A stretch of 64,000 nucleotides of DNA from an uncultured Flavobacteriaceae bacterium (GTDB lineage: Bacteria; Bacteroidota; Bacteroidia; Flavobacteriales; Flavobacteriaceae): the NCBI GenBank assembly GCA_913048115.1, contig CAJWVI010000002.1:50095-114094 (forward strand). The letters run 5' to 3'. Position 1 is the stretch's first letter, and every line of letters begins with the position of its first letter. A model generated the notes under the pieces. It was not told the DNA's origin. It ran no database searches and saw nothing but the letters and a program-made list of their open reading frames with translations. Below are positions 1-64,000 of the stretch, piece by piece. The translations under genes were made by a program, and so were the position numbers.

Positions 1-90
1 GTGAGTATTTTGTTGCTTAAGCATCAATAAAACCAAATGTGTGCGAATAAAAACCCCTAAAGATCTCTTTAGTAATACCTAAATTACAGT

Positions 91-98
91 TACTTTTG
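91..98 (+). promoter_or_regulatory. Bacteroidota -7 promoter element (TACTTTTG)
   Basis: Exact TAnnTTTG match about 130 nt upstream of the likely start at 230. Confidence 0.5.
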
Positions 99-229
99 AG
101 CCCAGAACATATGCATAAATAAAAAATATGTTACTGGAGGTATCGTCTATTTTTTTAACTGAGTGTTGCAGACAAAAATACTTGACCTCTATTGTTCTTT
201 ATACCACGAAAAAAAACAACCTTTTTATT

Positions 230-808
230 ATGAATATTAAAACATTCTTCAGTACGCTACTTTTACTTTGTGCCATGGTAACATCAGCGCAAAATCAAAA
301 AGCACAAGACAATACTATTGAAGCACAATTTGCACGTGTTATAGACAAGTCTAATAACTATCAAGAATACAAAGTTATTAGAAGATCTAAGCTAGCAACA
401 TTGAGAAAAAATATTTTAGACTCTCTAGCAGCATTAGAAACAGCAATTGAAAGAAAAGATGCGACAATCACCTCTCAGTCAAGTACTATTAACACTTTAG
501 AAGCTACATTAAATAGCACACAAAATAACCTAAACACCTCTAAAGCAAAAGAAGACACAATTACTCTATTTGGTATAAGCACAAAGAAAGGAAGCTATAA
601 CTTTATATTATTTTCTATTATTAGCTTTTTACTTCTTGGCTTATTCTTTTTTATTCTTAAATACAAGAACAGTAATACCATAACAAAAGAAACTAATTAT
701 AAGCTTTCAGAAATTGAGGGAGAGTTTGAAAACTATCGCCAAAAGAAATTAGAGGATGAACAAATATTAAGAAGAAAGCTACAAGACGAAATAAACAAGA
801 AAAAATAA
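230..808 (+). CDS. Conserved hypothetical protein: signal peptide, coiled coil, C-terminal TM helix
   Basis: Likely start is ATG 230 (MNIKTFFSTLLLLCAMVTSAQ, a signal peptide) rather than 128; heptad-rich middle; hydrophobic segment FILFSIISFLLLGLFFFIL. Confidence 0.8.
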   Translation: MNIKTFFSTLLLLCAMVTSAQNQKAQDNTIEAQFARVIDKSNNYQEYKVIRRSKLATLRKNILDSLAALETAIERKDATITSQSSTINTLEATLNSTQNNLNTSKAKEDTITLFGISTKKGSYNFILFSIISFLLLGLFFFILKYKNSNTITKETNYKLSEIEGEFENYRQKKLEDEQILRRKLQDEINKKK

Positions 809-838
809 AACCACATACTATTTTGACTTTGTTGAAAC

Positions 839-875
839 AAAAACCCCAAACACATAATTGTGTTTGGGGTTTTTT
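839..875. terminator. Bidirectional intrinsic terminator
   Basis: aaaccccaaacaca-taat-tgtgtttggggttt with A and T tails, between convergent genes. Confidence 0.9.
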
Positions 876-901
876 TATGATGTACCATCTTAAAAAGGTA
901 T

Positions 902-2215
902 CTAAGACTCTAATCTAGTAATCTTCGCTCCTATGGCACGCAAACGCTCGTCTATATTTTCATAACCACGATCTATTTGCTCTATGTTATGAATGGTGCT
1001 TGTACCTTTTGCCGAAAGAGCCGCAATTAATAATGAAATACCTGCGCGTATGTCTGGTGAAACCATTGTTGTTGCCTTTAACATAGACTCAAAGTTATGC
1101 CCTATTACAGTAGCACGGTGTGGATCACATAAAATAATACGAGCCCCCATATCAATTAATTTGTCTACAAAAAACAAACGGCTTTCAAACATTTTTTGAT
1201 GAATAAGCACACTACCTTTGGCTTGTGTACATACTACCAAGACAATACTCAATAAGTCTGGTGTAAAACCTGGCCAAGGAGCATCTGCAACCGTTAAGGT
1301 AGAACCATCTATATACCCTTGTATTTCATAACTTTCTTGAGAAGGAATATAAATATCATCTCCCCTTCTCTCTAAATTAATTCCTAGTTTTCTAAAGGTA
1401 TTTGGGATGATACCTAAGTTATCCCAACTTACATCTTTAATAGTAATTTCACTGTGTGTCATAGCAGCTAAGCCAATCCAACTACCGATTTCAATCATAT
1501 CTGGAAGAACACGGTGACTGCAGCCTCCTAATTGTTTAACACCTTCAATGATTAACATATTAGAACCCACCCCTTTAATGTCTGCCCCCATGGAGTTTAA
1601 CATCTTACACAATTGTTGAAGGTATGGTTCACACGCTGCATTATAAATAGTTGTAGTTCCTTTGGCTAAAACGGCAGCCATTACAATATTTGCAGTACCT
1701 GTTACAGAAGCTTGATCTAGTAACATATATGAGCCTGTAAGACCATTTGGAGCCTCAACGCCATAAAAACGATCTTCTTTATTATATCTAAAGGTGGCAC
1801 CTAGCTTAATAAAGCCCTCAAAGTGAGTGTCCAGTCTTCTTCTACCAATTTTGTCACCTCCTGGGCGTGGAATATAACCTTTTCCAAAACGAGCTAAGAG
1901 AGGTCCTACAATCATTATAGAACCGCGCAATGAGCTCCCCTCCTTTTTAAAAAGTTCAGACTCAAGATAGCCTAGGTTAATATCATCTGCTTTAAATGAG
2001 AATTTTCCTTTTCCTAGTTTTATAACTTTAACACCCAAATTACCTAAGATACCTATGAGTTTATTAACATCTACGATATCTGGTATGTTCTCTATAATTA
2101 CCTCATCTGGAGTTAATAAAACAGCACAAACTATTTGCAAGGCTTCATTTTTTGCGCCTTGTGGATGGATGTCACCTTTTAACTTGTGTCCTCCTTCGAT
2201 TTTAAAAGTTCCCAT
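902..2215 (-). CDS. murA: UDP-N-acetylglucosamine 1-carboxyvinyltransferase
   Basis: GAKNEAL, LRGS, PGGDKIGRR, PWPGFTPD, PDIRAG, IDRGYE motifs; Asp at the position of the fosfomycin-target Cys. Confidence 0.97.
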   Translation of the reverse strand: MGTFKIEGGHKLKGDIHPQGAKNEALQIVCAVLLTPDEVIIENIPDIVDVNKLIGILGNLGVKVIKLGKGKFSFKADDINLGYLESELFKKEGSSLRGSIMIVGPLLARFGKGYIPRPGGDKIGRRRLDTHFEGFIKLGATFRYNKEDRFYGVEAPNGLTGSYMLLDQASVTGTANIVMAAVLAKGTTTIYNAACEPYLQQLCKMLNSMGADIKGVGSNMLIIEGVKQLGGCSHRVLPDMIEIGSWIGLAAMTHSEITIKDVSWDNLGIIPNTFRKLGINLERRGDDIYIPSQESYEIQGYIDGSTLTVADAPWPGFTPDLLSIVLVVCTQAKGSVLIHQKMFESRLFFVDKLIDMGARIILCDPHRATVIGHNFESMLKATTMVSPDIRAGISLLIAALSAKGTSTIHNIEQIDRGYENIDERLRAIGAKITRLES

Positions 2216-2232
2216 AGATTGTGGTAAGAAGT

Positions 2233-2907
2233 TTAGTAGCGTTTGCGGCCTCTATTGTTATTATTGTTATTGCTGTGTTTCTTGTAATTGTTACTTGTAG
2301 AGGTAGTAGTACTTGTGTCAGCAAACCGATTTTTTGTTTTCAGTAATATTGCAGAGTTTCTTAATACTTCATCGCTCCCTTTAAGGTTAAGTTTCCCTTC
2401 AGAAAGCTCAAACAAATGAACAAAGATTACATCATCTTCGACAGTATCTTTATTCCAGTTTAAGAAACATTTTTTCATGTGATTGGCAATAGTTAATACC
2501 AGACCATCTTTTTTATCTCCATCTTCCCAACCAATAGCAACATCAATCATACGTTTGATATTATTACCATAGAAACGATATTTTGGATAATTTTGAGGAT
2601 ATTCTAATCCTACTGGAAGTTCTCGCAAGGCTTCTGCAGAGGGCTTCTCATAAGGAGATTCTACATCGAGTTTAAAATCTGAAATGATGAATAATTGATC
2701 CCAAAGTTTGTGTTGGAAATCTGCAACATCACGTAAGTGAGGATTTAGATTACCCATCACAGAAATGATGCTCTTTGCTTGTTTATTTCGTTTTTCAACG
2801 TCCTGTTCAGCAACAGCTTGATCAACCATTTTCTGGATATGACGACCATATTCTGGAATAATCAAATGCGGGCGCTCTGTATTATATTCTATATCTGTAA
2901 AAAACAT
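2233..2907 (-). CDS. DUF4290 domain protein
   Basis: EYNTERPHLIIPEYGRHIQKMV and HKLWDQLFIIS signature; directly upstream of murA. Confidence 0.85.
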   Translation of the reverse strand: MFFTDIEYNTERPHLIIPEYGRHIQKMVDQAVAEQDVEKRNKQAKSIISVMGNLNPHLRDVADFQHKLWDQLFIISDFKLDVESPYEKPSAEALRELPVGLEYPQNYPKYRFYGNNIKRMIDVAIGWEDGDKKDGLVLTIANHMKKCFLNWNKDTVEDDVIFVHLFELSEGKLNLKGSDEVLRNSAILLKTKNRFADTSTTTSTSNNYKKHSNNNNNNRGRKRY

Positions 2908-2971
2908 GTGTTGTATTTATAAATTGGGGATTGTGTAACTTGAAGTAATTATATATGGCAAAATACAAATT

Positions 2972-3259
2972 TTATAAAGAAATTACTCCTTCCACCTTAG
3001 AAACTTGTTTGTATTTTTTAATCACTTCCTCTGCAGAGGCCATCACTACTTTAATAGAAAGACTTGTATAGGCACCTTTGCTAGAATCACGAGTGTTAAT
3101 TTGAGCATTTGTGTTATTAAAAACCGCCTCAATTTGTGCGATTTTTTGAGCATTTCCTGGCACAATAAATTTATATAGATAAGGAGCTGGCCAAATTGTG
3201 CCAGCTTTTAATTGCTCTAGTAATCTAGTGTAAAATTCTTCTGTTTTAGTATCTTCCAT
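2972..3259 (-). CDS. DUF493 family protein (YbeD-like)
   Basis: WPAPYLYKFIVP and SSKGAYTSLSI motifs, 95 aa. Confidence 0.85.
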   Translation of the reverse strand: MEDTKTEEFYTRLLEQLKAGTIWPAPYLYKFIVPGNAQKIAQIEAVFNNTNAQINTRDSSKGAYTSLSIKVVMASAEEVIKKYKQVSKVEGVISL

Positions 3260-3422
3260 ATCGTATTTGTTCTGAAATATAAAAGGGTTTATACCTTCTT
3301 TAAATGTATTGGTATGATATAATATACGCCTCTAATATTATTCCACAAAGATACACTTTCAACATCAATATAAATTAACGTACTTTGTGGTTTAGAAATA
3401 TTTATAATACGCATATTTAGCA

Positions 3423-3965
3423 GTGGACACAAAAAGAATTGTCATTACCGGAGGACCTGGATCTGGAAAAACCACCTTGATAGAACATATTGAAAGCTTA
3501 GGCTATACCTGTATGCATGAGGTGTCACGCCAAATAATTAATGAAGCCCGTAAAGAGGGCATAGACCAATTATTTTTAAAAGACCCGATGCTTTTTAGCC
3601 AAAAGCTTTTAGACAGTAGGATACTCCAATTTAAGCAAGCATCGAAACTAGAACCTGGCTATATCTTTTACGATAGAGGCACACCAGATGTGACTGCCTA
3701 CATGGATTTTATAGCATCAAGCTATCCTGCATCTTTTGAGGCTCCATGTTTTACTCATACCTATGATGCCGTTTTCTTATTACCTCCTTGGGAGGCTATC
3801 TATACAAAAGATAGTGAGCGTTATGAAACCTTTGAGCAGGCAAAAAACATACATAAATCATTACTAAAAGGATATGATAAATATGGGTACACAGTGATCG
3901 AAGTACCTCAAGCCAGTATAGAACAGCGAAGCAACTTTATTTTTAATTACTTAAAAGAAAATTAG
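3423..3965 (+). CDS. AAA_28/NadR-like P-loop nucleotide kinase/ATPase
   Basis: ITGGPGSGKTT Walker A, DRG motif, YDAVFLLPPW; GTG start. Confidence 0.85.
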   Translation: MDTKRIVITGGPGSGKTTLIEHIESLGYTCMHEVSRQIINEARKEGIDQLFLKDPMLFSQKLLDSRILQFKQASKLEPGYIFYDRGTPDVTAYMDFIASSYPASFEAPCFTHTYDAVFLLPPWEAIYTKDSERYETFEQAKNIHKSLLKGYDKYGYTVIEVPQASIEQRSNFIFNYLKEN

Positions 3966-5863
3966 TGAAACACCCCCAAGACATATTGCAACAATACTGG
4001 GGTCACACTTCTTTTAGGCCAAAACAAGAAGCTATTATTACCTCGGTATTAGACGGTAAAGACACTGTAGCTTTATTACCCACTGGTGGCGGAAAATCTA
4101 TTTGTTTTCAAATTCCAGCACTTGCACAAGAGGGTATCTGTATTGTTATTTCTCCCTTGGTTGCCTTAATGACAGACCAAGTAAAGAACTTGCAAGAAAA
4201 AGGAATTAAAGCCCTTGCTATCACTGGGGGGAAGTCATTTACAGAGGTTAACACCCTACTAGACAATGCCAGCTTCGGAAATTATAAATTCTTGTATATC
4301 TCTCCAGAAAGGTTGCAACAAGAACTTGTTCAAAACACCATTAAACGTATGAATGTAAATTGCATCGCTGTTGATGAGGCGCACTGCATATCACAATGGG
4401 GAAACGATTTTAGACCTGCTTACAAAAACATCACTATTCTAAGAGAGCTACAACCCTTAGCTCCTATTATTGCGCTAACAGCTACAGCGACTCCAGAGGT
4501 CTTAAAGGACACAATCAAGGCCTTAGAAATGGAACTGCCAGCTATATTTCAAGACTCTTTTGTACGCCCTAATATAGCGTATAACACCCTTGAAGTAGAA
4601 GATAAATTATACCATATAGAACAACTTCTTTCTACTAATAGAAAAGCGGCTATTATATATGTACGCACCAGAAGAAGTGCTGTAGAAACAAGCAATCATT
4701 TAAATAGTTTAGGGATTAAGAGTGATTTTTTTCATGGCGGAATTCCTGCTCAAGAAAAAACAAAAAAATTAGAAGCCTGGAAAAAGGGCACAACACCAAC
4801 TATGGTAGCTACTAATGCCTTTGGTATGGGCATAGATCATGCTACAGTTGCGCATGTTATACATATACAATTACCAGAAAGCCTGGAGAGTTATTTTCAA
4901 GAAGCTGGGCGAGCAGGACGCGATGGTAAGCCCGCAGCAGCCACACTTCTATTTAATGATTATGACAAACTACTTGTAAAAAAACAGTTTATAGCTTGTT
5001 TGGCAGATGTAGACATGCTAAAGTTAATCTATAGAAAACTAAGCAACTATCTTCAAATTTCTTATGGTGAAGGTGTTTTTACAACACATGCCTTTAATTT
5101 TTCAGACTTTTGCAAAACCTACTCCATAAATACACTACACGTTTTTAATGGCTTGAACACACTTGACAGGCTAGGTGTTTTACAACTCTCTAAGGAATTT
5201 GGACGCAGCACCAAATTAAAATTCTTAGTTCACACAAATACAGCGCTTGATTATTTTAAACATGATGTGCTTGCCTCTATTGTTGGCAAAACTATCTTAC
5301 GTCTTTATGGAGGTGTCTTTGAAACCATGACTTCTGTAAATTTAGAATTACTGCAGTCTAAAACCAGTCAATCTCAACCCGTTATTATTGAAACATTGCA
5401 GAAACTAGAAGCTGCAAATATCATAGAACTATACCTTAACATTACAGACGCTGCTATCACTTTTTTAAAACCTAGAGAAGATGAAAAAACCATTAATGTT
5501 ATAGCCAGAGAGGTGGTCGCTCATAACGATAAAAAGAAACTACAAGTACAACAGGTATTAAATTATGTTGCCAATGAGGATGTTTGCAGGAGCACACAAC
5601 TGGTATCTTATTTTGGAGAAACTACAGCAACTCCATGTGGCATTTGTTCTGTATGTACTTCAAAAAACAAAAAGTATAATAAAAAAGCACTCCAAGAAAT
5701 TAGCAAAGAGGTTTTGGCTCAGGTACAAACAAATCCAAAAACATCAAGAGAAATACTGGAGAGGGTTGGCCATCCAGAAAAAGTTGTCTTGCAAGTCATT
5801 ACTTTATTGTTAGGAAACGATAGTATGGGTTTAGATACCAATAACAGGTACTACAGAAGATAA
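3965..5863 (+). CDS. recQ: RecQ-family ATP-dependent DNA helicase (no HRDC domain evident)
   Basis: LPTGGGKSICFQ, DEAHCISQWG, ALTATA, ATNAFGMGID, QEAGRAGRDG; Zn site CRS...CGICSVC. Confidence 0.93.
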   Translation: MKHPQDILQQYWGHTSFRPKQEAIITSVLDGKDTVALLPTGGGKSICFQIPALAQEGICIVISPLVALMTDQVKNLQEKGIKALAITGGKSFTEVNTLLDNASFGNYKFLYISPERLQQELVQNTIKRMNVNCIAVDEAHCISQWGNDFRPAYKNITILRELQPLAPIIALTATATPEVLKDTIKALEMELPAIFQDSFVRPNIAYNTLEVEDKLYHIEQLLSTNRKAAIIYVRTRRSAVETSNHLNSLGIKSDFFHGGIPAQEKTKKLEAWKKGTTPTMVATNAFGMGIDHATVAHVIHIQLPESLESYFQEAGRAGRDGKPAAATLLFNDYDKLLVKKQFIACLADVDMLKLIYRKLSNYLQISYGEGVFTTHAFNFSDFCKTYSINTLHVFNGLNTLDRLGVLQLSKEFGRSTKLKFLVHTNTALDYFKHDVLASIVGKTILRLYGGVFETMTSVNLELLQSKTSQSQPVIIETLQKLEAANIIELYLNITDAAITFLKPREDEKTINVIAREVVAHNDKKKLQVQQVLNYVANEDVCRSTQLVSYFGETTATPCGICSVCTSKNKKYNKKALQEISKEVLAQVQTNPKTSREILERVGHPEKVVLQVITLLLGNDSMGLDTNNRYYRR

Positions 5864-5918
5864 ATTTATTGAGTTTTAAACATAAAACTCACAGCTTTTT
5901 GTCTGTAAGGGATATACC

Positions 5919-6305
5919 TTACTTTAACCTATTTCTTACATATTCTATGGTGGTTTTTCCATGAGCTTTTGGTTTACCATCTATACTTAAGCTTACCATT
6001 ACAATGGTATCTATGGTTATAATTACTTCACGAGTCATGACATTTCTAACCTCACAGGCTAGGGTTATAGAAGTGCCTCCAAATTTAATTGCCCCTATTC
6101 CAATTTCAATAATATCTCCTTTTACAGCAGAGCTTTTAAAGTTAATCTCACTCATATACTTGGTAACCGTCTTGGGATTTTCTAGCTGTATAATGGCATA
6201 TAAAGCGGCTTCTTCATCAATCCATTGTAATAGCCTACCTCCAAATAAGGTTCCATTTGGATTTAAGTCTTCTGGTTTAATCCATTTTCTAGTATGAAAA
6301 TTCAT
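5919..6305 (-). CDS. Acyl-CoA thioesterase (hotdog fold)
   Basis: PEDLNPNGTLFGGRLLQWIDE motif. Confidence 0.9.
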   Translation of the reverse strand: MNFHTRKWIKPEDLNPNGTLFGGRLLQWIDEEAALYAIIQLENPKTVTKYMSEINFKSSAVKGDIIEIGIGAIKFGGTSITLACEVRNVMTREVIITIDTIVMVSLSIDGKPKAHGKTTIEYVRNRLK

Positions 6306-6560
6306 GTGTTTAATTTTAGCTTAAAGATACTTTATATATAATTTTTAAAATCATAAACTGTTATAAATAAAGGGATGATTAAAGGTGATATAGAGCGCCT
6401 AAAACTATAAAACCTGTTTTTATATTACTATGTATTATGATTTAGACTCATATATGGGCTACAATTTCAATAATCTAAAAAAAATCGAAAAGTTTGTAAC
6501 ATATTTACTGTAAGGTAGACTTATTCTCACATAACGTTAATACTATACAACAAGACAATT

Positions 6561-7322
6561 ATGAAAACACTAAGAACTTTATTTATAGCGATTATTTTGA
6601 TGGCTGTAGCACCTATGACAGCCCAAACTGCTGATGAGATTTTAAACAATTACTTTGAAAACACTGGCGGAATATCTGCATGGAATGCCTTAGAGGGTAC
6701 TAAAATGATTGGATCTGCTAATGCTCAAGGAATGGAAATCCCTATAGAGATGTACCAAATGAAAGATGGTAAGCAATTACTTAAGATCAATATCCAAGGA
6801 CAAGAGATGACACAATATTCTTTTGATGGTGAAACAATGTGGACGACTAACTTTATGACAATGCTTCCAGAGAAAAGTGATGCAGAAACTACAGACAACA
6901 TGAAAAAAAATGTAGGTGATTTTCCATCACCGTTTCTAAACTATAAAGAAAAAGGATACACTGTTGAGTACCTTGGTAAAGAAACCAAAGAAGGAACAGA
7001 GACTTTTAAAATGAAATTAACACAAAAGCCAGTTATGGTCGATGGAGTAGAAGAGCCAACGGTATCATTCTATTATTTTGAAACAGAAAACTATGTACCT
7101 ATCATGAGTGAATCTCAAATTCCATCTGGACCTCAAAAAGGACAAATGTCGGTTTCAAACTTTAGTGACTATCAAGAAGTAGGTGGATTGTATTTTCCAT
7201 TTTCAATCTCTATGAGCGGTCAAGGAATTACCATGAAAGAAATTGTTTTAAACCCTGAGGCTGATGCAACAATGTTTGCATTTCCTACTGCGGTTGAAGA
7301 AAAAATAGAAGACAAAAAGTAA
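6561..7322 (+). CDS. LolA-like 'outer membrane lipoprotein-sorting' family protein
   Basis: Signal peptide; TADEILNNYFENTGG start; FDGETMW and SDYQEVGGLYFPF motifs. Confidence 0.75.
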   Translation: MKTLRTLFIAIILMAVAPMTAQTADEILNNYFENTGGISAWNALEGTKMIGSANAQGMEIPIEMYQMKDGKQLLKINIQGQEMTQYSFDGETMWTTNFMTMLPEKSDAETTDNMKKNVGDFPSPFLNYKEKGYTVEYLGKETKEGTETFKMKLTQKPVMVDGVEEPTVSFYYFETENYVPIMSESQIPSGPQKGQMSVSNFSDYQEVGGLYFPFSISMSGQGITMKEIVLNPEADATMFAFPTAVEEKIEDKK

Positions 7323-7338
7323 TTACATTACTGGTCAT

Positions 7339-7370
7339 AAAAATCCTCGCAACACGTGAGGATTTTTTTT
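7339..7370 (+). terminator. Intrinsic terminator or stabilising hairpin
   Basis: aaaaatcctc-gcaacacgt-gaggattttt plus T tail. Confidence 0.8.
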
Positions 7371-7440
7371 ATCTAAAAAGCACCTATTTTTATAGGGTAG
7401 TTATCAATAACACACATTAACTAACTAAAATATTTATATC

Positions 7441-10400
7441 ATGAAAAAAATATTCATTTTTTTCTTATTGGCCCTTACATTTTCATTTACGGGAAATGCT
7501 CAAGAAGAAATCTCACTCAAAGGAAAACAATTGTTTGGTGACATGCGTGCCCGCCAAATAGGACCAGCATTAATGAGTGGTCGTATCAATGACCTTGAAA
7601 GCCACCCAACAAATCCTCGCATTATCTATGCAGGAACTGCAGGTGGTGGGGTTTGGAAATCTAATGATGGTGGCGCAACCTTCGCTCCTATTTTTGATGA
7701 GCATGTTCAATCTATTGGTGTAGTAACTCTAGACCCAACAAATCCAGATCAAAATATCTGGGTTGGTACTGGAGAGACCTGGACACGTAATTCTGTCTCT
7801 ATTGGAGACGGTTTGTTTAAATCTATAGATGGAGGTGCTAATTTTGAAGAAGTTCCTGGTTTTGAAAATAGTGAACGTATCACCTCTGTGGTTATTAACC
7901 CAAAAAACAATCAAGAAATTTATGTGGGTGTTTTAGGAGCCCTATGGGGAGACAGTACAGATAGGGGTGTTTACAAAACTACAGATGGCGGTGCCTCCTG
8001 GAATAACATATTATATGTAGGTCCCTCAACAGGAGCCAGCGATGTAATTATGGACCCAACAAACCCAAATATATTATATGCTTCAATGTGGCAGTTTAGA
8101 CGCTCTGGATGGGGGTTTAACTCTGGAGGAATAAACAGCGCTCTTTACAAGTCTACAAATGGTGGTGCTTCTTGGGATAAAATACACACTGGTTTCCCTA
8201 CTGGACAACTAGGTAGGATTGCTGTTGCGGTTGCTCCAAGTGATGCTAGTATTTTATATGCTGTTTTAGAAACAGAAGATAAAAGCAAGAATGGACTCTG
8301 GAAATCTTTAAACGCAGGAAAATCTTGGGAGCATTTAAACAATGACTTTGGTTTGGTTGTTAGACCCTTCTATTTTTCTAGAATTGTAATAGATCCTAAA
8401 AACCCAGACATCGTTTTAAAAGGAGGATTAAATGGTTCTATAAGTCGAGATGGTGGCGCTACATTTAAAAACTTAGGAAACATGCACAGTGACATTCATG
8501 ACTTAGCTTTTCATATAAATGATAGCGACATGATTTTCTCTGGAACAGATGGAGGTGTATACCGCTCCTGGAATGGAGGTACTACCTTTGAAATTGTTGA
8601 AAACCTTCCTCTGTCTCAATTTTATCACATTAGTGTAGATGATGCAGTACCATACAATGTGTATGGAGGCCTTCAAGACAATGGTTCCTGGTACGGACCT
8701 TCTTCCTCTCCTGGAGGAGTAAACGCAAGAGACTGGAATAGTGTTGGATATGGTGATGGCTTTAGAGTTTTAAAACATCCCACCAAAAATATTGTGTACT
8801 CAGAAATGCAAGGTGCAGAAAACGTATGGCGTTATGATATAGATCGTAACCGTACTAAAACCATACAACCATTGCCTAAAAAAGGGGATCCAGAATTGCG
8901 TTTTAACTGGAATGCTCCAATGGCAGTAAGCAATCATCAGCCAGACAGGTTTTACATGGCTAGCCAGTTTTTACATGTAAGTGAAAACATGGGAGATTCT
9001 TGGACAATTATCTCTCCAGACTTAACCACTAATGATAAACAAAAGCAAGATCAGTCAAAATCTGGTGGACTTTCTGTAGACAATAGTGGCGCAGAAAACC
9101 ACACTACCATCTTTACTATTGCAGAGTCACCCTTAGACGAAAAAATAATCTGGATAGGAACAGATGATGGAAACGTTCAAGTAACTACAAATGCAGGAGA
9201 GTCTTGGAGTAACGTAACGGCTAACCTAACTGGAATCCCTGCTAATACCTGGGTATACCATATAGAGGCAAGTATACATGGAAAAGGAACAGCATATGCT
9301 GTATTTGATGGCCATACTATGGGAGACATGAAACCATATGCAATGAAAACAACAGACTATGGTAAAACATGGTCTAGCATCATATCAAAAGACATTCAAG
9401 AAAATGCTTTTGTTAGAAACATACAAGAAGATTACGTAAATGAAGATCTCTTATTTTTAGGCACAGAAATGGGCTTATATGTGACTATTGATGGTGGAAA
9501 AGGATGGTCTCACTTTACCAATAACATGCCACCTGTTGCTGTACATTTTATTGACATGCAGAAAAGAACCAATGATATCGTTATGGGAACCCATGGTAGA
9601 GGCGTCATCATCCTTGATGACATTAGCCCACTGCGTGAGTTGAATCAAGACGTACTGTCAAAAAAAGTACACTTCTTTAAAACAAACCCTTTTACAATGT
9701 TGGAAGAAAGTGGCTTTGCAGGTTCTTTTGGCGCTGAAACGCAGTTTGTAGGACCAAACAAATCAACAGCTGCACGTATTATATATTATTTAAAGAAGCG
9801 ACATACCTTTGGTAAAATGACCATGGAACTGCAAGACATGCAAGGAAATAAGGTACTCTCTCTTAATCCAGGTAAGTCAAAAGGAATCAACATCGTTGAC
9901 TGGAATTTCAATACAGCTAATCCTAAAATGGCAGCTGCAAAAACACTCTCTTTTGGAGGGTTTACTTCACCGCGTGTGCCCCAGGGACAGTACAAAGTAG
10001 TGCTTAAAAAAGGAAAGCAAACCTTTGAGCATATCATAGAAACCAAATATGATAGCAACTCGCTAACAAGCCTTGAAGAACGTAAAGAGCAAGAAGCGCT
10101 AACACAAACTATGTTTAATATGGTTGAAGACTTAGCGTATTTAGTGTATAAAATAGGCCAAATACAACAAAAGGCTAACCAGGTAATAGCTGCTAAAGGC
10201 AAGGCAACCAAAGAAGCGCAAAAAATACTAACCACAACAGAGGCGCTTCGTAAAGATTTAGTTATAACATCGGGAGATAACTATGTGGCAACAGCAGAAC
10301 CAGAATTGCGTGAGCGTATGGGAGCATTATATAGCAATATTGCTACTAGTTATGATCGTGTTGATGGATCTTTAAAAAGTAACTTTGAGTTGATCAATGA

Positions 10401-10536
10401 AGAGTATGAGAGGGAGAAGGCTCGTTTCCAAAAAATAATGGCCAAAGAAGGCAAGAAGTTTATGAAGGTTCTGGAAAAAAACAATCTAGGAATGCCATCA
10501 ATAAAAACCAAAAAGGAGTTCTTAACAAAAGATTAA
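7441..10536 (+). CDS. VPS10/sortilin-like beta-propeller protein with BNR (Asp-box) repeats
   Basis: Signal peptide; about 11 Asp-boxes (KSNDGGATF, KSIDGGANF, KTTDGGASW, KTTDYGKTW and others); C-terminal helical region. Confidence 0.88.
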   Translation: MKKIFIFFLLALTFSFTGNAQEEISLKGKQLFGDMRARQIGPALMSGRINDLESHPTNPRIIYAGTAGGGVWKSNDGGATFAPIFDEHVQSIGVVTLDPTNPDQNIWVGTGETWTRNSVSIGDGLFKSIDGGANFEEVPGFENSERITSVVINPKNNQEIYVGVLGALWGDSTDRGVYKTTDGGASWNNILYVGPSTGASDVIMDPTNPNILYASMWQFRRSGWGFNSGGINSALYKSTNGGASWDKIHTGFPTGQLGRIAVAVAPSDASILYAVLETEDKSKNGLWKSLNAGKSWEHLNNDFGLVVRPFYFSRIVIDPKNPDIVLKGGLNGSISRDGGATFKNLGNMHSDIHDLAFHINDSDMIFSGTDGGVYRSWNGGTTFEIVENLPLSQFYHISVDDAVPYNVYGGLQDNGSWYGPSSSPGGVNARDWNSVGYGDGFRVLKHPTKNIVYSEMQGAENVWRYDIDRNRTKTIQPLPKKGDPELRFNWNAPMAVSNHQPDRFYMASQFLHVSENMGDSWTIISPDLTTNDKQKQDQSKSGGLSVDNSGAENHTTIFTIAESPLDEKIIWIGTDDGNVQVTTNAGESWSNVTANLTGIPANTWVYHIEASIHGKGTAYAVFDGHTMGDMKPYAMKTTDYGKTWSSIISKDIQENAFVRNIQEDYVNEDLLFLGTEMGLYVTIDGGKGWSHFTNNMPPVAVHFIDMQKRTNDIVMGTHGRGVIILDDISPLRELNQDVLSKKVHFFKTNPFTMLEESGFAGSFGAETQFVGPNKSTAARIIYYLKKRHTFGKMTMELQDMQGNKVLSLNPGKSKGINIVDWNFNTANPKMAAAKTLSFGGFTSPRVPQGQYKVVLKKGKQTFEHIIETKYDSNSLTSLEERKEQEALTQTMFNMVEDLAYLVYKIGQIQQKANQVIAAKGKATKEAQKILTTTEALRKDLVITSGDNYVATAEPELRERMGALYSNIATSYDRVDGSLKSNFELINEEYEREKARFQKIMAKEGKKFMKVLEKNNLGMPSIKTKKEFLTKD

Positions 10537-10556
10537 ATTTTAAATATTGAAATATT

Positions 10557-10591
10557 AAAACCCTTATAAGTGCAACTTATGGGGTTTTTTT
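10557..10591 (+). terminator. Intrinsic terminator
   Basis: aaaacccttataag-tgcaa-cttatggggtttt plus T tail. Confidence 0.85.
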
Positions 10592-10701
10592 CTTGTAAGT
10601 TTTTTTTATGTAATATATGTTTATAGCGCTGTTTATAACTTGGGCTTGGAAATTTAAATCAAAACCTTACATCTTGTATCTTTATAAAAATAGCAATTAT
10701 T

Positions 10702-11115
10702 ATGGACACACGTGACGCACAATTACTAGCAGCTAGACCCCAAATACCTAGTGCAAGAATAACAGCTGGAATGTCTAAGGAAGAATATTTTCAAAATGCA
10801 ACCTTACGCCCAATAGCAAAACTTCAAAACGATTTATTTGTTCTAGTTTTTAAAAACTACATAACAAAACATAAAAATATATTCTATAACTTAACAATAG
10901 AAAAGCGCTTAGCATATATAGACACTGCTATTTACAAAGATATTAAATTTAGAAATTCATTAAAAGGAATGTTTATTGGTCAATTTACTATCAATGAATA
11001 CGAAAATTATACTAGCAATTCATCTGCCTTTAACAAACGCATGATGAATCTAACCCAAGAACGCTTAAAAAGCAACTTGATGCAGTTTGAAATTACAGGG
11101 GCAACATTACTTTAG
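10702..11115 (+). CDS. Conserved hypothetical protein (family often labelled 'glyoxalase' in Flavobacteria)
   Basis: EEYFQNATLRPIAKLQNDL and KFRNSLKGMFIGQFT resemble a conserved flavobacterial family. Confidence 0.75.
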   Translation: MDTRDAQLLAARPQIPSARITAGMSKEEYFQNATLRPIAKLQNDLFVLVFKNYITKHKNIFYNLTIEKRLAYIDTAIYKDIKFRNSLKGMFIGQFTINEYENYTSNSSAFNKRMMNLTQERLKSNLMQFEITGATLL

Positions 11116-11201
11116 TTTTCTTGAACGTGTTTTAATTAAACTAAAAATGCGCAATGTGCCTCTATCATCAATTTGATTCTATAAGAATAGTTCTCCTTTT
11201 T

Positions 11202-11879
11202 TTATAAAATCGATGCTCCATTAAGATCTGTAGTTAGCACATCACTCATGTAGTCAAAATAAGGTCTTAATAGCCCGAACCCCTCGACCACTTTTTCAGA
11301 AAAGTTTGGTGATTGCACTTGAGAGTCAGTAAACTCATGCACTACAAAAAAACTTTTTAAACGTATTAAATCTATATTAGGATCTTCTTTACTAAATCCT
11401 TTTGGCGCAGTTTTAACCACATAAGATTGATTGAAGTTTTTATAGAATTTTTTAAAGTTATTTTGATCTAAAATAGCCCTAATCTCATCACTGTCCATTT
11501 CAAACTCTTTGCGAATACGTAATAAATCTTTTGGCTCAGGACCAAAAAAACCACCACCAATAGCGCATCCGCCAGGTTCAATACGCAAATAATAGCTACC
11601 ACGCCTATGGGCCCCTAGCCTGCTCCAACTTACACTTCTATGAGAGTTGTACGGGGTTTTGTTCTTGCTAAAACGTACGTCTCTATTGATCCTGAAAATT
11701 TTTTGTTTTTCAATTTTATCTAAGACTGATACACCTTTTAGTATCTCGCCATACAATCCTTTTAAAGAAACCTCACTTGCTTGGTATTGTTTTTTATGTT
11801 CTTGCATCCAATCTTTATGATTGTTCTCTCGAAGCTTATTTAAAAATGCTAGTGAAGCTTTAGAAACGCTATTATTCAT
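11202..11879 (-). CDS. DUF2461 family protein
   Basis: LRENNHKDW, FRINRDVRFSKNKTPY, LKTAP-like VKTAPKGF, DLIRLKSF. Confidence 0.9.
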   Translation of the reverse strand: MNNSVSKASLAFLNKLRENNHKDWMQEHKKQYQASEVSLKGLYGEILKGVSVLDKIEKQKIFRINRDVRFSKNKTPYNSHRSVSWSRLGAHRRGSYYLRIEPGGCAIGGGFFGPEPKDLLRIRKEFEMDSDEIRAILDQNNFKKFYKNFNQSYVVKTAPKGFSKEDPNIDLIRLKSFFVVHEFTDSQVQSPNFSEKVVEGFGLLRPYFDYMSDVLTTDLNGASIL

Positions 11880-12199
11880 ATTAAATGGAGTGTTTAAAAT
11901 TAAATTTAGTCTATTAATATTTACGAATACTACTTTTTAAAGACAAACTCTAGTGATCTCAACAAAAAAAACCAACCAAAGTATTTTGGCTCATTACCAC
12001 AGTAGCGTTCTTATCGAATACAGGTGTAGTTGTTCCGTTTATTGCATCTGCTTTTATGCAACAAGTACTGCTTTTGTTATTATTAATAACGGTATTAGAA
12101 TTACAAGGGTACTAGATTATAGCTGCAAAAGAGCTAGGCGTTTAAACAATTGGTTAAGGTATATAAACTAAAAAAAAATGAAGGCCAGGTACCCAGCAA

Positions 12200-12619
12200 C
12201 TAATGAGCTATAAAACTCTCTATGGCTAGTTTATAACTCTGTAGACCAAAACCTAATATCACTCCTTTAGCACCTGCTGAAATATAAGATTTATGCCTAT
12301 ACTCCTCTCTAGAAAAAGTATTAGAAATATGTACCTCCACAACTGGGCTCGATATTGCCTTTACAGTATCACCAATACCTATAGAAGTGTGGGTGTATGC
12401 GCCAGCGTTTAAAATAATGCCATCATATTCAAACCCTACTCCTTGTAAGGTATCAATAAGCTCTCCCTCGATGTTAGATTGAAAATAAGATAGTTCAATA
12501 TCTGGGTATTGATCTTGCAAGACTAAAAAAAAGGACTCAAAGGAAGCATTTCCATAGATAGCCGTTTCACGGGTACCTAGCAGATTTAAATTTGGACCAT
12601 TAATGATAAATAGTTTCAT
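12200..12619 (-). CDS. aroQ: Type II 3-dehydroquinate dehydratase
   Basis: INGPNLNLLGTRE, QSNIEGELID, NAGAYTHTS, VEVHISN. Confidence 0.97.
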   Translation of the reverse strand: MKLFIINGPNLNLLGTRETAIYGNASFESFFLVLQDQYPDIELSYFQSNIEGELIDTLQGVGFEYDGIILNAGAYTHTSIGIGDTVKAISSPVVEVHISNTFSREEYRHKSYISAGAKGVILGFGLQSYKLAIESFIAH

Positions 12620-12623
12620 AGGT

Positions 12624-12631
12624 CAAATATA
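12624..12631 (-). promoter_or_regulatory. -7 element TATATTTG, 4 nt before the aroQ ATG
   Basis: Exact TAnnTTTG match on the minus strand. Confidence 0.65.
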
Positions 12632-12639
12632 GAAAATAA

Positions 12640-12671
12640 AAAAACGAAAGAAATTGACTTCTTTCGTTTTT
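12640..12671 (-). terminator. Intrinsic terminator
   Basis: aaaaacgaaagaa-attgac-ttctttcgttttt. Confidence 0.85.
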
Positions 12672-12692
12672 AAGTTTTGTTTGAGGGGTTTA

Positions 12693-13229
12693 CTAAAGAT
12701 CGAATACCATACCAATTCTTGCTTGCATATAACCAGAACTTATAACAGGTGTAGACTCAGAGCCTAAACGGGTGTATTTTATTTCTACAAATATGTTAGC
12801 ATTACTAATTAAGTGATATTTATAACCAGCACCAATATTGCCGCCAAATTTTGAATTAGTTATTGTTTGCTCTCCTGAAACAAAACCACCTATAAATGTT
12901 TTTTCTATAAGTGTTTCAAATAGAACCTGACCTCCAGCTAGAAGGTATAATTCATTATATACTTTGTAACGAGCATTTAAATCACTGGTAAACCATTTTA
13001 GACGCTCTTTATTAGGTAATTCATTTACTGTAAACATATTTGTATTACCAATACTCCACTTGTTATCAAGTTCATAAATTAAATCTAAACTACCACCAAT
13101 AGATGAGATTTCAGAAATATAGCCTACTGCAAATCCTGCTTTTAAGCCTCGGGAATCATTGTATTGGTCCTGGGCTTGAGTTATTGAAAACCCTGCTAGT
13201 AAACAAAGTAAAAGAAGTACTTTTTTCAT
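12693..13229 (-). CDS. Small outer-membrane beta-barrel protein
   Basis: Likely start MKKVLLL at 13229; signal peptide; GGNIGAGYKY; amphipathic strands; C-terminal IGMVFDL. Confidence 0.8.
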   Translation of the reverse strand: MKKVLLLLCLLAGFSITQAQDQYNDSRGLKAGFAVGYISEISSIGGSLDLIYELDNKWSIGNTNMFTVNELPNKERLKWFTSDLNARYKVYNELYLLAGGQVLFETLIEKTFIGGFVSGEQTITNSKFGGNIGAGYKYHLISNANIFVEIKYTRLGSESTPVISSGYMQARIGMVFDL

Positions 13230-13278
13230 GCTATTTTTATTTATTATTAGGCCACAAAAATACACTATTTAGCGCAAT

Positions 13279-13310
13279 AAAAAAGTGGAAGCCAAGGCAT
13301 CCACTTTTTT
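13279..13310 (-). terminator. Intrinsic terminator
   Basis: aaaaagtgga...tccacttttt hairpin downstream of the porin gene. Confidence 0.8.
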
Positions 13311-13387
13311 AAAATTTGATTGCTAAACACATTTATTAAAACAAGATTTTCGTTAAAAAAATGTACGTTGCTATTTCTATTTTTAAT

Positions 13388-13927
13388 TTAAAGAAAAGAA
13401 AAACCAACTGCCAAAGTGAATACAGAGTTCCTACCCCCAAAATCACTTACAATATCAGTGAAACCAAAGTTATACCTTCCATCAACACGCAACCCTAAAG
13501 GTAAATCATAGCCTAAACCAATAATTCCTGAAATGTCAGAACTTTCGGCTTCAAGAATTTCACTATCTAAATTTTTAATGCTATCCTCAACCAATATCCC
13601 AAATTGTGGTCCTGCTTGAACATTAAACTTACCCAAAACATAGTATTTAAAAACAACAGGAACATTTACATAGGTTAAATCAAATTTTCCTACGTTAAAA
13701 TCTGCACCTTGTTGAGAGTATAACACATCTACTTGGATTGCAGTTTTTTCACCAAGCTTCATTCTAGCAAAAACACCTGCCTGAATACCCGTTTTACTAG
13801 ATGGCCCATTTTCAGCATCACTTATGGTTGCAAAATTAGACCCAAGTTTAATACCAAGATCAATCTCCTGTGAAAATACTGAAGTGCTAATAAAAAAAAA
13901 GATTACTAATATTGCTGCCTTTTTCAA
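13388..13927 (-). CDS. Porin/PorT-like outer-membrane beta-barrel protein
   Basis: TTG start; signal peptide; LGIKLGSNF, YVNVPVVFKYY, QAGPQFG, RYNFG; terminal GFSFL. Confidence 0.88.
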   Translation of the reverse strand: MKKAAILVIFFFISTSVFSQEIDLGIKLGSNFATISDAENGPSSKTGIQAGVFARMKLGEKTAIQVDVLYSQQGADFNVGKFDLTYVNVPVVFKYYVLGKFNVQAGPQFGILVEDSIKNLDSEILEAESSDISGIIGLGYDLPLGLRVDGRYNFGFTDIVSDFGGRNSVFTLAVGFSFL

Positions 13928-13953
13928 TTGATATATCTTTAATAATTATTCAT

Positions 13954-13961
13954 CAAATATA
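13954..13961 (-). promoter_or_regulatory. -7 element TATATTTG for the porin gene
   Basis: Exact match 27 nt upstream of the start. Confidence 0.6.
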
Positions 13962-14036
13962 CTTATATGGGCGTTAACAGATTTGTTATTTGTATCTTTA
14001 ATTTGTTTTTAATTACAAATTAAGTAGCATTGCATC

Positions 14037-14939
14037 ATGAAATGGCAACAGGCATTAAAAGACTATCAAGACTATTTGCGTATAGAAAGAGGCTTGTCAG
14101 TAAATTCAATTACTAGTTATGTATTAGACATAAAAAAACTTCTAAAATGGCTAGAAGTTTCAAAAATACAGCAGACGCCTATCTCCATTTCTGCAGAGGT
14201 TGTACAGCAATTTATTTACACAATAGCCAAAGATGTAAATCCAAGGTCACAAAGCAGAATCATTTCTGGTCTTAAAGGCTTTTTTAATTACCTCATCTTT
14301 GAACAATATAGAACCACCAACCCCCTGACGCTTATTGAAAGCCCTAAAATTGGCAGAAAACTTCCAGACACACTCGCTACACAAGAAATAGACCAACTCA
14401 TCAAAGCCATAGATTTAAGTAGCCCCCAAGGTGAGCGCAATAGAGCCATACTTGAAACCCTATATGGCTGTGGGTTAAGAGTAAGCGAATTAACCACCCT
14501 TAAAATTTCAGATTTATTCTTTGAAGAAGGATTTATAAAAATTACAGGGAAAGGAGATAAACAGCGTTTCGTGCCAATTGGAGATAATACTATAAAATAC
14601 ATAGCGTTGTACCGCAAACAGGTACGTACACATCAAAAAATAACACCTCAGGCACAAGACACCTTATTCTTAAACAGAAGAGGCAACGAGCTAACGCGCG
14701 CTATGATATTTACCATTATCAAAAAATTGGCAGAAAAAGTAGGTATTAATAAAACTATTAGCCCACATACTTTTAGACACTCCTTTGCTACTCACTTATT
14801 AGAAAATGGAGCAGATCTAAGAGCTATTCAACAAATGCTAGGTCATGAAAGTATTACCACTACAGAAATATACACACACATAGAGACTTCTTTTTTACAG
14901 GAGACTATCACAAAATTTCATCCTCGAAAAGATGAGTAA
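14037..14939 (+). CDS. xerD: Site-specific tyrosine recombinase XerD
   Basis: LYGCGLRVSE, GKGDKQR, HTFRHSFATHLL, LGHESITTTEIY; RGLSVNSITSY N-terminal domain. Confidence 0.92.
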   Translation: MKWQQALKDYQDYLRIERGLSVNSITSYVLDIKKLLKWLEVSKIQQTPISISAEVVQQFIYTIAKDVNPRSQSRIISGLKGFFNYLIFEQYRTTNPLTLIESPKIGRKLPDTLATQEIDQLIKAIDLSSPQGERNRAILETLYGCGLRVSELTTLKISDLFFEEGFIKITGKGDKQRFVPIGDNTIKYIALYRKQVRTHQKITPQAQDTLFLNRRGNELTRAMIFTIIKKLAEKVGINKTISPHTFRHSFATHLLENGADLRAIQQMLGHESITTTEIYTHIETSFLQETITKFHPRKDE

Positions 14940-14941
14940 TA

Positions 14942-16504
14942 TTAGTCTTCTTCTACAGGTGGGTGGCCATGAATGCTTTCGTAGATCGCATCAAAGTTCT
15001 CTCTTAAATGACTACGAAGTTTTAAACGGTAATCATTTTTAAGCCAGCTTATAAAATTATGAGTGCTTTTACTAATACATTTTGAATAGCGCTCAATTCT
15101 AAAATCTATATCATCGCCTAATTTCTTTGCAAGGTTCAAAGCATCATAAATATCTTCGCTATTTTGTGTGCAAATTAAAGCATGTTGGGCAATAGAACGT
15201 TCTAGAATTACCTTAGATGAATGTCCTGCCTTTACAGAATCTGTATATGCCTTTTTAATATCAAAGGTTACTTGTTCAGACTTTGAAAACTCTTCTCTTA
15301 ACTCCTCTGGCATCTCATAAATAAAGTAGCTTTCAAGCTCTTCATCATCCATTAAATTATCCAGATAGTAATTTGGAGACCTAAAGATACGTTGCCAGTC
15401 TAAATCTGCTCCCCAAGGGCCAAAACGATGGAAGTTATTCCCTAAGTCAATAACATCAAAAGTGGTTTTGTTTTTCAAAATACGAGATCCACGACCAATC
15501 ATTTGGTAGTAGAGTGTCAAAGATTTTGTAGCCCTATTTAAAATAATAGACTCAACCGTTGGTTCATCAAAACCTGTGGTTAATATACTTACCGATGTTA
15601 AAATAGCATCTGGAGTTTCATGAAACCACTCTAGTATTTCTTGTCGTTGTTTTTTTGTTGCGGTATTATCTAGATGCATTACAGGGTATCCTGCATAATT
15701 AAAAGCATCATAGACATGTAAAGAGGTATTGATACCATTGTTAAATATTAATGTCTTCTTACCCTTAGAGTGCTCCTCATAGGCATGCATTAGCTTACTA
15801 AGCATGTCATTGGTGGTGTATAAATCTTCAGAAGATTTAACTGTATAATCACCATTAGCACCTATTTCTAGTGAAGTAAGACCTACATTGTAACTAAATG
15901 TATTGGCACTTGATAAAAATTCATTCTCAATCAAGGCCTCAATGGTCTCTCCAACGATAAGCTCATTGTAATTATCATTCATGGGTAACTTGATGTTTGA
16001 ACTCAAGGGGGTCGCTGTTACACCAAGAATAAACGACTTGTCAAAATATCCAAACAACTTTGTAAATGAATTGTAATGCGCCTCATCAATAATTACAAGC
16101 CCAATATCACTAATATCAAACTTTTCATCTTGCAATCTATTATTGAGAGTCTCCACCATAGCAACAAAACAACTATACTGGTCTTGATCATCAAGGTTGG
16201 CTGTACTGTTAACCACTTTGTTAATCACCCCAAACTCTGTAAGCATTTTTGAGGTCTGTGTTAACAATTCAATACGGTGTGTCATAATCAACACACGTTT
16301 GTTATGGTTTTTAAGGTATTGTCTAACAATCTCAGAAAAAATAACTGTCTTCCCTCCACCCGTAGGTAGTTGGTAAAGAAGATGATAGTCCTCTGGGGCA
16401 TCATCAAATGCTGTGAAGATTTTACTTATTGCGCCTTTTTGATAGGCGTATAAATCTTTACCTGTTTTTGTTTCGTCTATACTATTTGAAGTGTCTATAG
16501 TCAC
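14942..16504 (-). CDS. Superfamily 2 DEAD/DEAH-box helicase (ResIII/RadD-like)
   Basis: LPTGGGKT, IIDEAH, GVTATP, LTTGFDEP, QMIGRGSR; GTG start. Confidence 0.88.
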   Translation of the reverse strand: MTIDTSNSIDETKTGKDLYAYQKGAISKIFTAFDDAPEDYHLLYQLPTGGGKTVIFSEIVRQYLKNHNKRVLIMTHRIELLTQTSKMLTEFGVINKVVNSTANLDDQDQYSCFVAMVETLNNRLQDEKFDISDIGLVIIDEAHYNSFTKLFGYFDKSFILGVTATPLSSNIKLPMNDNYNELIVGETIEALIENEFLSSANTFSYNVGLTSLEIGANGDYTVKSSEDLYTTNDMLSKLMHAYEEHSKGKKTLIFNNGINTSLHVYDAFNYAGYPVMHLDNTATKKQRQEILEWFHETPDAILTSVSILTTGFDEPTVESIILNRATKSLTLYYQMIGRGSRILKNKTTFDVIDLGNNFHRFGPWGADLDWQRIFRSPNYYLDNLMDDEELESYFIYEMPEELREEFSKSEQVTFDIKKAYTDSVKAGHSSKVILERSIAQHALICTQNSEDIYDALNLAKKLGDDIDFRIERYSKCISKSTHNFISWLKNDYRLKLRSHLRENFDAIYESIHGHPPVEED

Positions 16505-16528
16505 AATGATGATAATTTAAGCAAGTTG

Positions 16529-16536
16529 CAAAATTA
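16529..16536 (-). promoter_or_regulatory. -7 element TAATTTTG for the helicase gene
   Basis: Exact match 25 nt upstream of the start. Confidence 0.55.
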
Positions 16537-16704
16537 CGCCCTTTTGTGACTTCTACAATGCTAGTAGGGTAGAATTTTTCTGAAATATAAGAATTCTAAA
16601 AAAATAGTAGGCACAATGGCTTACCACTCCTAAGAAAGAGGAAACAATAAAATTTCAGAAAAAAAAATTTTAATACACAGTTGGTAATTAGAGTGTGTAT
16701 TTTT

Positions 16705-16712
16705 TATATTTG
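16705..16712 (+). promoter_or_regulatory. -7 element TATATTTG for yebC
   Basis: Exact match 22 nt upstream of ATG. Confidence 0.65.
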
Positions 16713-16734
16713 ACCTTTACTTAAAAACAATATT

Positions 16735-17454
16735 ATGGGAAGAGCTTTTGAATTTAGAAAAGCAAGGAAAATGAAACGTTGGTCTGCTATGAGCAAGGCA
16801 TTTACTAGAATTGGTAAAGATATCGTGATGGCAGTTAAAGAAGGAGGCCCAGATCCAGACTCTAATTCTCGTTTACGTGCAGTAATACAGAACGCAAAGT
16901 CTGTAAACATGCCAAAAGACAACGTAGAACGAGCCATAAAACGCGCTAGCGATAAAAGCTTAGGAGACTACAAAGAAGTATTGTTTGAAGGGTATGCACA
17001 ACATGGTATTGCTATTTTAATAGAAACAGCCACAGACAATAACACACGTACTGTTGCTAATGTGCGTTCTTATTTTAACAAATGTGATGGCAACATGGGC
17101 ACCTCTGGATCTGTAGTTTTTATGTTTGATCACCTTTGCAATTTTAGAGTGAATATTGGCGATCTGGATCTAGAAGAACTAGAACTAGAGTTAATAGATT
17201 TTGGGGTAGAAGAAATTTTTGAAGATGAGGACGGCGTATTAATTTATGCTCCTTTTGAAAGTTTTGGGAATATTCAAGGGTATCTTGAAACCAATAGCAT
17301 TGAAATTTTATCTTCTGGTTTTGAACGTATTGCTCAAGTAACCAAAACAATAACTCCAGAGCAAACTATAGATGTGGATAAATTACTTGAAAAATTAGAG
17401 GAAGATGATGACGTACAAAATGTCTATCACACTATGCAAGAAACTGCAGAGTAA
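16735..17454 (+). CDS. yebC: YebC/PmpR family protein
   Basis: MGRAFEFRK, GGPDPDSNSRLR, NMPKDNVERAI, EGY, DDDVQNVYH. Confidence 0.95.
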   Translation: MGRAFEFRKARKMKRWSAMSKAFTRIGKDIVMAVKEGGPDPDSNSRLRAVIQNAKSVNMPKDNVERAIKRASDKSLGDYKEVLFEGYAQHGIAILIETATDNNTRTVANVRSYFNKCDGNMGTSGSVVFMFDHLCNFRVNIGDLDLEELELELIDFGVEEIFEDEDGVLIYAPFESFGNIQGYLETNSIEILSSGFERIAQVTKTITPEQTIDVDKLLEKLEEDDDVQNVYHTMQETAE

Positions 17455-17497
17455 GAATCTAAACTTCAAACTATACAAAAGAGCTAAGGCTTAAACC

Positions 17498-17541
17498 AAA
17501 AAAGAACCAAAAAAAAGATATTATTTTTTGGTTCTTTTTTT
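17498..17541. terminator. AT-rich bidirectional terminator
   Basis: aaaaagaaccaaaaaa...ttttttggttcttttt between convergent genes. Confidence 0.75.
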
Positions 17542-17542
17542 A

Positions 17543-18079
17543 TTAACTCCATGCTGGCACCTTACCTGAAATACCTATATAATAAGCTCTTAGCTTTAAC
17601 TCATCTACTGTAATATCTCCAGTAGGATAAAAAGCCTCACTAATACCCATCACTTTATTTTTATAATCTAGACGTACTGAAATAATAGGCACCTTGGCTG
17701 TTATGGCAATATAATAGTATCCCGTTTTCCAGGAAGTTACTTTTTTACGAGTTCCTTCTGGGGCAATAGCCAACCTAAACTCTTGATGAGCTGCAAATAC
17801 ATTTGCTATAGCTTGCACCTTATTCTCTGCTTTATTTCTATTTAATGGGGCGCCACCCATCCATTTAAAATACCATCCAATAGGCCTTTTAAACAATTCT
17901 TTTTTTCCTACAAAATTAATTTGCACATTTAAAATACGTCGCGCAAGTATCGATAATAAGAAATCTACATTACTTGTGTGAGGAGCAATAATTAATACAG
18001 ATTTTTTAATTGATCTATCAAAGTCACCTTCTATTTCCCAACCTAATATGTTGTGGTATATAAATTTTGTGAATCCCAT
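17543..18079 (-). CDS. 1-acyl-sn-glycerol-3-phosphate acyltransferase family
   Basis: APHTSNVDF (HX4D), GKKELF, APEGTR. Confidence 0.9.
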   Translation of the reverse strand: MGFTKFIYHNILGWEIEGDFDRSIKKSVLIIAPHTSNVDFLLSILARRILNVQINFVGKKELFKRPIGWYFKWMGGAPLNRNKAENKVQAIANVFAAHQEFRLAIAPEGTRKKVTSWKTGYYYIAITAKVPIISVRLDYKNKVMGISEAFYPTGDITVDELKLRAYYIGISGKVPAWS

Positions 18080-18187
18080 TTACTTTTTAATATTGTGTTA
18101 TTAGCGGCTTTTTTGAATCTATTATCAAATAAGCATGTTTATATTTTTTTTGACCAAGAAACTATTAAATAAAGTATCCTTATAAAA

Positions 18188-18928
18188 CTAGTCACGTTTG
18201 CTTTTTAAAATAGCATTGGCTTTCACTAAATCTTCTGGCGTGTCAATACCAACACCTTGAACTGTTGTTTCAGCCATTTTTATATTCTTACCGTATTCTA
18301 AATAGCGTATACATTCAATCTTTTCTATAGCCTCGAGTGCACCTATAGGTAAATTATAAAAATCTAATAGTGCCTGCTTTCTAAAGGCATAAATACCTTT
18401 ATGTTTAAAATAACTTATCGCCAAGGCTTTATCACGTGGGTACGGTATAGGTGATCTAGAAAAGTACTGTGCAAAATTTTCTTTGTTTACAATAACTTTC
18501 ACACAATTAGGATCTTTAATTTCATCCCAATCTGTAATTTTAACCATCAAGGAGGCAAGATCTATTTTGGCAGCATCCTTAGCCTTAAAAACTTCCAAAA
18601 CATCTACCAATGCTTCTTTATTAGTAAAAGGTTCGTCTCCTTGAACATTTACCACTATATCAATATCCATGTGCGATACAGCTTCTGCAATGCGGTCACT
18701 ACCGCACTGATGTTCTTTGATACTCATGATGGCTTTTCCACCATGGGCTGTAATTTCTTTAAAAATAATGTCACTATCTGTAACCACAAAAACATCCTCA
18801 AACAACCCCGTTGCAACAGTTGCTTGATAGGTGCGTAAAATCACAGTTTGACCACCTAAGTCTTGCATCAATTTTCCAGGAAAACGGGAGGCCTGGTAAC
18901 GTGCCGGTATCATTGCTATTATTCTCAT
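18188..18928 (-). CDS. kdsB: 3-deoxy-manno-octulosonate cytidylyltransferase
   Basis: [37 protein letters not shown]. Confidence 0.96.
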
Positions 18929-19056
18929 AGTATTATGTAACGTGAGCTTGGGTTTGTTATTATTACATATGTTTTTAACATATACTGAAATACAACTATT
19001 TCAAATAGTCCTTGAAAAGAGAAACTTAATTTTCTAATTCATTATAAATAAAACAA

Positions 19057-20487
19057 TTAGGCATCCTGTTCAAAAAAGTCTTCTTTAAAGCCAATCAAAT
19101 ATAATCTTTCTTGCGCTCTTGTGATAGCTGTGTACAACCAACGTAGATAATCTTTATCAACACCATTTGGCAAATAAGGTTGCTCTACAAAGACATTTTT
19201 CCATTGCCCACCTTGACTTTTATGGCAGGTAATAGCATATGAAAACTTGACTTGTAAGGCATTAAAATATCTGTTTTTTTTAACTGCTTGAAACTTTTTA
19301 TATTTTGAACTCTCATGGGCATAATCTTTCATTACCTCTTGATACAAGCGGTTTGAATCATCATAGGTTAATGAGGGTGTCTCTGAGGTGAGGGTGTCTA
19401 ATAATAGAACGGTTTCAAAAGCCTTCATTCTTGGGTAATCTGCTAATTGTACTTTTACTTCTGCAAATCGAAAACCATATAAATCTACAAACCTAAAGAT
19501 TTCTAAAATTTGCAGAATATCTCCATTGGCAATAAAACCAGCATCACTTTCACTAGATACCCAATGGTAGTTGTTTTTTACTACCATCAATCTATCTCCA
19601 GTAGCAAGCTCATCTTCTTGAAATAAAATACGGCTACGTATGCTTTGGTTGTATAAATTAGCGCGTTTGTTTGATCTTACAATAAGTACCGTATTGTCAT
19701 TATCTTCGTTATTATAATGCTCTTCTAGTGCATCCATGATTTCCATACCATCTTGAGGTTTAACTACATCTGGAAACACTTGGTTGCTAAATTTAAAACG
19801 ATCATAAATACCCTCGTTTAAAGTCTCTCTTAGCTTGGTGGCATTCCATAAAATACCACTGTCCTGTTGCTGTCTTACCACATCGTCCAGCTCTATTTCA
19901 ATAACCTGTTTATTAAATTGATTTTCTAACACCCTAGCGTCAAGGGCTGGACTTACGTCCAATTTTACAGGCGGTAATTGTGCAGTATCTCCGATGAGGA
20001 GTAACTTACAGTTATGACCACTATAAATAAACTGCAGCAAATCATCTAAGAGAGAGCCATTTTCAAAAAGTTTTGCATCTTGATTTATATCTGGAATCAT
20101 GGATGCTTCATCCACCATAAATATAGTATTTCTATGCTTATTACTTTGAAGAGTAAAAGATACTCCCCCTCCTTTTTTTGGTTTTGGGTAGTATATTTTT
20201 CTATGAATAGTAAAAGCCTCTTTACCGGCGTAATTACTTATTACTTTAGCAGCTCTTCCCGTTGGAGCAAGTAACACAGAAGACATTTTTGCTTTACTAA
20301 GATTCTTAACCAAGGTACCAGTAATGGTCGTTTTTCCTGTACCGGCATATCCCTTTAACAAAAATACTTCGTTTTTGTTATCATTTAAGACAAACCTGGA
20401 CAACAATTGCAACGCAATACCCTGCTTTTCAGTAGTATTATGCGGAAAATCGCTTTTTAACAAACTATAAAATTGTGATACATCCAT
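19057..20487 (-). CDS. RecD-like superfamily 1 ATP-dependent helicase
   Basis: GYAGTGKT, LAPTGRAAK, VDEASM, GDTAQLPPV, YAITCHKSQG, WLYTAITRA. Confidence 0.9.
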   Translation of the reverse strand: MDVSQFYSLLKSDFPHNTTEKQGIALQLLSRFVLNDNKNEVFLLKGYAGTGKTTITGTLVKNLSKAKMSSVLLAPTGRAAKVISNYAGKEAFTIHRKIYYPKPKKGGGVSFTLQSNKHRNTIFMVDEASMIPDINQDAKLFENGSLLDDLLQFIYSGHNCKLLLIGDTAQLPPVKLDVSPALDARVLENQFNKQVIEIELDDVVRQQQDSGILWNATKLRETLNEGIYDRFKFSNQVFPDVVKPQDGMEIMDALEEHYNNEDNDNTVLIVRSNKRANLYNQSIRSRILFQEDELATGDRLMVVKNNYHWVSSESDAGFIANGDILQILEIFRFVDLYGFRFAEVKVQLADYPRMKAFETVLLLDTLTSETPSLTYDDSNRLYQEVMKDYAHESSKYKKFQAVKKNRYFNALQVKFSYAITCHKSQGGQWKNVFVEQPYLPNGVDKDYLRWLYTAITRAQERLYLIGFKEDFFEQDA

Positions 20488-20560
20488 AAAACAGGTTCCT
20501 TACAAGGTCTAAAGATGCCATTATTTTTAAGAATATACTTTTACGAACAAAAAAAAATTG

Positions 20561-20568
20561 TAGATTTG
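20561..20568 (+). promoter_or_regulatory. -7 element TAGATTTG
   Basis: Exact match upstream of the 20610-22619 operon. Confidence 0.6.
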
Positions 20569-20609
20569 CGTTAGACCTTATTTTTCAAAAAACCTAATTT
20601 TTCTCTACA

Positions 20610-21290
20610 ATGAAATTAATATTACAACTAGTGCTTTGGGTAGTCATCATCTTTTTAGGATGGAAGTTATACAGCTCAATTCTTGGGCCTGTAGAATTTA
20701 ATGAAAAACGTGATGTACGTTATGCGAAAGTTATAAAAAACTTAAAAGATGTTCGTGCTGCAGAATTAGCTCACAAAGAAATTGTAGGAAAGTTTACAGG
20801 TAGTTTTGACAGTTTGGTTCGTTTTTTAGACACAGCACAATTTGCTAACGTCCAAAGACGCGACACAAGTTATGCAGATGAGAAGAAAAACAAAGCCTAT
20901 GGGCTTGACGCAAAAACTGGTGGCTATATCCTAGAAGTTGTCTTGTTAGACACTCTTGGTTTTACCCCAGTAAGAGATTCTATCTTTGGAAGTACAGATC
21001 GATACAAAACAATGATGAATCTTCCACTAGAGGTGGAAGGGATTTCTGGAACTATAGAACTAAGAGTTGGAGAAATCGTTAAAAACAGAAACACCTATTC
21101 TGCTTTTGAAGCTAGAATTAGTAAAAAAACTGTTCTAGATGGTTTAGATAAAGATTTAATAAACCAAGAACAGCAAGTCGTTTCTGTAGAAGGTGTAAAT
21201 GGCGCTTACATTTCAGTTGGATCTTTAGATGAGATTGACACATCTGGTAACTGGCCAAAAATATATGACGCTGAGCAAACAAAACAATAA
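20610..21290 (+). CDS. Conserved hypothetical protein with N-terminal membrane anchor
   Basis: MKLILQLVLWVVIIFLGWKLY TM segment; coding-like codon usage. Confidence 0.85.
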   Translation: MKLILQLVLWVVIIFLGWKLYSSILGPVEFNEKRDVRYAKVIKNLKDVRAAELAHKEIVGKFTGSFDSLVRFLDTAQFANVQRRDTSYADEKKNKAYGLDAKTGGYILEVVLLDTLGFTPVRDSIFGSTDRYKTMMNLPLEVEGISGTIELRVGEIVKNRNTYSAFEARISKKTVLDGLDKDLINQEQQVVSVEGVNGAYISVGSLDEIDTSGNWPKIYDAEQTKQ

Positions 21291-22083
21291 TACAGGGCTA
21301 CCAAGCCATAGAAGACTGTCCGTTCAATTAGCATTGACCGGACATTCTTTTTTAATAACCCATACGGGTAGCAAAGAGGTGCTGTTTTTTTTAGAAACGG
21401 TCTTTGATCAAGCCACTACTCCAGAGGGCTTACTAACATTGCTTAGAAAAGAAATAAACAACACTGCTGCATTACAAGATGACTTTGACGAGGTTGTTTT
21501 GATACACTGTAATGATTTGGTTACTACGGTACCTAAATCACTTTTTGATCCAAAAAAAGCTGCAGAATATCTAAAGTTTAATGCTAAGATACTTGCCACA
21601 GACTATATTGCCTTTGATGAAGTACATACCCAAGATATTATTACGGTATATGCTCCATACATAAATATCAATAATTTCTTTTTTGACAGCTATGGCAGTT
21701 TCTCCTATTTTCATGCTACTACAAAGTTATTGGATATTGTTTTAAGCACAGCTAATACAGAAAAAGCTCCAGAAATAGCAGTACATGTTTTTAAAGACAG
21801 TTTTACCTGTATGGTAAAAAAGAACAACCAATTACACTTGTGTAATACCTATTTATACAAGACTCCAGAAGATTTTATATATTATATTCTGTTCTGTTAT
21901 GAGCAATTAGGTTTACAAACAGAAATAGATACATTAAAATTAAGTGGTGCTATTGAAAAACAAGACCCCTTATATAAAAGGTTATTTACGTATATACGGC
22001 ATATTACCTTTCATGAAAACATTAAGGGAATTAAAATAAAAGACACACCAAAACATCAACATCTTATTATTTCAAATTTATAA
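21265..22083 (+). CDS. DUF3822 family protein
   Basis: Likely start ATG 21265; RLSVQLALTG and EDFIYYILFCYEQLGL motifs. Confidence 0.8.
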   Translation: MTLSKQNNNTGLPSHRRLSVQLALTGHSFLITHTGSKEVLFFLETVFDQATTPEGLLTLLRKEINNTAALQDDFDEVVLIHCNDLVTTVPKSLFDPKKAAEYLKFNAKILATDYIAFDEVHTQDIITVYAPYININNFFFDSYGSFSYFHATTKLLDIVLSTANTEKAPEIAVHVFKDSFTCMVKKNNQLHLCNTYLYKTPEDFIYYILFCYEQLGLQTEIDTLKLSGAIEKQDPLYKRLFTYIRHITFHENIKGIKIKDTPKHQHLIISNL

Positions 22084-22085
22084 GA

Positions 22086-22619
22086 ATGCGCATTATTTCA
22101 GGAATACATAAAGGAAAACGCCTCATGGCACCAAAATCTTTACCGGTTCGTCCTACTACAGATTTTGCTAAAGAGGGCTTGTTTAACATTTTAAACCATA
22201 GATGGATGTTTCAGGACATTTCATTACTAGATTTATTTTCTGGTACTGGAAACATAAGCTATGAATTTGCCTCAAGAGGCTGTAAGGATATTACTGCATT
22301 AGACAGCCATTTTGGTTGTGTGAAGTATATCTCTAAGATTTCTGAGGAGCTACACTATAATATCCATGCCATAAAAGGTGATGTCTTTAAGTATACTAAA
22401 ATGCCTTCTAGATCTTTTGATATCATTTTTGCAGATCCTCCTTATGATTTCACTCCAGAACAATTAGCGTCTTTGATTAGTGAATCTTTTAAAAATGGAC
22501 TTATTTCAAAAGAGGGAACATTTATACTAGAGCACTCAAAACATACAGATGTATCTGGCTTTGAACGTTTTTCTGAGTCGAGAAGATATGGCGGCTCTGT
22601 CTTTAGTTTTTTTGAATAA
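22086..22619 (+). CDS. rsmD: 16S rRNA (guanine966-N2) methyltransferase
   Basis: MRIISGIHKGK, VRPTTD, LDLFSGTGNIS, IFADPPY. Confidence 0.93.
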   Translation: MRIISGIHKGKRLMAPKSLPVRPTTDFAKEGLFNILNHRWMFQDISLLDLFSGTGNISYEFASRGCKDITALDSHFGCVKYISKISEELHYNIHAIKGDVFKYTKMPSRSFDIIFADPPYDFTPEQLASLISESFKNGLISKEGTFILEHSKHTDVSGFERFSESRRYGGSVFSFFE

Positions 22620-22699
22620 AAATATCTCTCACAAAGATCTAGAAGATATTATATACTAAAATATTTTGTTGTCTTGATTACATCCAAATTATAAAAAAA

Positions 22700-23020
22700 G
22701 CAGGTCTATAAGCCGGGTTCTGTTCAATTTGGCTTGAGCCAAAAATTCCTCATCATTTATCTAGGTACATCTTTACAGATACACTCCATCTGCCCACCCT
22801 CCAGCATGGGCGGGAACCCTTAATTGCTGGTATACGTGGCATTTCACCGTATAGAGTTTACCTGGTTTCACTACAGCATAACCTGTACATACTTTCTGTT
22901 GCACTAGTCCTCTTCCCTCTAGCAAAAGCTATTAAGAATGACGGCCGTTAGCCGCTATACTTCCCTATGGTGCCCGGACTTTCCTCTTCAAACTAAATTT
23001 GAAGCGATAAGGCGACCTGC
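22700..23020 (-). ncRNA. rnpB: RNase P RNA (type A)
   Basis: Minus strand contains GAGGAAAGTCCGGGC and ACAGAACCCGGCTTATAG; P1 pairing GCAGGTC...GACCTGC; -7 promoter just upstream. Confidence 0.97.
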
Positions 23021-23025
23021 TGTTG

Positions 23026-23033
23026 CAAAAGTA
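23026..23033 (-). promoter_or_regulatory. -7 element TACTTTTG for rnpB
   Basis: Exact match ending 5 nt before the P1 5' strand. Confidence 0.8.
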
Positions 23034-23098
23034 TCATTATTGTTAATAAATAACGTAAAATAACAAGTCCTATTTTTTAAATAAATACCCTACGTACT

Positions 23099-23106
23099 TA
23101 TATTTG
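23099..23106 (+). promoter_or_regulatory. -7 element TATATTTG for dnaX
   Basis: Exact match 10 nt before ATG. Confidence 0.7.
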
Positions 23107-23116
23107 TTTCTATATT

Positions 23117-24964
23117 ATGGAACCATTTATTGTATCGGCAAGAAAGTACAGACCCACAACATTTAAAGATGTTGTAGGGCAACAAGCGATTACCAATACT
23201 CTAGAGAATGCAATACAGAACGATCATCTAGCACAAGCGCTATTATTTACAGGCCCAAGAGGGGTTGGAAAAACTACCTGCGCACGTATTCTAGCAAAGA
23301 AAATAAACCAAGATGGCAACCATAAAGAAGATGAAGATTTTGCTTTCAATATTTTTGAACTTGATGCTGCTTCTAACAATTCTGTAGATGATATACGTAA
23401 CCTAATTGACCAAGTTCGTATCCCTCCCCAAGTAGGGCAGTATAAAGTCTATATTATAGATGAGGTGCACATGCTTTCTTCTGCTGCATTTAATGCTTTT
23501 TTAAAAACACTTGAAGAGCCACCAAAGCATGCTATTTTCATTCTAGCAACTACAGAGAAACACAAAATTATACCTACCATTTTATCACGGTGTCAAATAT
23601 TTGATTTTAAGCGTATAACAGTACAAGATATTAAAGGCCATTTAGCATCTGTAGCCCTTCAAGAAAACATTACTGCACAAGATGATGCGTTGCATGTTAT
23701 TGCTCAAAAAGCAGACGGGGCCCTTAGAGATGCACTCTCTATTTTTGATAGAGTTGTCAGTTTTTCTGGCGCTAATCTAAGCCGGGAGGCCGTTACTGAA
23801 AATCTAAATGTATTAGACTACACGTATTATTTTAGCATCACAGACCTACTTTTACACAATAACATTCCACAAGTATTACTAGCCTACAATGATATTTTAA
23901 GCAAAGGTTTTGATGGTCATCATTTCATCATGGGTCTCGCCTCTCACTTTAGAGATTTATTAGTTTGCAAAAATCAAGAAACCATATCCTTACTTGAAGT
24001 AGGTGAGCAAGTAAAGAAAATGTACTTAGAGCAATCACAGCTAACTACACTTCCTTTTTTAATATCTGGAATAGACATTGCTAACTCTTGCGATCTAAAA
24101 TTTAAAACTAGCCGAAACCAAAGACTTTTAGTTGAATTGTGCTTAATGCAATTGACATCTCTCACTGCGCAGGGAGAAAAAAAAAACTCCAATAGTCTAG
24201 AAAAACGTTTTGTACTACCCCCTTCTCACTTTAATGATGTAGCTGTCTCTGTTTCAGAAAAATTAGACACTCACCAAGAAATTAAGACCATCTCCGTTAT
24301 AGACGAGCAAAAAAATAATGTAATTAGCTCAGATAATAGTACCGCTAGCTCTTTAGTAGAAATTCAAAAAGACACTACGCAAGCTAAAGAAACAATCCAT
24401 GACATGCTGGTTGATCAAAATAGCACGCAAGCTAGCATTGAAAAACAAATAGAAACTCCAAAAAAAGTTGAACAAGTTGCCATTGCAGATGTTGCCCCTT
24501 CTAAGAAAAGAGTTTCTGCTTTATCTTTAAAAAGCATTCAAAAAAAGCAAGAACTTGCCAAGGAGATCAACTCTAAAACTCCAGATAAAGAAAACCTACC
24601 CACAGAGATATTTACAGAGCAGCAAATGATTGCTCACTGGAATGAATATACAGAAATCTTGAAAAGTCAAGGGAAGTACAACTTCTTGTCTCATCTTACC
24701 ATGAACGTTCCAAAATTAATTGATGGAATGATTCATCTTGTATTTCCTAATGAAACTATAAAACTAGAGGTAGAACGAGATAAGTTTGACTTATTGAAAC
24801 ATTTAAGAAAAGAACTTCAAAATTATAATGTTGATCTCGTCATTGAAGTAAATGAAACCCAAGTGAAACGCTATGCCTATACCTCAAAAGAGAAATATGA
24901 AAAGCTGCTCGAAAAAAACCCTAATCTAGGAGAATTAAGAAAAGCATTTGAGCTAGATATCTAA
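23117..24964 (+). CDS. dnaX: DNA polymerase III subunit gamma/tau
   Basis: ARKYRP, GPRGVGKTT, ELDAASNN, IIDEVHML, LEEPP, SRCQ; internal A10 run at 24177-24186. Confidence 0.97.
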   Translation: MEPFIVSARKYRPTTFKDVVGQQAITNTLENAIQNDHLAQALLFTGPRGVGKTTCARILAKKINQDGNHKEDEDFAFNIFELDAASNNSVDDIRNLIDQVRIPPQVGQYKVYIIDEVHMLSSAAFNAFLKTLEEPPKHAIFILATTEKHKIIPTILSRCQIFDFKRITVQDIKGHLASVALQENITAQDDALHVIAQKADGALRDALSIFDRVVSFSGANLSREAVTENLNVLDYTYYFSITDLLLHNNIPQVLLAYNDILSKGFDGHHFIMGLASHFRDLLVCKNQETISLLEVGEQVKKMYLEQSQLTTLPFLISGIDIANSCDLKFKTSRNQRLLVELCLMQLTSLTAQGEKKNSNSLEKRFVLPPSHFNDVAVSVSEKLDTHQEIKTISVIDEQKNNVISSDNSTASSLVEIQKDTTQAKETIHDMLVDQNSTQASIEKQIETPKKVEQVAIADVAPSKKRVSALSLKSIQKKQELAKEINSKTPDKENLPTEIFTEQQMIAHWNEYTEILKSQGKYNFLSHLTMNVPKLIDGMIHLVFPNETIKLEVERDKFDLLKHLRKELQNYNVDLVIEVNETQVKRYAYTSKEKYEKLLEKNPNLGELRKAFELDI

Positions 24965-24973
24965 TCAATTATT

Positions 24974-25585
24974 ATGAAATTAAAACAGGAAAATCCAATA
25001 AAAATGCTGGGGTTAAAATTACCTACAGATCCACGTTGGGTAGCTATTGTTGAGAAGAATATTGAAGAAATATTGACAGATCACGCCTATTGTGAACAAA
25101 AAGCAACCTCTACAGCTATTTCATTTATTGTTTCTTTTCCTGAATACACAGATTTGGTTCAAGAAATGGTTGCCCTGGTAAAAGAAGAAATAAGTCATTT
25201 TAAATTAGTGCATGATAAAATCATAGCGCGGGGCTGGACCCTTGGACGCGATCGTAAAGATGAATATGTCCTAGCTATTTTAAAATTTTTCCCTAAAGGT
25301 GGTAGTCGCACCACCCAACTAGTTCACAGACTTCTATACGCTGCACTTATTGAAGCAAGAAGTTGTGAGCGTTTTAGGCTACTAAGTGAAGAACTTGAGG
25401 ATCCAGAGTTGGCAGATTTTTATTACAAACTCATGGTTAGCGAAGCAAATCATTACACCATGTTTTTAAGCTTTGCAAGACAGTATGGAGACCGTAAAGA
25501 AGTAGACAGTAAGTGGCAGGATTTACTAGCTTTTGAGGCAGAAGTCATGAAAAACTTAAGTAAAAATGAAAGCATTCATGGCTAA
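24974..25585 (+). CDS. miaE: tRNA-(ms2io6A) hydroxylase
   Basis: DHAYCEQKA, EEISHF, ALIEARSCERF, SEANH di-iron motifs; start may be 25004. Confidence 0.9.
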   Translation: MKLKQENPIKMLGLKLPTDPRWVAIVEKNIEEILTDHAYCEQKATSTAISFIVSFPEYTDLVQEMVALVKEEISHFKLVHDKIIARGWTLGRDRKDEYVLAILKFFPKGGSRTTQLVHRLLYAALIEARSCERFRLLSEELEDPELADFYYKLMVSEANHYTMFLSFARQYGDRKEVDSKWQDLLAFEAEVMKNLSKNESIHG

Positions 25586-25632
25586 GGGTTATTAAATTTC
25601 TTATTCAAAAACCAAGGTCTGTGTGCTCTAGA

Positions 25633-26544
25633 TTAACTCTTTTTAAATTCTTTAGACTTTCGCTCGTTGTAGAGTTGCTTTACAATACCATCTGCAAGAC
25701 CAATTTTAGGAACATACATGTTTTTTGCTTTCGCCCATTTCATGGCTGATAGATATATACGGGTAGCTGGAATTATAACATCGGCCCTATCTGGATTCAT
25801 TTTCAATTCAAATACGCGTTCATTATAGCTATACTTTTTAATCTTTTCGTAAAAATTAGACATAAACAAATAACTTAATGGCTGCCCAACTTTCTTTTCA
25901 CTAAAGCTATGTATGCTATTAATGTTACCGCCAGAACCTATTACATGTACTTTTGAATATGCTTTTGTATTGTATGTTACCCACTCTTTTATCTCATCCC
26001 AGATAGTGGCGCTAACCATATCGTTAATAATACGCACAGTACCCAATTTAAAAGATTGAGAAGCTATGTTTATACCGTTTGCAAATACAGTAAGCTCGGT
26101 ACTACCTCCTCCTACATCTACATATAAAAAAACTTTATCGTCACTTATAAGCTGTTTTAAATGTGTAGAAGCAATAATAGCTGCCTCATCATTACCATCA
26201 ATAATTTGGATGTTAATTCCTGTAGCCACTTTTAGTTTTGCAACTATTTCTTTTCCATTTGCGGCCTCACGCATAGCTGATGTTGCACAAGCTCTATAAG
26301 CAACAACGTTATGGGTTTTAATAAGTAATGAAAAAGCCTGCATGGCATCTAACAATCTTTGATAATTGACCTGTGTAATATTACCTTCTAAGAAAACATC
26401 TGCACCTAGCCTAATAGGCAAACGCACCAAAGAGGTTTTTTTAAACTGTGTAGCAAAACCTTCCTTCTCAATTACAGTGGTAATGAGTAAACGAATAGCA
26501 TTAGAGCCTATATCTATAGCGGCATATTTATCTATGTGTAACAA
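25633..26544 (-). CDS. ppx: Ppx/GppA exopolyphosphatase
   Basis: AAIDIGSNAIR, ATSAMREAANG, DVGGGSTE, RADVIIPA; likely TTG start at 26544. Confidence 0.9.
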   Translation of the reverse strand: MLHIDKYAAIDIGSNAIRLLITTVIEKEGFATQFKKTSLVRLPIRLGADVFLEGNITQVNYQRLLDAMQAFSLLIKTHNVVAYRACATSAMREAANGKEIVAKLKVATGINIQIIDGNDEAAIIASTHLKQLISDDKVFLYVDVGGGSTELTVFANGINIASQSFKLGTVRIINDMVSATIWDEIKEWVTYNTKAYSKVHVIGSGGNINSIHSFSEKKVGQPLSYLFMSNFYEKIKKYSYNERVFELKMNPDRADVIIPATRIYLSAMKWAKAKNMYVPKIGLADGIVKQLYNERKSKEFKKS

Positions 26545-26551
26545 ATTATTT

Positions 26552-28636
26552 TTATAGTTTATTTTTATAGTAATCATACAATGCAAACTGCGATCGTACT
26601 TTTGGATTGTTATCTATTTTGTATTGATTGTCTTGTTTTTCTGAAATATGACGTGCCTTCACGTTATCACTCCAAGATATTGCAAAGGTATCTAACAACT
26701 CTTGTTTAATAGTTTGATCATAGATTGGACAAGATACTTCTACTCTATTATCTAAATTTCTACGCATTAAATCTGCAGAAGATATAAAGATCTTTGGAGC
26801 TCCATCGTTCTCAAAAATAAAAAGGCGAGGATGCTCTAGAAACTTATCTATAACGCTTATTACTTCAATATTTTCGCTCATTGCTTTAACTCCTGGAATC
26901 AAACAACAAATACCTCTTATGATAAGTTGCACCTTTACACCAGCTCTACTGGCAGCATACAATCTATCAATTAGTCTATTGTCAGACAAGCTATTGAGTT
27001 TTAATTTAATACCACTTTTCTTGCCTTGAATAGTGTTTAAAATTTCAGCTTCTATTAGGGCATAAATAGCACTTCTAGTGTAATGAGGAGAAACTATTAA
27101 ATGTCTATACTCTTTTACTTTATAATTTACTTCAAAAAAGTCAAATACTCTATTGAGCTCTTTCCCTATTTTTTGGTTGGCAGTAAACAAAGTATAATCT
27201 GTATAAATTCTTGCCGTAGACTCATTAAAATTCCCTGTACTTATAAAAGAATACCGCTTCAATTTCCCATCTTCCTCACGCTCAACGACGCATATTTTAC
27301 AATGTACCTTTAGACCTGCTACACCAAAAATAAGTTTTACACCCTCACTTTGCATTTGCTCTGCATAGTAGATATTTGCTTCCTCATCAAAGCGTGCCTG
27401 TAACTCTATTTGAACGGTGACTTCCTTTCCGTTCTTAGCAGCATTAATTAAACTACTGGCAATACGAGATACTTCTGCCAGTCTGTAAATAGTAATCTTT
27501 ATTGTTTTTACGGTAGGATCTAGGGCTGCTTCACGAAGAAACTTAACAATGTATGAAAAGCTCTGGTAGGGCGCATATAATAAATAATCTTTTTTAGCTA
27601 CTTTGTCTAGTATGCTTCCTACCAAGTTTAATCCAGGAATAGGCAATGGAACAATCTTTTCATATTGTAAGTCTAGACGACCTAAACTTGGAAACTTAAT
27701 ATAATCTCTCCGATTGTGATACTTACCACCAGGGTTAATACTATCTGAGTTTTTTATTCCCATTTTATCCATCAAAAAGGCCAATGTTTCATCGTCTATA
27801 GTATTGTCATAGACAAGACGAACGGGATCTCCATCACTTCTGTTTTTTACAGATTTAGAAATTTTATCAATAAAACTTTTACTTAGGTCACTTTCTATAT
27901 CCAATGCTGCATCACGAGTGATCTTAATCATGTGTGCCGAAATATGATCATACTTAAAAATACTAAATATTTGATGTAATGAATATCGTATTAAATCATC
28001 TAGAATAATTATGTACTTCTTTCCATCTTGAGACGGCAATTCTACAAATCGTTCAACATTTTTGGGTATTTCAATAAGGGCATAATTATTTTTTGAAGCA
28101 AAAGAAGTGTCACCCTTAGCCATTTCCATTTTTATGGCTAAATACGCGGCGTTATCTTTTAAAGAAGGAAACCTCTTAAGCTCCCCAATCATAATAACAA
28201 CCATAGCTGGGCTTACATTTTGTATGAAATAATCTGCGATATATTCAGATTGAGACTTGGACACTTCTGTCTCATCAATCATAAAAATATTTTCTTTTTT
28301 AAGCTCCTTTTTGATACTACTCAAAATACCCAAGCTCGTTTTTTGTTGTTTGATAACTGTTTTTGTAATTATCTCCATCAACTCTGAGGCTGGTATACCT
28401 CCTAAAAAACTACGCCCTGCTTTACCAGCTGCGGCAATACGTTTAATGGTAGCGTATCTAACTTTAAAAAATTCATCTAGGTTATTAGAGAAAATACCTA
28501 TAAACCTCAATCTTTCAAGTAGCGGAGTGGTCTTGTCTTCTGCCTCTTGTAATACACGTGCATTAAACTGTAACCAACTTAATTCACGGTTAAAGTACTT
28601 ATTTTCAAGAGGGGTTTTATTTAAAGGTGGCGTCAT
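26552..28636 (-). CDS. ppk1: Polyphosphate kinase 1
   Basis: NRELSWLQFNARVL, SNNLDEFF, ELQARFDEEAN, HCK, STGNFNE, FLEHPR, RNLDNRVE. Confidence 0.97.
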   Translation of the reverse strand: MTPPLNKTPLENKYFNRELSWLQFNARVLQEAEDKTTPLLERLRFIGIFSNNLDEFFKVRYATIKRIAAAGKAGRSFLGGIPASELMEIITKTVIKQQKTSLGILSSIKKELKKENIFMIDETEVSKSQSEYIADYFIQNVSPAMVVIMIGELKRFPSLKDNAAYLAIKMEMAKGDTSFASKNNYALIEIPKNVERFVELPSQDGKKYIIILDDLIRYSLHQIFSIFKYDHISAHMIKITRDAALDIESDLSKSFIDKISKSVKNRSDGDPVRLVYDNTIDDETLAFLMDKMGIKNSDSINPGGKYHNRRDYIKFPSLGRLDLQYEKIVPLPIPGLNLVGSILDKVAKKDYLLYAPYQSFSYIVKFLREAALDPTVKTIKITIYRLAEVSRIASSLINAAKNGKEVTVQIELQARFDEEANIYYAEQMQSEGVKLIFGVAGLKVHCKICVVEREEDGKLKRYSFISTGNFNESTARIYTDYTLFTANQKIGKELNRVFDFFEVNYKVKEYRHLIVSPHYTRSAIYALIEAEILNTIQGKKSGIKLKLNSLSDNRLIDRLYAASRAGVKVQLIIRGICCLIPGVKAMSENIEVISVIDKFLEHPRLFIFENDGAPKIFISSADLMRRNLDNRVEVSCPIYDQTIKQELLDTFAISWSDNVKARHISEKQDNQYKIDNNPKVRSQFALYDYYKNKL

Positions 28637-28640
28637 AGTT

Positions 28641-29126
28641 TTATTTTAAGTCTCCTGGAAATATTTTCTTTATGGTTGTTCCTGTTATAATTTTACTCCA
28701 TTGGTCAATCTCAAAAGTAATAGCTACAAAACCACATGTTGGTAAATTTTCAATAGTGAGACTACCCAACATATTTACAACAGAGGTAAACCCATGATTA
28801 TGTCCAGAAAGCATGACACAATTTAATGTGTCATCCAACTCTTTTATTAGTTTTATAACGTTTTGACCACTAAAATCGTACAAGTCGGCATTTTCAACAA
28901 AACTAGATTCTTTAAGAGCAAAGGCTTGTTTAAAATAGTGCGCGGTTGTTGTTGCGCGTAATGCGTCACTAGTAATAATAAGATCTGGCATAGCCATAGA
29001 TGTAGCTACCAAATTAGAAACCATTACAGCGTCATTGACTCCTCTTGTTTTAAGGGGTCTTTGCTGGTCTATAACATCATGTTTCCATGAAGACTTAGCA
29101 TGACGAATAAAGTATAGTGTTTTCAT
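28641..29126 (-). CDS. sixA: SixA-like histidine phosphatase
   Basis: RHAKSSW motif, SDALRA, GHN. Confidence 0.88.
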   Translation of the reverse strand: MKTLYFIRHAKSSWKHDVIDQQRPLKTRGVNDAVMVSNLVATSMAMPDLIITSDALRATTTAHYFKQAFALKESSFVENADLYDFSGQNVIKLIKELDDTLNCVMLSGHNHGFTSVVNMLGSLTIENLPTCGFVAITFEIDQWSKIITGTTIKKIFPGDLK

Positions 29127-29150
29127 TACTGTATCATCTTAAATAAAAAA

Positions 29151-29795
29151 TTAAGGCTGTAATCTATCTATGGCCCAATTATCATCTCTTTTCACATACC
29201 TAATTCTATCATGTAACCTACTGCTTCTACCCTGCCAAAATTCTAATACAATAGGGCGTATTAAATATCCTCCCCATGCTTCTGGTTTTGGAATAGTTTC
29301 TTCTTTGTATTTTTCTTCTAAAACTGCTAGTTTTTGCTCCAAAGCTTCTCTAGAATTAATGTATGCAGATTGATCACTCACCATGGCACCTAACTGGCTC
29401 TCTCGAGGTCGTTTATTAAAATATGCAATAGATTTTTCTTCTGAAATTTTTGTAGCCTCTCCAGTTATAATAATTTGACGCTCTAACACTGGCCAAAAAA
29501 AAGAAATACACACCTTGTTATTTGAGGCAATAGCTTGGCCTTTATCACTGGTGTAATTGGTATAAAAAACAAAGCCTTCTTGGGTAATTTCTTTTAGTAA
29601 AACCACACGAGATTTTGGTGCTCCTGTTGCATCTACAGTACTTAAGGTCATTGCATTTGGTTCCTCTACAGTAGACGATTCTTCTGCTTGTTGAAACCAA
29701 TTGGTAAATTGAACCATTGGGTTTTTTGAAACGGTATCTTTTGTAAGTGAACCTTTTTCGTATGATTTTCTATAGTCGTGAAGATTTTTATCCAT
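29151..29795 (-). CDS. pdxH: Pyridoxamine 5'-phosphate oxidase
   Basis: RVVLLK, FYTNY, EFWQGR..RLHDR. Confidence 0.96.
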   Translation of the reverse strand: MDKNLHDYRKSYEKGSLTKDTVSKNPMVQFTNWFQQAEESSTVEEPNAMTLSTVDATGAPKSRVVLLKEITQEGFVFYTNYTSDKGQAIASNNKVCISFFWPVLERQIIITGEATKISEEKSIAYFNKRPRESQLGAMVSDQSAYINSREALEQKLAVLEEKYKEETIPKPEAWGGYLIRPIVLEFWQGRSSRLHDRIRYVKRDDNWAIDRLQP

Positions 29796-29893
29796 AAAAA
29801 TTACTTTACTGCAAGGTACAAATATTGCAGAATGTATAATATACGAGAATCTTTAAAGTTATCTAAAAATTAAAAAAATAGTTGTCAAGAAGC

Positions 29894-30799
29894 TTAAATA
29901 TCAAACACCTTCCCGTCTTGTGCTAGTTGTGTTTGGCTAAATATCTCTTGAGCTTCATTTTTAAAAGCTTCATAATCGCTGTAACGACCAGAATAATGAC
30001 CTAGCACTAACGTGCCTACACCAGCTAGTTTTGCAATACTAGCAGCTTGCTTGGCTGTGCTGTGCATAGTTTTTGAAGACAAAGCTGCATGTTGTTCTAG
30101 AAAAGTTGCCTCATGATAAAGTAATGTAGCTTTCTTTATTTGTGGCACAATAGCTTCATGGTAACAGGTGTCACTGCAGTATGCGTAGGACTTTGGTGTT
30201 GATGGATCTATTGTTATGGATGCATTAGCAACCATGTTTCCTTTGGTGTCTGGAACATCAAAGCCTTGTTTTATTTTTTGAAAATAAGACATCTCAACGT
30301 CAAACTCCTTGGCCTTATCAATATCTAATATTCGGTCTCCTACTTTTTCTTGGAATAAGAAACCGTTTGTATACACTCTGTGTTTTAAAGGTATGGTGGT
30401 AACACTTAGAATATCATCTTCAAACAATACTTGGGGCTGCTTACTGTCTAGTTCATGAAAAAAAAGCTTATAGTTGGTATAACTATTTCCAAGTTTAAGT
30501 TGCATTAAAATAGCTTCTTTAATTCCTTGAGGGCCATAAATATGCAAATCAGAGGCTCTGCCTAGTAGTCTAAATGTTGATATTAATCCAACCAGTCCAA
30601 AAAAATGATCTCCATGTAAATGAGAAATGAAGATATGTTTTATTCTAGCAAACTTTACTTTACGTCTTCGAAGCTGAACCTGCGTCCCTTCTGCGCAATC
30701 TATCAAAAACAAGTGTCCTTTTACCTCCAATACTTGCGCTGTAGGATTAGCATCCCAACGGGGGGTAGCTGAATGACAACCAAGAATGGTTAATTTCAT
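29894..30799 (-). CDS. rnz: Ribonuclease Z
   Basis: DCAEGTQ, SHLHGDHFFG, HEATF, HST, LGHYSGRY. Confidence 0.96.
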   Translation of the reverse strand: MKLTILGCHSATPRWDANPTAQVLEVKGHLFLIDCAEGTQVQLRRRKVKFARIKHIFISHLHGDHFFGLVGLISTFRLLGRASDLHIYGPQGIKEAILMQLKLGNSYTNYKLFFHELDSKQPQVLFEDDILSVTTIPLKHRVYTNGFLFQEKVGDRILDIDKAKEFDVEMSYFQKIKQGFDVPDTKGNMVANASITIDPSTPKSYAYCSDTCYHEAIVPQIKKATLLYHEATFLEQHAALSSKTMHSTAKQAASIAKLAGVGTLVLGHYSGRYSDYEAFKNEAQEIFSQTQLAQDGKVFDI

Positions 30800-30901
30800 A
30801 CTAAAGGGAAGCTAGGTTAAACATAGAAGTTAAATTTGTGTTTAAGACAGTTATAAAAAAAATACAGATAAGCACCTTTAAAATATTTAAAGATATTGTT
30901 T

Positions 30902-31237
30902 TTAAAAACCTAAGTCTCTTTCAATTTCTTCCATCTCAATAACATCGGCTCCTTCAAGTAATGTTGGCACTACCATAATTTCATAAGGGATCAACTCAGG
31001 GTCAATGGCCGTGTTTAAAATAACAAAAGAATGTTTTGAAGCCCTGTGTGTGTTTGACACTTGTATAAATAACAACAATTGCTCCAGGGTTAAATGCTCA
31101 TACTTCAACAAATCTATAATTAGATTTTGAGTCTTAAAAGATGTAGGAACTTTATGAGCTAAAAATTTCGCAAAATCTTGAATTGCATCACGCTGGTCAC
31201 ACAAAACAGTATATGTGTTAGATTTTTTAACTATCAT
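30902..31237 (-). CDS. Conserved hypothetical protein between pyrB and rnz
   Basis: 111 aa; C-terminal VPTLLEGADVIEMEEIERDLGF typical of this Bacteroidota family. Confidence 0.8.
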   Translation of the reverse strand: MIVKKSNTYTVLCDQRDAIQDFAKFLAHKVPTSFKTQNLIIDLLKYEHLTLEQLLLFIQVSNTHRASKHSFVILNTAIDPELIPYEIMVVPTLLEGADVIEMEEIERDLGF

Positions 31238-32165
31238 TTCTTTTTATTTTAGAAGCCAGTAAATACAATACCGCCATACGCACTGCTACTCCATTTTGAA
31301 CCTGATCTAAAATAATGGCCTGCTTACTATCTGCAACGTCACTTGTTATTTCTACACCTCTATTAATTGGGCCAGGGTGCATGACTATAATTTCTTTATC
31401 TAGGCTGTCTAATATTTTTTTATTCAAACCAAACTGCTGGGTGTATTCTCTAGTTGAGGGAAAATAACTAATATCCATACGTTCGTTTTGAACACGTAAC
31501 ATATTAGCAACATCACACCAATTTAAAGCCTTTATTAAATTGGGTTCAAATTGAACACCTAATGACTCAATATACCGAGGCATTAATGTTTTTGGGCCAC
31601 AAACCTTGACGGTTGCACCTAGTTTTTGTAGCGCAAAAATATTAGACAAAGCAACTCTTGAGTGTAATATATCTCCAACAATAACTACATTTTTGCCCGC
31701 TACATCTCCTAGCCTTTCTCTAATAGAATAGCAATCTAATAAGGCTTGTGTAGGGTGTTCATGAGCTCCATCTCCAGCATTAATAATACTTGCATTTATA
31801 TGTTTTGACAAAAATACGCCTGCTCCCGGATTAGGATGGCGCATCACAACCATATCTACTTTCATAGAAAGTATGTTATTTACGGTATCTACCAGAGACT
31901 CCCCCTTTTTAACAGAAGAGGATCCTGCTGAAAAGTTTATAATATCTGCAGAAAGTCTTTTCTCTGCTAGCTCAAAAGATAGCCTTGTACGTGTACTGTT
32001 TTCAAAAAATAAATTAGCAATAGTGATGTCTCGTAAAGAGGGTACTTTTTTAATAGGCCTTTGTATCACTTCTTTAAAATGATCTGCGGTTTCAAAGATG
32101 AGTTGTATGTCCTCTTCTGTAATGTATTTAATTCCTAATAAGTGATTTACGCTTAATTCAATCAT
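31227..32165 (-). CDS. pyrB: Aspartate carbamoyltransferase catalytic subunit
   Basis: FFENSTRT, HEHPTQALLD, GDILHSRVA, MHPGP. Confidence 0.97.
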   Translation of the reverse strand: MIELSVNHLLGIKYITEEDIQLIFETADHFKEVIQRPIKKVPSLRDITIANLFFENSTRTRLSFELAEKRLSADIINFSAGSSSVKKGESLVDTVNNILSMKVDMVVMRHPNPGAGVFLSKHINASIINAGDGAHEHPTQALLDCYSIRERLGDVAGKNVVIVGDILHSRVALSNIFALQKLGATVKVCGPKTLMPRYIESLGVQFEPNLIKALNWCDVANMLRVQNERMDISYFPSTREYTQQFGLNKKILDSLDKEIIVMHPGPINRGVEITSDVADSKQAIILDQVQNGVAVRMAVLYLLASKIKRNDS

Positions 32166-32166
32166 C

Positions 32167-32712
32167 CTATATCTGTTCTTTTATTAAATATACTGCGTCT
32201 TCTCCTTCGTTTTCTTGCCAACAAACCTTTACTTTCTCACCACCAATAGCATCTACTTGGCGTCCTCTATAATCGGGCTGTATGGGTAAATGTCTACTAA
32301 ATCTTCTATCTATGAGTGTAAGTAATTCTATTTCTGTGGGGCGGCCAAAGTCCCCAATGGCAGTTAAAGCGCTTCTTATGCTTCTTCCTGTATACAAAAC
32401 ATCGTCAATGAAGACTACTTTTTTATTTTCAACAACAAAATTAATAGCAGTTTCATTTGCAGCAAGAGGCTTTTCACTTCTTCTAAAGTCGTCCCGGTAG
32501 AAGGTAATATCAAGTAGCCCTGATTGTATGTTTTTAATTTTGTAATCGTTCTCTAAGATAGTCACCAAGCGTTTTGCTAAAAAACCACCCCTTGGCTGGA
32601 TGCCAATGAGTACTGTGTTTGTAAAGTTGTCGTGCTTTTCTATTAATTGACAAGCCAAACGATGCAAAGCGATATGAATCTCTGTCGCGTCTAATAGTGT
32701 TTTTTGGCTCAT
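32167..32712 (-). CDS. pyrR: Bifunctional pyr regulator / uracil phosphoribosyltransferase
   Basis: LDITFYRDD, IDDVLYTGR, LIDRR...LPIQPDY; likely start MSQK at 32712. Confidence 0.93.
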   Translation of the reverse strand: MSQKTLLDATEIHIALHRLACQLIEKHDNFTNTVLIGIQPRGGFLAKRLVTILENDYKIKNIQSGLLDITFYRDDFRRSEKPLAANETAINFVVENKKVVFIDDVLYTGRSIRSALTAIGDFGRPTEIELLTLIDRRFSRHLPIQPDYRGRQVDAIGGEKVKVCWQENEGEDAVYLIKEQI

Positions 32713-32742
32713 AAGGAAGTGTTCTGAAACGTATTCAGGATA

Positions 32743-32750
32743 CAAAAGTA
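32743..32750 (-). promoter_or_regulatory. -7 element TACTTTTG for the pyrR operon
   Basis: Exact match 30 nt before ATG. Confidence 0.6.
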
Positions 32751-32782
32751 CCACTTTTTACTAAATCAAAGCAGTAAATAAC

Positions 32783-32806
32783 ATGTACAAGGCAAATCTT
32801 GTACAT
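32783..32806 (-). terminator. Hairpin after the HD hydrolase stop (possible terminator)
   Basis: atgtacaag/cttgtacat 9-bp perfect stem; weak U tail. Confidence 0.5.
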
Positions 32807-32818
32807 AATTATCGCATT

Positions 32819-34864
32819 TTATTCTGGATATTCTACGCGTAAATGATAGATATTATTGAGTTTTTTCTTTAAAACCTTCTTTATTAGTTGAATGTCCTTA
32901 AAAGTAACATTGGCATTTAAAAACTGACCTTGTTCCATTTGTCCATCAATAATTTTTTCTACAAAAGCATCAATCTTTGTTGAAGTAGGATCTTTTAGGC
33001 TTTTACTAGCTGCCTCGACACTATCTGCCATCATTAAAATAGCAGTTTCTTTAGAAAATGGTATAGGTCCAGGATATTTAAAATCTTCAGGATTTGCAGC
33101 ACCTTGTCTGTCCATCTGCTTTTTATAAAAATAATACACCATACTTGTACCGTGATGGGTCCGTATAAAGTCTATAATTCTATCTGGAAGTTTATTTTTT
33201 CTTGCTATTTCAATACCGTCAATAACGTGGTTAATAATAATATTTGCACTTTCTTTTGGATCTAATTCATCGTGAGAATTTACTCCACTCAATTGATTTT
33301 CTGTAAAATAGGTTGGGCTTGCCATTTTCCCAATATCGTGATACAGAGCGCCTACTCTTACTAGCATAGAGTTTGCGCCAATTTCTTGAGCAGCAGCTTC
33401 TGCAAGGTTCGCTACGTTTAAAGAATGGTGAAAAGTACCTGGAGCTTTATTAGAGAGTTCTTTCAATAGTTTTGAATTGGTATCACTCAACTCTAACAGC
33501 GAAACATCTGAAACCAAACCAAATAATTTTTCATAAAAATAAATTAATGGGTGCGCAAATAGTGTCGCTAAACCACACAGGACAAAGTACCCGAAGATTT
33601 CCCACTCAAATCCATAAATATTTCCTTCCTGTATCAAGACAAAAGCAAAGTAGCCAATAATATAAATTAAGGTAATTTGCCCTACCGAAATGAAGAGGTT
33701 GGCTCTTTTGTATAATTCAGAAACGGTCAAGATGGTCACAATTCCTGCTATAATCTGCAAAAACAAATACTCAAAACTGTTTGGCACTATAAACCCTAAC
33801 AACAAAACAGTAAGAACATGAACAAACAAACCAAGTCTAGGATCAAAAAATGCCTTTATGATTAACGGTAAAATACAAAGTGGCACTACATACACATATT
33901 TGGCATCCAGCTTAACAACAATAGTTGTTAGTAACACCATTAACAATACATTAAAAAAGATGAAGGTTACCTTTGTGTTGTTATTATAAATCTCTGGCCT
34001 GTATTTCTTCAAAAACAAGAACAACATTAATAAAACCAACATAACCAAAAGAGCATACCCAACCAAAAGCCAGAGGTAATTTGATTTTGTCCATACTTGA
34101 GATTGATACTCTGCCTTAAGAGAATCTAGAATTTGATACGTGTCTCCCTCTACGACTTCTCCTTTTGCTATGATGCGACCACTTTTTTCTATGATACCTC
34201 TATTGGGGTTCATTGCATTTATCTCGTCATCAATAGCTGCTTGAGTTAATTTAGTGTTTAAAGAGACGTTAGGCCTAAGTACTCTAGTAAGAATCTTTTC
34301 AATTAAAACTGTACTAGGAGAAATAGCATCTAAGCTAGTTGATGCCTTAAGAATAGTCTCTACGTTTTCAAAATTTACGATTTGATGAAAAGTAACCTCA
34401 TCAATTTCATTTGCAGTTTTGAGATAAACTAGCTTATCTGCGTCATAAGAATATAGCTCGTTGACAATTCCATGATTATATATTTTATCAATAATACCCT
34501 CTGCGCGACTTTGAATAACAGCCTTAGGAACCGCAAACAATGTGTCTACATAGGTTTCATTTAACAAACGTGAGAGCTCCATAGAAACCACATCTACAAT
34601 AGCCAAGTCCATATTAAAGTAGGGAACAGCATTGTTGATTATTTGTTGTTTTTCAGCTTCTAAGGATGCTGCATCTTTTTTAATTGTAAAACTAAAGGGA
34701 GCATACAAGTTTTCATACTGCCAAGGTTTCCCTTTTTGAAAATCATACTTAAACTGGCCTCCTTTTGGGAAAAGGTATATAATTAAAAAAGTAGCTGCAA
34801 TAAAAAGAAACCCCTTGTATAGTAGGGATTGATTTCTTGATAAGACACTTAAAGTATTTTTCAT
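32819..34864 (-). CDS. 7TM-HD phosphohydrolase (PgpH-like cyclic-di-AMP phosphodiesterase)
   Basis: N-terminal TM, large extracytoplasmic loop, multiple TMs, APGTFHHS, YHDIGK, HHGT, MADSVEAA; likely start 34864. Confidence 0.88.
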   Translation of the reverse strand: MKNTLSVLSRNQSLLYKGFLFIAATFLIIYLFPKGGQFKYDFQKGKPWQYENLYAPFSFTIKKDAASLEAEKQQIINNAVPYFNMDLAIVDVVSMELSRLLNETYVDTLFAVPKAVIQSRAEGIIDKIYNHGIVNELYSYDADKLVYLKTANEIDEVTFHQIVNFENVETILKASTSLDAISPSTVLIEKILTRVLRPNVSLNTKLTQAAIDDEINAMNPNRGIIEKSGRIIAKGEVVEGDTYQILDSLKAEYQSQVWTKSNYLWLLVGYALLVMLVLLMLFLFLKKYRPEIYNNNTKVTFIFFNVLLMVLLTTIVVKLDAKYVYVVPLCILPLIIKAFFDPRLGLFVHVLTVLLLGFIVPNSFEYLFLQIIAGIVTILTVSELYKRANLFISVGQITLIYIIGYFAFVLIQEGNIYGFEWEIFGYFVLCGLATLFAHPLIYFYEKLFGLVSDVSLLELSDTNSKLLKELSNKAPGTFHHSLNVANLAEAAAQEIGANSMLVRVGALYHDIGKMASPTYFTENQLSGVNSHDELDPKESANIIINHVIDGIEIARKNKLPDRIIDFIRTHHGTSMVYYFYKKQMDRQGAANPEDFKYPGPIPFSKETAILMMADSVEAASKSLKDPTSTKIDAFVEKIIDGQMEQGQFLNANVTFKDIQLIKKVLKKKLNNIYHLRVEYPE

Positions 34865-35018
34865 ATAATTAATATTCAAGGTAAAGATACCCATTGAACA
34901 AAGGAATCACAAAACCTATGACTGTAAAGATTGATAATTTAGTTAGAAATATGTAATTTCGTGGCCATTATTTAAGACATGATACTGTTGTCTATTTAAA
35001 ATATCTTAAAATATAATT

Positions 35019-36197
35019 ATGATTAAAAAAGTTGTTATTGTTTCTGCAGTTCGTACCCCAATAGGGAGCTTTATGGGAGGTTTATCTTCATTAACAGCTA
35101 CTGAATTAGGTAGTTTGGCAATTAAAGGAGCTTTAGATAAAATTAACCTAGACGCCACACAAGTACATGAGGTGTACATGGGTAATGTAGTTCAAGCTGG
35201 AGTAGGTCAAGCACCTGCAAGACAAGCAGCTTTAGGAGCTGGTATTCCAAACTCGGTGCCTTGTACAACTGTAAATAAGGTGTGTGCCTCTGGCATGAAA
35301 GCAGTCATGAACGCAGCACAGGCTATTGCCTTGGGCGATGCAGATGTAGTTGTAGCGGGAGGAATGGAAAGCATGAGTAACATACCACATTATGTACACA
35401 TGCGTAACGGAGTGAAATTTGGACCAACTACACTAGTAGATGGTGTTCAAAAAGATGGGCTAATAGACACATTTAATAACAATGCGATGGGTGTTTTTGC
35501 AGACAAATGTGCTCTAGAATATAATTTCTCAAGAGAAGATCAAGATGCATTTGCTATTCAATCTTATGAGCGTTCTGCTAAGGCCTGGAGTGAAGGTAAA
35601 TTCTCAAACGAAGTAGTTCCAGTGGCGGTGCCACAACGAAGAGGAGAGGATTTAATTATTAGCGAAGATGAGGAGTTTAAAAAGATAAAAATAGAGAAAA
35701 TTCCTTCTTTACGTGCTGCCTTTACTAAAGAAGGAACTGTTACGGCCGCTAATGCATCTACTATTAATGATGGTGCTGGCGCTATGATTTTAATGAGCCA
35801 GGAAAAAGCCAATGAACTTGGACTAACAATATTAGCCACTATAAAAGGATATGCAGATGCAGCTCATGAGCCAGAGTGGTTTACGACAGCTCCGTCAAAA
35901 GCATTACCAATAGCATTAGCAAAGGCTGGAGTTACTCAAGATCAAGTTGATTTCTTTGAACTCAATGAGGCATTTGCTATAGTAGGGCTTGCAAACATGA
36001 AGGCTTTGGGACTTACTAATAGCAATGTAAATGTAAATGGTGGCGCCGTTTCTTTAGGGCACCCTTTAGGATGCAGCGGTGTGCGCATCTTAATAACGTT
36101 GGTAAATGTTCTGCAACAAAATGACGCAAAAATAGGAGCAGCTGCAGTTTGTAATGGCGGTGGTGGCGCCTCTGCCATGGTAATTGAAAGAGCATAA
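35019..36197 (+). CDS. Acetyl-CoA C-acetyltransferase (thiolase)
   Basis: VNKVCASG, ELNEAF, GHPLGCSG, CNGGGG. Confidence 0.96.
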   Translation: MIKKVVIVSAVRTPIGSFMGGLSSLTATELGSLAIKGALDKINLDATQVHEVYMGNVVQAGVGQAPARQAALGAGIPNSVPCTTVNKVCASGMKAVMNAAQAIALGDADVVVAGGMESMSNIPHYVHMRNGVKFGPTTLVDGVQKDGLIDTFNNNAMGVFADKCALEYNFSREDQDAFAIQSYERSAKAWSEGKFSNEVVPVAVPQRRGEDLIISEDEEFKKIKIEKIPSLRAAFTKEGTVTAANASTINDGAGAMILMSQEKANELGLTILATIKGYADAAHEPEWFTTAPSKALPIALAKAGVTQDQVDFFELNEAFAIVGLANMKALGLTNSNVNVNGGAVSLGHPLGCSGVRILITLVNVLQQNDAKIGAAAVCNGGGGASAMVIERA

Positions 36198-36213
36198 TTT
36201 TCAAACCTATTCT

Positions 36214-36963
36214 ATGAAATACGGTATTTGTAACCTTAGTTTAATTCCCCTTAGGGTAGAAGCTGCAGACAGCAGTGAACTAGTCACGCAAGTATTGTAT
36301 GGAGAACTGTTTAAAATATTAGAATCTAGAAAAAAATGGAGTAGAATTCGGTTAGCCTTTGATGGCTATCAGGGCTGGGTAGATAATAAACAATTTGCGT
36401 TTATTGAACAAGAGCACTACATGAATTTCTCTAAACAAAACCCAATACTTTCTGAAGACTTGGTTGATATGGTAACCACACCTAACAATCAAATACTATC
36501 TATAGTGATGGGGAGTTCTTTAAATACAATAGTGCATTTAAACCATTTGTTTGATGGCCGTAGAATAGCACAAAAGTTTCCGAAAAATAATCTAATAGAA
36601 ACCGCTTTACTATATCTTAATACTCCTTATTTATGGGGAGGTAAAACACCCTTTGGTATTGATTGTAGTGGTTTCACACAGATGGTCTACAAACTTAATG
36701 GCTACAAGCTTAAGCGCGATGCAAGCCAACAAGTTGAGCAAGGAGAGGCCTTGAGCTTTATAGAAGAAAGTGAGCCTGGTGATTTAGCATTTTTTGACAA
36801 CTCAGAGGGAGCTATTACCCATGTAGGTATTATTATGAAAGATCATTATATTATTCATGCTCATGGTAAGGTTCGTATAGACAGACTGGACCATACAGGC
36901 ATTTTTAATATAGACACCAATCTACATACTCATACCCTAAGAGTTATCAAACGAATTGTCTAA
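36214..36963 (+). CDS. SH3 + NlpC/P60 (C40) peptidase
   Basis: TQVLYGE SH3-like start; PYLWGG, GIDCSG, HVG, HAH; likely start 36214. Confidence 0.92.
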   Translation: MKYGICNLSLIPLRVEAADSSELVTQVLYGELFKILESRKKWSRIRLAFDGYQGWVDNKQFAFIEQEHYMNFSKQNPILSEDLVDMVTTPNNQILSIVMGSSLNTIVHLNHLFDGRRIAQKFPKNNLIETALLYLNTPYLWGGKTPFGIDCSGFTQMVYKLNGYKLKRDASQQVEQGEALSFIEESEPGDLAFFDNSEGAITHVGIIMKDHYIIHAHGKVRIDRLDHTGIFNIDTNLHTHTLRVIKRIV

Positions 36964-36995
36964 GGCTATTTTAAAAGAGAATCGTTTATACCCAT

Positions 36996-37026
36996 AAAAA
37001 AACCCGCTATAAATAGCGGGTTTTTT
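36996..37026. terminator. Bidirectional intrinsic terminator
   Basis: aaaaaacccgctat-aa-atagcgggtttttt. Confidence 0.9.
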
Positions 37027-37045
37027 ATATTCAACAAAGACTGTT

Positions 37046-38311
37046 TTATTTATCTTCTATAGTAGCTAGTTTTATTTTCATTTCAGAAAACTTAGCATCC
37101 ATACTTAATTGGCTATAAATCTCCATTAGCTTTCTAATTAATTGAGGATTATTACCTCTAGAAGCTAATGCAGATTCTAAATATGGTAATGCCTCTTTGT
37201 ATAATCCTTCACGCTTAGCCTCTAATACGTCATAGCGCTTAGAATCTGCTCTTGACATTCCTAAGCTGTTCATCTCATCAACAATTTTTAGTTCATCGTT
37301 AAGTATTAAAGCTCCTAAATTTACTTGAGCAGATGGATAATCTGGCTTTAAGGCCAAAGCTTTTTTATAATACTCCATTGCTTTTGTTGCATTTCCAGTA
37401 GAGGCAGCAACAACACCTATATTATAATAAGGCTCTGGATCTGTAGGATCAAAATCCAAAACTTGTTGCATCAACACATCGTAACGGCCTATATTTCCCA
37501 TTTTATAAACCATTTCTGCTTCTGCACGTATTAAGGTTATGTCTGTAGGGTTTTGTTCTCTAGCTTCTTGCATAAGCGCAATAGCTTTGTCGTTCTCTCC
37601 TTTACTTGAGAGTATTAGCACTACATTCTTTAAAATATCTCCTTTTACAGAGCCAGACATACGCTCACTAGGTTTTGTGTATTTTCCAGAAATCAATTCA
37701 GAATTTCTATCTGCTTCAGATGCGAAAGTTACCGTTTCATCGTCTTCGATACGCAGTGCAATATATTGCTTCTTAATACCTGTATAATTCATTGCTAGCA
37801 GCTGTTGATAATAGTCTAAACTAGCATCATAGTCTTTAGCACTTATCATGCTCTCTGCAGCGTAATAAAGATCAATAGTATCGTTTTTTACAGTATAACT
37901 TAAATAGAACTTCTCCCCTGCTGATGCATATTTCTTTGCCTGAGAATCTGTAACAGCACTATTAAATAAGGCAACACGGGTGTTGTCTAATCCATTATTT
38001 ATAATACCCTGGTTTACTTTATTTACATCCAACTCTTTAGCCTTGATGAAAGCTACTGCCGCTGCCTTCATTTTTTCATAGCCAGTTTTACCCGCATCGG
38101 CAAGCGTAACTTCACCTAAAGCAATATAAAAATCGATTTTGGTGCTAATATCTGCAGTACCTAACTTAGACTCAGCAGTAACTAAAAGTGTTTTTGCTGT
38201 CTCGACATCTCCTTTAACAAAGGCTTTTTGCGCCTTTTTTATTTCTTTCTTTTGTCCAAATGACGCTACAGCAATTAAAAGCGCGGCAGCCATTAATAAT
38301 GGTTTTTTCAT
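37046..38311 (-). CDS. Secreted tetratricopeptide repeat protein
   Basis: Signal peptide (MKKPLL at 38311); TPR repeats such as PYYNIGVV...AMEYYKKALALKPDY. Confidence 0.88.
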   Translation of the reverse strand: MKKPLLMAAALLIAVASFGQKKEIKKAQKAFVKGDVETAKTLLVTAESKLGTADISTKIDFYIALGEVTLADAGKTGYEKMKAAAVAFIKAKELDVNKVNQGIINNGLDNTRVALFNSAVTDSQAKKYASAGEKFYLSYTVKNDTIDLYYAAESMISAKDYDASLDYYQQLLAMNYTGIKKQYIALRIEDDETVTFASEADRNSELISGKYTKPSERMSGSVKGDILKNVVLILSSKGENDKAIALMQEAREQNPTDITLIRAEAEMVYKMGNIGRYDVLMQQVLDFDPTDPEPYYNIGVVAASTGNATKAMEYYKKALALKPDYPSAQVNLGALILNDELKIVDEMNSLGMSRADSKRYDVLEAKREGLYKEALPYLESALASRGNNPQLIRKLMEIYSQLSMDAKFSEMKIKLATIEDK

Positions 38312-38373
38312 TTTTTTAATTATTATGATCAAAAAGCACTTTTTTTTTGCCTTTTTGAAATATTAATAGTTTA

Positions 38374-40923
38374 CTATTCTTCCTCTTGCGCGTCAGCAAC
38401 TGGAGCTTGTGCTTGATTGTCTCCAATTTCAACAGCTATTTTTTCTCCATCTGCATCCAACAAGGTTTCTTCTAAATCTTCATCATCGTCTTTCATTACC
38501 TTAGCAACTGCTGCTATAGAATCGTCTTCGCGAACTTTAATTAAACGTACCCCTTGTGTGGCGCGCCCCATTACCCGAAGACTATCTACTGCCATTCTAA
38601 TGGCAATACCAGACTTGTTGATGATCATTAGATCATCACTGTCTATTACATTTTTAATGGCAACAAGTTGTCCAGTTTTTTCTGTAACACTGATGGTTTT
38701 CACCCCTTTACCACCTCGGTTTGTAATACGGTAATCTTCTATACTAGATCGTTTACCATATCCATTTTCTGAAACAACTAATATTTCAGAAGAAGGATCA
38801 TTAATAGCGATCATACCCACTACTTCATCTGCATCATCTGCTAGTCTAATTCCACGAACCCCTGAAGCATTTCTACCCATAGGTCGCGTTTTCTCCTCTT
38901 CAAACCTAATGGCCTTACCGCTTTTTACAGCGATCATGACTTGACTGTCACCTGTGGTTAACTTAGCTTCTAGCAATTCATCACCCTCTTTTATGGTAAT
39001 GGCATTAATACCATTAGTTCTTGGTCTAGAGTATTGTTCTAGTGGTGTTTTCTTGACTTGACCTTTTTTAGTAGCCATAATGACATAACGACTATTTACG
39101 TATTCTTCGTCTTTAAGGTCTTGTGTACAAATAAATGCCATAACCTTATCATCTGGCTCGATATTAATCAAGTTTTGTATGGCACGTCCTTTTGAGGTCT
39201 TGCTTCCTTCTGGGATTTCAAACACACGCATCCAGAAACATTTTCCTTTTTGGGTAAAGAACAACATATATTGATGGTTGGTCCCTACAAATAGGTGTTC
39301 TAAGAAATCTTCATTTCTAGTAGCGGTGGCTTTTTGCCCTACACCTCCTCTGTTTTGAGTTTTATACTCGGCTAAAGAGGTACGCTTAATATATCCAGCA
39401 TGAGAAATGGTCAGGACTACTTGCTCATCTGGAATCAAATCTGTAATACTTACATCTCCTCCAGCATACTCAATTACAGAACGACGTTCATCACCATATT
39501 TGGTTTGGATCTCTTCTAATTCTTCTTTAATGATTGTCATTCTACGCTCTTTGTTTGCAAGAATGTCTTGGTAGTCTTCAATGGTTTTCATGAGTTCTTC
39601 GTACTCTGTACGAAGTTTATCCTGTTCTAGTCCTGTTAATTGACGCAGACGCATCTCTACAATAGCCTTAGCTTGTATCTCTGAAAGCTCAAAGGTTTTT
39701 ATCAAAACCGCTTTTGCCGCATCTGCATTTGCAGAAGCACGAATTAAGCGTATTACCTCATCAATATTATCTGAAGCAATAATCAATCCCTCCAGGATAT
39801 GTGCTCTTTCGTTGGCTTTTCTTAAAAGGTATTCTGTCCTTCTTACAACAACATCATGGCGGTGCTCAACAAAGTAGTGAATCATATCTTTAAGATTCAA
39901 CATTTGAGGTCTCCCTTTTACAAGAGCAATATTATTAACACTAAAACTTGATTGTAAGGCCGTATATTTAAATAATGTATTTAATACAATGTTAGGAATT
40001 GCATCTCTTTTCAAGATATAAACAATACGCATTCCATTTCTATCAGACTCATCACGTATGTTTGAAATACCTTCAATTTTCTTATCGTTTATAAGATCGG
40101 CAGTTTTCTTAATCATGTCTGCCTTATTTACTTGGTAAGGAATTTCATTAACAATGATACATTCTCTCCCGCCAACCTCTTCAAAACTAGATTTTGCACG
40201 CATTACAATACGTCCACGCCCAGTATGAAATGCATCTTTAACACCATCATACCCATATATTATACCTCCAGTTGGAAAATCAGGGGCTTTTACAAACTCC
40301 ATCAAACCGTCAATATCAATCTCTGGGTTGTCTATATAGGCTTGAATACCGTCAACTACTTCTGTTAAATTGTGAGGAGGCATGTTGGTAGCCATTCCAA
40401 CAGCAATACCAGAGGCACCATTTATTAACAATCCAGGAATTCTTGTTGGAAGTACGGTAGGTTCTTTTAAAGTATCATCAAAGTTAAGTTGATGATCTAC
40501 TGTGTCTTTGTCTATATCTGCCAGCATGTCTTCACTAATACGTTGCATTCTTGCTTCTGTATAACGCATTGCTGCTGGACTGTCACCATCTACAGAACCA
40601 AAGTTCCCTTGACCGTCTACCAATAAATAACGCAAACTCCACTCTTGTGCCATACGCACCATAGCATCATAAACAGAGGTATCTCCATGGGGGTGATACT
40701 TACCTAAAACTTCTCCAACAATTCTTGCCGATTTTTTATGAGCTCCTGTGGCACGAATTCCTAATTCATGCATTCCAAACAATACACGTCTATGCACTGG
40801 TTTCATACCATCACGAACATCTGGCAGAGCACGTGACACAATTACAGACATCGAATAATCGATGTAAGCCGATTTCATTTCATCTTCAATGTTGATAGGA
40901 ATCAATTTTTCACCTTCAGCCAT
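38374..40923 (-). CDS. gyrA: DNA gyrase subunit A
   Basis: [21 protein letters not shown], GyrA box QNRGGVG, C-terminal repeats. Confidence 0.98.
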
Positions 40924-41184
40924 AGTTGTTTTATCTTTTATTTATATTTTTCTACTAAACAAGCAAGATACGGTATTTCAGCATTTTTAATAGCTAAAAA
41001 TAAGGGGGTTGTTCACGATTTTATTAACAAAAAAACACCCCCAATTCGTTAATAACTATAGGGCTTTCAGTTTTATAGGCCTGTTAGTTTTAATCAAATA
41101 AAACGTCTTAGGTAGAAACAGGAATAGTTTTTGACTGTATAACAGTAATTTTTAGTAATTTTAGAAGAAAAAGCAATGTAACCT

Positions 41185-43740
41185 ATGGATGATAATTTTT
41201 CCCCAAGAGTAAAAGATGTAATTGCATTTAGCAAAGAAGAAGCACTTCGCTTAGGCCATGACTTTATTGGCACCGAGCACCTCATACTAGGCCTTTTACG
41301 TGACGGTAGCGGTAAAGCTGTAACAATCCTAAATGCCTTAGAAGTAGACTTAAACTATTTAAGACGTAAAGTAGAAATATTAAGCCCAGCAAATCCAGGA
41401 ACTGGAGTTGCAGGTAATGACAAGAAAAACCTACACTTAACAAGACAAGCAGAGCGTGCATTAAAAACTACTTTTTTAGAAGCAAAGTTGTTTCAAAGCA
41501 GTTCAATTAATACAGCACATTTATTATTGTGCATTTTGAGAAATGAAAATGATCCAACAACCAAGCTACTTCAAAACATGAAAGTAGATTATGATGGTGT
41601 AAAAGAGCAGTTTAAATTAATGCTTGCTAGTGATGATGACTTTGCGGATAGCCCAACAGCAGAAGACACATTTCCAAACCAGGACGACGATAGTACAGAA
41701 GATTCTGGCAAAGAAAATTTATTCGGAAATACTAACGTGAAAACTAATAAAAAATCTAAAACACCTGTTTTGGATAATTTTGGTAGAGATCTAACCGAGA
41801 TGGCCGAATTAGGAAAATTAGACCCTGTAGTTGGTCGTGATGCTGAAATACAAAGAGTCTCACAGATTTTAAGTAGACGAAAGAAAAATAACCCTCTATT
41901 AATTGGAGAACCTGGAGTGGGTAAATCTGCCATTGCAGAAGGTTTAGCACTTCGTATTGTTCAACGAAAGGTATCTCGTATCTTATATGATAAACGCGTC
42001 GTAACACTAGACTTAGCAAGCCTTGTTGCTGGAACAAAATATCGTGGACAGTTTGAAGAGCGCATGAAGGCTCTTATGAATGAACTTGAGAAGAATAAAG
42101 ACATCATCCTTTTTATTGATGAAATTCACACCATTGTTGGTGCCGGTGGAGCAACAGGTTCGCTAGATGCCAGCAATATGTTTAAGCCTGCTTTAGCAAG
42201 AGGTGAGATACAATGTGTTGGAGCTACCACCTTGGATGAATACAGACAGTATATAGAAAAAGATGGAGCACTAGAAAGAAGATTTCAAAAAGTATTGGTA
42301 GAACCTACATCGGTAGAAGAAACTATAGAAATTCTAGAAAATATTAAAGAAAAATACGAAGAACACCACAATGTCACCTACACTAAAGAAGCCATAGAGG
42401 CCTGTGTGAAGTTAACTAATAGGTACATGACAGACCGGTTTTTACCAGATAAAGCAATTGATGCCTTAGATGAAGCTGGATCTCGTGTGCATATCATTAA
42501 TATTAATGTTCCTGAGAAAATTTTAGAGATTGAGCAAAAACTTGAAGAAGTTAGAGAACTTAAAAACACGGTTGTTAAAAAGCAAAAATACGAAGAAGCT
42601 GCCAAGCTAAGAGATGATGAGAAGAATCTCGAAAAAGAATTGATTACAGAACAAGAAATCTGGGAAAACAACTCAAAACTTCATCGAGAAACAGTAGACC
42701 AGGAAAATGTAGCCGAGGTAGTATCTATGATGTCTGGGATTCCTGTTAACAGAATTGCCCAAACCGAAATCAATAAATTAGCAGAATTGCCTGAACTTAT
42801 AAAAGGAAAGGTAATTGGTCAAAATGATGCGGTAAACAAAGTGGTGAAGGCTATACAACGTAACCGTGCTGGACTTAAAGATCCAAACAAGCCCATTGGG
42901 TCATTTATATTTTTAGGCCAAACAGGTGTTGGTAAAACACAATTAGCCAAAGTATTAGCTAAAGAGTTATTTGATAATGAAAATGCTCTAATACGCATAG
43001 ACATGAGTGAGTACATGGAGAAATTTGCCATCTCACGACTTGTTGGAGCACCTCCAGGGTATGTTGGTTATGAAGAAGGAGGACAGCTTACAGAGAAAAT
43101 AAGGCGTAAACCGTATTCTGTTGTTTTATTAGATGAAATTGAAAAAGCCCATCCTGATGTCTTTAACATGTTGTTACAAGTTCTTGATGATGGACATTTA
43201 ACAGACAGCTTGGGACGCAAAATTGATTTTAGAAATACTATAATAATTATGACCTCCAACATTGGAGCTCGTAGACTAAAAGATTTTGGTCAAGGTGTTG
43301 GTTTTGGCACATCTGCACAAACAAGCCAGGCAGATGCAAACGCAAAAGGGATTATAGAAAATGCCTTGAAAAAAACATTTGCGCCAGAATTTTTAAATCG
43401 TGTCGATGATGTAATGATCTTTAATAATCTAGATCGTGTTGATATTCACAAAATCATTGATATTGAACTAAGCATATTGTTTAACCGTATCAAAGATCTT
43501 GGATATGACCTTACGCTTACTGAAAAAGCGAAAGACTACATTGCAGACAAAGGTTTTGATAAAGATTATGGTGCAAGACCATTAAAACGAGCCATCCAAA
43601 AATACATTGAAGATTCACTGGCAGAAGAAATCATTAGCAGCAACCTTAAAGAAGGAGATGCTATTACGATGGATCTTGACACCAAAACCAATGAGCTTAC
43701 TATTAAAATCAAAAAACCAAAAAAGAAGACCACAGAGTGA
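41185..43740 (+). CDS. clpC: ATP-dependent Clp protease ATP-binding subunit
   Basis: Clp-N repeats; GEPGVGKS and GQTGVGKT Walker A motifs; UVR coiled coil; [10 protein letters not shown]. Confidence 0.96.
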
Positions 43741-43761
43741 TCACATTTTTTTTGAACACAT

Positions 43762-43801
43762 AAAAACACCACGTATTTTTTTAAAAATACGTGGTGTTTT
43801 T
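43762..43801. terminator. Bidirectional terminator (19-bp perfect stem)
   Basis: aaaaacaccacgtattttt-tt-aaaaatacgtggtgttttt between clpC and hutH. Confidence 0.9.
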
Positions 43802-43820
43802 TATTTGTAATGTACTGTTT

Positions 43821-45326
43821 CTAAAAAAGTAAGTCGCTATCTACAGAAAAGCTTTTTAAGAAGGCTAGGGTAGCATGAATATCATCGGCCAATAACCTAT
43901 CTTCTTCCAGAAAAGGAACGACCTCTCTATAGCTCGAAATAAATGACATTACAAAGGGAGATGATTTCTTATCTCTAAATGCTAATGCTTGAGAAGCATT
44001 CATCAACTCAATTGCCAATATAGTTTCTATATTATCAATAATACGTAAACATTTTGTAGCACCATTAGCGCCCATACTTACATGATCTTCTTGACCGTTT
44101 GATGACACAATAGAATCTACAGATGCGGGAGTTGCTAGTTGTTTATTCTGGCTAACGATACTAGCTGCTGTGTATTGCGGTATCATAAACCCACTATTTA
44201 ATCCTGGGTTACTTACCAAAAACGCGGGTAAATCACGCAAACCAGATACTAACTGGTAAGTTCTTCTTTCAGAAATACTACCTAACTCGCACATCGCTAT
44301 ACCCAAGTAATCTAGAGCAAGTGCCAAAGGTTGCCCGTGGAAATTTCCACCAGAAATAATTAAATCCTCTTCGATGAAAATATTTGGGTTGTCTGTCACC
44401 GAATTAATCTCAGTTTTAAATGTCTTTTTTACAAATCCAAGAGTGTCTTTTGTTGCACCATGCACTTGGGGGATACACCTAAATGAATATGGATCTTGTA
44501 CATTGGTTTTTTCTGAGTTACCCAACTCACTGCCTTTTAAAATTTCATTAATACGCTCTGCGGTTTTTACTTGCCCTTTATGAGGCCTTACATGATGAAC
44601 AAGTGCATTAAATGGGCTCATGTTACAATCAAAGGCATCTATAGAAACCGCACTAATAACATCTGCTAAATAAGAATACTTATAACTCTCTAGCAACATA
44701 TAAACCCCGTAAGCACTCATAAACTGCGTACCGTTTAATAGTGCCAATCCTTCTTTAGCTTTAAGTGTAATAGGGCTCCAGTTATGTTCAAGCATTACTT
44801 TAGAGGCTTTTACGACCTGCTCTCCTATCCAAACATCTCCCATGCCAAGTAATGGCAAAGACATGTGCGCCAAAGGAGCTAAATCTCCTGATGCACCTAG
44901 GCTACCTTGCGTGTAAACCACAGGAATTACATCTGCATTATACATAGCAATCAACCTGTTAACAGTAACTAGTTGAACACCACTGTAACCGTAACTTAAG
45001 GATTGTATTTTAAGCAGTAGCATTAATTTTACTATAGCTTTAGGTGCAAACTCTCCTGTCCCGCAGGCATGAGACATGACTAAGTTTTCTTGAAGTTTTG
45101 ATAGGTTTTCTGCAGAAACCTTAACGTTGCATAGAGAGCCAAAACCAGTATTAATACCGTAAATAGGCGTGTCGTTATTTTTAATTTTTTTGGAGAGAAA
45201 CTCAAACGATTTATTGATGTTGCCGATTGCCTCTTCAGAAAGGGCTAGTTGTTTTTGGGTATCAACAATATCTTTAATGACAGATAGGTCTAACAAAGAG
45301 CTGCTTATATAATGTATTTCAGACAT
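43821..45326 (-). CDS. hutH: Histidine ammonia-lyase
   Basis: YGINTGFG, GSLGASGDLAPL (MIO), NGTQ, QDPYSFRC, NQED-like GQEDHVSMG. Confidence 0.97.
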   Translation of the reverse strand: MSEIHYISSSLLDLSVIKDIVDTQKQLALSEEAIGNINKSFEFLSKKIKNNDTPIYGINTGFGSLCNVKVSAENLSKLQENLVMSHACGTGEFAPKAIVKLMLLLKIQSLSYGYSGVQLVTVNRLIAMYNADVIPVVYTQGSLGASGDLAPLAHMSLPLLGMGDVWIGEQVVKASKVMLEHNWSPITLKAKEGLALLNGTQFMSAYGVYMLLESYKYSYLADVISAVSIDAFDCNMSPFNALVHHVRPHKGQVKTAERINEILKGSELGNSEKTNVQDPYSFRCIPQVHGATKDTLGFVKKTFKTEINSVTDNPNIFIEEDLIISGGNFHGQPLALALDYLGIAMCELGSISERRTYQLVSGLRDLPAFLVSNPGLNSGFMIPQYTAASIVSQNKQLATPASVDSIVSSNGQEDHVSMGANGATKCLRIIDNIETILAIELMNASQALAFRDKKSSPFVMSFISSYREVVPFLEEDRLLADDIHATLAFLKSFSVDSDLLF

Positions 45327-45346
45327 GATTATTGGTTTGTTTTCAA

Positions 45347-45354
45347 CAAAAATA
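45347..45354 (-). promoter_or_regulatory. -7 element TATTTTTG for hutH
   Basis: Exact match 20 nt upstream of ATG. Confidence 0.55.
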
Positions 45355-45740
45355 CAACATATGTTGTTGTATAACTAACAGAAAAATTGCTATTCAGGAG
45401 ATTTATCTTCTTGAGATAAATCTCCCTTATTTCTAAATAATTCTAAAAAAGCATCTCTTAAATAATGCAATAAATCACTCTCCATAATTGCTTCAAAACC
45501 TAATTGCGACCAGGCAATATTCCATCCACTACCTTGAATATATGTGCCAAATATCGGGGCCGTCAATGGAGCATACCCTTGAGACACCAATCCTGTAATA
45601 ACAACTTATTTTGCGCAATCTTCTTAAAAAATTTGGTGCGCCTACTCCCCAAGCGTTATATTTGTTTTCTATTATTTGAACCCATAAAAACATGGTGTAT
45701 GAAATAAAAATTTCAGAAGCTATGCAAACTATACAAAACA

Positions 45741-46823
45741 ATGAAAGACACCGCTTTATCTGCAATACATACGGCCCTTGGCGCTAAAATGGTACCCTTT
45801 GCAGGGTATAACATGCCTGTTTCATATCAAGGCATTAACATAGAACATGAAACTGTACGCGAAAATGTAGGAGTGTTTGATGTAAGCCATATGGGAGAGT
45901 TTTTTGTAACAGGACCAAATGCCTTAGCTTTAATACAACGCGTATGTAGTAATGATGCTGCTAAATTAGTGGATGGTCAAGCTCAGTACAGTTGCTTTCC
46001 AAATGAAGATGGCGGAGTGGTTGATGATCTTATTGTCTATAGACTAGAGATAGAAAAATATTTGCTTGTTGTAAACGCGTCTAATATAGATAAAGATTGG
46101 GCATGGATTAATGCTCACAACACCATGGGTGCTGAGCTTAAAAATAGCAGTGAAAACTATTCACTTCTAGCCATTCAAGGCCCAAAGGCAATAGAAGCTA
46201 TGCAGAGTCTTACCTCAGAGGATCTAGCAGCTATTAAATTCTACACCTTTAAAGTAAACAACTTTGCGGGCATTGACGATGTTATAATTAGTGCAACTGG
46301 ATATACAGGAAGTGGCGGTTTTGAAATTTACTGTAAGAACACAGATGCGCTGCAAATTTGGAGCAAGGTACTAGAAGCTGGTAAAGATTGGGGAATTAAA
46401 CCTATTGGACTAGCAGCAAGAGACACCTTAAGACTTGAAATGGGCTACTGCCTTTATGGAAACGATATAGATGACACTACCTCACCACTTGAAGCAGGAT
46501 TAAGCTGGATTACAAAGTTCAATAAAGATTTTGTAAATAGTAAGGCGCTTAAACAAGAGAAAGAGCGAGGTGTAACAAAAACATTGGTTGCCTTTGAGCT
46601 TACCCAGCGTGGTATACCAAGACAGGGCTATGACATTTTAAACAATCAAGGAGAAACCATTGGTGTAGTAACTAGTGGAACGATGTCACCATCTATGAAT
46701 AAAGGAATTGGATTAGGATATGTGCCTGTTGAATTAAAAGAAGTGGGCTCACAAATACAGATACAGATTCGTAAAAAAACAATACCAGCTACCATAGTAA
46801 AACTACCTTTTTACAAAAAATAG
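45741..46823 (+). CDS. gcvT: Glycine cleavage system aminomethyltransferase T
   Basis: [43 protein letters not shown]. Confidence 0.97.
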
Positions 46824-46891
46824 GGAACAAAAACAATTTAAACACCTTTGGTTTAAAACAGATACACCAAGTGTGCCATAGTCTATCGTAG

Positions 46892-47743
46892 ATGCAGAAA
46901 CAAAAACACAGGATATTAATTTTAGGGGCAAGCGGCTACATAGGTAATGCCATCTATAGAGAATTGTGCAGCTATTTTGACACCTATGGCACTTACTGTT
47001 CTGCCCACGAGTTGTATGAAAACAATCAAGCTTTTATAGCCTATGATTTAGAAAATAGTAACATCACTAAAGCACTAGAAGATATAAAGCCCACCCTTAT
47101 TATTTCTGCCTTGCGCGGAAACTTTAAAGCACAATACCATGCGCACAAAGAAGTTTGTAGATATGTAACTGTGCATGCAACATGTAGGCTTCTTTTTCTA
47201 TCTTCAGTGAGTGTGTTTGATGGTTTATCTAGCTTTCCAAGCTATGAAAATGACCGTCCTTCAGCAGTGAGCGAATACGGAAAGTTTAAAGTTTCGGTAG
47301 AAAAATTATTGGTAGAAAAAATTAAAAAAAAGCTTAGCATTTTAAGACTACCGATGGTACTGGGCGCTTATTCTCCAAGAATTATGCAATTAAGACAAGC
47401 CATTAAACATCAAGCTTCTTTTGACGTGCATCCAAACCTTATTATTAGCATTACCACAGCCAACACTATAGCAAAACAGGTTCATTACATCATAAATAAA
47501 GAGTTGACTGGCATTTTTCATTTGGCAAGTAATGACTTGGCACACCATCAAGATTTGTTCATAGAGATTTGCGAAAAAATTGGAAACAAAACACCTATCT
47601 TTAAAAGTATTTACAACAGTAATGATGACCAATACTTAGCCATCTTACCAAAATACAATACCCTGCCTAAAAACTATCAAATTACCGTGGCAGATGTAGT
47701 TAAAAACTGTGTTTTGGAGGATGTTGTAACCATCAAAAACTAA
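46892..47743 (+). CDS. RmlD-like NAD(P)-dependent sugar-nucleotide-binding protein
   Basis: ILGASGYIG, SSVSVFDG, YGKFK, LRLPMVLG. Confidence 0.85.
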   Translation: MQKQKHRILILGASGYIGNAIYRELCSYFDTYGTYCSAHELYENNQAFIAYDLENSNITKALEDIKPTLIISALRGNFKAQYHAHKEVCRYVTVHATCRLLFLSSVSVFDGLSSFPSYENDRPSAVSEYGKFKVSVEKLLVEKIKKKLSILRLPMVLGAYSPRIMQLRQAIKHQASFDVHPNLIISITTANTIAKQVHYIINKELTGIFHLASNDLAHHQDLFIEICEKIGNKTPIFKSIYNSNDDQYLAILPKYNTLPKNYQITVADVVKNCVLEDVVTIKN

Positions 47744-47753
47744 TACATAAATT

Positions 47754-48035
47754 ATGATAAAATATACAGAAGCACAGATTACAGAAAAACTATCTCAGTT
47801 TGAAGGCTGGGAGTATGTTGAAGGTGGATTGTTTGCTAGTTTTGAGTTTGATAACTTTAAGGAAGCCTTCTCTGCCATGACACGCATTTCTTTTGAGGCA
47901 GAGCGTCTTAATCATCACCCAGAGTGGACTAATGTATACAACACCTTAGAGATTTTCTTATCCACACATGATGCAGATGGGGTTACAGAAAAAGACTTTG
48001 AACTAGCCGCTATTATAGATTTGCTCATTGGCTAG
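47754..48035 (+). CDS. Pterin-4-alpha-carbinolamine dehydratase
   Basis: NHHPEW, LSTHDADGVT..DF. Confidence 0.93.
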   Translation: MIKYTEAQITEKLSQFEGWEYVEGGLFASFEFDNFKEAFSAMTRISFEAERLNHHPEWTNVYNTLEIFLSTHDADGVTEKDFELAAIIDLLIG

Positions 48036-48037
48036 TA

Positions 48038-48619
48038 ATGCAAATTACAACACACAAATACTACAAAGCCTTTAAACCCTATGGAGTAGTAAGCCAATTT
48101 ACTACCAACGATAGGCATGCCAAGAACAAAACATTTTTAGGCTCTTTATTTGCTTTTCCAGAGGGCACAATGGCTATTGGTAGGCTCGATGAGCCCAGTG
48201 AGGGCATACTATTACTCACCACAAATGGTGCTTATAGTTATCATGTTAATAACAGCGGCGTAGAAAAAGAATATTATGCTCAAGTAGACGGCATCATAAG
48301 TCCTTCTGAAATTCTAAAACTACAAAAAGGCGTCTGTATCACGGTAGAAGAAAAACCATACACCACAAAGCCATGCAAGGTTAAGTTGCTCCCAAAGACT
48401 CCTACCCTGCCAAAACGCGCAAAAAAAATAAGAGATGAGCGCCACGGGCCAACCTCTTGGATATCCATAACTATAAGCGAAGGGAAGTTTAGGCAAGTAC
48501 GTAAAATGACAGCTGCAGTTGGTGTTCCAACGCTTCGCCTGGTAAGGGTTAGAATTGGTGATTTTGGTATAGAAAATATGGCTGCTTGCGAAGTGCGAGA
48601 AATAGCGGTAGACTTTTAA
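48038..48619 (+). CDS. RsuA/RluE-family pseudouridine synthase
   Basis: FKPYGV, IGRLDEPSEG, EGKFRQVRKM, TLRLVR. Confidence 0.92.
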   Translation: MQITTHKYYKAFKPYGVVSQFTTNDRHAKNKTFLGSLFAFPEGTMAIGRLDEPSEGILLLTTNGAYSYHVNNSGVEKEYYAQVDGIISPSEILKLQKGVCITVEEKPYTTKPCKVKLLPKTPTLPKRAKKIRDERHGPTSWISITISEGKFRQVRKMTAAVGVPTLRLVRVRIGDFGIENMAACEVREIAVDF

Positions 48620-48630
48620 CCATCTTGCGC

Positions 48631-49287
48631 CTAATTTTGGTGCACTACTATGGTTGCTTTTCTACCCGTTAATAAGTTCCATTCGTTTTTAGAAATTAGC
48701 GTACCGTTTTGATCATAGACATGTAGCTCTGCCGTGTTTGGGCCACTCTCGCCTTGATTTAAAGCTTGAAACTCTATAATATTTTTACCTGGAACAAGTG
48801 TTAAATCAAAACCTCTGAAGCTTGCATCTAAAGAGATGTCACTTTGTACTATATCATCATTAACATACACACGTATTCTATCACCATCTACACTTTGATG
48901 GTCTCTATACACAACGTTTACAAAACCACTTTTAGTCATGATTTCTCCTAACACTTGATCTCTATCAAAGGCATCTGTAGCAAGTTTGTCTTTTAAAAAA
49001 GCCTTAGGCGTCATGTCTGTTTTGGTGGTCAAAAAACCGTCATCAGTGGAGATATCAATAGGTTCTGGATCCTCTTTTCCAAGACCACTTGTATCATCTC
49101 CTTTTACTTCAAAGCGGTATTCTTGATTGCTTAATCCAGGAATAGCAGATTTGGGTATTTTGAGTCCCGAAGCATCCTTTACCACATTGTCTATAGGCTC
49201 AAACTCTACCTTTTTAGTTTTGTTATCAAATTGAGCGGTCATCTTAAACGACAACAAAACCAGGAACAAGCAAACATTTAATTTCAT
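48631..49287 (-). CDS. Secreted hypothetical protein
   Basis: Signal peptide; C-terminal beta-rich domain DHQSVDGDRIRVYVN...ALNQGESGPNTA. Confidence 0.8.
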   Translation of the reverse strand: MKLNVCLFLVLLSFKMTAQFDNKTKKVEFEPIDNVVKDASGLKIPKSAIPGLSNQEYRFEVKGDDTSGLGKEDPEPIDISTDDGFLTTKTDMTPKAFLKDKLATDAFDRDQVLGEIMTKSGFVNVVYRDHQSVDGDRIRVYVNDDIVQSDISLDASFRGFDLTLVPGKNIIEFQALNQGESGPNTAELHVYDQNGTLISKNEWNLLTGRKATIVVHQN

Positions 49288-49678
49288 AAAACAATAGCTT
49301 TTAAGGATCGTTAATCATTATAAGAATTGCAGCAGCACGATGAATTTATTTAAAGGCTCACTACAATACAATCAAATACAAATATATACACCAAGAAGCT
49401 AAAATGGTGCTTAATTATTTTTTAAAATATAGATGACACGTTGCTAATATTACTGCAGTAGTGTCTCACTGATTATACAGAGGTCATGAAAAACAAAGGT
49501 TTAAAGAAAATAAAAAAATATTTTGTAACAAACCCATAACATCTTACGTATAAGTAAGTAGTGAACTTAGATTGTTGTAAAACAGGTTTCTGGAACAATA
49601 GTATTTCTAAAACAAGCACACAACAAATAAAAAATATTTGATCCAAAAAGATCATTAACCTAAAACACATTTGATTCT

Positions 49679-50545
49679 ATGAGACAACTCAAAATTACCA
49701 AGCAGGTTACCAATAGAGAAACAAAATCTTTGAACAGTTACTTACAAGATGTAAGTAAAATTGATATGATAACCGCAGAGGAAGAGGTTGAGTTAGCACA
49801 GAGAATTCGTGAAGGAGATCAAGGCGCTTTAGACAAATTAACCAAAGCTAACCTTCGTTTTGTTATCTCGGTAGCAAAGCAATACCAAAATCAAGGATTA
49901 ACACTTAGTGACCTTATTAATGAAGGTAATGTAGGTCTTGTAAAAGCTGCCCAACGTTTTGATGAAACCAGAGGTTTTAAATTCATATCATATGCCGTAT
50001 GGTGGATTAGACAATCAATACTTCAAGCTATTGCAGAACAATCTCGTGTGGTGCGTTTACCCTTGAACAAGATTGGTGATATTAACAAAATACGTAAAGC
50101 ATCTATACATCTAGAACAAGTACACCAACGTGTTCCTTCAGCTTCAGAAATTGCAAAAGAACTAGACATGACTGTTAGTAGTGTAAAACAGTCTTTAAAG
50201 AATTCATCAAGAAGTTTATCAATGGATGCTCCTTTTCAAGAAGGTGAAAATGATAATAACTTATATGACGTAATTAGCTCTGGTGAAACACCAAATCCAG
50301 ACAAAGCATTAATACACGAGTCTTTAAAAATTGAAATTGACAGAGCACTAGACACCCTTGCACCTCGTGAGGCAGATGTTGTAAAGTTAAACTTTGGACT
50401 AAGTGGTCAACCAGCAATGACCTTACAGGAAATTGGAGACACCTTTGAGCTGAGTCGTGAACGTGTACGTCAAATTCGTGAAAAAGCGATTCGTCGTTTA
50501 CGTCAAGAAAGTAAAAGTCATATCTTAAAAAAATATTTAGGATAA
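49679..50545 (+). CDS. RpoD/SigA-family sigma factor, probable secondary paralog
   Basis: [35 protein letters not shown]...RERVRQI; short Bacteroidota-type architecture. Confidence 0.92.
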
Positions 50546-50563
50546 CCTTTTAAAATAAGAATT

Positions 50564-50603
50564 AAAAAGAGCAGCTACCTAAAAAGTATCTGCTCTTTTT
50601 TTT
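50564..50603 (+). terminator. Intrinsic terminator
   Basis: aaaaagagcag...ctgctcttttt plus T tail. Confidence 0.85.
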
Positions 50604-50676
50604 GAGGTGGAAGCAAGGAAAATACTAAATTATTGCACCATTAACACAGGCTTATTTATAGTCTATTACTTTTTAA

Positions 50677-50684
50677 TATATTTG
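50677..50684 (+). promoter_or_regulatory. -7 element TATATTTG for the lipoprotein gene
   Basis: Exact match 17 nt before ATG. Confidence 0.65.
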
Positions 50685-50701
50685 CTAAAAAAACATAAGA
50701 C

Positions 50702-51496
50702 ATGAAATATTTTTTACTTAGCCTAAGCCTTATTGCAACCAGCCTTATTGGTTGTGGAAGTGACGATGATAATACAACAAATGAAAATACAACAGATTAC
50801 TTTCCCTTAACTGCAAATTCTTCTTGGACGTATACTAATGAAAGTGAAGATCTAACAAGTGAAGACAACATGTTTGTTTTTGGAACACAACAAGAAGATG
50901 GTGTGCAGTATACAAATCTTGATACACAAGAGGAAATTCCTGGCGGTTTTATGGCTGGATTACTAACTCAAAACCTTGTTAGAAAAGAAATAGGAAAACT
51001 TATCGTAAATGGCGTTCTTGGAGGTGTACCTATTGATGGGTTTCCTAGCATTAGCATACCTTTAGATAATGTTGTTTTATATGATAGTAATGCCGCTATT
51101 GGAGCAGAACTAAATAGTATCTCTGATAGTTTTGAACAAACAATAATGGATTTTCCTTTTATAATTAGCTATACCAGCACATCAATACAAGGGGAGACAT
51201 TGGCAAACTATCAAACATATACTGATGTAATTATCTCTAGAATTGTATTAAATCTAGAAATAAACACTCAAATTCAGGTAGGTGGTACAACCCTTACATT
51301 GCCTATTCTTACTCCACAAGATGTTTTAATAGTAGAAAACTACTATGCTGCAAACACAGGACTAGTATTTTCTAGAGAGACTTTAGATTACAGACTGGAA
51401 GATTTAAGCGGTATTCCCGGCATAGAAATACCCTTTCCAGAACAAAGCACAACAGTAACCAATTCAAGTCTTATCAGCTTTGAAATAGGAAATTAA
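50702..51496 (+). CDS. Hypothetical lipoprotein
   Basis: Lipobox LIGC followed by acidic GSDDDN; YFPLTANSSWTY. Confidence 0.82.
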   Translation: MKYFLLSLSLIATSLIGCGSDDDNTTNENTTDYFPLTANSSWTYTNESEDLTSEDNMFVFGTQQEDGVQYTNLDTQEEIPGGFMAGLLTQNLVRKEIGKLIVNGVLGGVPIDGFPSISIPLDNVVLYDSNAAIGAELNSISDSFEQTIMDFPFIISYTSTSIQGETLANYQTYTDVIISRIVLNLEINTQIQVGGTTLTLPILTPQDVLIVENYYAANTGLVFSRETLDYRLEDLSGIPGIEIPFPEQSTTVTNSSLISFEIGN

Positions 51497-54387
51497 ACCA
51501 GAGCATTTTTTAAAATAGTGATTGGATGTAGCGCCTGGCGCTGTGTCCCATCTTTTATTTGATGCCTGCAGCTTGTTCCGTTAGCGGCTATAATAGTAGT
51601 CGCTTCTGCTTTAAGAACCGCAGGAAAAAGGCGCAAGGCACCTATCTGCATACTCACATCATAATGCTCTTTTTCATAGCCAAAACTACCAGCCATGCCA
51701 CAACATCCCGAGGTTATTAATGTTGGGCTATAGTGGGTTGGAAAATTTAAAACGTCAAATGTACTTTTTTGGTTTCCTAGGGCTTTTTGGTGGCAATGTA
51801 CGTGTATTTTAATTTTAGCAGGGGCTTGTGTAAATAGCCTTTGAGAGATTGCTCCTTTATCAAATTCTGACGCTAAAAATTCTTCTAAAAGATACACATG
51901 CTTAGAAACATAAGTAGCAGCATCACTATCATCTACAAGACGTAAAAACTCATCTCTAAAACCTAATATTGCAGAGGGCTCTATACCTAGTAGCGGGATT
52001 TTTTTAGAAACTTTAGATTTAAAATAGGCTATGTTTTCTGTAGCACAGACTTTAGCCTGATCTAGAAAACCCTTACTTATTAAGGCCCTAGCGCTATCTA
52101 AATGATCAATAACAGCTACTTCATACCCTAGCCCAATAAGCAAGTCTATAGCATCTTGTGCAATACTACCATCCAAATATTTTGAAAACTCATCGATGTA
52201 TAAAAGTACTTTTTTGCCATTAGGGCTTTTAGGAATCTCTTTTTTTGTTCTTTTCCAAAGTATAAGTTTTGGTAAGCTACGCTGGTGAGCAACCTCTGCT
52301 ATATTTTTTATAATCCTGGCAGTAATTTTATTGCTATATAAAGCATTTGTAAGGGTTGGCATTTTGGCAGCAAGGGTTGTGTATTTGCTACTTTGTGCAA
52401 ATAACTTTGTACTTCTAGAGACACCATGTGTTTTTTGATATTGATATAAAAACTCTGCCTTACTAGTTGCCATGTCTACATTACTAGGGCATTCACTTCC
52501 ACAGGCTTTGCAACTAATGCATAAATCGAAAACTTCTTTGAGCTGTGTTGAATCAAATTTATTTTTAGCATCATTGGTTGTTAATACTTCTCTAAGCACA
52601 TTAGCTCTTGCTCTGGTAGTATCTTTTTCGTTTTTTGTTGCGTGGTAGCTTGGGCACATTGTGCCACCACCAGCTGCAGATTTACGACAATCTCCACTCC
52701 CATTACATTTCTCTGCCAAGCTGATAATTCCTTGAGAATCATCAAAGTTTAATACGGTGTCAATTTTTGGTATAGGTTTATTTGGAACATTACGCAATGA
52801 AGCATCCATTTTAGAAGCTTCTGTAATCTTACCAGGATTAAAAATATGCTTAGGGTCAAAGGTGTTTTTAACTAGCGTAAGCAGTGCATAGTTTTGTTCT
52901 CCAATGAGTAAGGGGATAAATTCTGACCGCACGATACCATCTCCGTGTTCTCCAGAAAAAGAACCTTTATATTTCTTAACAAGATGAACGACATCTGTTG
53001 TGATTTTCCTGAAGTAGTCTACACCCTCAAGGGTCTTTAAATCAAGAATAGGGCGTAAATGCAATTCACCTGCTCCCGCATGTGCATAATAAACCGCTTC
53101 TTGATTGTAGGATTTCATGATGTTTGTAAAATCATCTATATACGCAGGTAGGTCTTGCAATGCAACGGCGGTATCTTCAATACAAGCAACAGCTTTTTTG
53201 TCTCCTACTATGTTACCAAGCAAACCAAGCCCCGCTTTTCTTAGCTCCATTGCTTTTGCAACATCAGCTCCTTTTAATACCACAGTATGGTAGCTTAACT
53301 TTTCTTTAGACAGTGTTTCTTGTAGCGCTTTTATTTTTTGTTCTAGCTGCAACTCTGTTGTGGCCTTAACCTCCAACATTAACATGGCTTTTGGCGCTCC
53401 CTTTACAAAAGAACGATACGAGCGGTACATTGCATTTTCATTGGTGCGCTCTAGAATGATATCATCCATCAACTCGCAGCAGTATAGTTCATGCTTCATC
53501 GCGTTTACAACATCTAGCAGTCCTTTTTCAAGGGTATCATAATGAGGTACTAACATAGCCGTTTTCTCTGGAGGTAATACATCTAAATGCAAAGTTATGG
53601 CTGTTGAAAACGCCAAAGTACCTTCACTACCCGTCAAGAGCTTACACATATTAAAAGCAGTATCTCCACCAAATACTTTGGCATCTAAAAGCGCATCAAT
53701 GGCATAGCCAGTATTTCGTCTATGTATTTCTGGCTTCGGAAATTCTCTACGAATTTCTTCTTGTACCCCAGTCTTGTTTAATGCATTGTAGATGTTTTTA
53801 TAAAGCGCGCCCTCTAAGGATGCTAATCTGGTTTTTTCTAAAAACATATCTGGTGTGAGGGAGGAAAAAGTAACCTCAGAACCGTCAGACAAAATACAAT
53901 CCATGGCCAGCACCTTATCTCTTGTAACTCCATATTGGATAGAGGTTGTACCACTAGAATTATTACCCACCATACCACCAATCATACACCTATTGGAAGT
54001 GGAAGTATTAGGGCCAAAGAAAAGCCCATGGGGTTTTAAATAGGCATTGAGCTCATCGCGAATAACACCGGGTTGAACCCTCGCAGTTTTTGCAGTTACA
54101 TCAACATCAATAATGTTAGTAAAATGTTTTGAAACATCAACCACAATACCCTCACCAACACATTGTCCAGCTAGGGATGTTCCTGCGGTTCTTGGAATTA
54201 ATGACACCTTATGCCTTGTAGCGAAAGATATTAGCTTTTTTATATCTTCAATAGAACTTGGGTATGCAACCCCTAAAGGTATTTTACGATATACAGAAGC
54301 ATCTGTTGCATAGATGGTTTTATGTAAATCATCAAAAAAGAGTGATCCTGTTAACTTATTTGATAATTGTTGTAGGTGTCCTTTCAA
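51493..54387 (-). CDS. FAD-binding plus Fe-S 2-hydroxyacid dehydrogenase (GlcD/GlcF fusion, YdiJ-like)
   Basis: PRTAGTSLAGQ, GEHGDG, FNPGK, CNGSGDC, CISCKACGSEC, CCGMAGSFG. Confidence 0.9.
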   Translation of the reverse strand: MKGHLQQLSNKLTGSLFFDDLHKTIYATDASVYRKIPLGVAYPSSIEDIKKLISFATRHKVSLIPRTAGTSLAGQCVGEGIVVDVSKHFTNIIDVDVTAKTARVQPGVIRDELNAYLKPHGLFFGPNTSTSNRCMIGGMVGNNSSGTTSIQYGVTRDKVLAMDCILSDGSEVTFSSLTPDMFLEKTRLASLEGALYKNIYNALNKTGVQEEIRREFPKPEIHRRNTGYAIDALLDAKVFGGDTAFNMCKLLTGSEGTLAFSTAITLHLDVLPPEKTAMLVPHYDTLEKGLLDVVNAMKHELYCCELMDDIILERTNENAMYRSYRSFVKGAPKAMLMLEVKATTELQLEQKIKALQETLSKEKLSYHTVVLKGADVAKAMELRKAGLGLLGNIVGDKKAVACIEDTAVALQDLPAYIDDFTNIMKSYNQEAVYYAHAGAGELHLRPILDLKTLEGVDYFRKITTDVVHLVKKYKGSFSGEHGDGIVRSEFIPLLIGEQNYALLTLVKNTFDPKHIFNPGKITEASKMDASLRNVPNKPIPKIDTVLNFDDSQGIISLAEKCNGSGDCRKSAAGGGTMCPSYHATKNEKDTTRARANVLREVLTTNDAKNKFDSTQLKEVFDLCISCKACGSECPSNVDMATSKAEFLYQYQKTHGVSRSTKLFAQSSKYTTLAAKMPTLTNALYSNKITARIIKNIAEVAHQRSLPKLILWKRTKKEIPKSPNGKKVLLYIDEFSKYLDGSIAQDAIDLLIGLGYEVAVIDHLDSARALISKGFLDQAKVCATENIAYFKSKVSKKIPLLGIEPSAILGFRDEFLRLVDDSDAATYVSKHVYLLEEFLASEFDKGAISQRLFTQAPAKIKIHVHCHQKALGNQKSTFDVLNFPTHYSPTLITSGCCGMAGSFGYEKEHYDVSMQIGALRLFPAVLKAEATTIIAANGTSCRHQIKDGTQRQALHPITILKNALV

Positions 54388-54492
54388 GGTAAATTATTGA
54401 TTTTTTAAAAATAGTATTTATACACATATTAAAAATAAACTAATAAACTATCTCTCCAAAAAACGATTTGAAAATTTGCGAAGAATAGAAAT

Positions 54493-55629
54493 CTATTCAA
54501 CCCGGGGCTTTTCAAGCGCACGCGCATACAAGGCCTCATATTGAGGTACAACTCTTTTTGTATCAAAGCGTTTTGAAGACTTTTTTGCATTTGTCTTAAA
54601 GGTGTGTAAGGTGTCATCATCTTTCAATATCTTAATAGCATTGGCAGCCATTTCTGTAATGTTACCAACGTTACTTAAATAGCCGCTCTCACCATCAATA
54701 TTAACCTCAGGAAGTCCCCCTGTATTACTAGAGATTATAGGAACACCAATTGCCATGGCCTCTAGTGCCGCTAAACCAAAACTTTCTTTCTCTGAAGGCA
54801 ATAAAAACAAATCTGAAAAACACAAAATTTTATCAACCTCATTACTATTTCCAAAAAACACGACTTTGTCTGCAATACCTAAAGATACCGCCAAGGCTTC
54901 TGCAGATACTTTATCTGGACCCTCTCCAACAATGAGTAATTTAGAGGGAATTTCTTTTTGTATTAAATAAAATATTTCAACAACATCATGTACTCTTTTT
55001 ACTGGTCTTAGATTACTAACATGTGTAATAATACGCTCTTGTGGCAGAGCCATAAGAGATCGTTGGCACTCTGTATAGTTATTTTGAAACCCCTCTGTGT
55101 CTATAAAATTAGGCACTACATCAATGGTGTTTTTAATGTCAAATAAACGCAGGGTGTCATCCTTTAAGCTTTGAGATACAGAGGTTACACAATCACTGTT
55201 ATTGATACTAAAAGTAACGGCTGGTTTATAAAAGGGATGGTTTCCAACTAAGGTAATATCGGTGCCGTGCAAGGTGGTAACCATAGGGATATGGATCCCT
55301 GCTTCTGCCAACATTTGTTTTGCCATATACCCTGCATAGGCGTGGGGTATAGCATAATGCACATGCATAATATCAATTTGGTATAACTTAACCATGTCTA
55401 CTAGCTTACTTGAAAGGGCTAGCTCGTAGGGTTGATATTTAAATAGAGGATATTGGGGTATGGTAACTTCATGAAAATGAATTTTCTTAGATAATAAATC
55501 TAAGCGCACCGGTTGTTTATAGGTAATAAAATGCACTTCATGACCATGATCTGCAAGGGCTAGGCCTAATTCTGTGGCAACGACACCACTTCCACCAAAG
55601 GTTGGATAACAAACAATTGCTATTTTCAT
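54493..55629 (-). CDS. bshA: N-acetyl-alpha-D-glucosaminyl L-malate synthase (bacillithiol pathway)
   Basis: CYPTFGGSGVVATELG, HVHYAIPHA, TTLHGTDIT, ESFGLAALEAM. Confidence 0.93.
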   Translation of the reverse strand: MKIAIVCYPTFGGSGVVATELGLALADHGHEVHFITYKQPVRLDLLSKKIHFHEVTIPQYPLFKYQPYELALSSKLVDMVKLYQIDIMHVHYAIPHAYAGYMAKQMLAEAGIHIPMVTTLHGTDITLVGNHPFYKPAVTFSINNSDCVTSVSQSLKDDTLRLFDIKNTIDVVPNFIDTEGFQNNYTECQRSLMALPQERIITHVSNLRPVKRVHDVVEIFYLIQKEIPSKLLIVGEGPDKVSAEALAVSLGIADKVVFFGNSNEVDKILCFSDLFLLPSEKESFGLAALEAMAIGVPIISSNTGGLPEVNIDGESGYLSNVGNITEMAANAIKILKDDDTLHTFKTNAKKSSKRFDTKRVVPQYEALYARALEKPRVE

Positions 55630-55723
55630 ATATTAAAAGATCTTCTTTAGGTTATATAAGTTCTGTATGAGATTATTAAGAAGTATAAAAATACTCTTTA
55701 TAGATACATCTATAAAACAAAAT

Positions 55724-56497
55724 TTAAATTCTCTTAGCCTCTTCCCAATACACATCCATTTCAGCAAGGGTCATATCTTTAATCTCTGTACCTTGTTCTT
55801 TTGCTTTGCGCTCTAGGTATTGAAATCTTTTTATAAATTTTTTATTAGTACGTTCTAGAGCATTTTCTGGATCTATTTTTAAAAAACGCGCATAATTTAT
55901 CATTGAAAACAACACATCTCCAAATTCTGCCTCCATGTTTTGTTGATTCTTTGCGGCTACCTCCACTTTTAATTCTGCTAATTCTTCTTGCAATTTCTCA
56001 AAGACTTGTTCTGGGTGCTCCCAATCAAAACCAACGCCAGATACTTTGTCTTGAATTCTATTGGCTTTCACCAAAGCTGGTAATGATTTTGGGACGCCTT
56101 GTAAAACACTTGTTTTACCTTCTTTAAGTTTTAAATTTTCCCAATTTTGTTTTACCTCTTTTTCATCTGCTACCCTAACATCTGCATAAATATGAGGATG
56201 TCTAGAGATTAACTTTTCACAAATTTGATTGGTTACATCTGCTATATCAAAGGCATCTGTTTCACTACCAATTTTTGCGTAAAACACAATATGTAATAAC
56301 AAGTCTCCCAACTCACCTTTTACTTCTTCTAGATCATTTTCTAAGATAGCGTCTCCTAGCTCATAGGTTTCTTCAATAGTGAGATGACGCAGTGTTTCCA
56401 TGGTTTGTTTCTTATCCCAGGGGCATTGTGCTCTTAGTTCGTCCATAATGGTGAGCAGTCTATCAAAGGCTTGTAATTGTTGTTGTCTTGTATTCAT
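55724..56497 (-). CDS. mazG: Nucleoside triphosphate pyrophosphohydrolase
   Basis: CPWDKKQT, EETYE, ELGDLLLH, RHPH, EFGDVLF, NKKFIKRF. Confidence 0.96.
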   Translation of the reverse strand: MNTRQQQLQAFDRLLTIMDELRAQCPWDKKQTMETLRHLTIEETYELGDAILENDLEEVKGELGDLLLHIVFYAKIGSETDAFDIADVTNQICEKLISRHPHIYADVRVADEKEVKQNWENLKLKEGKTSVLQGVPKSLPALVKANRIQDKVSGVGFDWEHPEQVFEKLQEELAELKVEVAAKNQQNMEAEFGDVLFSMINYARFLKIDPENALERTNKKFIKRFQYLERKAKEQGTEIKDMTLAEMDVYWEEAKRI

Positions 56498-56672
56498 AGC
56501 GGCTAAGATTCAGTAAGTATCTTTGAGTAAAATAAACGTCAAATTGCTTGTATAAAAATACTATTATAAAATGAGCTTGCTAAGGGGTTGAATCGTTATT
56601 TTTGAACAAGAGTATTGCTAATTTTAAAAAAAAGATAGCAACAACTTGATACCACCACTTACATTATTGTCT

Positions 56673-57062
56673 ATGGAAAAATTAGAAATTTTAAAAAACA
56701 GATCAGAAACACGTATATTCAAGGCGGTATTCCCTAATACCACCAATCATTACGACACGCTTTTTGGAGGGACAGCATTGCATTTAATGGATGAGGCTTC
56801 TTTTATTTGCGCTACACGCTTTAGTAGGAAAAAAGTAGTGACGGTTTCGTCAGATAAAGTTGACTTTTCATGTCCTATCCCACAAGGGACTATTATAGAA
56901 TTAGTAGCCCGTGTTGAAAAAGTTGGTAGAACTAGCTGTGTGGTAAAGGTAGAGATTTTTATGGAAGACATGTACAGCTATCAAAGAAGCAAAGCGGTAA
57001 CGGGTCACTTTACTTTTGTAGCCATTGGTGATGACAAAAAACCAGTTACTATTATTGATTAA
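56673..57062 (+). CDS. Acyl-CoA thioesterase (hotdog fold)
   Basis: VFPNTTNHYDTLFGG..LHLMDE; likely start ATG 56673. Confidence 0.9.
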   Translation: MEKLEILKNRSETRIFKAVFPNTTNHYDTLFGGTALHLMDEASFICATRFSRKKVVTVSSDKVDFSCPIPQGTIIELVARVEKVGRTSCVVKVEIFMEDMYSYQRSKAVTGHFTFVAIGDDKKPVTIID

Positions 57063-57108
57063 GGTGGTTTTTAATTTGTATCATTAAAAAACAAAAGCTT
57101 CTTGAGCA

Positions 57109-57861
57109 CTAAAAGAACCACAGCTTAATAGCCATAATACTTACCATGACTATTAAAAAGAACCGAATAAACCCATCTCCTTTTTTTACTGACAACCTAC
57201 TTGAAACCCAAGCACCGGCGGCATTACCAATAGCCAAAACAAGGCCTATTTTAAAATTTACTTTGTCATTCAAAATAAATATAACAAGCGCACCAAGGGT
57301 GTAAATAAAAACTACAAATACTTTGGTAGCATTAACACGCACCAAACTCATGTAATGGGTATAATGTAAATACAGGATAATTAAAAACCCAATACCGGCA
57401 TTAATAAAACCCCCGTAAATACCCAAAAAGAAGAATACTATAATACCCAGCCATAAATACTTACCGGTAAGGCGTTCTTGCAAATGGGCAAGATTGGTTT
57501 TTGGTTTAAATATGATAATTAAAATAACAGCCACCATAACACTAGCAAGCACCTTATTGAAAATAGCCTCATCTATATCTACCGCAATTTTAGCTCCTAA
57601 CAAACTTCCAAAAAAAGCAGAAATTCCTAAGTATATATTAAAGGGAAAGGTACTAACGCCCTTGCTTTTAAAACCTGCTGTAGCAATAGCGGTTTGTATT
57701 ATAATAGCAATCCTGTTGGTACCATTAGCTAGTGTTGGTGGTAGGCCCATAAAAATTAAAACAGGCAGTGATAGTAAAGAGCCTCCTCCAGCTACTGTAT
57801 TAATAAAACCTACAACAAAACCTACTACAATTAGTAAAGGGTAATAGTACCAATGTTCCAT
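57109..57861 (-). CDS. TauE/SafE family membrane protein
   Basis: INTVAGGGSLL, ANGTN, GIYGGFINAGIG; multiple TMs. Confidence 0.9.
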   Translation of the reverse strand: MEHWYYYPLLIVVGFVVGFINTVAGGGSLLSLPVLIFMGLPPTLANGTNRIAIIIQTAIATAGFKSKGVSTFPFNIYLGISAFFGSLLGAKIAVDIDEAIFNKVLASVMVAVILIIIFKPKTNLAHLQERLTGKYLWLGIIVFFFLGIYGGFINAGIGFLIILYLHYTHYMSLVRVNATKVFVVFIYTLGALVIFILNDKVNFKIGLVLAIGNAAGAWVSSRLSVKKGDGFIRFFLIVMVSIMAIKLWFF

Positions 57862-57865
57862 AATA

Positions 57866-57873
57866 CAAAGGTA
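57866..57873 (-). promoter_or_regulatory. -7 element TACCTTTG, 4 nt before the tauE ATG
   Basis: Exact match on the minus strand. Confidence 0.65.
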
Positions 57874-57950
57874 ATAAGGTTTTTAAAAAATGTATCATAC
57901 TATTTTTTGAAATTTTAAAACTAAAGATTGCCTACTATTAAAAAGCTTGT

Positions 57951-57958
57951 TATATTTG
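57951..57958 (+). promoter_or_regulatory. -7 element TATATTTG for tRNA-Ser
   Basis: Exact match followed by GCAGCC, 37 nt before the tRNA. Confidence 0.75.
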
Positions 57959-57995
57959 CAGCCGCATTCAGGTGTATAGCTTGAATAGATACTTT

Positions 57996-58080
57996 GGAGA
58001 GTTGGCAGAGTGGTCGAATGCGGCAGTCTTGAAAACTGTTGAGGGTTACACCTCCAGGGGTTCGAATCCCTTACTCTCCG
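57996..58080 (+). tRNA. tRNA-Ser (anticodon TGA)
   Basis: GGAGAGT/ACTCTCC acceptor stem, D-loop AGTGG, anticodon loop CTTGAAA, long variable arm, GGTTCGAATCC; CCA not encoded. Confidence 0.97.
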
Positions 58081-58082
58081 CA

Positions 58083-58117
58083 AAAAAACCCATAAACAAT
58101 TTGTTTATGGGTTTTTT
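58083..58117 (+). terminator. tRNA terminator
   Basis: aaaaaacccataaacaa/ttgtttatgggtttttt. Confidence 0.88.
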
Positions 58118-58332
58118 ACTTTACAGTTTTTTTTTATGGGCACTAAAACGAAGTTAATCTAGGGCTTTAAGTACTTCTGCAATCTACTTCCTAACAACAG
58201 ATATTGCTTGTCTGGCTCTTCTAATTTGGTGATCGCTATGGCACTACTTTAAATTGTTTCTTTACTGTACAAGACTTATTTTATTTCACTTTCACTTCAA
58301 ACAAAATAACATTCTATACATTTACTAAATAT

Positions 58333-59223
58333 ATGAAAAAATCACTTTGCATACTGTTGCTGTTTTTATCTAATCTTGCCCTTTGTCAAGAATACAAACC
58401 ATTATTAGATACCTATAACCAATGGAGTGTGCGGTATTGTTTTAGTGGCTGCTCTACAGATATTTATTATACAAATGGAGATACCATTGTTGATGCAATG
58501 AATTATAAAGTACTCGATGGATACCATTACATATCAAGAGGTTTTTTACTTAGAGAAGATGTTACTGAAAAAAAAGTATACTTAAAAACTATTCTACCAA
58601 GTGGTATTAGAGATTATCTTCTTTATGACTTCTCCCTTGAAGTAGGTGACTCAATAGACATTAAAAATCCTGCTTCTCCATTTATAGAAGATGCCGGATA
58701 TTATAAAGTGGATGCAATAACACTTCTACCTCTAGTTGACTCCAACCTATATCGTCATTTTTACTTATCTCCTACTACTTCTAATACAATAAGTACAAAC
58801 GATGCAATTTGGGTAGAGGGTGTTGGGTCACTATCGTTAATAAACGCCCCTGGGGGAGACCCTGATATTAATTCAGCAGGAAGAGTGGCCTGCATGTTTA
58901 AAGATGGAGTCTCTTTTTATGCAGATCTAGATATTATAGAAGATTGTGAAGATATTATTTTAGACATACCGCTATTTCAAACAACCATAAATAACAGTAA
59001 AATTATAAACGCCTTAGTTGTAAATGAATTTTCTGTGATAAATATCGAGCCGTTCATCGCATTAGCTATATACAACTTAAATGGGCAACTCTTGCAGCAG
59101 ATTAATTTAAACAATCAAAATACGGTGACCCTAAACCTTTCAAGTTATAAACCGGCTATGTATCTAATTGTTTTAAAATCTGAGGGTGCTACTCATCAGG
59201 TTTTAAAAGCACTTGTTCAATAA
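58333..59223 (+). CDS. Probable T9SS type A cargo protein
   Basis: Signal peptide; LLYDFSLEVGD and WVEGVGS domain; C-terminal IYNLNGQLL...LSSYKPAMYLIVL. Confidence 0.8.
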   Translation: MKKSLCILLLFLSNLALCQEYKPLLDTYNQWSVRYCFSGCSTDIYYTNGDTIVDAMNYKVLDGYHYISRGFLLREDVTEKKVYLKTILPSGIRDYLLYDFSLEVGDSIDIKNPASPFIEDAGYYKVDAITLLPLVDSNLYRHFYLSPTTSNTISTNDAIWVEGVGSLSLINAPGGDPDINSAGRVACMFKDGVSFYADLDIIEDCEDIILDIPLFQTTINNSKIINALVVNEFSVINIEPFIALAIYNLNGQLLQQINLNNQNTVTLNLSSYKPAMYLIVLKSEGATHQVLKALVQ

Positions 59224-59259
59224 TCTTTTACATTGGTAAACAAAGCCACTATTGCAAGC

Positions 59260-59297
59260 AAAAAAATCCCGCATCCATAAAGGGTGCGGGATTTTAT
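59260..59297 (+). terminator. Intrinsic terminator
   Basis: aaaatcccgcatcc-ataaa-gggtgcgggatttt. Confidence 0.85.
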
Positions 59298-59318
59298 TTA
59301 AAGAAATATTTTAAAACA

Positions 59319-59341
59319 CACCTCAACCCTTGGCTGAGATG
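59319..59341 (-). terminator. Minus-strand hairpin terminator for the DUF6268 gene
   Basis: CAUCUCAGCC-AAG-GGUUGAGGUG pairs fully, with G-U pairs, only on the minus strand; followed by UGUUUU. Confidence 0.65.
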
Positions 59342-59356
59342 AAATTAAAATATGTT

Positions 59357-60289
59357 TTACAATCCAACTCTAAACATTAAATCTATACCAACAAAAGGTG
59401 CTGCAGAAAATTCTGAGTTTTCTCTAGTTCTTTCTTCACCAATTTGAACGGTAAGAACCTGTACAATACTATTTTGATTTTTGTTGTAAACTCCATAGTC
59501 TGTAGTATCAAGACCAAATCTTGCACGTACAATAAGCATATCGTCTAAAAATCCATAGGCTGCGAATGCAGAAAGACGAATAGATTCTTCTTGTACATAA
59601 AAGTCTGAATTTGTATCGCCGGTAAGGTTATACGATTTAACTGAAGACAACAAGTTAGCTCCAAGGCTAAAGGCATCTGTTAAAGAGTAGTTGGCATCTG
59701 CGCGTATAGGCAGTGTTGCATTTACGTAAAATTTACTATTTTTTGACTTATACCAAAGCCCTATTATAGGTGTTACGGTAGTACCAAAATTCTCTGAGGA
59801 CACGTAAGCTCCAAATTTAAGAACCTTTCTGCTAGAATATTTTTTTTCTAGAAGCGCAAGACCACCCATCTGGAAATCATCTGATCCAAGATCATTAAAA
59901 TCTGAGGCTAGTTTTGGAAGCGCTACATAGGTACCACTCCACTTATTACCATGGTTAATCTTCATACCTAAATTAAGCCTTGTCATTATCAAATTTGAGC
60001 TTCCATCCGTAAAAACAGTTGATGAATCTGTACCTGTATTCTCTTTTGCGAAAAAAGAACCCAAACCTGTATTTTCATAGGTAAAACCAGCAAGAATTAC
60101 AGCCTTTGAAGTAATTGGTATTGGTAAATAAAGTTCTAAGTTCGTATTATTAACATCTGTGTCCAATGAATCTTGAACATTTCCAAGTGAAGCCTGTGAG
60201 TAAGAGGCTTTAAAAATATCTAGATAATCTTGAGCATTTACCATGCTTGCGCATACAAAAAGGGCAATAAAAAGTATATTTTTTTTCAT
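59357..60289 (-). CDS. Outer-membrane beta-barrel protein (DUF6268-like)
   Basis: Signal peptide, AQDYLDIF start, LPKLASD, alternating strands, terminal FRVGL. Confidence 0.75.
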   Translation of the reverse strand: MKKNILFIALFVCASMVNAQDYLDIFKASYSQASLGNVQDSLDTDVNNTNLELYLPIPITSKAVILAGFTYENTGLGSFFAKENTGTDSSTVFTDGSSNLIMTRLNLGMKINHGNKWSGTYVALPKLASDFNDLGSDDFQMGGLALLEKKYSSRKVLKFGAYVSSENFGTTVTPIIGLWYKSKNSKFYVNATLPIRADANYSLTDAFSLGANLLSSVKSYNLTGDTNSDFYVQEESIRLSAFAAYGFLDDMLIVRARFGLDTTDYGVYNKNQNSIVQVLTVQIGEERTRENSEFSAAPFVGIDLMFRVGL

Positions 60290-60529
60290 AGTGTAAAGGT
60301 ATTTCGTTAAAATAAATTTGTTTAGTCTATTAGGGGTGTAATTTAAACAATAAATAATTAATCGCTAACAAAAATTTTAAAGCTACTCTACAATGAAGAA
60401 TTACTAAGAGTTAACAAAAACATAAACCGTTCTTTTTTTTGTTTAACTTTAACACAATACAACCAAACATTCTATATTTTTACAGTGTAATAATAGTAGC
60501 TTTTAAAAATGCTATAAAATTTAACGCTT

Positions 60530-60703
60530 ATGTTTGGACTATTTAAAAAGAAATCGGAAAAAGAAACGCTAGAGGCTGCCTACCAGAAACTTACCAAAGA
60601 ATCTTTTGAGCTCTCCAAAACAAACAGAAAGGCTAGTGATCAAAAAGCCTATGAGGCAGAACAGGTAATGAAAAAATTAGAATCCTTATCTAAAAAATCA
60701 TAA
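60530..60703 (+). CDS. Lacal_2735-like small protein, 57 aa (absent from the ORF track)
   Basis: MFGLFKKKSEKETLEAAYQKLTKESFELSKTNRKASDQKAYEAEQVMKKLESLSKKS; stop 2 nt before the next ATG. Confidence 0.85.
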   Translation: MFGLFKKKSEKETLEAAYQKLTKESFELSKTNRKASDQKAYEAEQVMKKLESLSKKS

Positions 60704-60705
60704 AT

Positions 60706-60996
60706 ATGGCAACAGCCTCCTCTACTTTTACCGAAAGAGAATTAGATCGAATTATTGAAATGGCCTGGGAAGATCGCACTCCTTTTGAAGCTATTTTATT
60801 TCAATTTGGGCTTCCAGAAAAAGAGGTCATTAAAGTAATGCGAGGATATCTTAAAGAATCTAGCTTTAAGCGTTGGAGAAAAAGAGTAAATAGTGGTGTA
60901 AGCCAAAAACACCTAAAAAAAAGAAACTCAGACATTACACGCTTTAAGTGTTCACGTCAAAAATCTATCTCAGGCAATAAGATATCCAAACGGTAA
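60706..60996 (+). CDS. TIGR03643/DUF2805 family protein
   Basis: RIIEMAWEDRTPFEAI...GL.EKEVI..MR...SSFKRWRKRV. Confidence 0.9.
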   Translation: MATASSTFTERELDRIIEMAWEDRTPFEAILFQFGLPEKEVIKVMRGYLKESSFKRWRKRVNSGVSQKHLKKRNSDITRFKCSRQKSISGNKISKR

Positions 60997-62115
60997 ATGA
61001 AATTATTTGAACAGCAAGATACTATCTTTCCAACTTCTTATGATGAAATACTGCAGCGTGTTCAAAAGATTGACCCTGTAAAATATACTTCTAGTAGAAA
61101 TTATATAAACGGAAGTGTTTCCTATCTATCACCCTATATCTCTAGAGGTGTTATTTCAACAAAGTTTGTTTTTACAGAAATTTTAAAAAAAGGCTATACA
61201 CCAAGACAAGCAGAAAAGTTTATTCAAGAATTAGCATGGAGAGATTATTGGCAGCAGGTTTGGGTTGCCAAAGGTAATGGCATTAATCAAGACATAAAGC
61301 ACCAACAAGCTCCTGTATCAAATACTGCTATTTCTAAAGCAATTGTAGAAGCAACCACCGGTATTAAGGCTATAGACACAGCCATTGAAGAATTTTATAA
61401 AACTGGATACCTACACAACCATCTTAGAATGTATATAGCAGCGATAGCCTGTAACATGGGCCAAAGTCACTGGAAAACACCTGCACAATGGATGTACTAT
61501 CATTTATTGGATGCAGATTGGGCTAGCAACGCCCTTAGTTGGCAATGGGTGGCAGGAGCCAATGCAAATAAAAAATATGTTGCAAATCAAGAGAACATTA
61601 ATAGGTATTGTTTTTCACAACAAAAAGACACTTTTCTAGACATACCCTATGAAGCCTTTGAGGGCATGGATGTTCCTGAAATATTAAAAGAGATAGCATC
61701 ACCAGTATTAAAAACACCACTACCAAAACAAGAAACCATTACGGTAGATGAAGGCCTAGCCACTTGTATTTATAATTTTTACAACCTAGACCCGCGTTGG
61801 AATGAAGATATTTCGGCAAATAGAATCTTATTATTGGAGCCATCTCACTTTGAGGAGTATCCAGTATCACAAAAGACACTAGATTTTATATACGCTATTT
61901 CAAAACAAAATATTCCAAAAATTCAAATCTATGTTGGAGAGTTTAAAGACCTTATAAAGACGCATAACTTTGGAAACATACACTTTAAAGAACACCCACT
62001 TAACAAACATTATAAAGGGATTCAGGAGCCTAGAGAATGGATCTTTGACGTGCAAGGCTACTTCCCATCGTTCTTTGCCTATTGGAAAAAATGTAAAAAA
62101 CAACTCATCTATTGA
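60997..62115 (+). CDS. Photolyase-family protein with inverted domain order (NewPHL-like)
   Basis: FAD-domain motifs ([36 protein letters not shown]) lie in the N-terminal part. Confidence 0.8.
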
Positions 62116-63584
62116 AGCCAGAGCCAATTAATATTGTGTGGCTAAAGCGTGATATACGCTCTCAGGATCATGAAGCTTTATTACATGCAGAGCGCGCTAG
62201 TATTCCATACCGTATCGTCTATTTTTTTGAGGCTAACCTTATTGAATATCCTGATACCAGTGAGCGACATCTACAATTTATCTATCAATCTATTGCGGTA
62301 CTCAATAAAACACTGGCTCCTTATAACAGAAGTGTAGATGTATTCTATGGAGCGGCATTAGATATTTTTAAATACATAGCAACATCTTATGATATACAGC
62401 ACATTTTTAGCTACAGAGAGAGCGGTACGCTAGGTACCTGGAAACGTGATAAACAAGTAGCATCTTTTTGTAAACAACACCATATTGCATGGAATGAATT
62501 TCAACGTGATGGTATTTTAAGAGGTATAAAAAACAGAGTAGACTGGACCGCACAATGGCATGCAAAAATGCATACACCGGTGATTAAAAATGTTTTTTCT
62601 GTTACTACACAAAAAGCACTAACACATTTGTTTTTACTGCCCGAGAAACTTGAAAAAAAATTAAAAGAATACTCAAAACAATACCAGCCTGCTGGAGAGG
62701 CTAATGCTTGGCGTTATTTAAAATCATTTACAGCAAAAAGAGGTTTTAACTACCAAAAACACATCTCAAAACCTGCAGAAAGCAGGTTAGGATGTAGCAG
62801 ATTATCTCCATATTTAGCATGGGGAAACATAAGTATTAAACAAGCATTTCAATACATAGGCACACACCCAAATGGAACAAAAAATAGCAAAGCTTTTTCT
62901 GCCATGCTCACAAGGTTACATTGGCATTGCCATTTTATTCAGAAATTTGAGGTGGAGTGCAGCTACGAAACTCAGTGCGTCAATAGTGGCTATGAACTGC
63001 TGCCCCACTCAAAAAATGAGGCTTTTTTAAAGGCCTGGAAAACAGGTACTACTGGATATCCATTAATAGATGCTTGCATGCGGGCTGTAGAGCAAACAGG
63101 ATGGATTAATTTTAGAATGCGTGCTATGGTAGTTTCTTTTTTAACTATGAATCTAGACCAAGACTGGCGAGAAGGCACCTATCATTTAGCAAGACAGTTT
63201 TTAGACTATGAACCCGGCATTCATTATCCTCAATTTCAAATGCAAGCAGGAACAACTGGTATTAATACCGTACGTTTGTACAATCCTGTAAAAAACTCAC
63301 AAGAGCATGATCCACAGGGTGTCTTTATAAAAAAATGGGTTCCAGAACTCAGCAATGTTCCTCTAGCATTTATTCATGAACCCTGGAGCATGTCTTCCAT
63401 GGAACAAACCTTTTGTAATGTCTACATTGGTGATAACTACCCTTATCCTATTGTTGACTTGCAAGAAAGCGCTCGCATTGCTAGAGATAAAATTTGGGGG
63501 CATAAAAAACACCCTGCTGTACAAAAAGAAAAAAAACGCTTGTTACAAACACACGTAAATAGAAGACATAATGATTTACACTAA
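62112..63584 (+). CDS. Deoxyribodipyrimidine photolyase/cryptochrome family protein
   Basis: [48 protein letters not shown]; TTG start. Confidence 0.92.
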
Positions 63585-64000
63585 AAAAGACATCGAAGAG
63601 TTAGACCGTATTACCAGGCTTAAATTAATTAATTCGGTTACAGGTATAAAGCCTGCTAACCTCATAGGAACCATAAGCAATAGTAAACAAACTAATCTAG
63701 CGATTTTTAGTTCGGTAGTACACCTAGGTAGTAATCCTGGCTTATTAGGCTTTATCTCTAGGCCTCAAACCCCAGAAGTTGGACACACCCTAAGAAATAT
63801 CGAAGAAAATGGTTCATACACCATTAATCATATTCATCCAGCGTTTGTGAAAAACGCCCATTATACATCGGCAAAATTCACCAACGAAGACTCAGAGTTT
63901 GAACACTGTCACCTTTCAGAAGAATACCAAAATGGTATTCTTGCTCCTTTTGTAAAAGAAAGCACCTTTAAAATGGGCATGCGTTTTGTAGAAGCCTTAG
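63571..64000 (+). CDS. Flavin reductase family protein (partial; runs off the window)
   Basis: ORF from ATG 63571: [34 protein letters not shown]...[15 protein letters not shown]...[17 protein letters not shown]. Confidence 0.88.

Follow-up and report, generated by a model that had tools for sequence, protein, structure and literature searches.

DnaX sets the make-up of the clamp loader of the bacterial replicase, and how and why bacteria make its gamma form is a long-running question. In Escherichia coli, tau binds DnaB and the Pol III alpha subunit through its C-terminal part. Gamma of E. coli arises by -1 ribosomal frameshifting at A_AAA_AAG, with a Shine-Dalgarno (SD) sequence 10 nt upstream and a stem-loop on the 3' side. 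A different route was reported for the dnaX of Thermus thermophilus, where programmed transcriptional slippage takes place at an A9 run (Larsen et al. 2000 PNAS 97:1683, as described in PMC1088944 and PMC5009743). In addition, two-ORF dnaX genes with an A10 run, in which tau is obtained via recoding, were collected in the GeneTack dnaX cluster of Antonov et al. 2013 (PMC3711429, Suppl. Fig. S3). The members in that figure are Flavobacterium johnsoniae, F. psychrophilum, Cytophaga hutchinsonii, Capnocytophaga ochracea, Chlorobi, and Coraliomargarita. These authors took the need for shifts of either direction at a single conserved run as the signature of transcriptional realignment (PMC3711429). 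Finally, a nascent-RNA stem-loop stimulates slippage at a 10-nt T5C5 motif of the Roseiflexus IS630 element (Penno et al. 2015, as described in Fig. 18 of PMC5009743). The same 2016 review called the knowledge of slippage-tuning signals 'very limited' (PMC5009743).

The dnaX gene analysed here lies in a window of 64,000 nt, which is the whole stretch of DNA that was examined. Its features are collected in Table 1. The identity of the protein was established by Pfam (DNA_pol3_delta2, 2.3e-34; AAA; DNAX_ATPase_lid) and by a PDB match, in which residues 5-272 align with residues 4-283 of E. coli gamma/tau. By this alignment, residue 354 falls at about the end of domain III, at the point where the gamma constructs used for crystallisation (368-373 aa) stop, and the run is indeed located just after the clamp-loader core, as had been proposed. 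The segment 24170-24200 reads CAGGGAGAAAAAAAAAACTCCAATAGTCTAG, and its ten A's fall in codons 354-357, GAA AAA AAA AAC (E354 K355 K356 N357), exactly as claimed. Simulated transcripts with eleven, nine, and ten A's gave products of 359, 360, and 615 aa (40.3, 40.4, and 69.7 kDa), which are the lengths given in the original prediction.

Table 1. Features of the dnaX locus, with positions counted from the first nucleotide of the window.
Feature	Position	Strand	Basis
dnaX ORF; zero frame = full-length tau, 615 aa, 69.7 kDa	23117..24964	+	ORF list, Pfam, PDB match
Common part of tau and predicted gamma, residues 1-353, clamp-loader domains I-III	23117..24176	+	Alignment to E. coli gamma
Hairpin of the nascent RNA directly 5' of the run, predicted and weak	24159..24176	+	Folding, -4.2 kcal/mol
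A10 slippery run (template strand T10), predicted RNA-polymerase realignment site	24177..24186	+	Sequence, conservation
TAG closing the +1 A product (or -1 ribosomal shift), ...EKKKLQ*, 359 aa	24193..24195	+	Simulated translation
TAG closing the -1 A product (or +1 shift), ...EKKTPIV*, 360 aa	24198..24200	+	Simulated translation
tau-specific C-terminal region: linker and C-terminal domains	24187..24964	+	C-terminal 250-280 aa kept in relatives

The A10 run is the longest homopolymer of the window, as stated before; the window also holds four A9 and 16 A8 runs at a GC content of 35%. In the 2.0-Mb assembly (36% GC), 18 A/T runs are 10 nt long and one is 11 nt long. Sense-strand A10 runs within ORFs of at least 150 aa number only three, and 41 sense A9 runs were counted in the long ORFs of the genome. 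Taken alone, the dnaX A10 is rare in its genome and not unique; the proof that it goes beyond chance is its conservation. An assembly error was ruled out as the origin of the run. At least 23 contigs of separate, independent assemblies carry the identical 615-aa DnaX, which needs exactly A10, and the one of these contigs inspected at the nucleotide level has the same A10.

The locus resembles that of Thermus in several respects. In both, tau is encoded by a single zero-frame ORF, the A-run lies on the sense strand (A9 in Thermus and A10 here), and the bases just 5' of the run are the same, GGGAG followed by the A's. Stops are also near in both other frames, so that every slip by a number of bases not divisible by three gives gamma. 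On the other hand, the run of the window comes where domain III closes (residue 354 of 615), and that of Thermus is described as standing at a considerably later point of the gene (PMC1088944). The present host is AT-rich and mesophilic, unlike Thermus, and its slippage site is a predicted one, whereas that of Thermus has been validated. The two-ORF genes of Antonov et al. share with the window the phylum, the A10, and its place in dnaX, and the congeners of the present organism (G007-G012) share their layout. In the window, however, tau is in frame and the slipped product would be gamma. This in-frame layout is invisible to frameshift-gene finders such as GeneTack and was not on the 2013 list (PMC3711429). 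The suspicion that similar sites might already be reported in Bacteroidota was thus justified by that work.

A comparison of orthologs, as suggested in the original prediction, revealed that the run is widely conserved. A run of A9 to A13, mostly A10, was found at the same spot of dnaX in 103 of 110 Bacteroidota loci, a count that takes in one locus (L092) whose A10 sits about 300 nt further downstream; seven of the 110 have no run. The orders covered are Flavobacteriales, Sphingobacteriales, Cytophagales, Chitinophagales, and Bacteroidales. The run length is A10 in more than 80% of the cases, uninterrupted by any AAG, and the run is kept even at loci of 50-60% GC. In an even sample with a single representative per genus, 19 of the 23 other Bacteroidia genera had the run, as did 34 of 56 from other classes; in all, 53 of these 79 further genera carry a run of at least A9, and about 40% of the genera in the other classes are without it. 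Within the class Bacteroidia the A-run is accordingly near-universal, and it is common elsewhere in the phylum too. The shared part of DnaX (residues 1-353) has 46-90% identity across the phylum. The run starts at codon position 1, 2, and 3 in 11, 67, and 24 loci, respectively. Therefore, the flanking residues differ. From these comparisons, the kept feature is the nucleotide run and not a peptide, and the dnaX run is under selection at the nucleotide level.

The frame of tau at each locus was assigned by simulating transcripts. Tau was in frame in 60 loci including that of the window, one extra A was needed in 36, and one fewer was needed in five. In the second, genus-level sample, tau was in frame in 37 loci, needed one more A in 13, and one less in 1. 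The tau-specific C-terminal region follows in the same frame in some relatives and in a shifted one in others. Because tau is out of frame at the run in about 40% of the loci, a shift must work there, and the essential tau is wholly shift-dependent in about 40% of the related genomes, same-genus species included. The predicted relatives with split ORFs were encountered even within the genus. The congeners G007-G012 (loci L013-L018) have the two-ORF form, and the sole difference between the window and one of them (L015) is a C after the run. In the frames other than that of tau, a stop appears at a median of 2 codons past the run, compared with 8 at control positions (99 loci; Mann-Whitney p = 7e-35, not corrected for phylogeny). 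The near-universal run together with all three layouts implies that the slippage is efficient and ancient.

Considering these results, the A10 of dnaX is likely a programmed transcriptional slippage site of the Thermus type that yields tau and gamma from one gene. The RNA:DNA hybrid in RNA polymerase is 9-10 bp long. On the T10 template tract, the whole hybrid would consist of rA:dT pairs, and because of this the nascent RNA could realign by one or more bases. The realignment would generate mRNAs of mixed run length (A9, A10, A11, etc.). From the A10 (or A7, A13) transcripts, ordinary translation would give the 615-aa tau, and the remaining transcripts would be terminated 2-4 codons past the run, giving a gamma of about 40 kDa with clamp-loader domains I-III only. 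The tau-specific C-terminal region would arise only from transcripts with A10 or A10 ± 3n. We infer from the comparative data that slippage occurs at all, that it occurs in RNA polymerase and not on the ribosome, and that its efficiency is probably tens of percent. The presence of both tau and gamma in the cell is suggested by the two-ORF relatives, where tau can only be made if the shift works. The AT-rich host genome tolerates the 41 sense A9 runs, and its RNA polymerase may slip less readily than the E. coli enzyme. The idea of gamma/tau recoding, with slippage of RNA polymerase as the likelier cause, is supported by strong comparative evidence, namely the nucleotide-level conservation, the three codon phases, the three tau frames, and the enrichment of stops.

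A shift at the level of translation is unlikely. By this explanation, the ribosome would shift by -1 or slide on A_AAA_AAA or A_AAA_AAC, gamma would end at the first TAG of Table 1, and the mRNA would be uniformly A10. The locus does resemble E. coli dnaX in that the gene is the same, the shift site is A-rich, and the predicted gamma is a tau truncated after the clamp-loader core. Heptamers of the X_XXY_YYZ type are also in phase at the run, A10 in any phase contains an in-frame A_AAA_AAA, and E. coli dnaX uses the related A_AAA_AAG (PMC5009743). However, the two heptamers at the run are A_AAA_AAA and A_AAA_AAC, both far less shifty in E. coli than A_AAA_AAG (PMC5009743), and a heptamer ending in AAG is not present in the run. 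Compared with the E. coli protein, the predicted gamma also stops about 70 residues sooner. Sliding of E. coli ribosomes on long A stretches and poly-A lysine codons (PMC4363877) and the -1 direction needed by most of the two-ORF relatives (36 versus five) would fit a translational shift. In view of the in-frame A_AAA_AAA and of such sliding, part of the shift or even the whole of it may take place on the ribosome. Nevertheless, different species need opposite directions, and the length of the run is conserved near that of the hybrid in RNA polymerase, in any codon phase.

The stimulators of the E. coli system were also looked for. When the 84 nt 3' of the run were folded, the MFE was -5.9 kcal/mol, weaker than that of shuffles (z = +1.26), and no stem-loop was obtained. 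Downstream of the run, the MFE profile by position stayed flat across the 95 loci analysed. A 3' structural stimulator was ruled out by these two results, in agreement with the original prediction that no strong 3' stem-loop is visible. The SD-like AGGGAG had been pointed out as well. It does abut the run, but its action as a ribosomal stimulator is unlikely and was rejected on two grounds. It ends at 24176, only 1-4 nt from the heptamers and not about 10 nt upstream, and the ribosomes of Bacteroidia, which sequester the anti-SD, make no use of SD pairing (PMC10798248). The last five bases of AGGGAG instead form the 3' arm (GGGAG) of the weak hairpin. With neither a 3' structure nor SD pairing, slippage of the Thermus type is therefore favoured over frameshifting of the E. 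coli type. In other systems, a hairpin on the 5' side is able to modulate frameshifting (PMC6321510). However, a hairpin abutting the run would be inside the ribosome decoding the run, or unwound by it, and in the cases reported such hairpins attenuate -1 frameshifting.

It is very unlikely that no recoding takes place, with the run being merely the start of a Lys-rich linker in an AT-rich genome, tau alone being made, and slipped products amounting to negligible noise. The GC content of the genome and its many A7-A9 runs in coding sequence would agree with such a view, as would the loci and genera in which the run is missing. Nevertheless, the exact and uninterrupted A10 is kept in the large majority of loci, GC-rich ones included, the codon phase of the run varies, the shift must work wherever tau is out of frame, and both other frames are enriched in stops directly past the run. 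A hypermutable switch at the DNA level, in which replication slippage would toggle a population between tau-in-frame and gamma-in-frame genotypes, is extremely unlikely, since the variation from A9 to A13 among species and the layout flips within genera are met by an identical in-frame ORF on the independent contigs, by within-genus changes that are substitutions or indels beside the run (A10C versus A10, A9G) and not changes in run length alone, and by the fact that a gamma-only genotype lacks the essential tau unless slippage at the level of expression exists anyway.

The basic phenomenon is already published, with the A10 in the dnaX of Flavobacterium, Cytophaga, and Capnocytophaga described in 2013 (PMC3711429) and recoding at it predicted for Bacteroidetes, and the window adds a further gamma/tau example, well supported by comparison though unproven. 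For annotation, the apparently 'split' dnaX genes of Bacteroidota are not pseudogenes, and the in-frame ones probably encode two proteins. Our literature search found no report of a hairpin in Bacteroidota dnaX and no experiments on Bacteroidota dnaX.

The region directly 5' of the run was analysed for RNA structure. The hairpin of the window is composed of CUCUC (24159-24163), the loop ACUGCGCA (24164-24171), and GGGAG (24172-24176), which form 5 bp. Its stability is only at the 16th percentile of the 28-nt windows in its own gene, and it is in the top 7% among the 163 runs of at least A9 in the genome. Across Bacteroidia, a hairpin at this position is strongly enriched and occurs in stronger forms; it ends 0-3 nt 5' of the run, with this gap in 48 of 50 hairpins. 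The fold statistics rely on mononucleotide shuffles and on sequences that are related to each other. In them, the 28-nt segment with its 3' end at the run had a mean MFE of -5.65 kcal/mol, whereas the background was -2.31 (column means with an SD of 0.48), and the signal vanished once the window was shifted 3-6 nt upstream. Weighting by 43 clusters of unrelated sequence gave -5.85 versus -2.44, and the result was replicated when 19 further Bacteroidia genera were taken as an independent set (-5.38 versus -2.59). No such hairpin was present at the other 163 runs of at least A9 in the genome, where the mean was -1.4 kcal/mol, and a generic feature of A-runs was thereby ruled out. Compensatory changes were observed in the hairpin, for example AU/CG at pair 9-20. 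The covariation test in a fixed register with 39 Flavobacteriaceae-like sequences gave modest support, with 68% of the cells paired versus 63% in shuffled sequences and three pairs changed on both sides. The register of the hairpin drifts between lineages, and the register-free positional profile is a stronger test of the hairpin than covariation in a fixed register.

The conserved hairpin abutting the run in the Bacteroidia relatives has no significant counterpart at the Thermus locus that was analysed. The dnaX locus of Thermus parvatiensis was located via the published site sequence, and its 28-nt hairpin was not exceptional, ranking at the 32nd percentile within that gene. The locus also has a larger fold of 45 nt, which ends 2 nt 5' of the run and is unremarkable at that GC content. 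In the genus-level sample, the hairpin was not seen in the non-Bacteroidia classes of the phylum. Because the validated Thermus-type site shows no special hairpin and these classes show none, the hairpin is not required for slippage. It could instead tune the slippage by hairpin-stabilised pausing or partial melting of the hybrid, by analogy with the Roseiflexus IS630 element. Like that element, the Bacteroidia sites have a hairpin, here a predicted one, directly 5' of a 10-nt motif, and the order of a hairpin followed by a tract of hybrid length is reminiscent of a terminator. The two differ in that the IS630 motif is heteropolymeric (T5C5) and absolutely hairpin-dependent (PMC5009743), whereas the homopolymeric A10 can slip unaided. 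Moreover, IS630 encodes a transposase and dnaX is an essential chromosomal gene, and the hairpin of the window is weak and putative in function compared with the slippage-stimulating stem-loop of IS630.

We tentatively propose, at somewhat less than even confidence, that the Bacteroidia dnaX site is a composite, terminator-like cassette made of a hairpin 0-3 nt 5' of a hybrid-length A10 and, beyond it, stop codons in two of the frames. In this view, the frequency and the direction of the realignment, and hence the tau:gamma ratio, would be governed by the hairpin, and because the slip would be efficient, tau could move freely among the three frames, even within a genus. Hairpin-assisted transcriptional slippage is, to our knowledge, known so far only from one IS element. 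If the cassette proves true, it would be the first class-wide case in an essential cellular gene. The conserved upstream hairpin offers a testable handle on what tunes the slippage of RNA polymerase. The stability of the hairpin also differs with the layout of the locus. It is strongest at the five deletion-requiring loci, with a mean of -8.5 kcal/mol, and weakest at the insertion-requiring ones, with -4.5 kcal/mol, which is a hint that the hairpin may matter for the direction of the slip.

The protein encoded by the 615-aa ORF was identified as DnaX from its Pfam matches (DNA_pol3_delta2, 2.3e-34, plus AAA and DNAX_ATPase_lid), and the A10 run is held by the codons GAA AAA AAA AAC, E354 to N357. 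Residues 4-283 of E. coli gamma/tau were aligned with residues 5-272 of this DnaX. From this alignment, residue 354 would lie at about the end of domain III, the stopping point of crystallised gamma constructs. The products were predicted by simulating transcripts with altered A counts (see the table). The run, its position and its predicted slipped products had been described in the original prediction, and all were correct when the window was re-read and the transcripts were simulated. Thus, the A10 observation itself is confirmed. Its interpretation as a gamma/tau recoding site, which would yield full-length tau and a short gamma, is supported by the conservation of the run, the layouts of the tau frame and an enrichment of off-frame stops.

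Features around the dnaX run and products of simulated transcripts (window coordinates)
Feature	Position	Strand	Detail
dnaX ORF	23117-24964	+	615 aa
Sequence at the run	24170-24200		CAGGGAGAAAAAAAAAACTCCAATAGTCTAG
A10 run	24177-24186	+	inside dnaX ORF
A10 transcript			615 aa, 69.7 kDa
A11 transcript, stop TAG	24193-24195	+	359 aa, ending EKKKLQ
A9 transcript, stop TAG	24198-24200	+	360 aa, ending EKKTPIV
A12 / A8 transcripts			361 / 358 aa
A13 / A7 transcripts			tau +/- one Lys
28 nt folded upstream of run	24149-24176		
Hairpin arms CUCUC / GGGAG	24159-24163 / 24172-24176	+	-4.2 kcal/mol
A9 run	12170-12178	+	
A9 run	13892-13900	+	
A9 run	16659-16667	+	
A9 run	20549-20557	+	
Cons_hypoth95-family (RsmD-like) methyltransferase	22086-22619		dnaX neighbour
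MiaE (tRNA hydroxylase family)	24974-25585		dnaX neighbour
Ppx/GppA phosphatase	25633-26586	-	dnaX neighbour

The comparison with orthologs was carried out with two samples. The first was composed of 41 relatives (22 genera, 17 families of the order) and the best 80 Bacteroidota loci of a genome collection, 110 loci in total. A run of A9-A13 was present at the equivalent place in 103 of them, and A10 accounted for more than 80% of the runs found. Two-ORF genes were also found, including in six congeners, so both things that the original prediction had asked for in orthologs, a conserved run and split ORFs, were obtained. In the second sample, taken evenly across the phylum with one locus per genus, at least nine A's were found in 19/23 genera from other Bacteroidia orders and in 34/56 genera from other classes. 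The first A of the run falls at codon position 1, 2 or 3 in 11, 67 and 24 loci, respectively, its flanking residues vary between lineages while it stays, and it is still present in loci with 50-60% GC. The varied codon phase and the persistence at such GC contents indicate that selection acts on the nucleotide run and not on the Lys-Lys-Lys peptide. The seven loci of the first sample without a run (L071, L083, L084, L108, L110, L098 and L067) are mostly from Bacteroidaceae or Bacteroidales and encode tau as one plain ORF; the run is also lost in about 40% of the non-Bacteroidia genera (L135, L137-L139, L145-L147 and others), mostly in GC-rich lineages. In Caulobacter, gamma is made by proteolysis. 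The run-less lineages possibly make gamma by another route of this kind, or make no gamma.

The tau layout was scored by simulating transcripts that carried the run as templated, lengthened by one A or shortened by one A. In the first sample, the zero frame encoded tau in 60 loci, one of them that of the window; '+1 A' was required in 36 and '-1 A' in five. The second sample gave 37, 13 and one, respectively, with two loci not placeable in one layout. Both layouts occur within the genus of the window: the small-genome species, including that of the window, are in frame, and the two-ORF form is found in six larger-genome congeners (G007-G012). One C directly 3' of the run is the sole difference between the window and L015, a two-ORF congener locus. 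The switch between the two layouts is the one-nucleotide 'role reversal' that a shift with an efficiency of about 50% would predict (PMC5009743). The two non-tau frames meet a stop at a median of 2 codons past the run, against 8 for off-frames at control positions of the same genes. A stop within 8 codons was found in 95% of the non-tau frames and 50% of the controls (Mann-Whitney p = 7e-35, not corrected for phylogeny). In E. coli, tau links the clamp loader to the polymerase and the helicase. If this coupling role carries over to Bacteroidota, as we infer, the shift must be efficient where tau is out of frame, and by extension the in-frame genomes should yield a substantial truncated product.

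A hairpin was found directly upstream of the run. For the 28 nt immediately preceding the run, the mean MFE is -5.65 kcal/mol, compared with -2.31 in the background (SD of column means 0.48), and the excess over shuffles is -2.72 kcal/mol at the run versus -0.23. The signal collapses to -3.26 and then -2.39 when the fold is moved 3-6 nt upstream. With weights over 43 mutually unrelated sequence clusters, the contrast is -5.85 versus -2.44, and 88% of the clusters beat their own median. Nineteen other Bacteroidia genera, an independent set, reproduced the result (-5.38 versus -2.59, median percentile 10%). Among the 50 hairpins with an MFE of -5 kcal/mol or lower, 48 have their last paired base within 0-3 nt of the first A. 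The stems are unrelated in sequence between orders (CGCTTGTG/CACAAGCG, TTCACTTTCC/GGAAGGTGGA, CTCTATCA/TGATGGAG). Compensatory changes were seen in Flavobacteriaceae stems, with one pair being AU in 12, CG in 10 and GC in 1; the fixed-register count is only modestly above controls because the register drifts between lineages. The hairpin is a well-supported conserved sequence feature in Bacteroidia. It was absent in 34 genera from other classes (-3.44 versus -2.78) and at the remaining 163 runs of at least nine A's in the window's genome (-1.43), and was not evident in one Thermus locus. Since it is enriched in both Bacteroidia samples and not in the other run-bearing classes or the Thermus locus, it looks like a class-specific addition onto an older slippery run. 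The hairpin in the window is weak: compared with its own gene it ranks at the 16th percentile, and its role in that genome would be at best minor.

The Roseiflexus IS630 hairpin, 5'-adjacent to a 10-nt T5C5 motif, is the only stimulator of transcriptional slippage described so far (PMC5009743), and the hairpin and hybrid-length tract of Bacteroidia dnaX match its geometry. An intrinsic terminator has the same hairpin-then-tract geometry, but A's replace U's at the dnaX site. The hairpin would form just as the hybrid of RNA polymerase turns pure rA:dT. Its mean strength was -4.5 kcal/mol in '+1 A' loci (n=36), -6.0 in in-frame loci (n=57) and -8.5 in the '-1 A' loci (n=5; L045, L066, L076, L109 and L026), which have the strongest hairpins. 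This trend is suggestive only; in this tiny sample of five, the hairpin might bias slippage towards deletions, as in IS630. Possibly, hairpin, A10 and two stops make up a cassette, present throughout Bacteroidia, that would tune RNA-polymerase slippage.

Ribosomal -1 shifting or sliding on poly-A (PMC4363877) could contribute to the shift. However, several features stand against it. As originally noted, there is no strong 3' stem-loop: shuffles fold better than the 84 nt past the run (z = +1.26), and the downstream MFE profile is flat across 95 non-identical loci. The in-phase heptamers are A_AAA_AAA and A_AAA_AAC, and A_AAA_AAG is absent. An upstream hairpin would be unwound within a ribosome decoding the run. 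The SD-like AGGGAG does abut the run, as had been pointed out, but a role as ribosomal stimulator is not upheld: it does not sit about 10 nt upstream, and sequestration of the 16S 3' tail keeps Bacteroidia ribosomes from recognising SD sequences (Naeem et al. 2024, PMC10798248). What is conserved, whatever the codon phase, is a run as long as the 9-10-bp RNA:DNA hybrid, and different species need shifts in opposite directions; this criterion has been used to infer transcriptional realignment (Antonov et al., PMC3711429). Taken together, the missing 3' structure, the wrong heptamers, the unusable SD and the hybrid-length run make RNA-polymerase slippage the probable cause of the predicted shift, in agreement with the preference expressed at first.

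Thermus thermophilus makes gamma through transcriptional slippage on A9 (Larsen et al. 2000, as summarised in PMC1088944 and PMC5009743), with an in-frame layout conceptually like that of the window. Antonov et al. 2013 (PMC3711429) reported A10-bearing dnaX genes that are split into two ORFs and require recoding to make tau; their Suppl. Fig. S3 names Flavobacterium johnsoniae, F. psychrophilum, Cytophaga hutchinsonii, Capnocytophaga ochracea, several Chlorobi and Coraliomargarita. The guess that similar sites were already reported in Bacteroidota was right. The in-frame layout is missing from that list, and a frameshift-gene finder is blind to it. In the literature searched, no report of Bacteroidota dnaX experiments or of the upstream hairpin was found. 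The comparison supports a predicted Thermus-type dnaX slippage in a phylum whose A10 site was already predicted.

Chance was considered as well. The window has 35% GC and contains 34 A7, 16 A8, four A9 and one A10 runs; across the 2.0-Mb assembly, A/T runs reach 10 nt in 18 places and 11 nt in one. Long ORFs (150 aa or more) hold only three sense-strand A10 runs assembly-wide. By a crude ORF proxy (sense, ATG-started, at least 150 aa), all four A9 runs of the window fall outside ORFs; the dnaX run is therefore the window's sole A/T run of at least 9 within an ORF of that kind. By itself the A10 run is uncommon and not decisive. An assembly artefact is ruled out, as at least 23 contigs encode the identical 615-aa protein, and one of them, read directly, has the same A10. 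The other two of the three sense-strand A10 runs in long ORFs are outside the window, at C2:8272 (+) and on C52 (- strand, reverse-complement coordinate 4512). In one case the run sits at codon 184 in an ORF of 238 aa, in the other at codon 26 in an ORF of 284 aa. Ordinary housekeeping genes flank dnaX, and the MiaE start is 9 nt from the dnaX stop.
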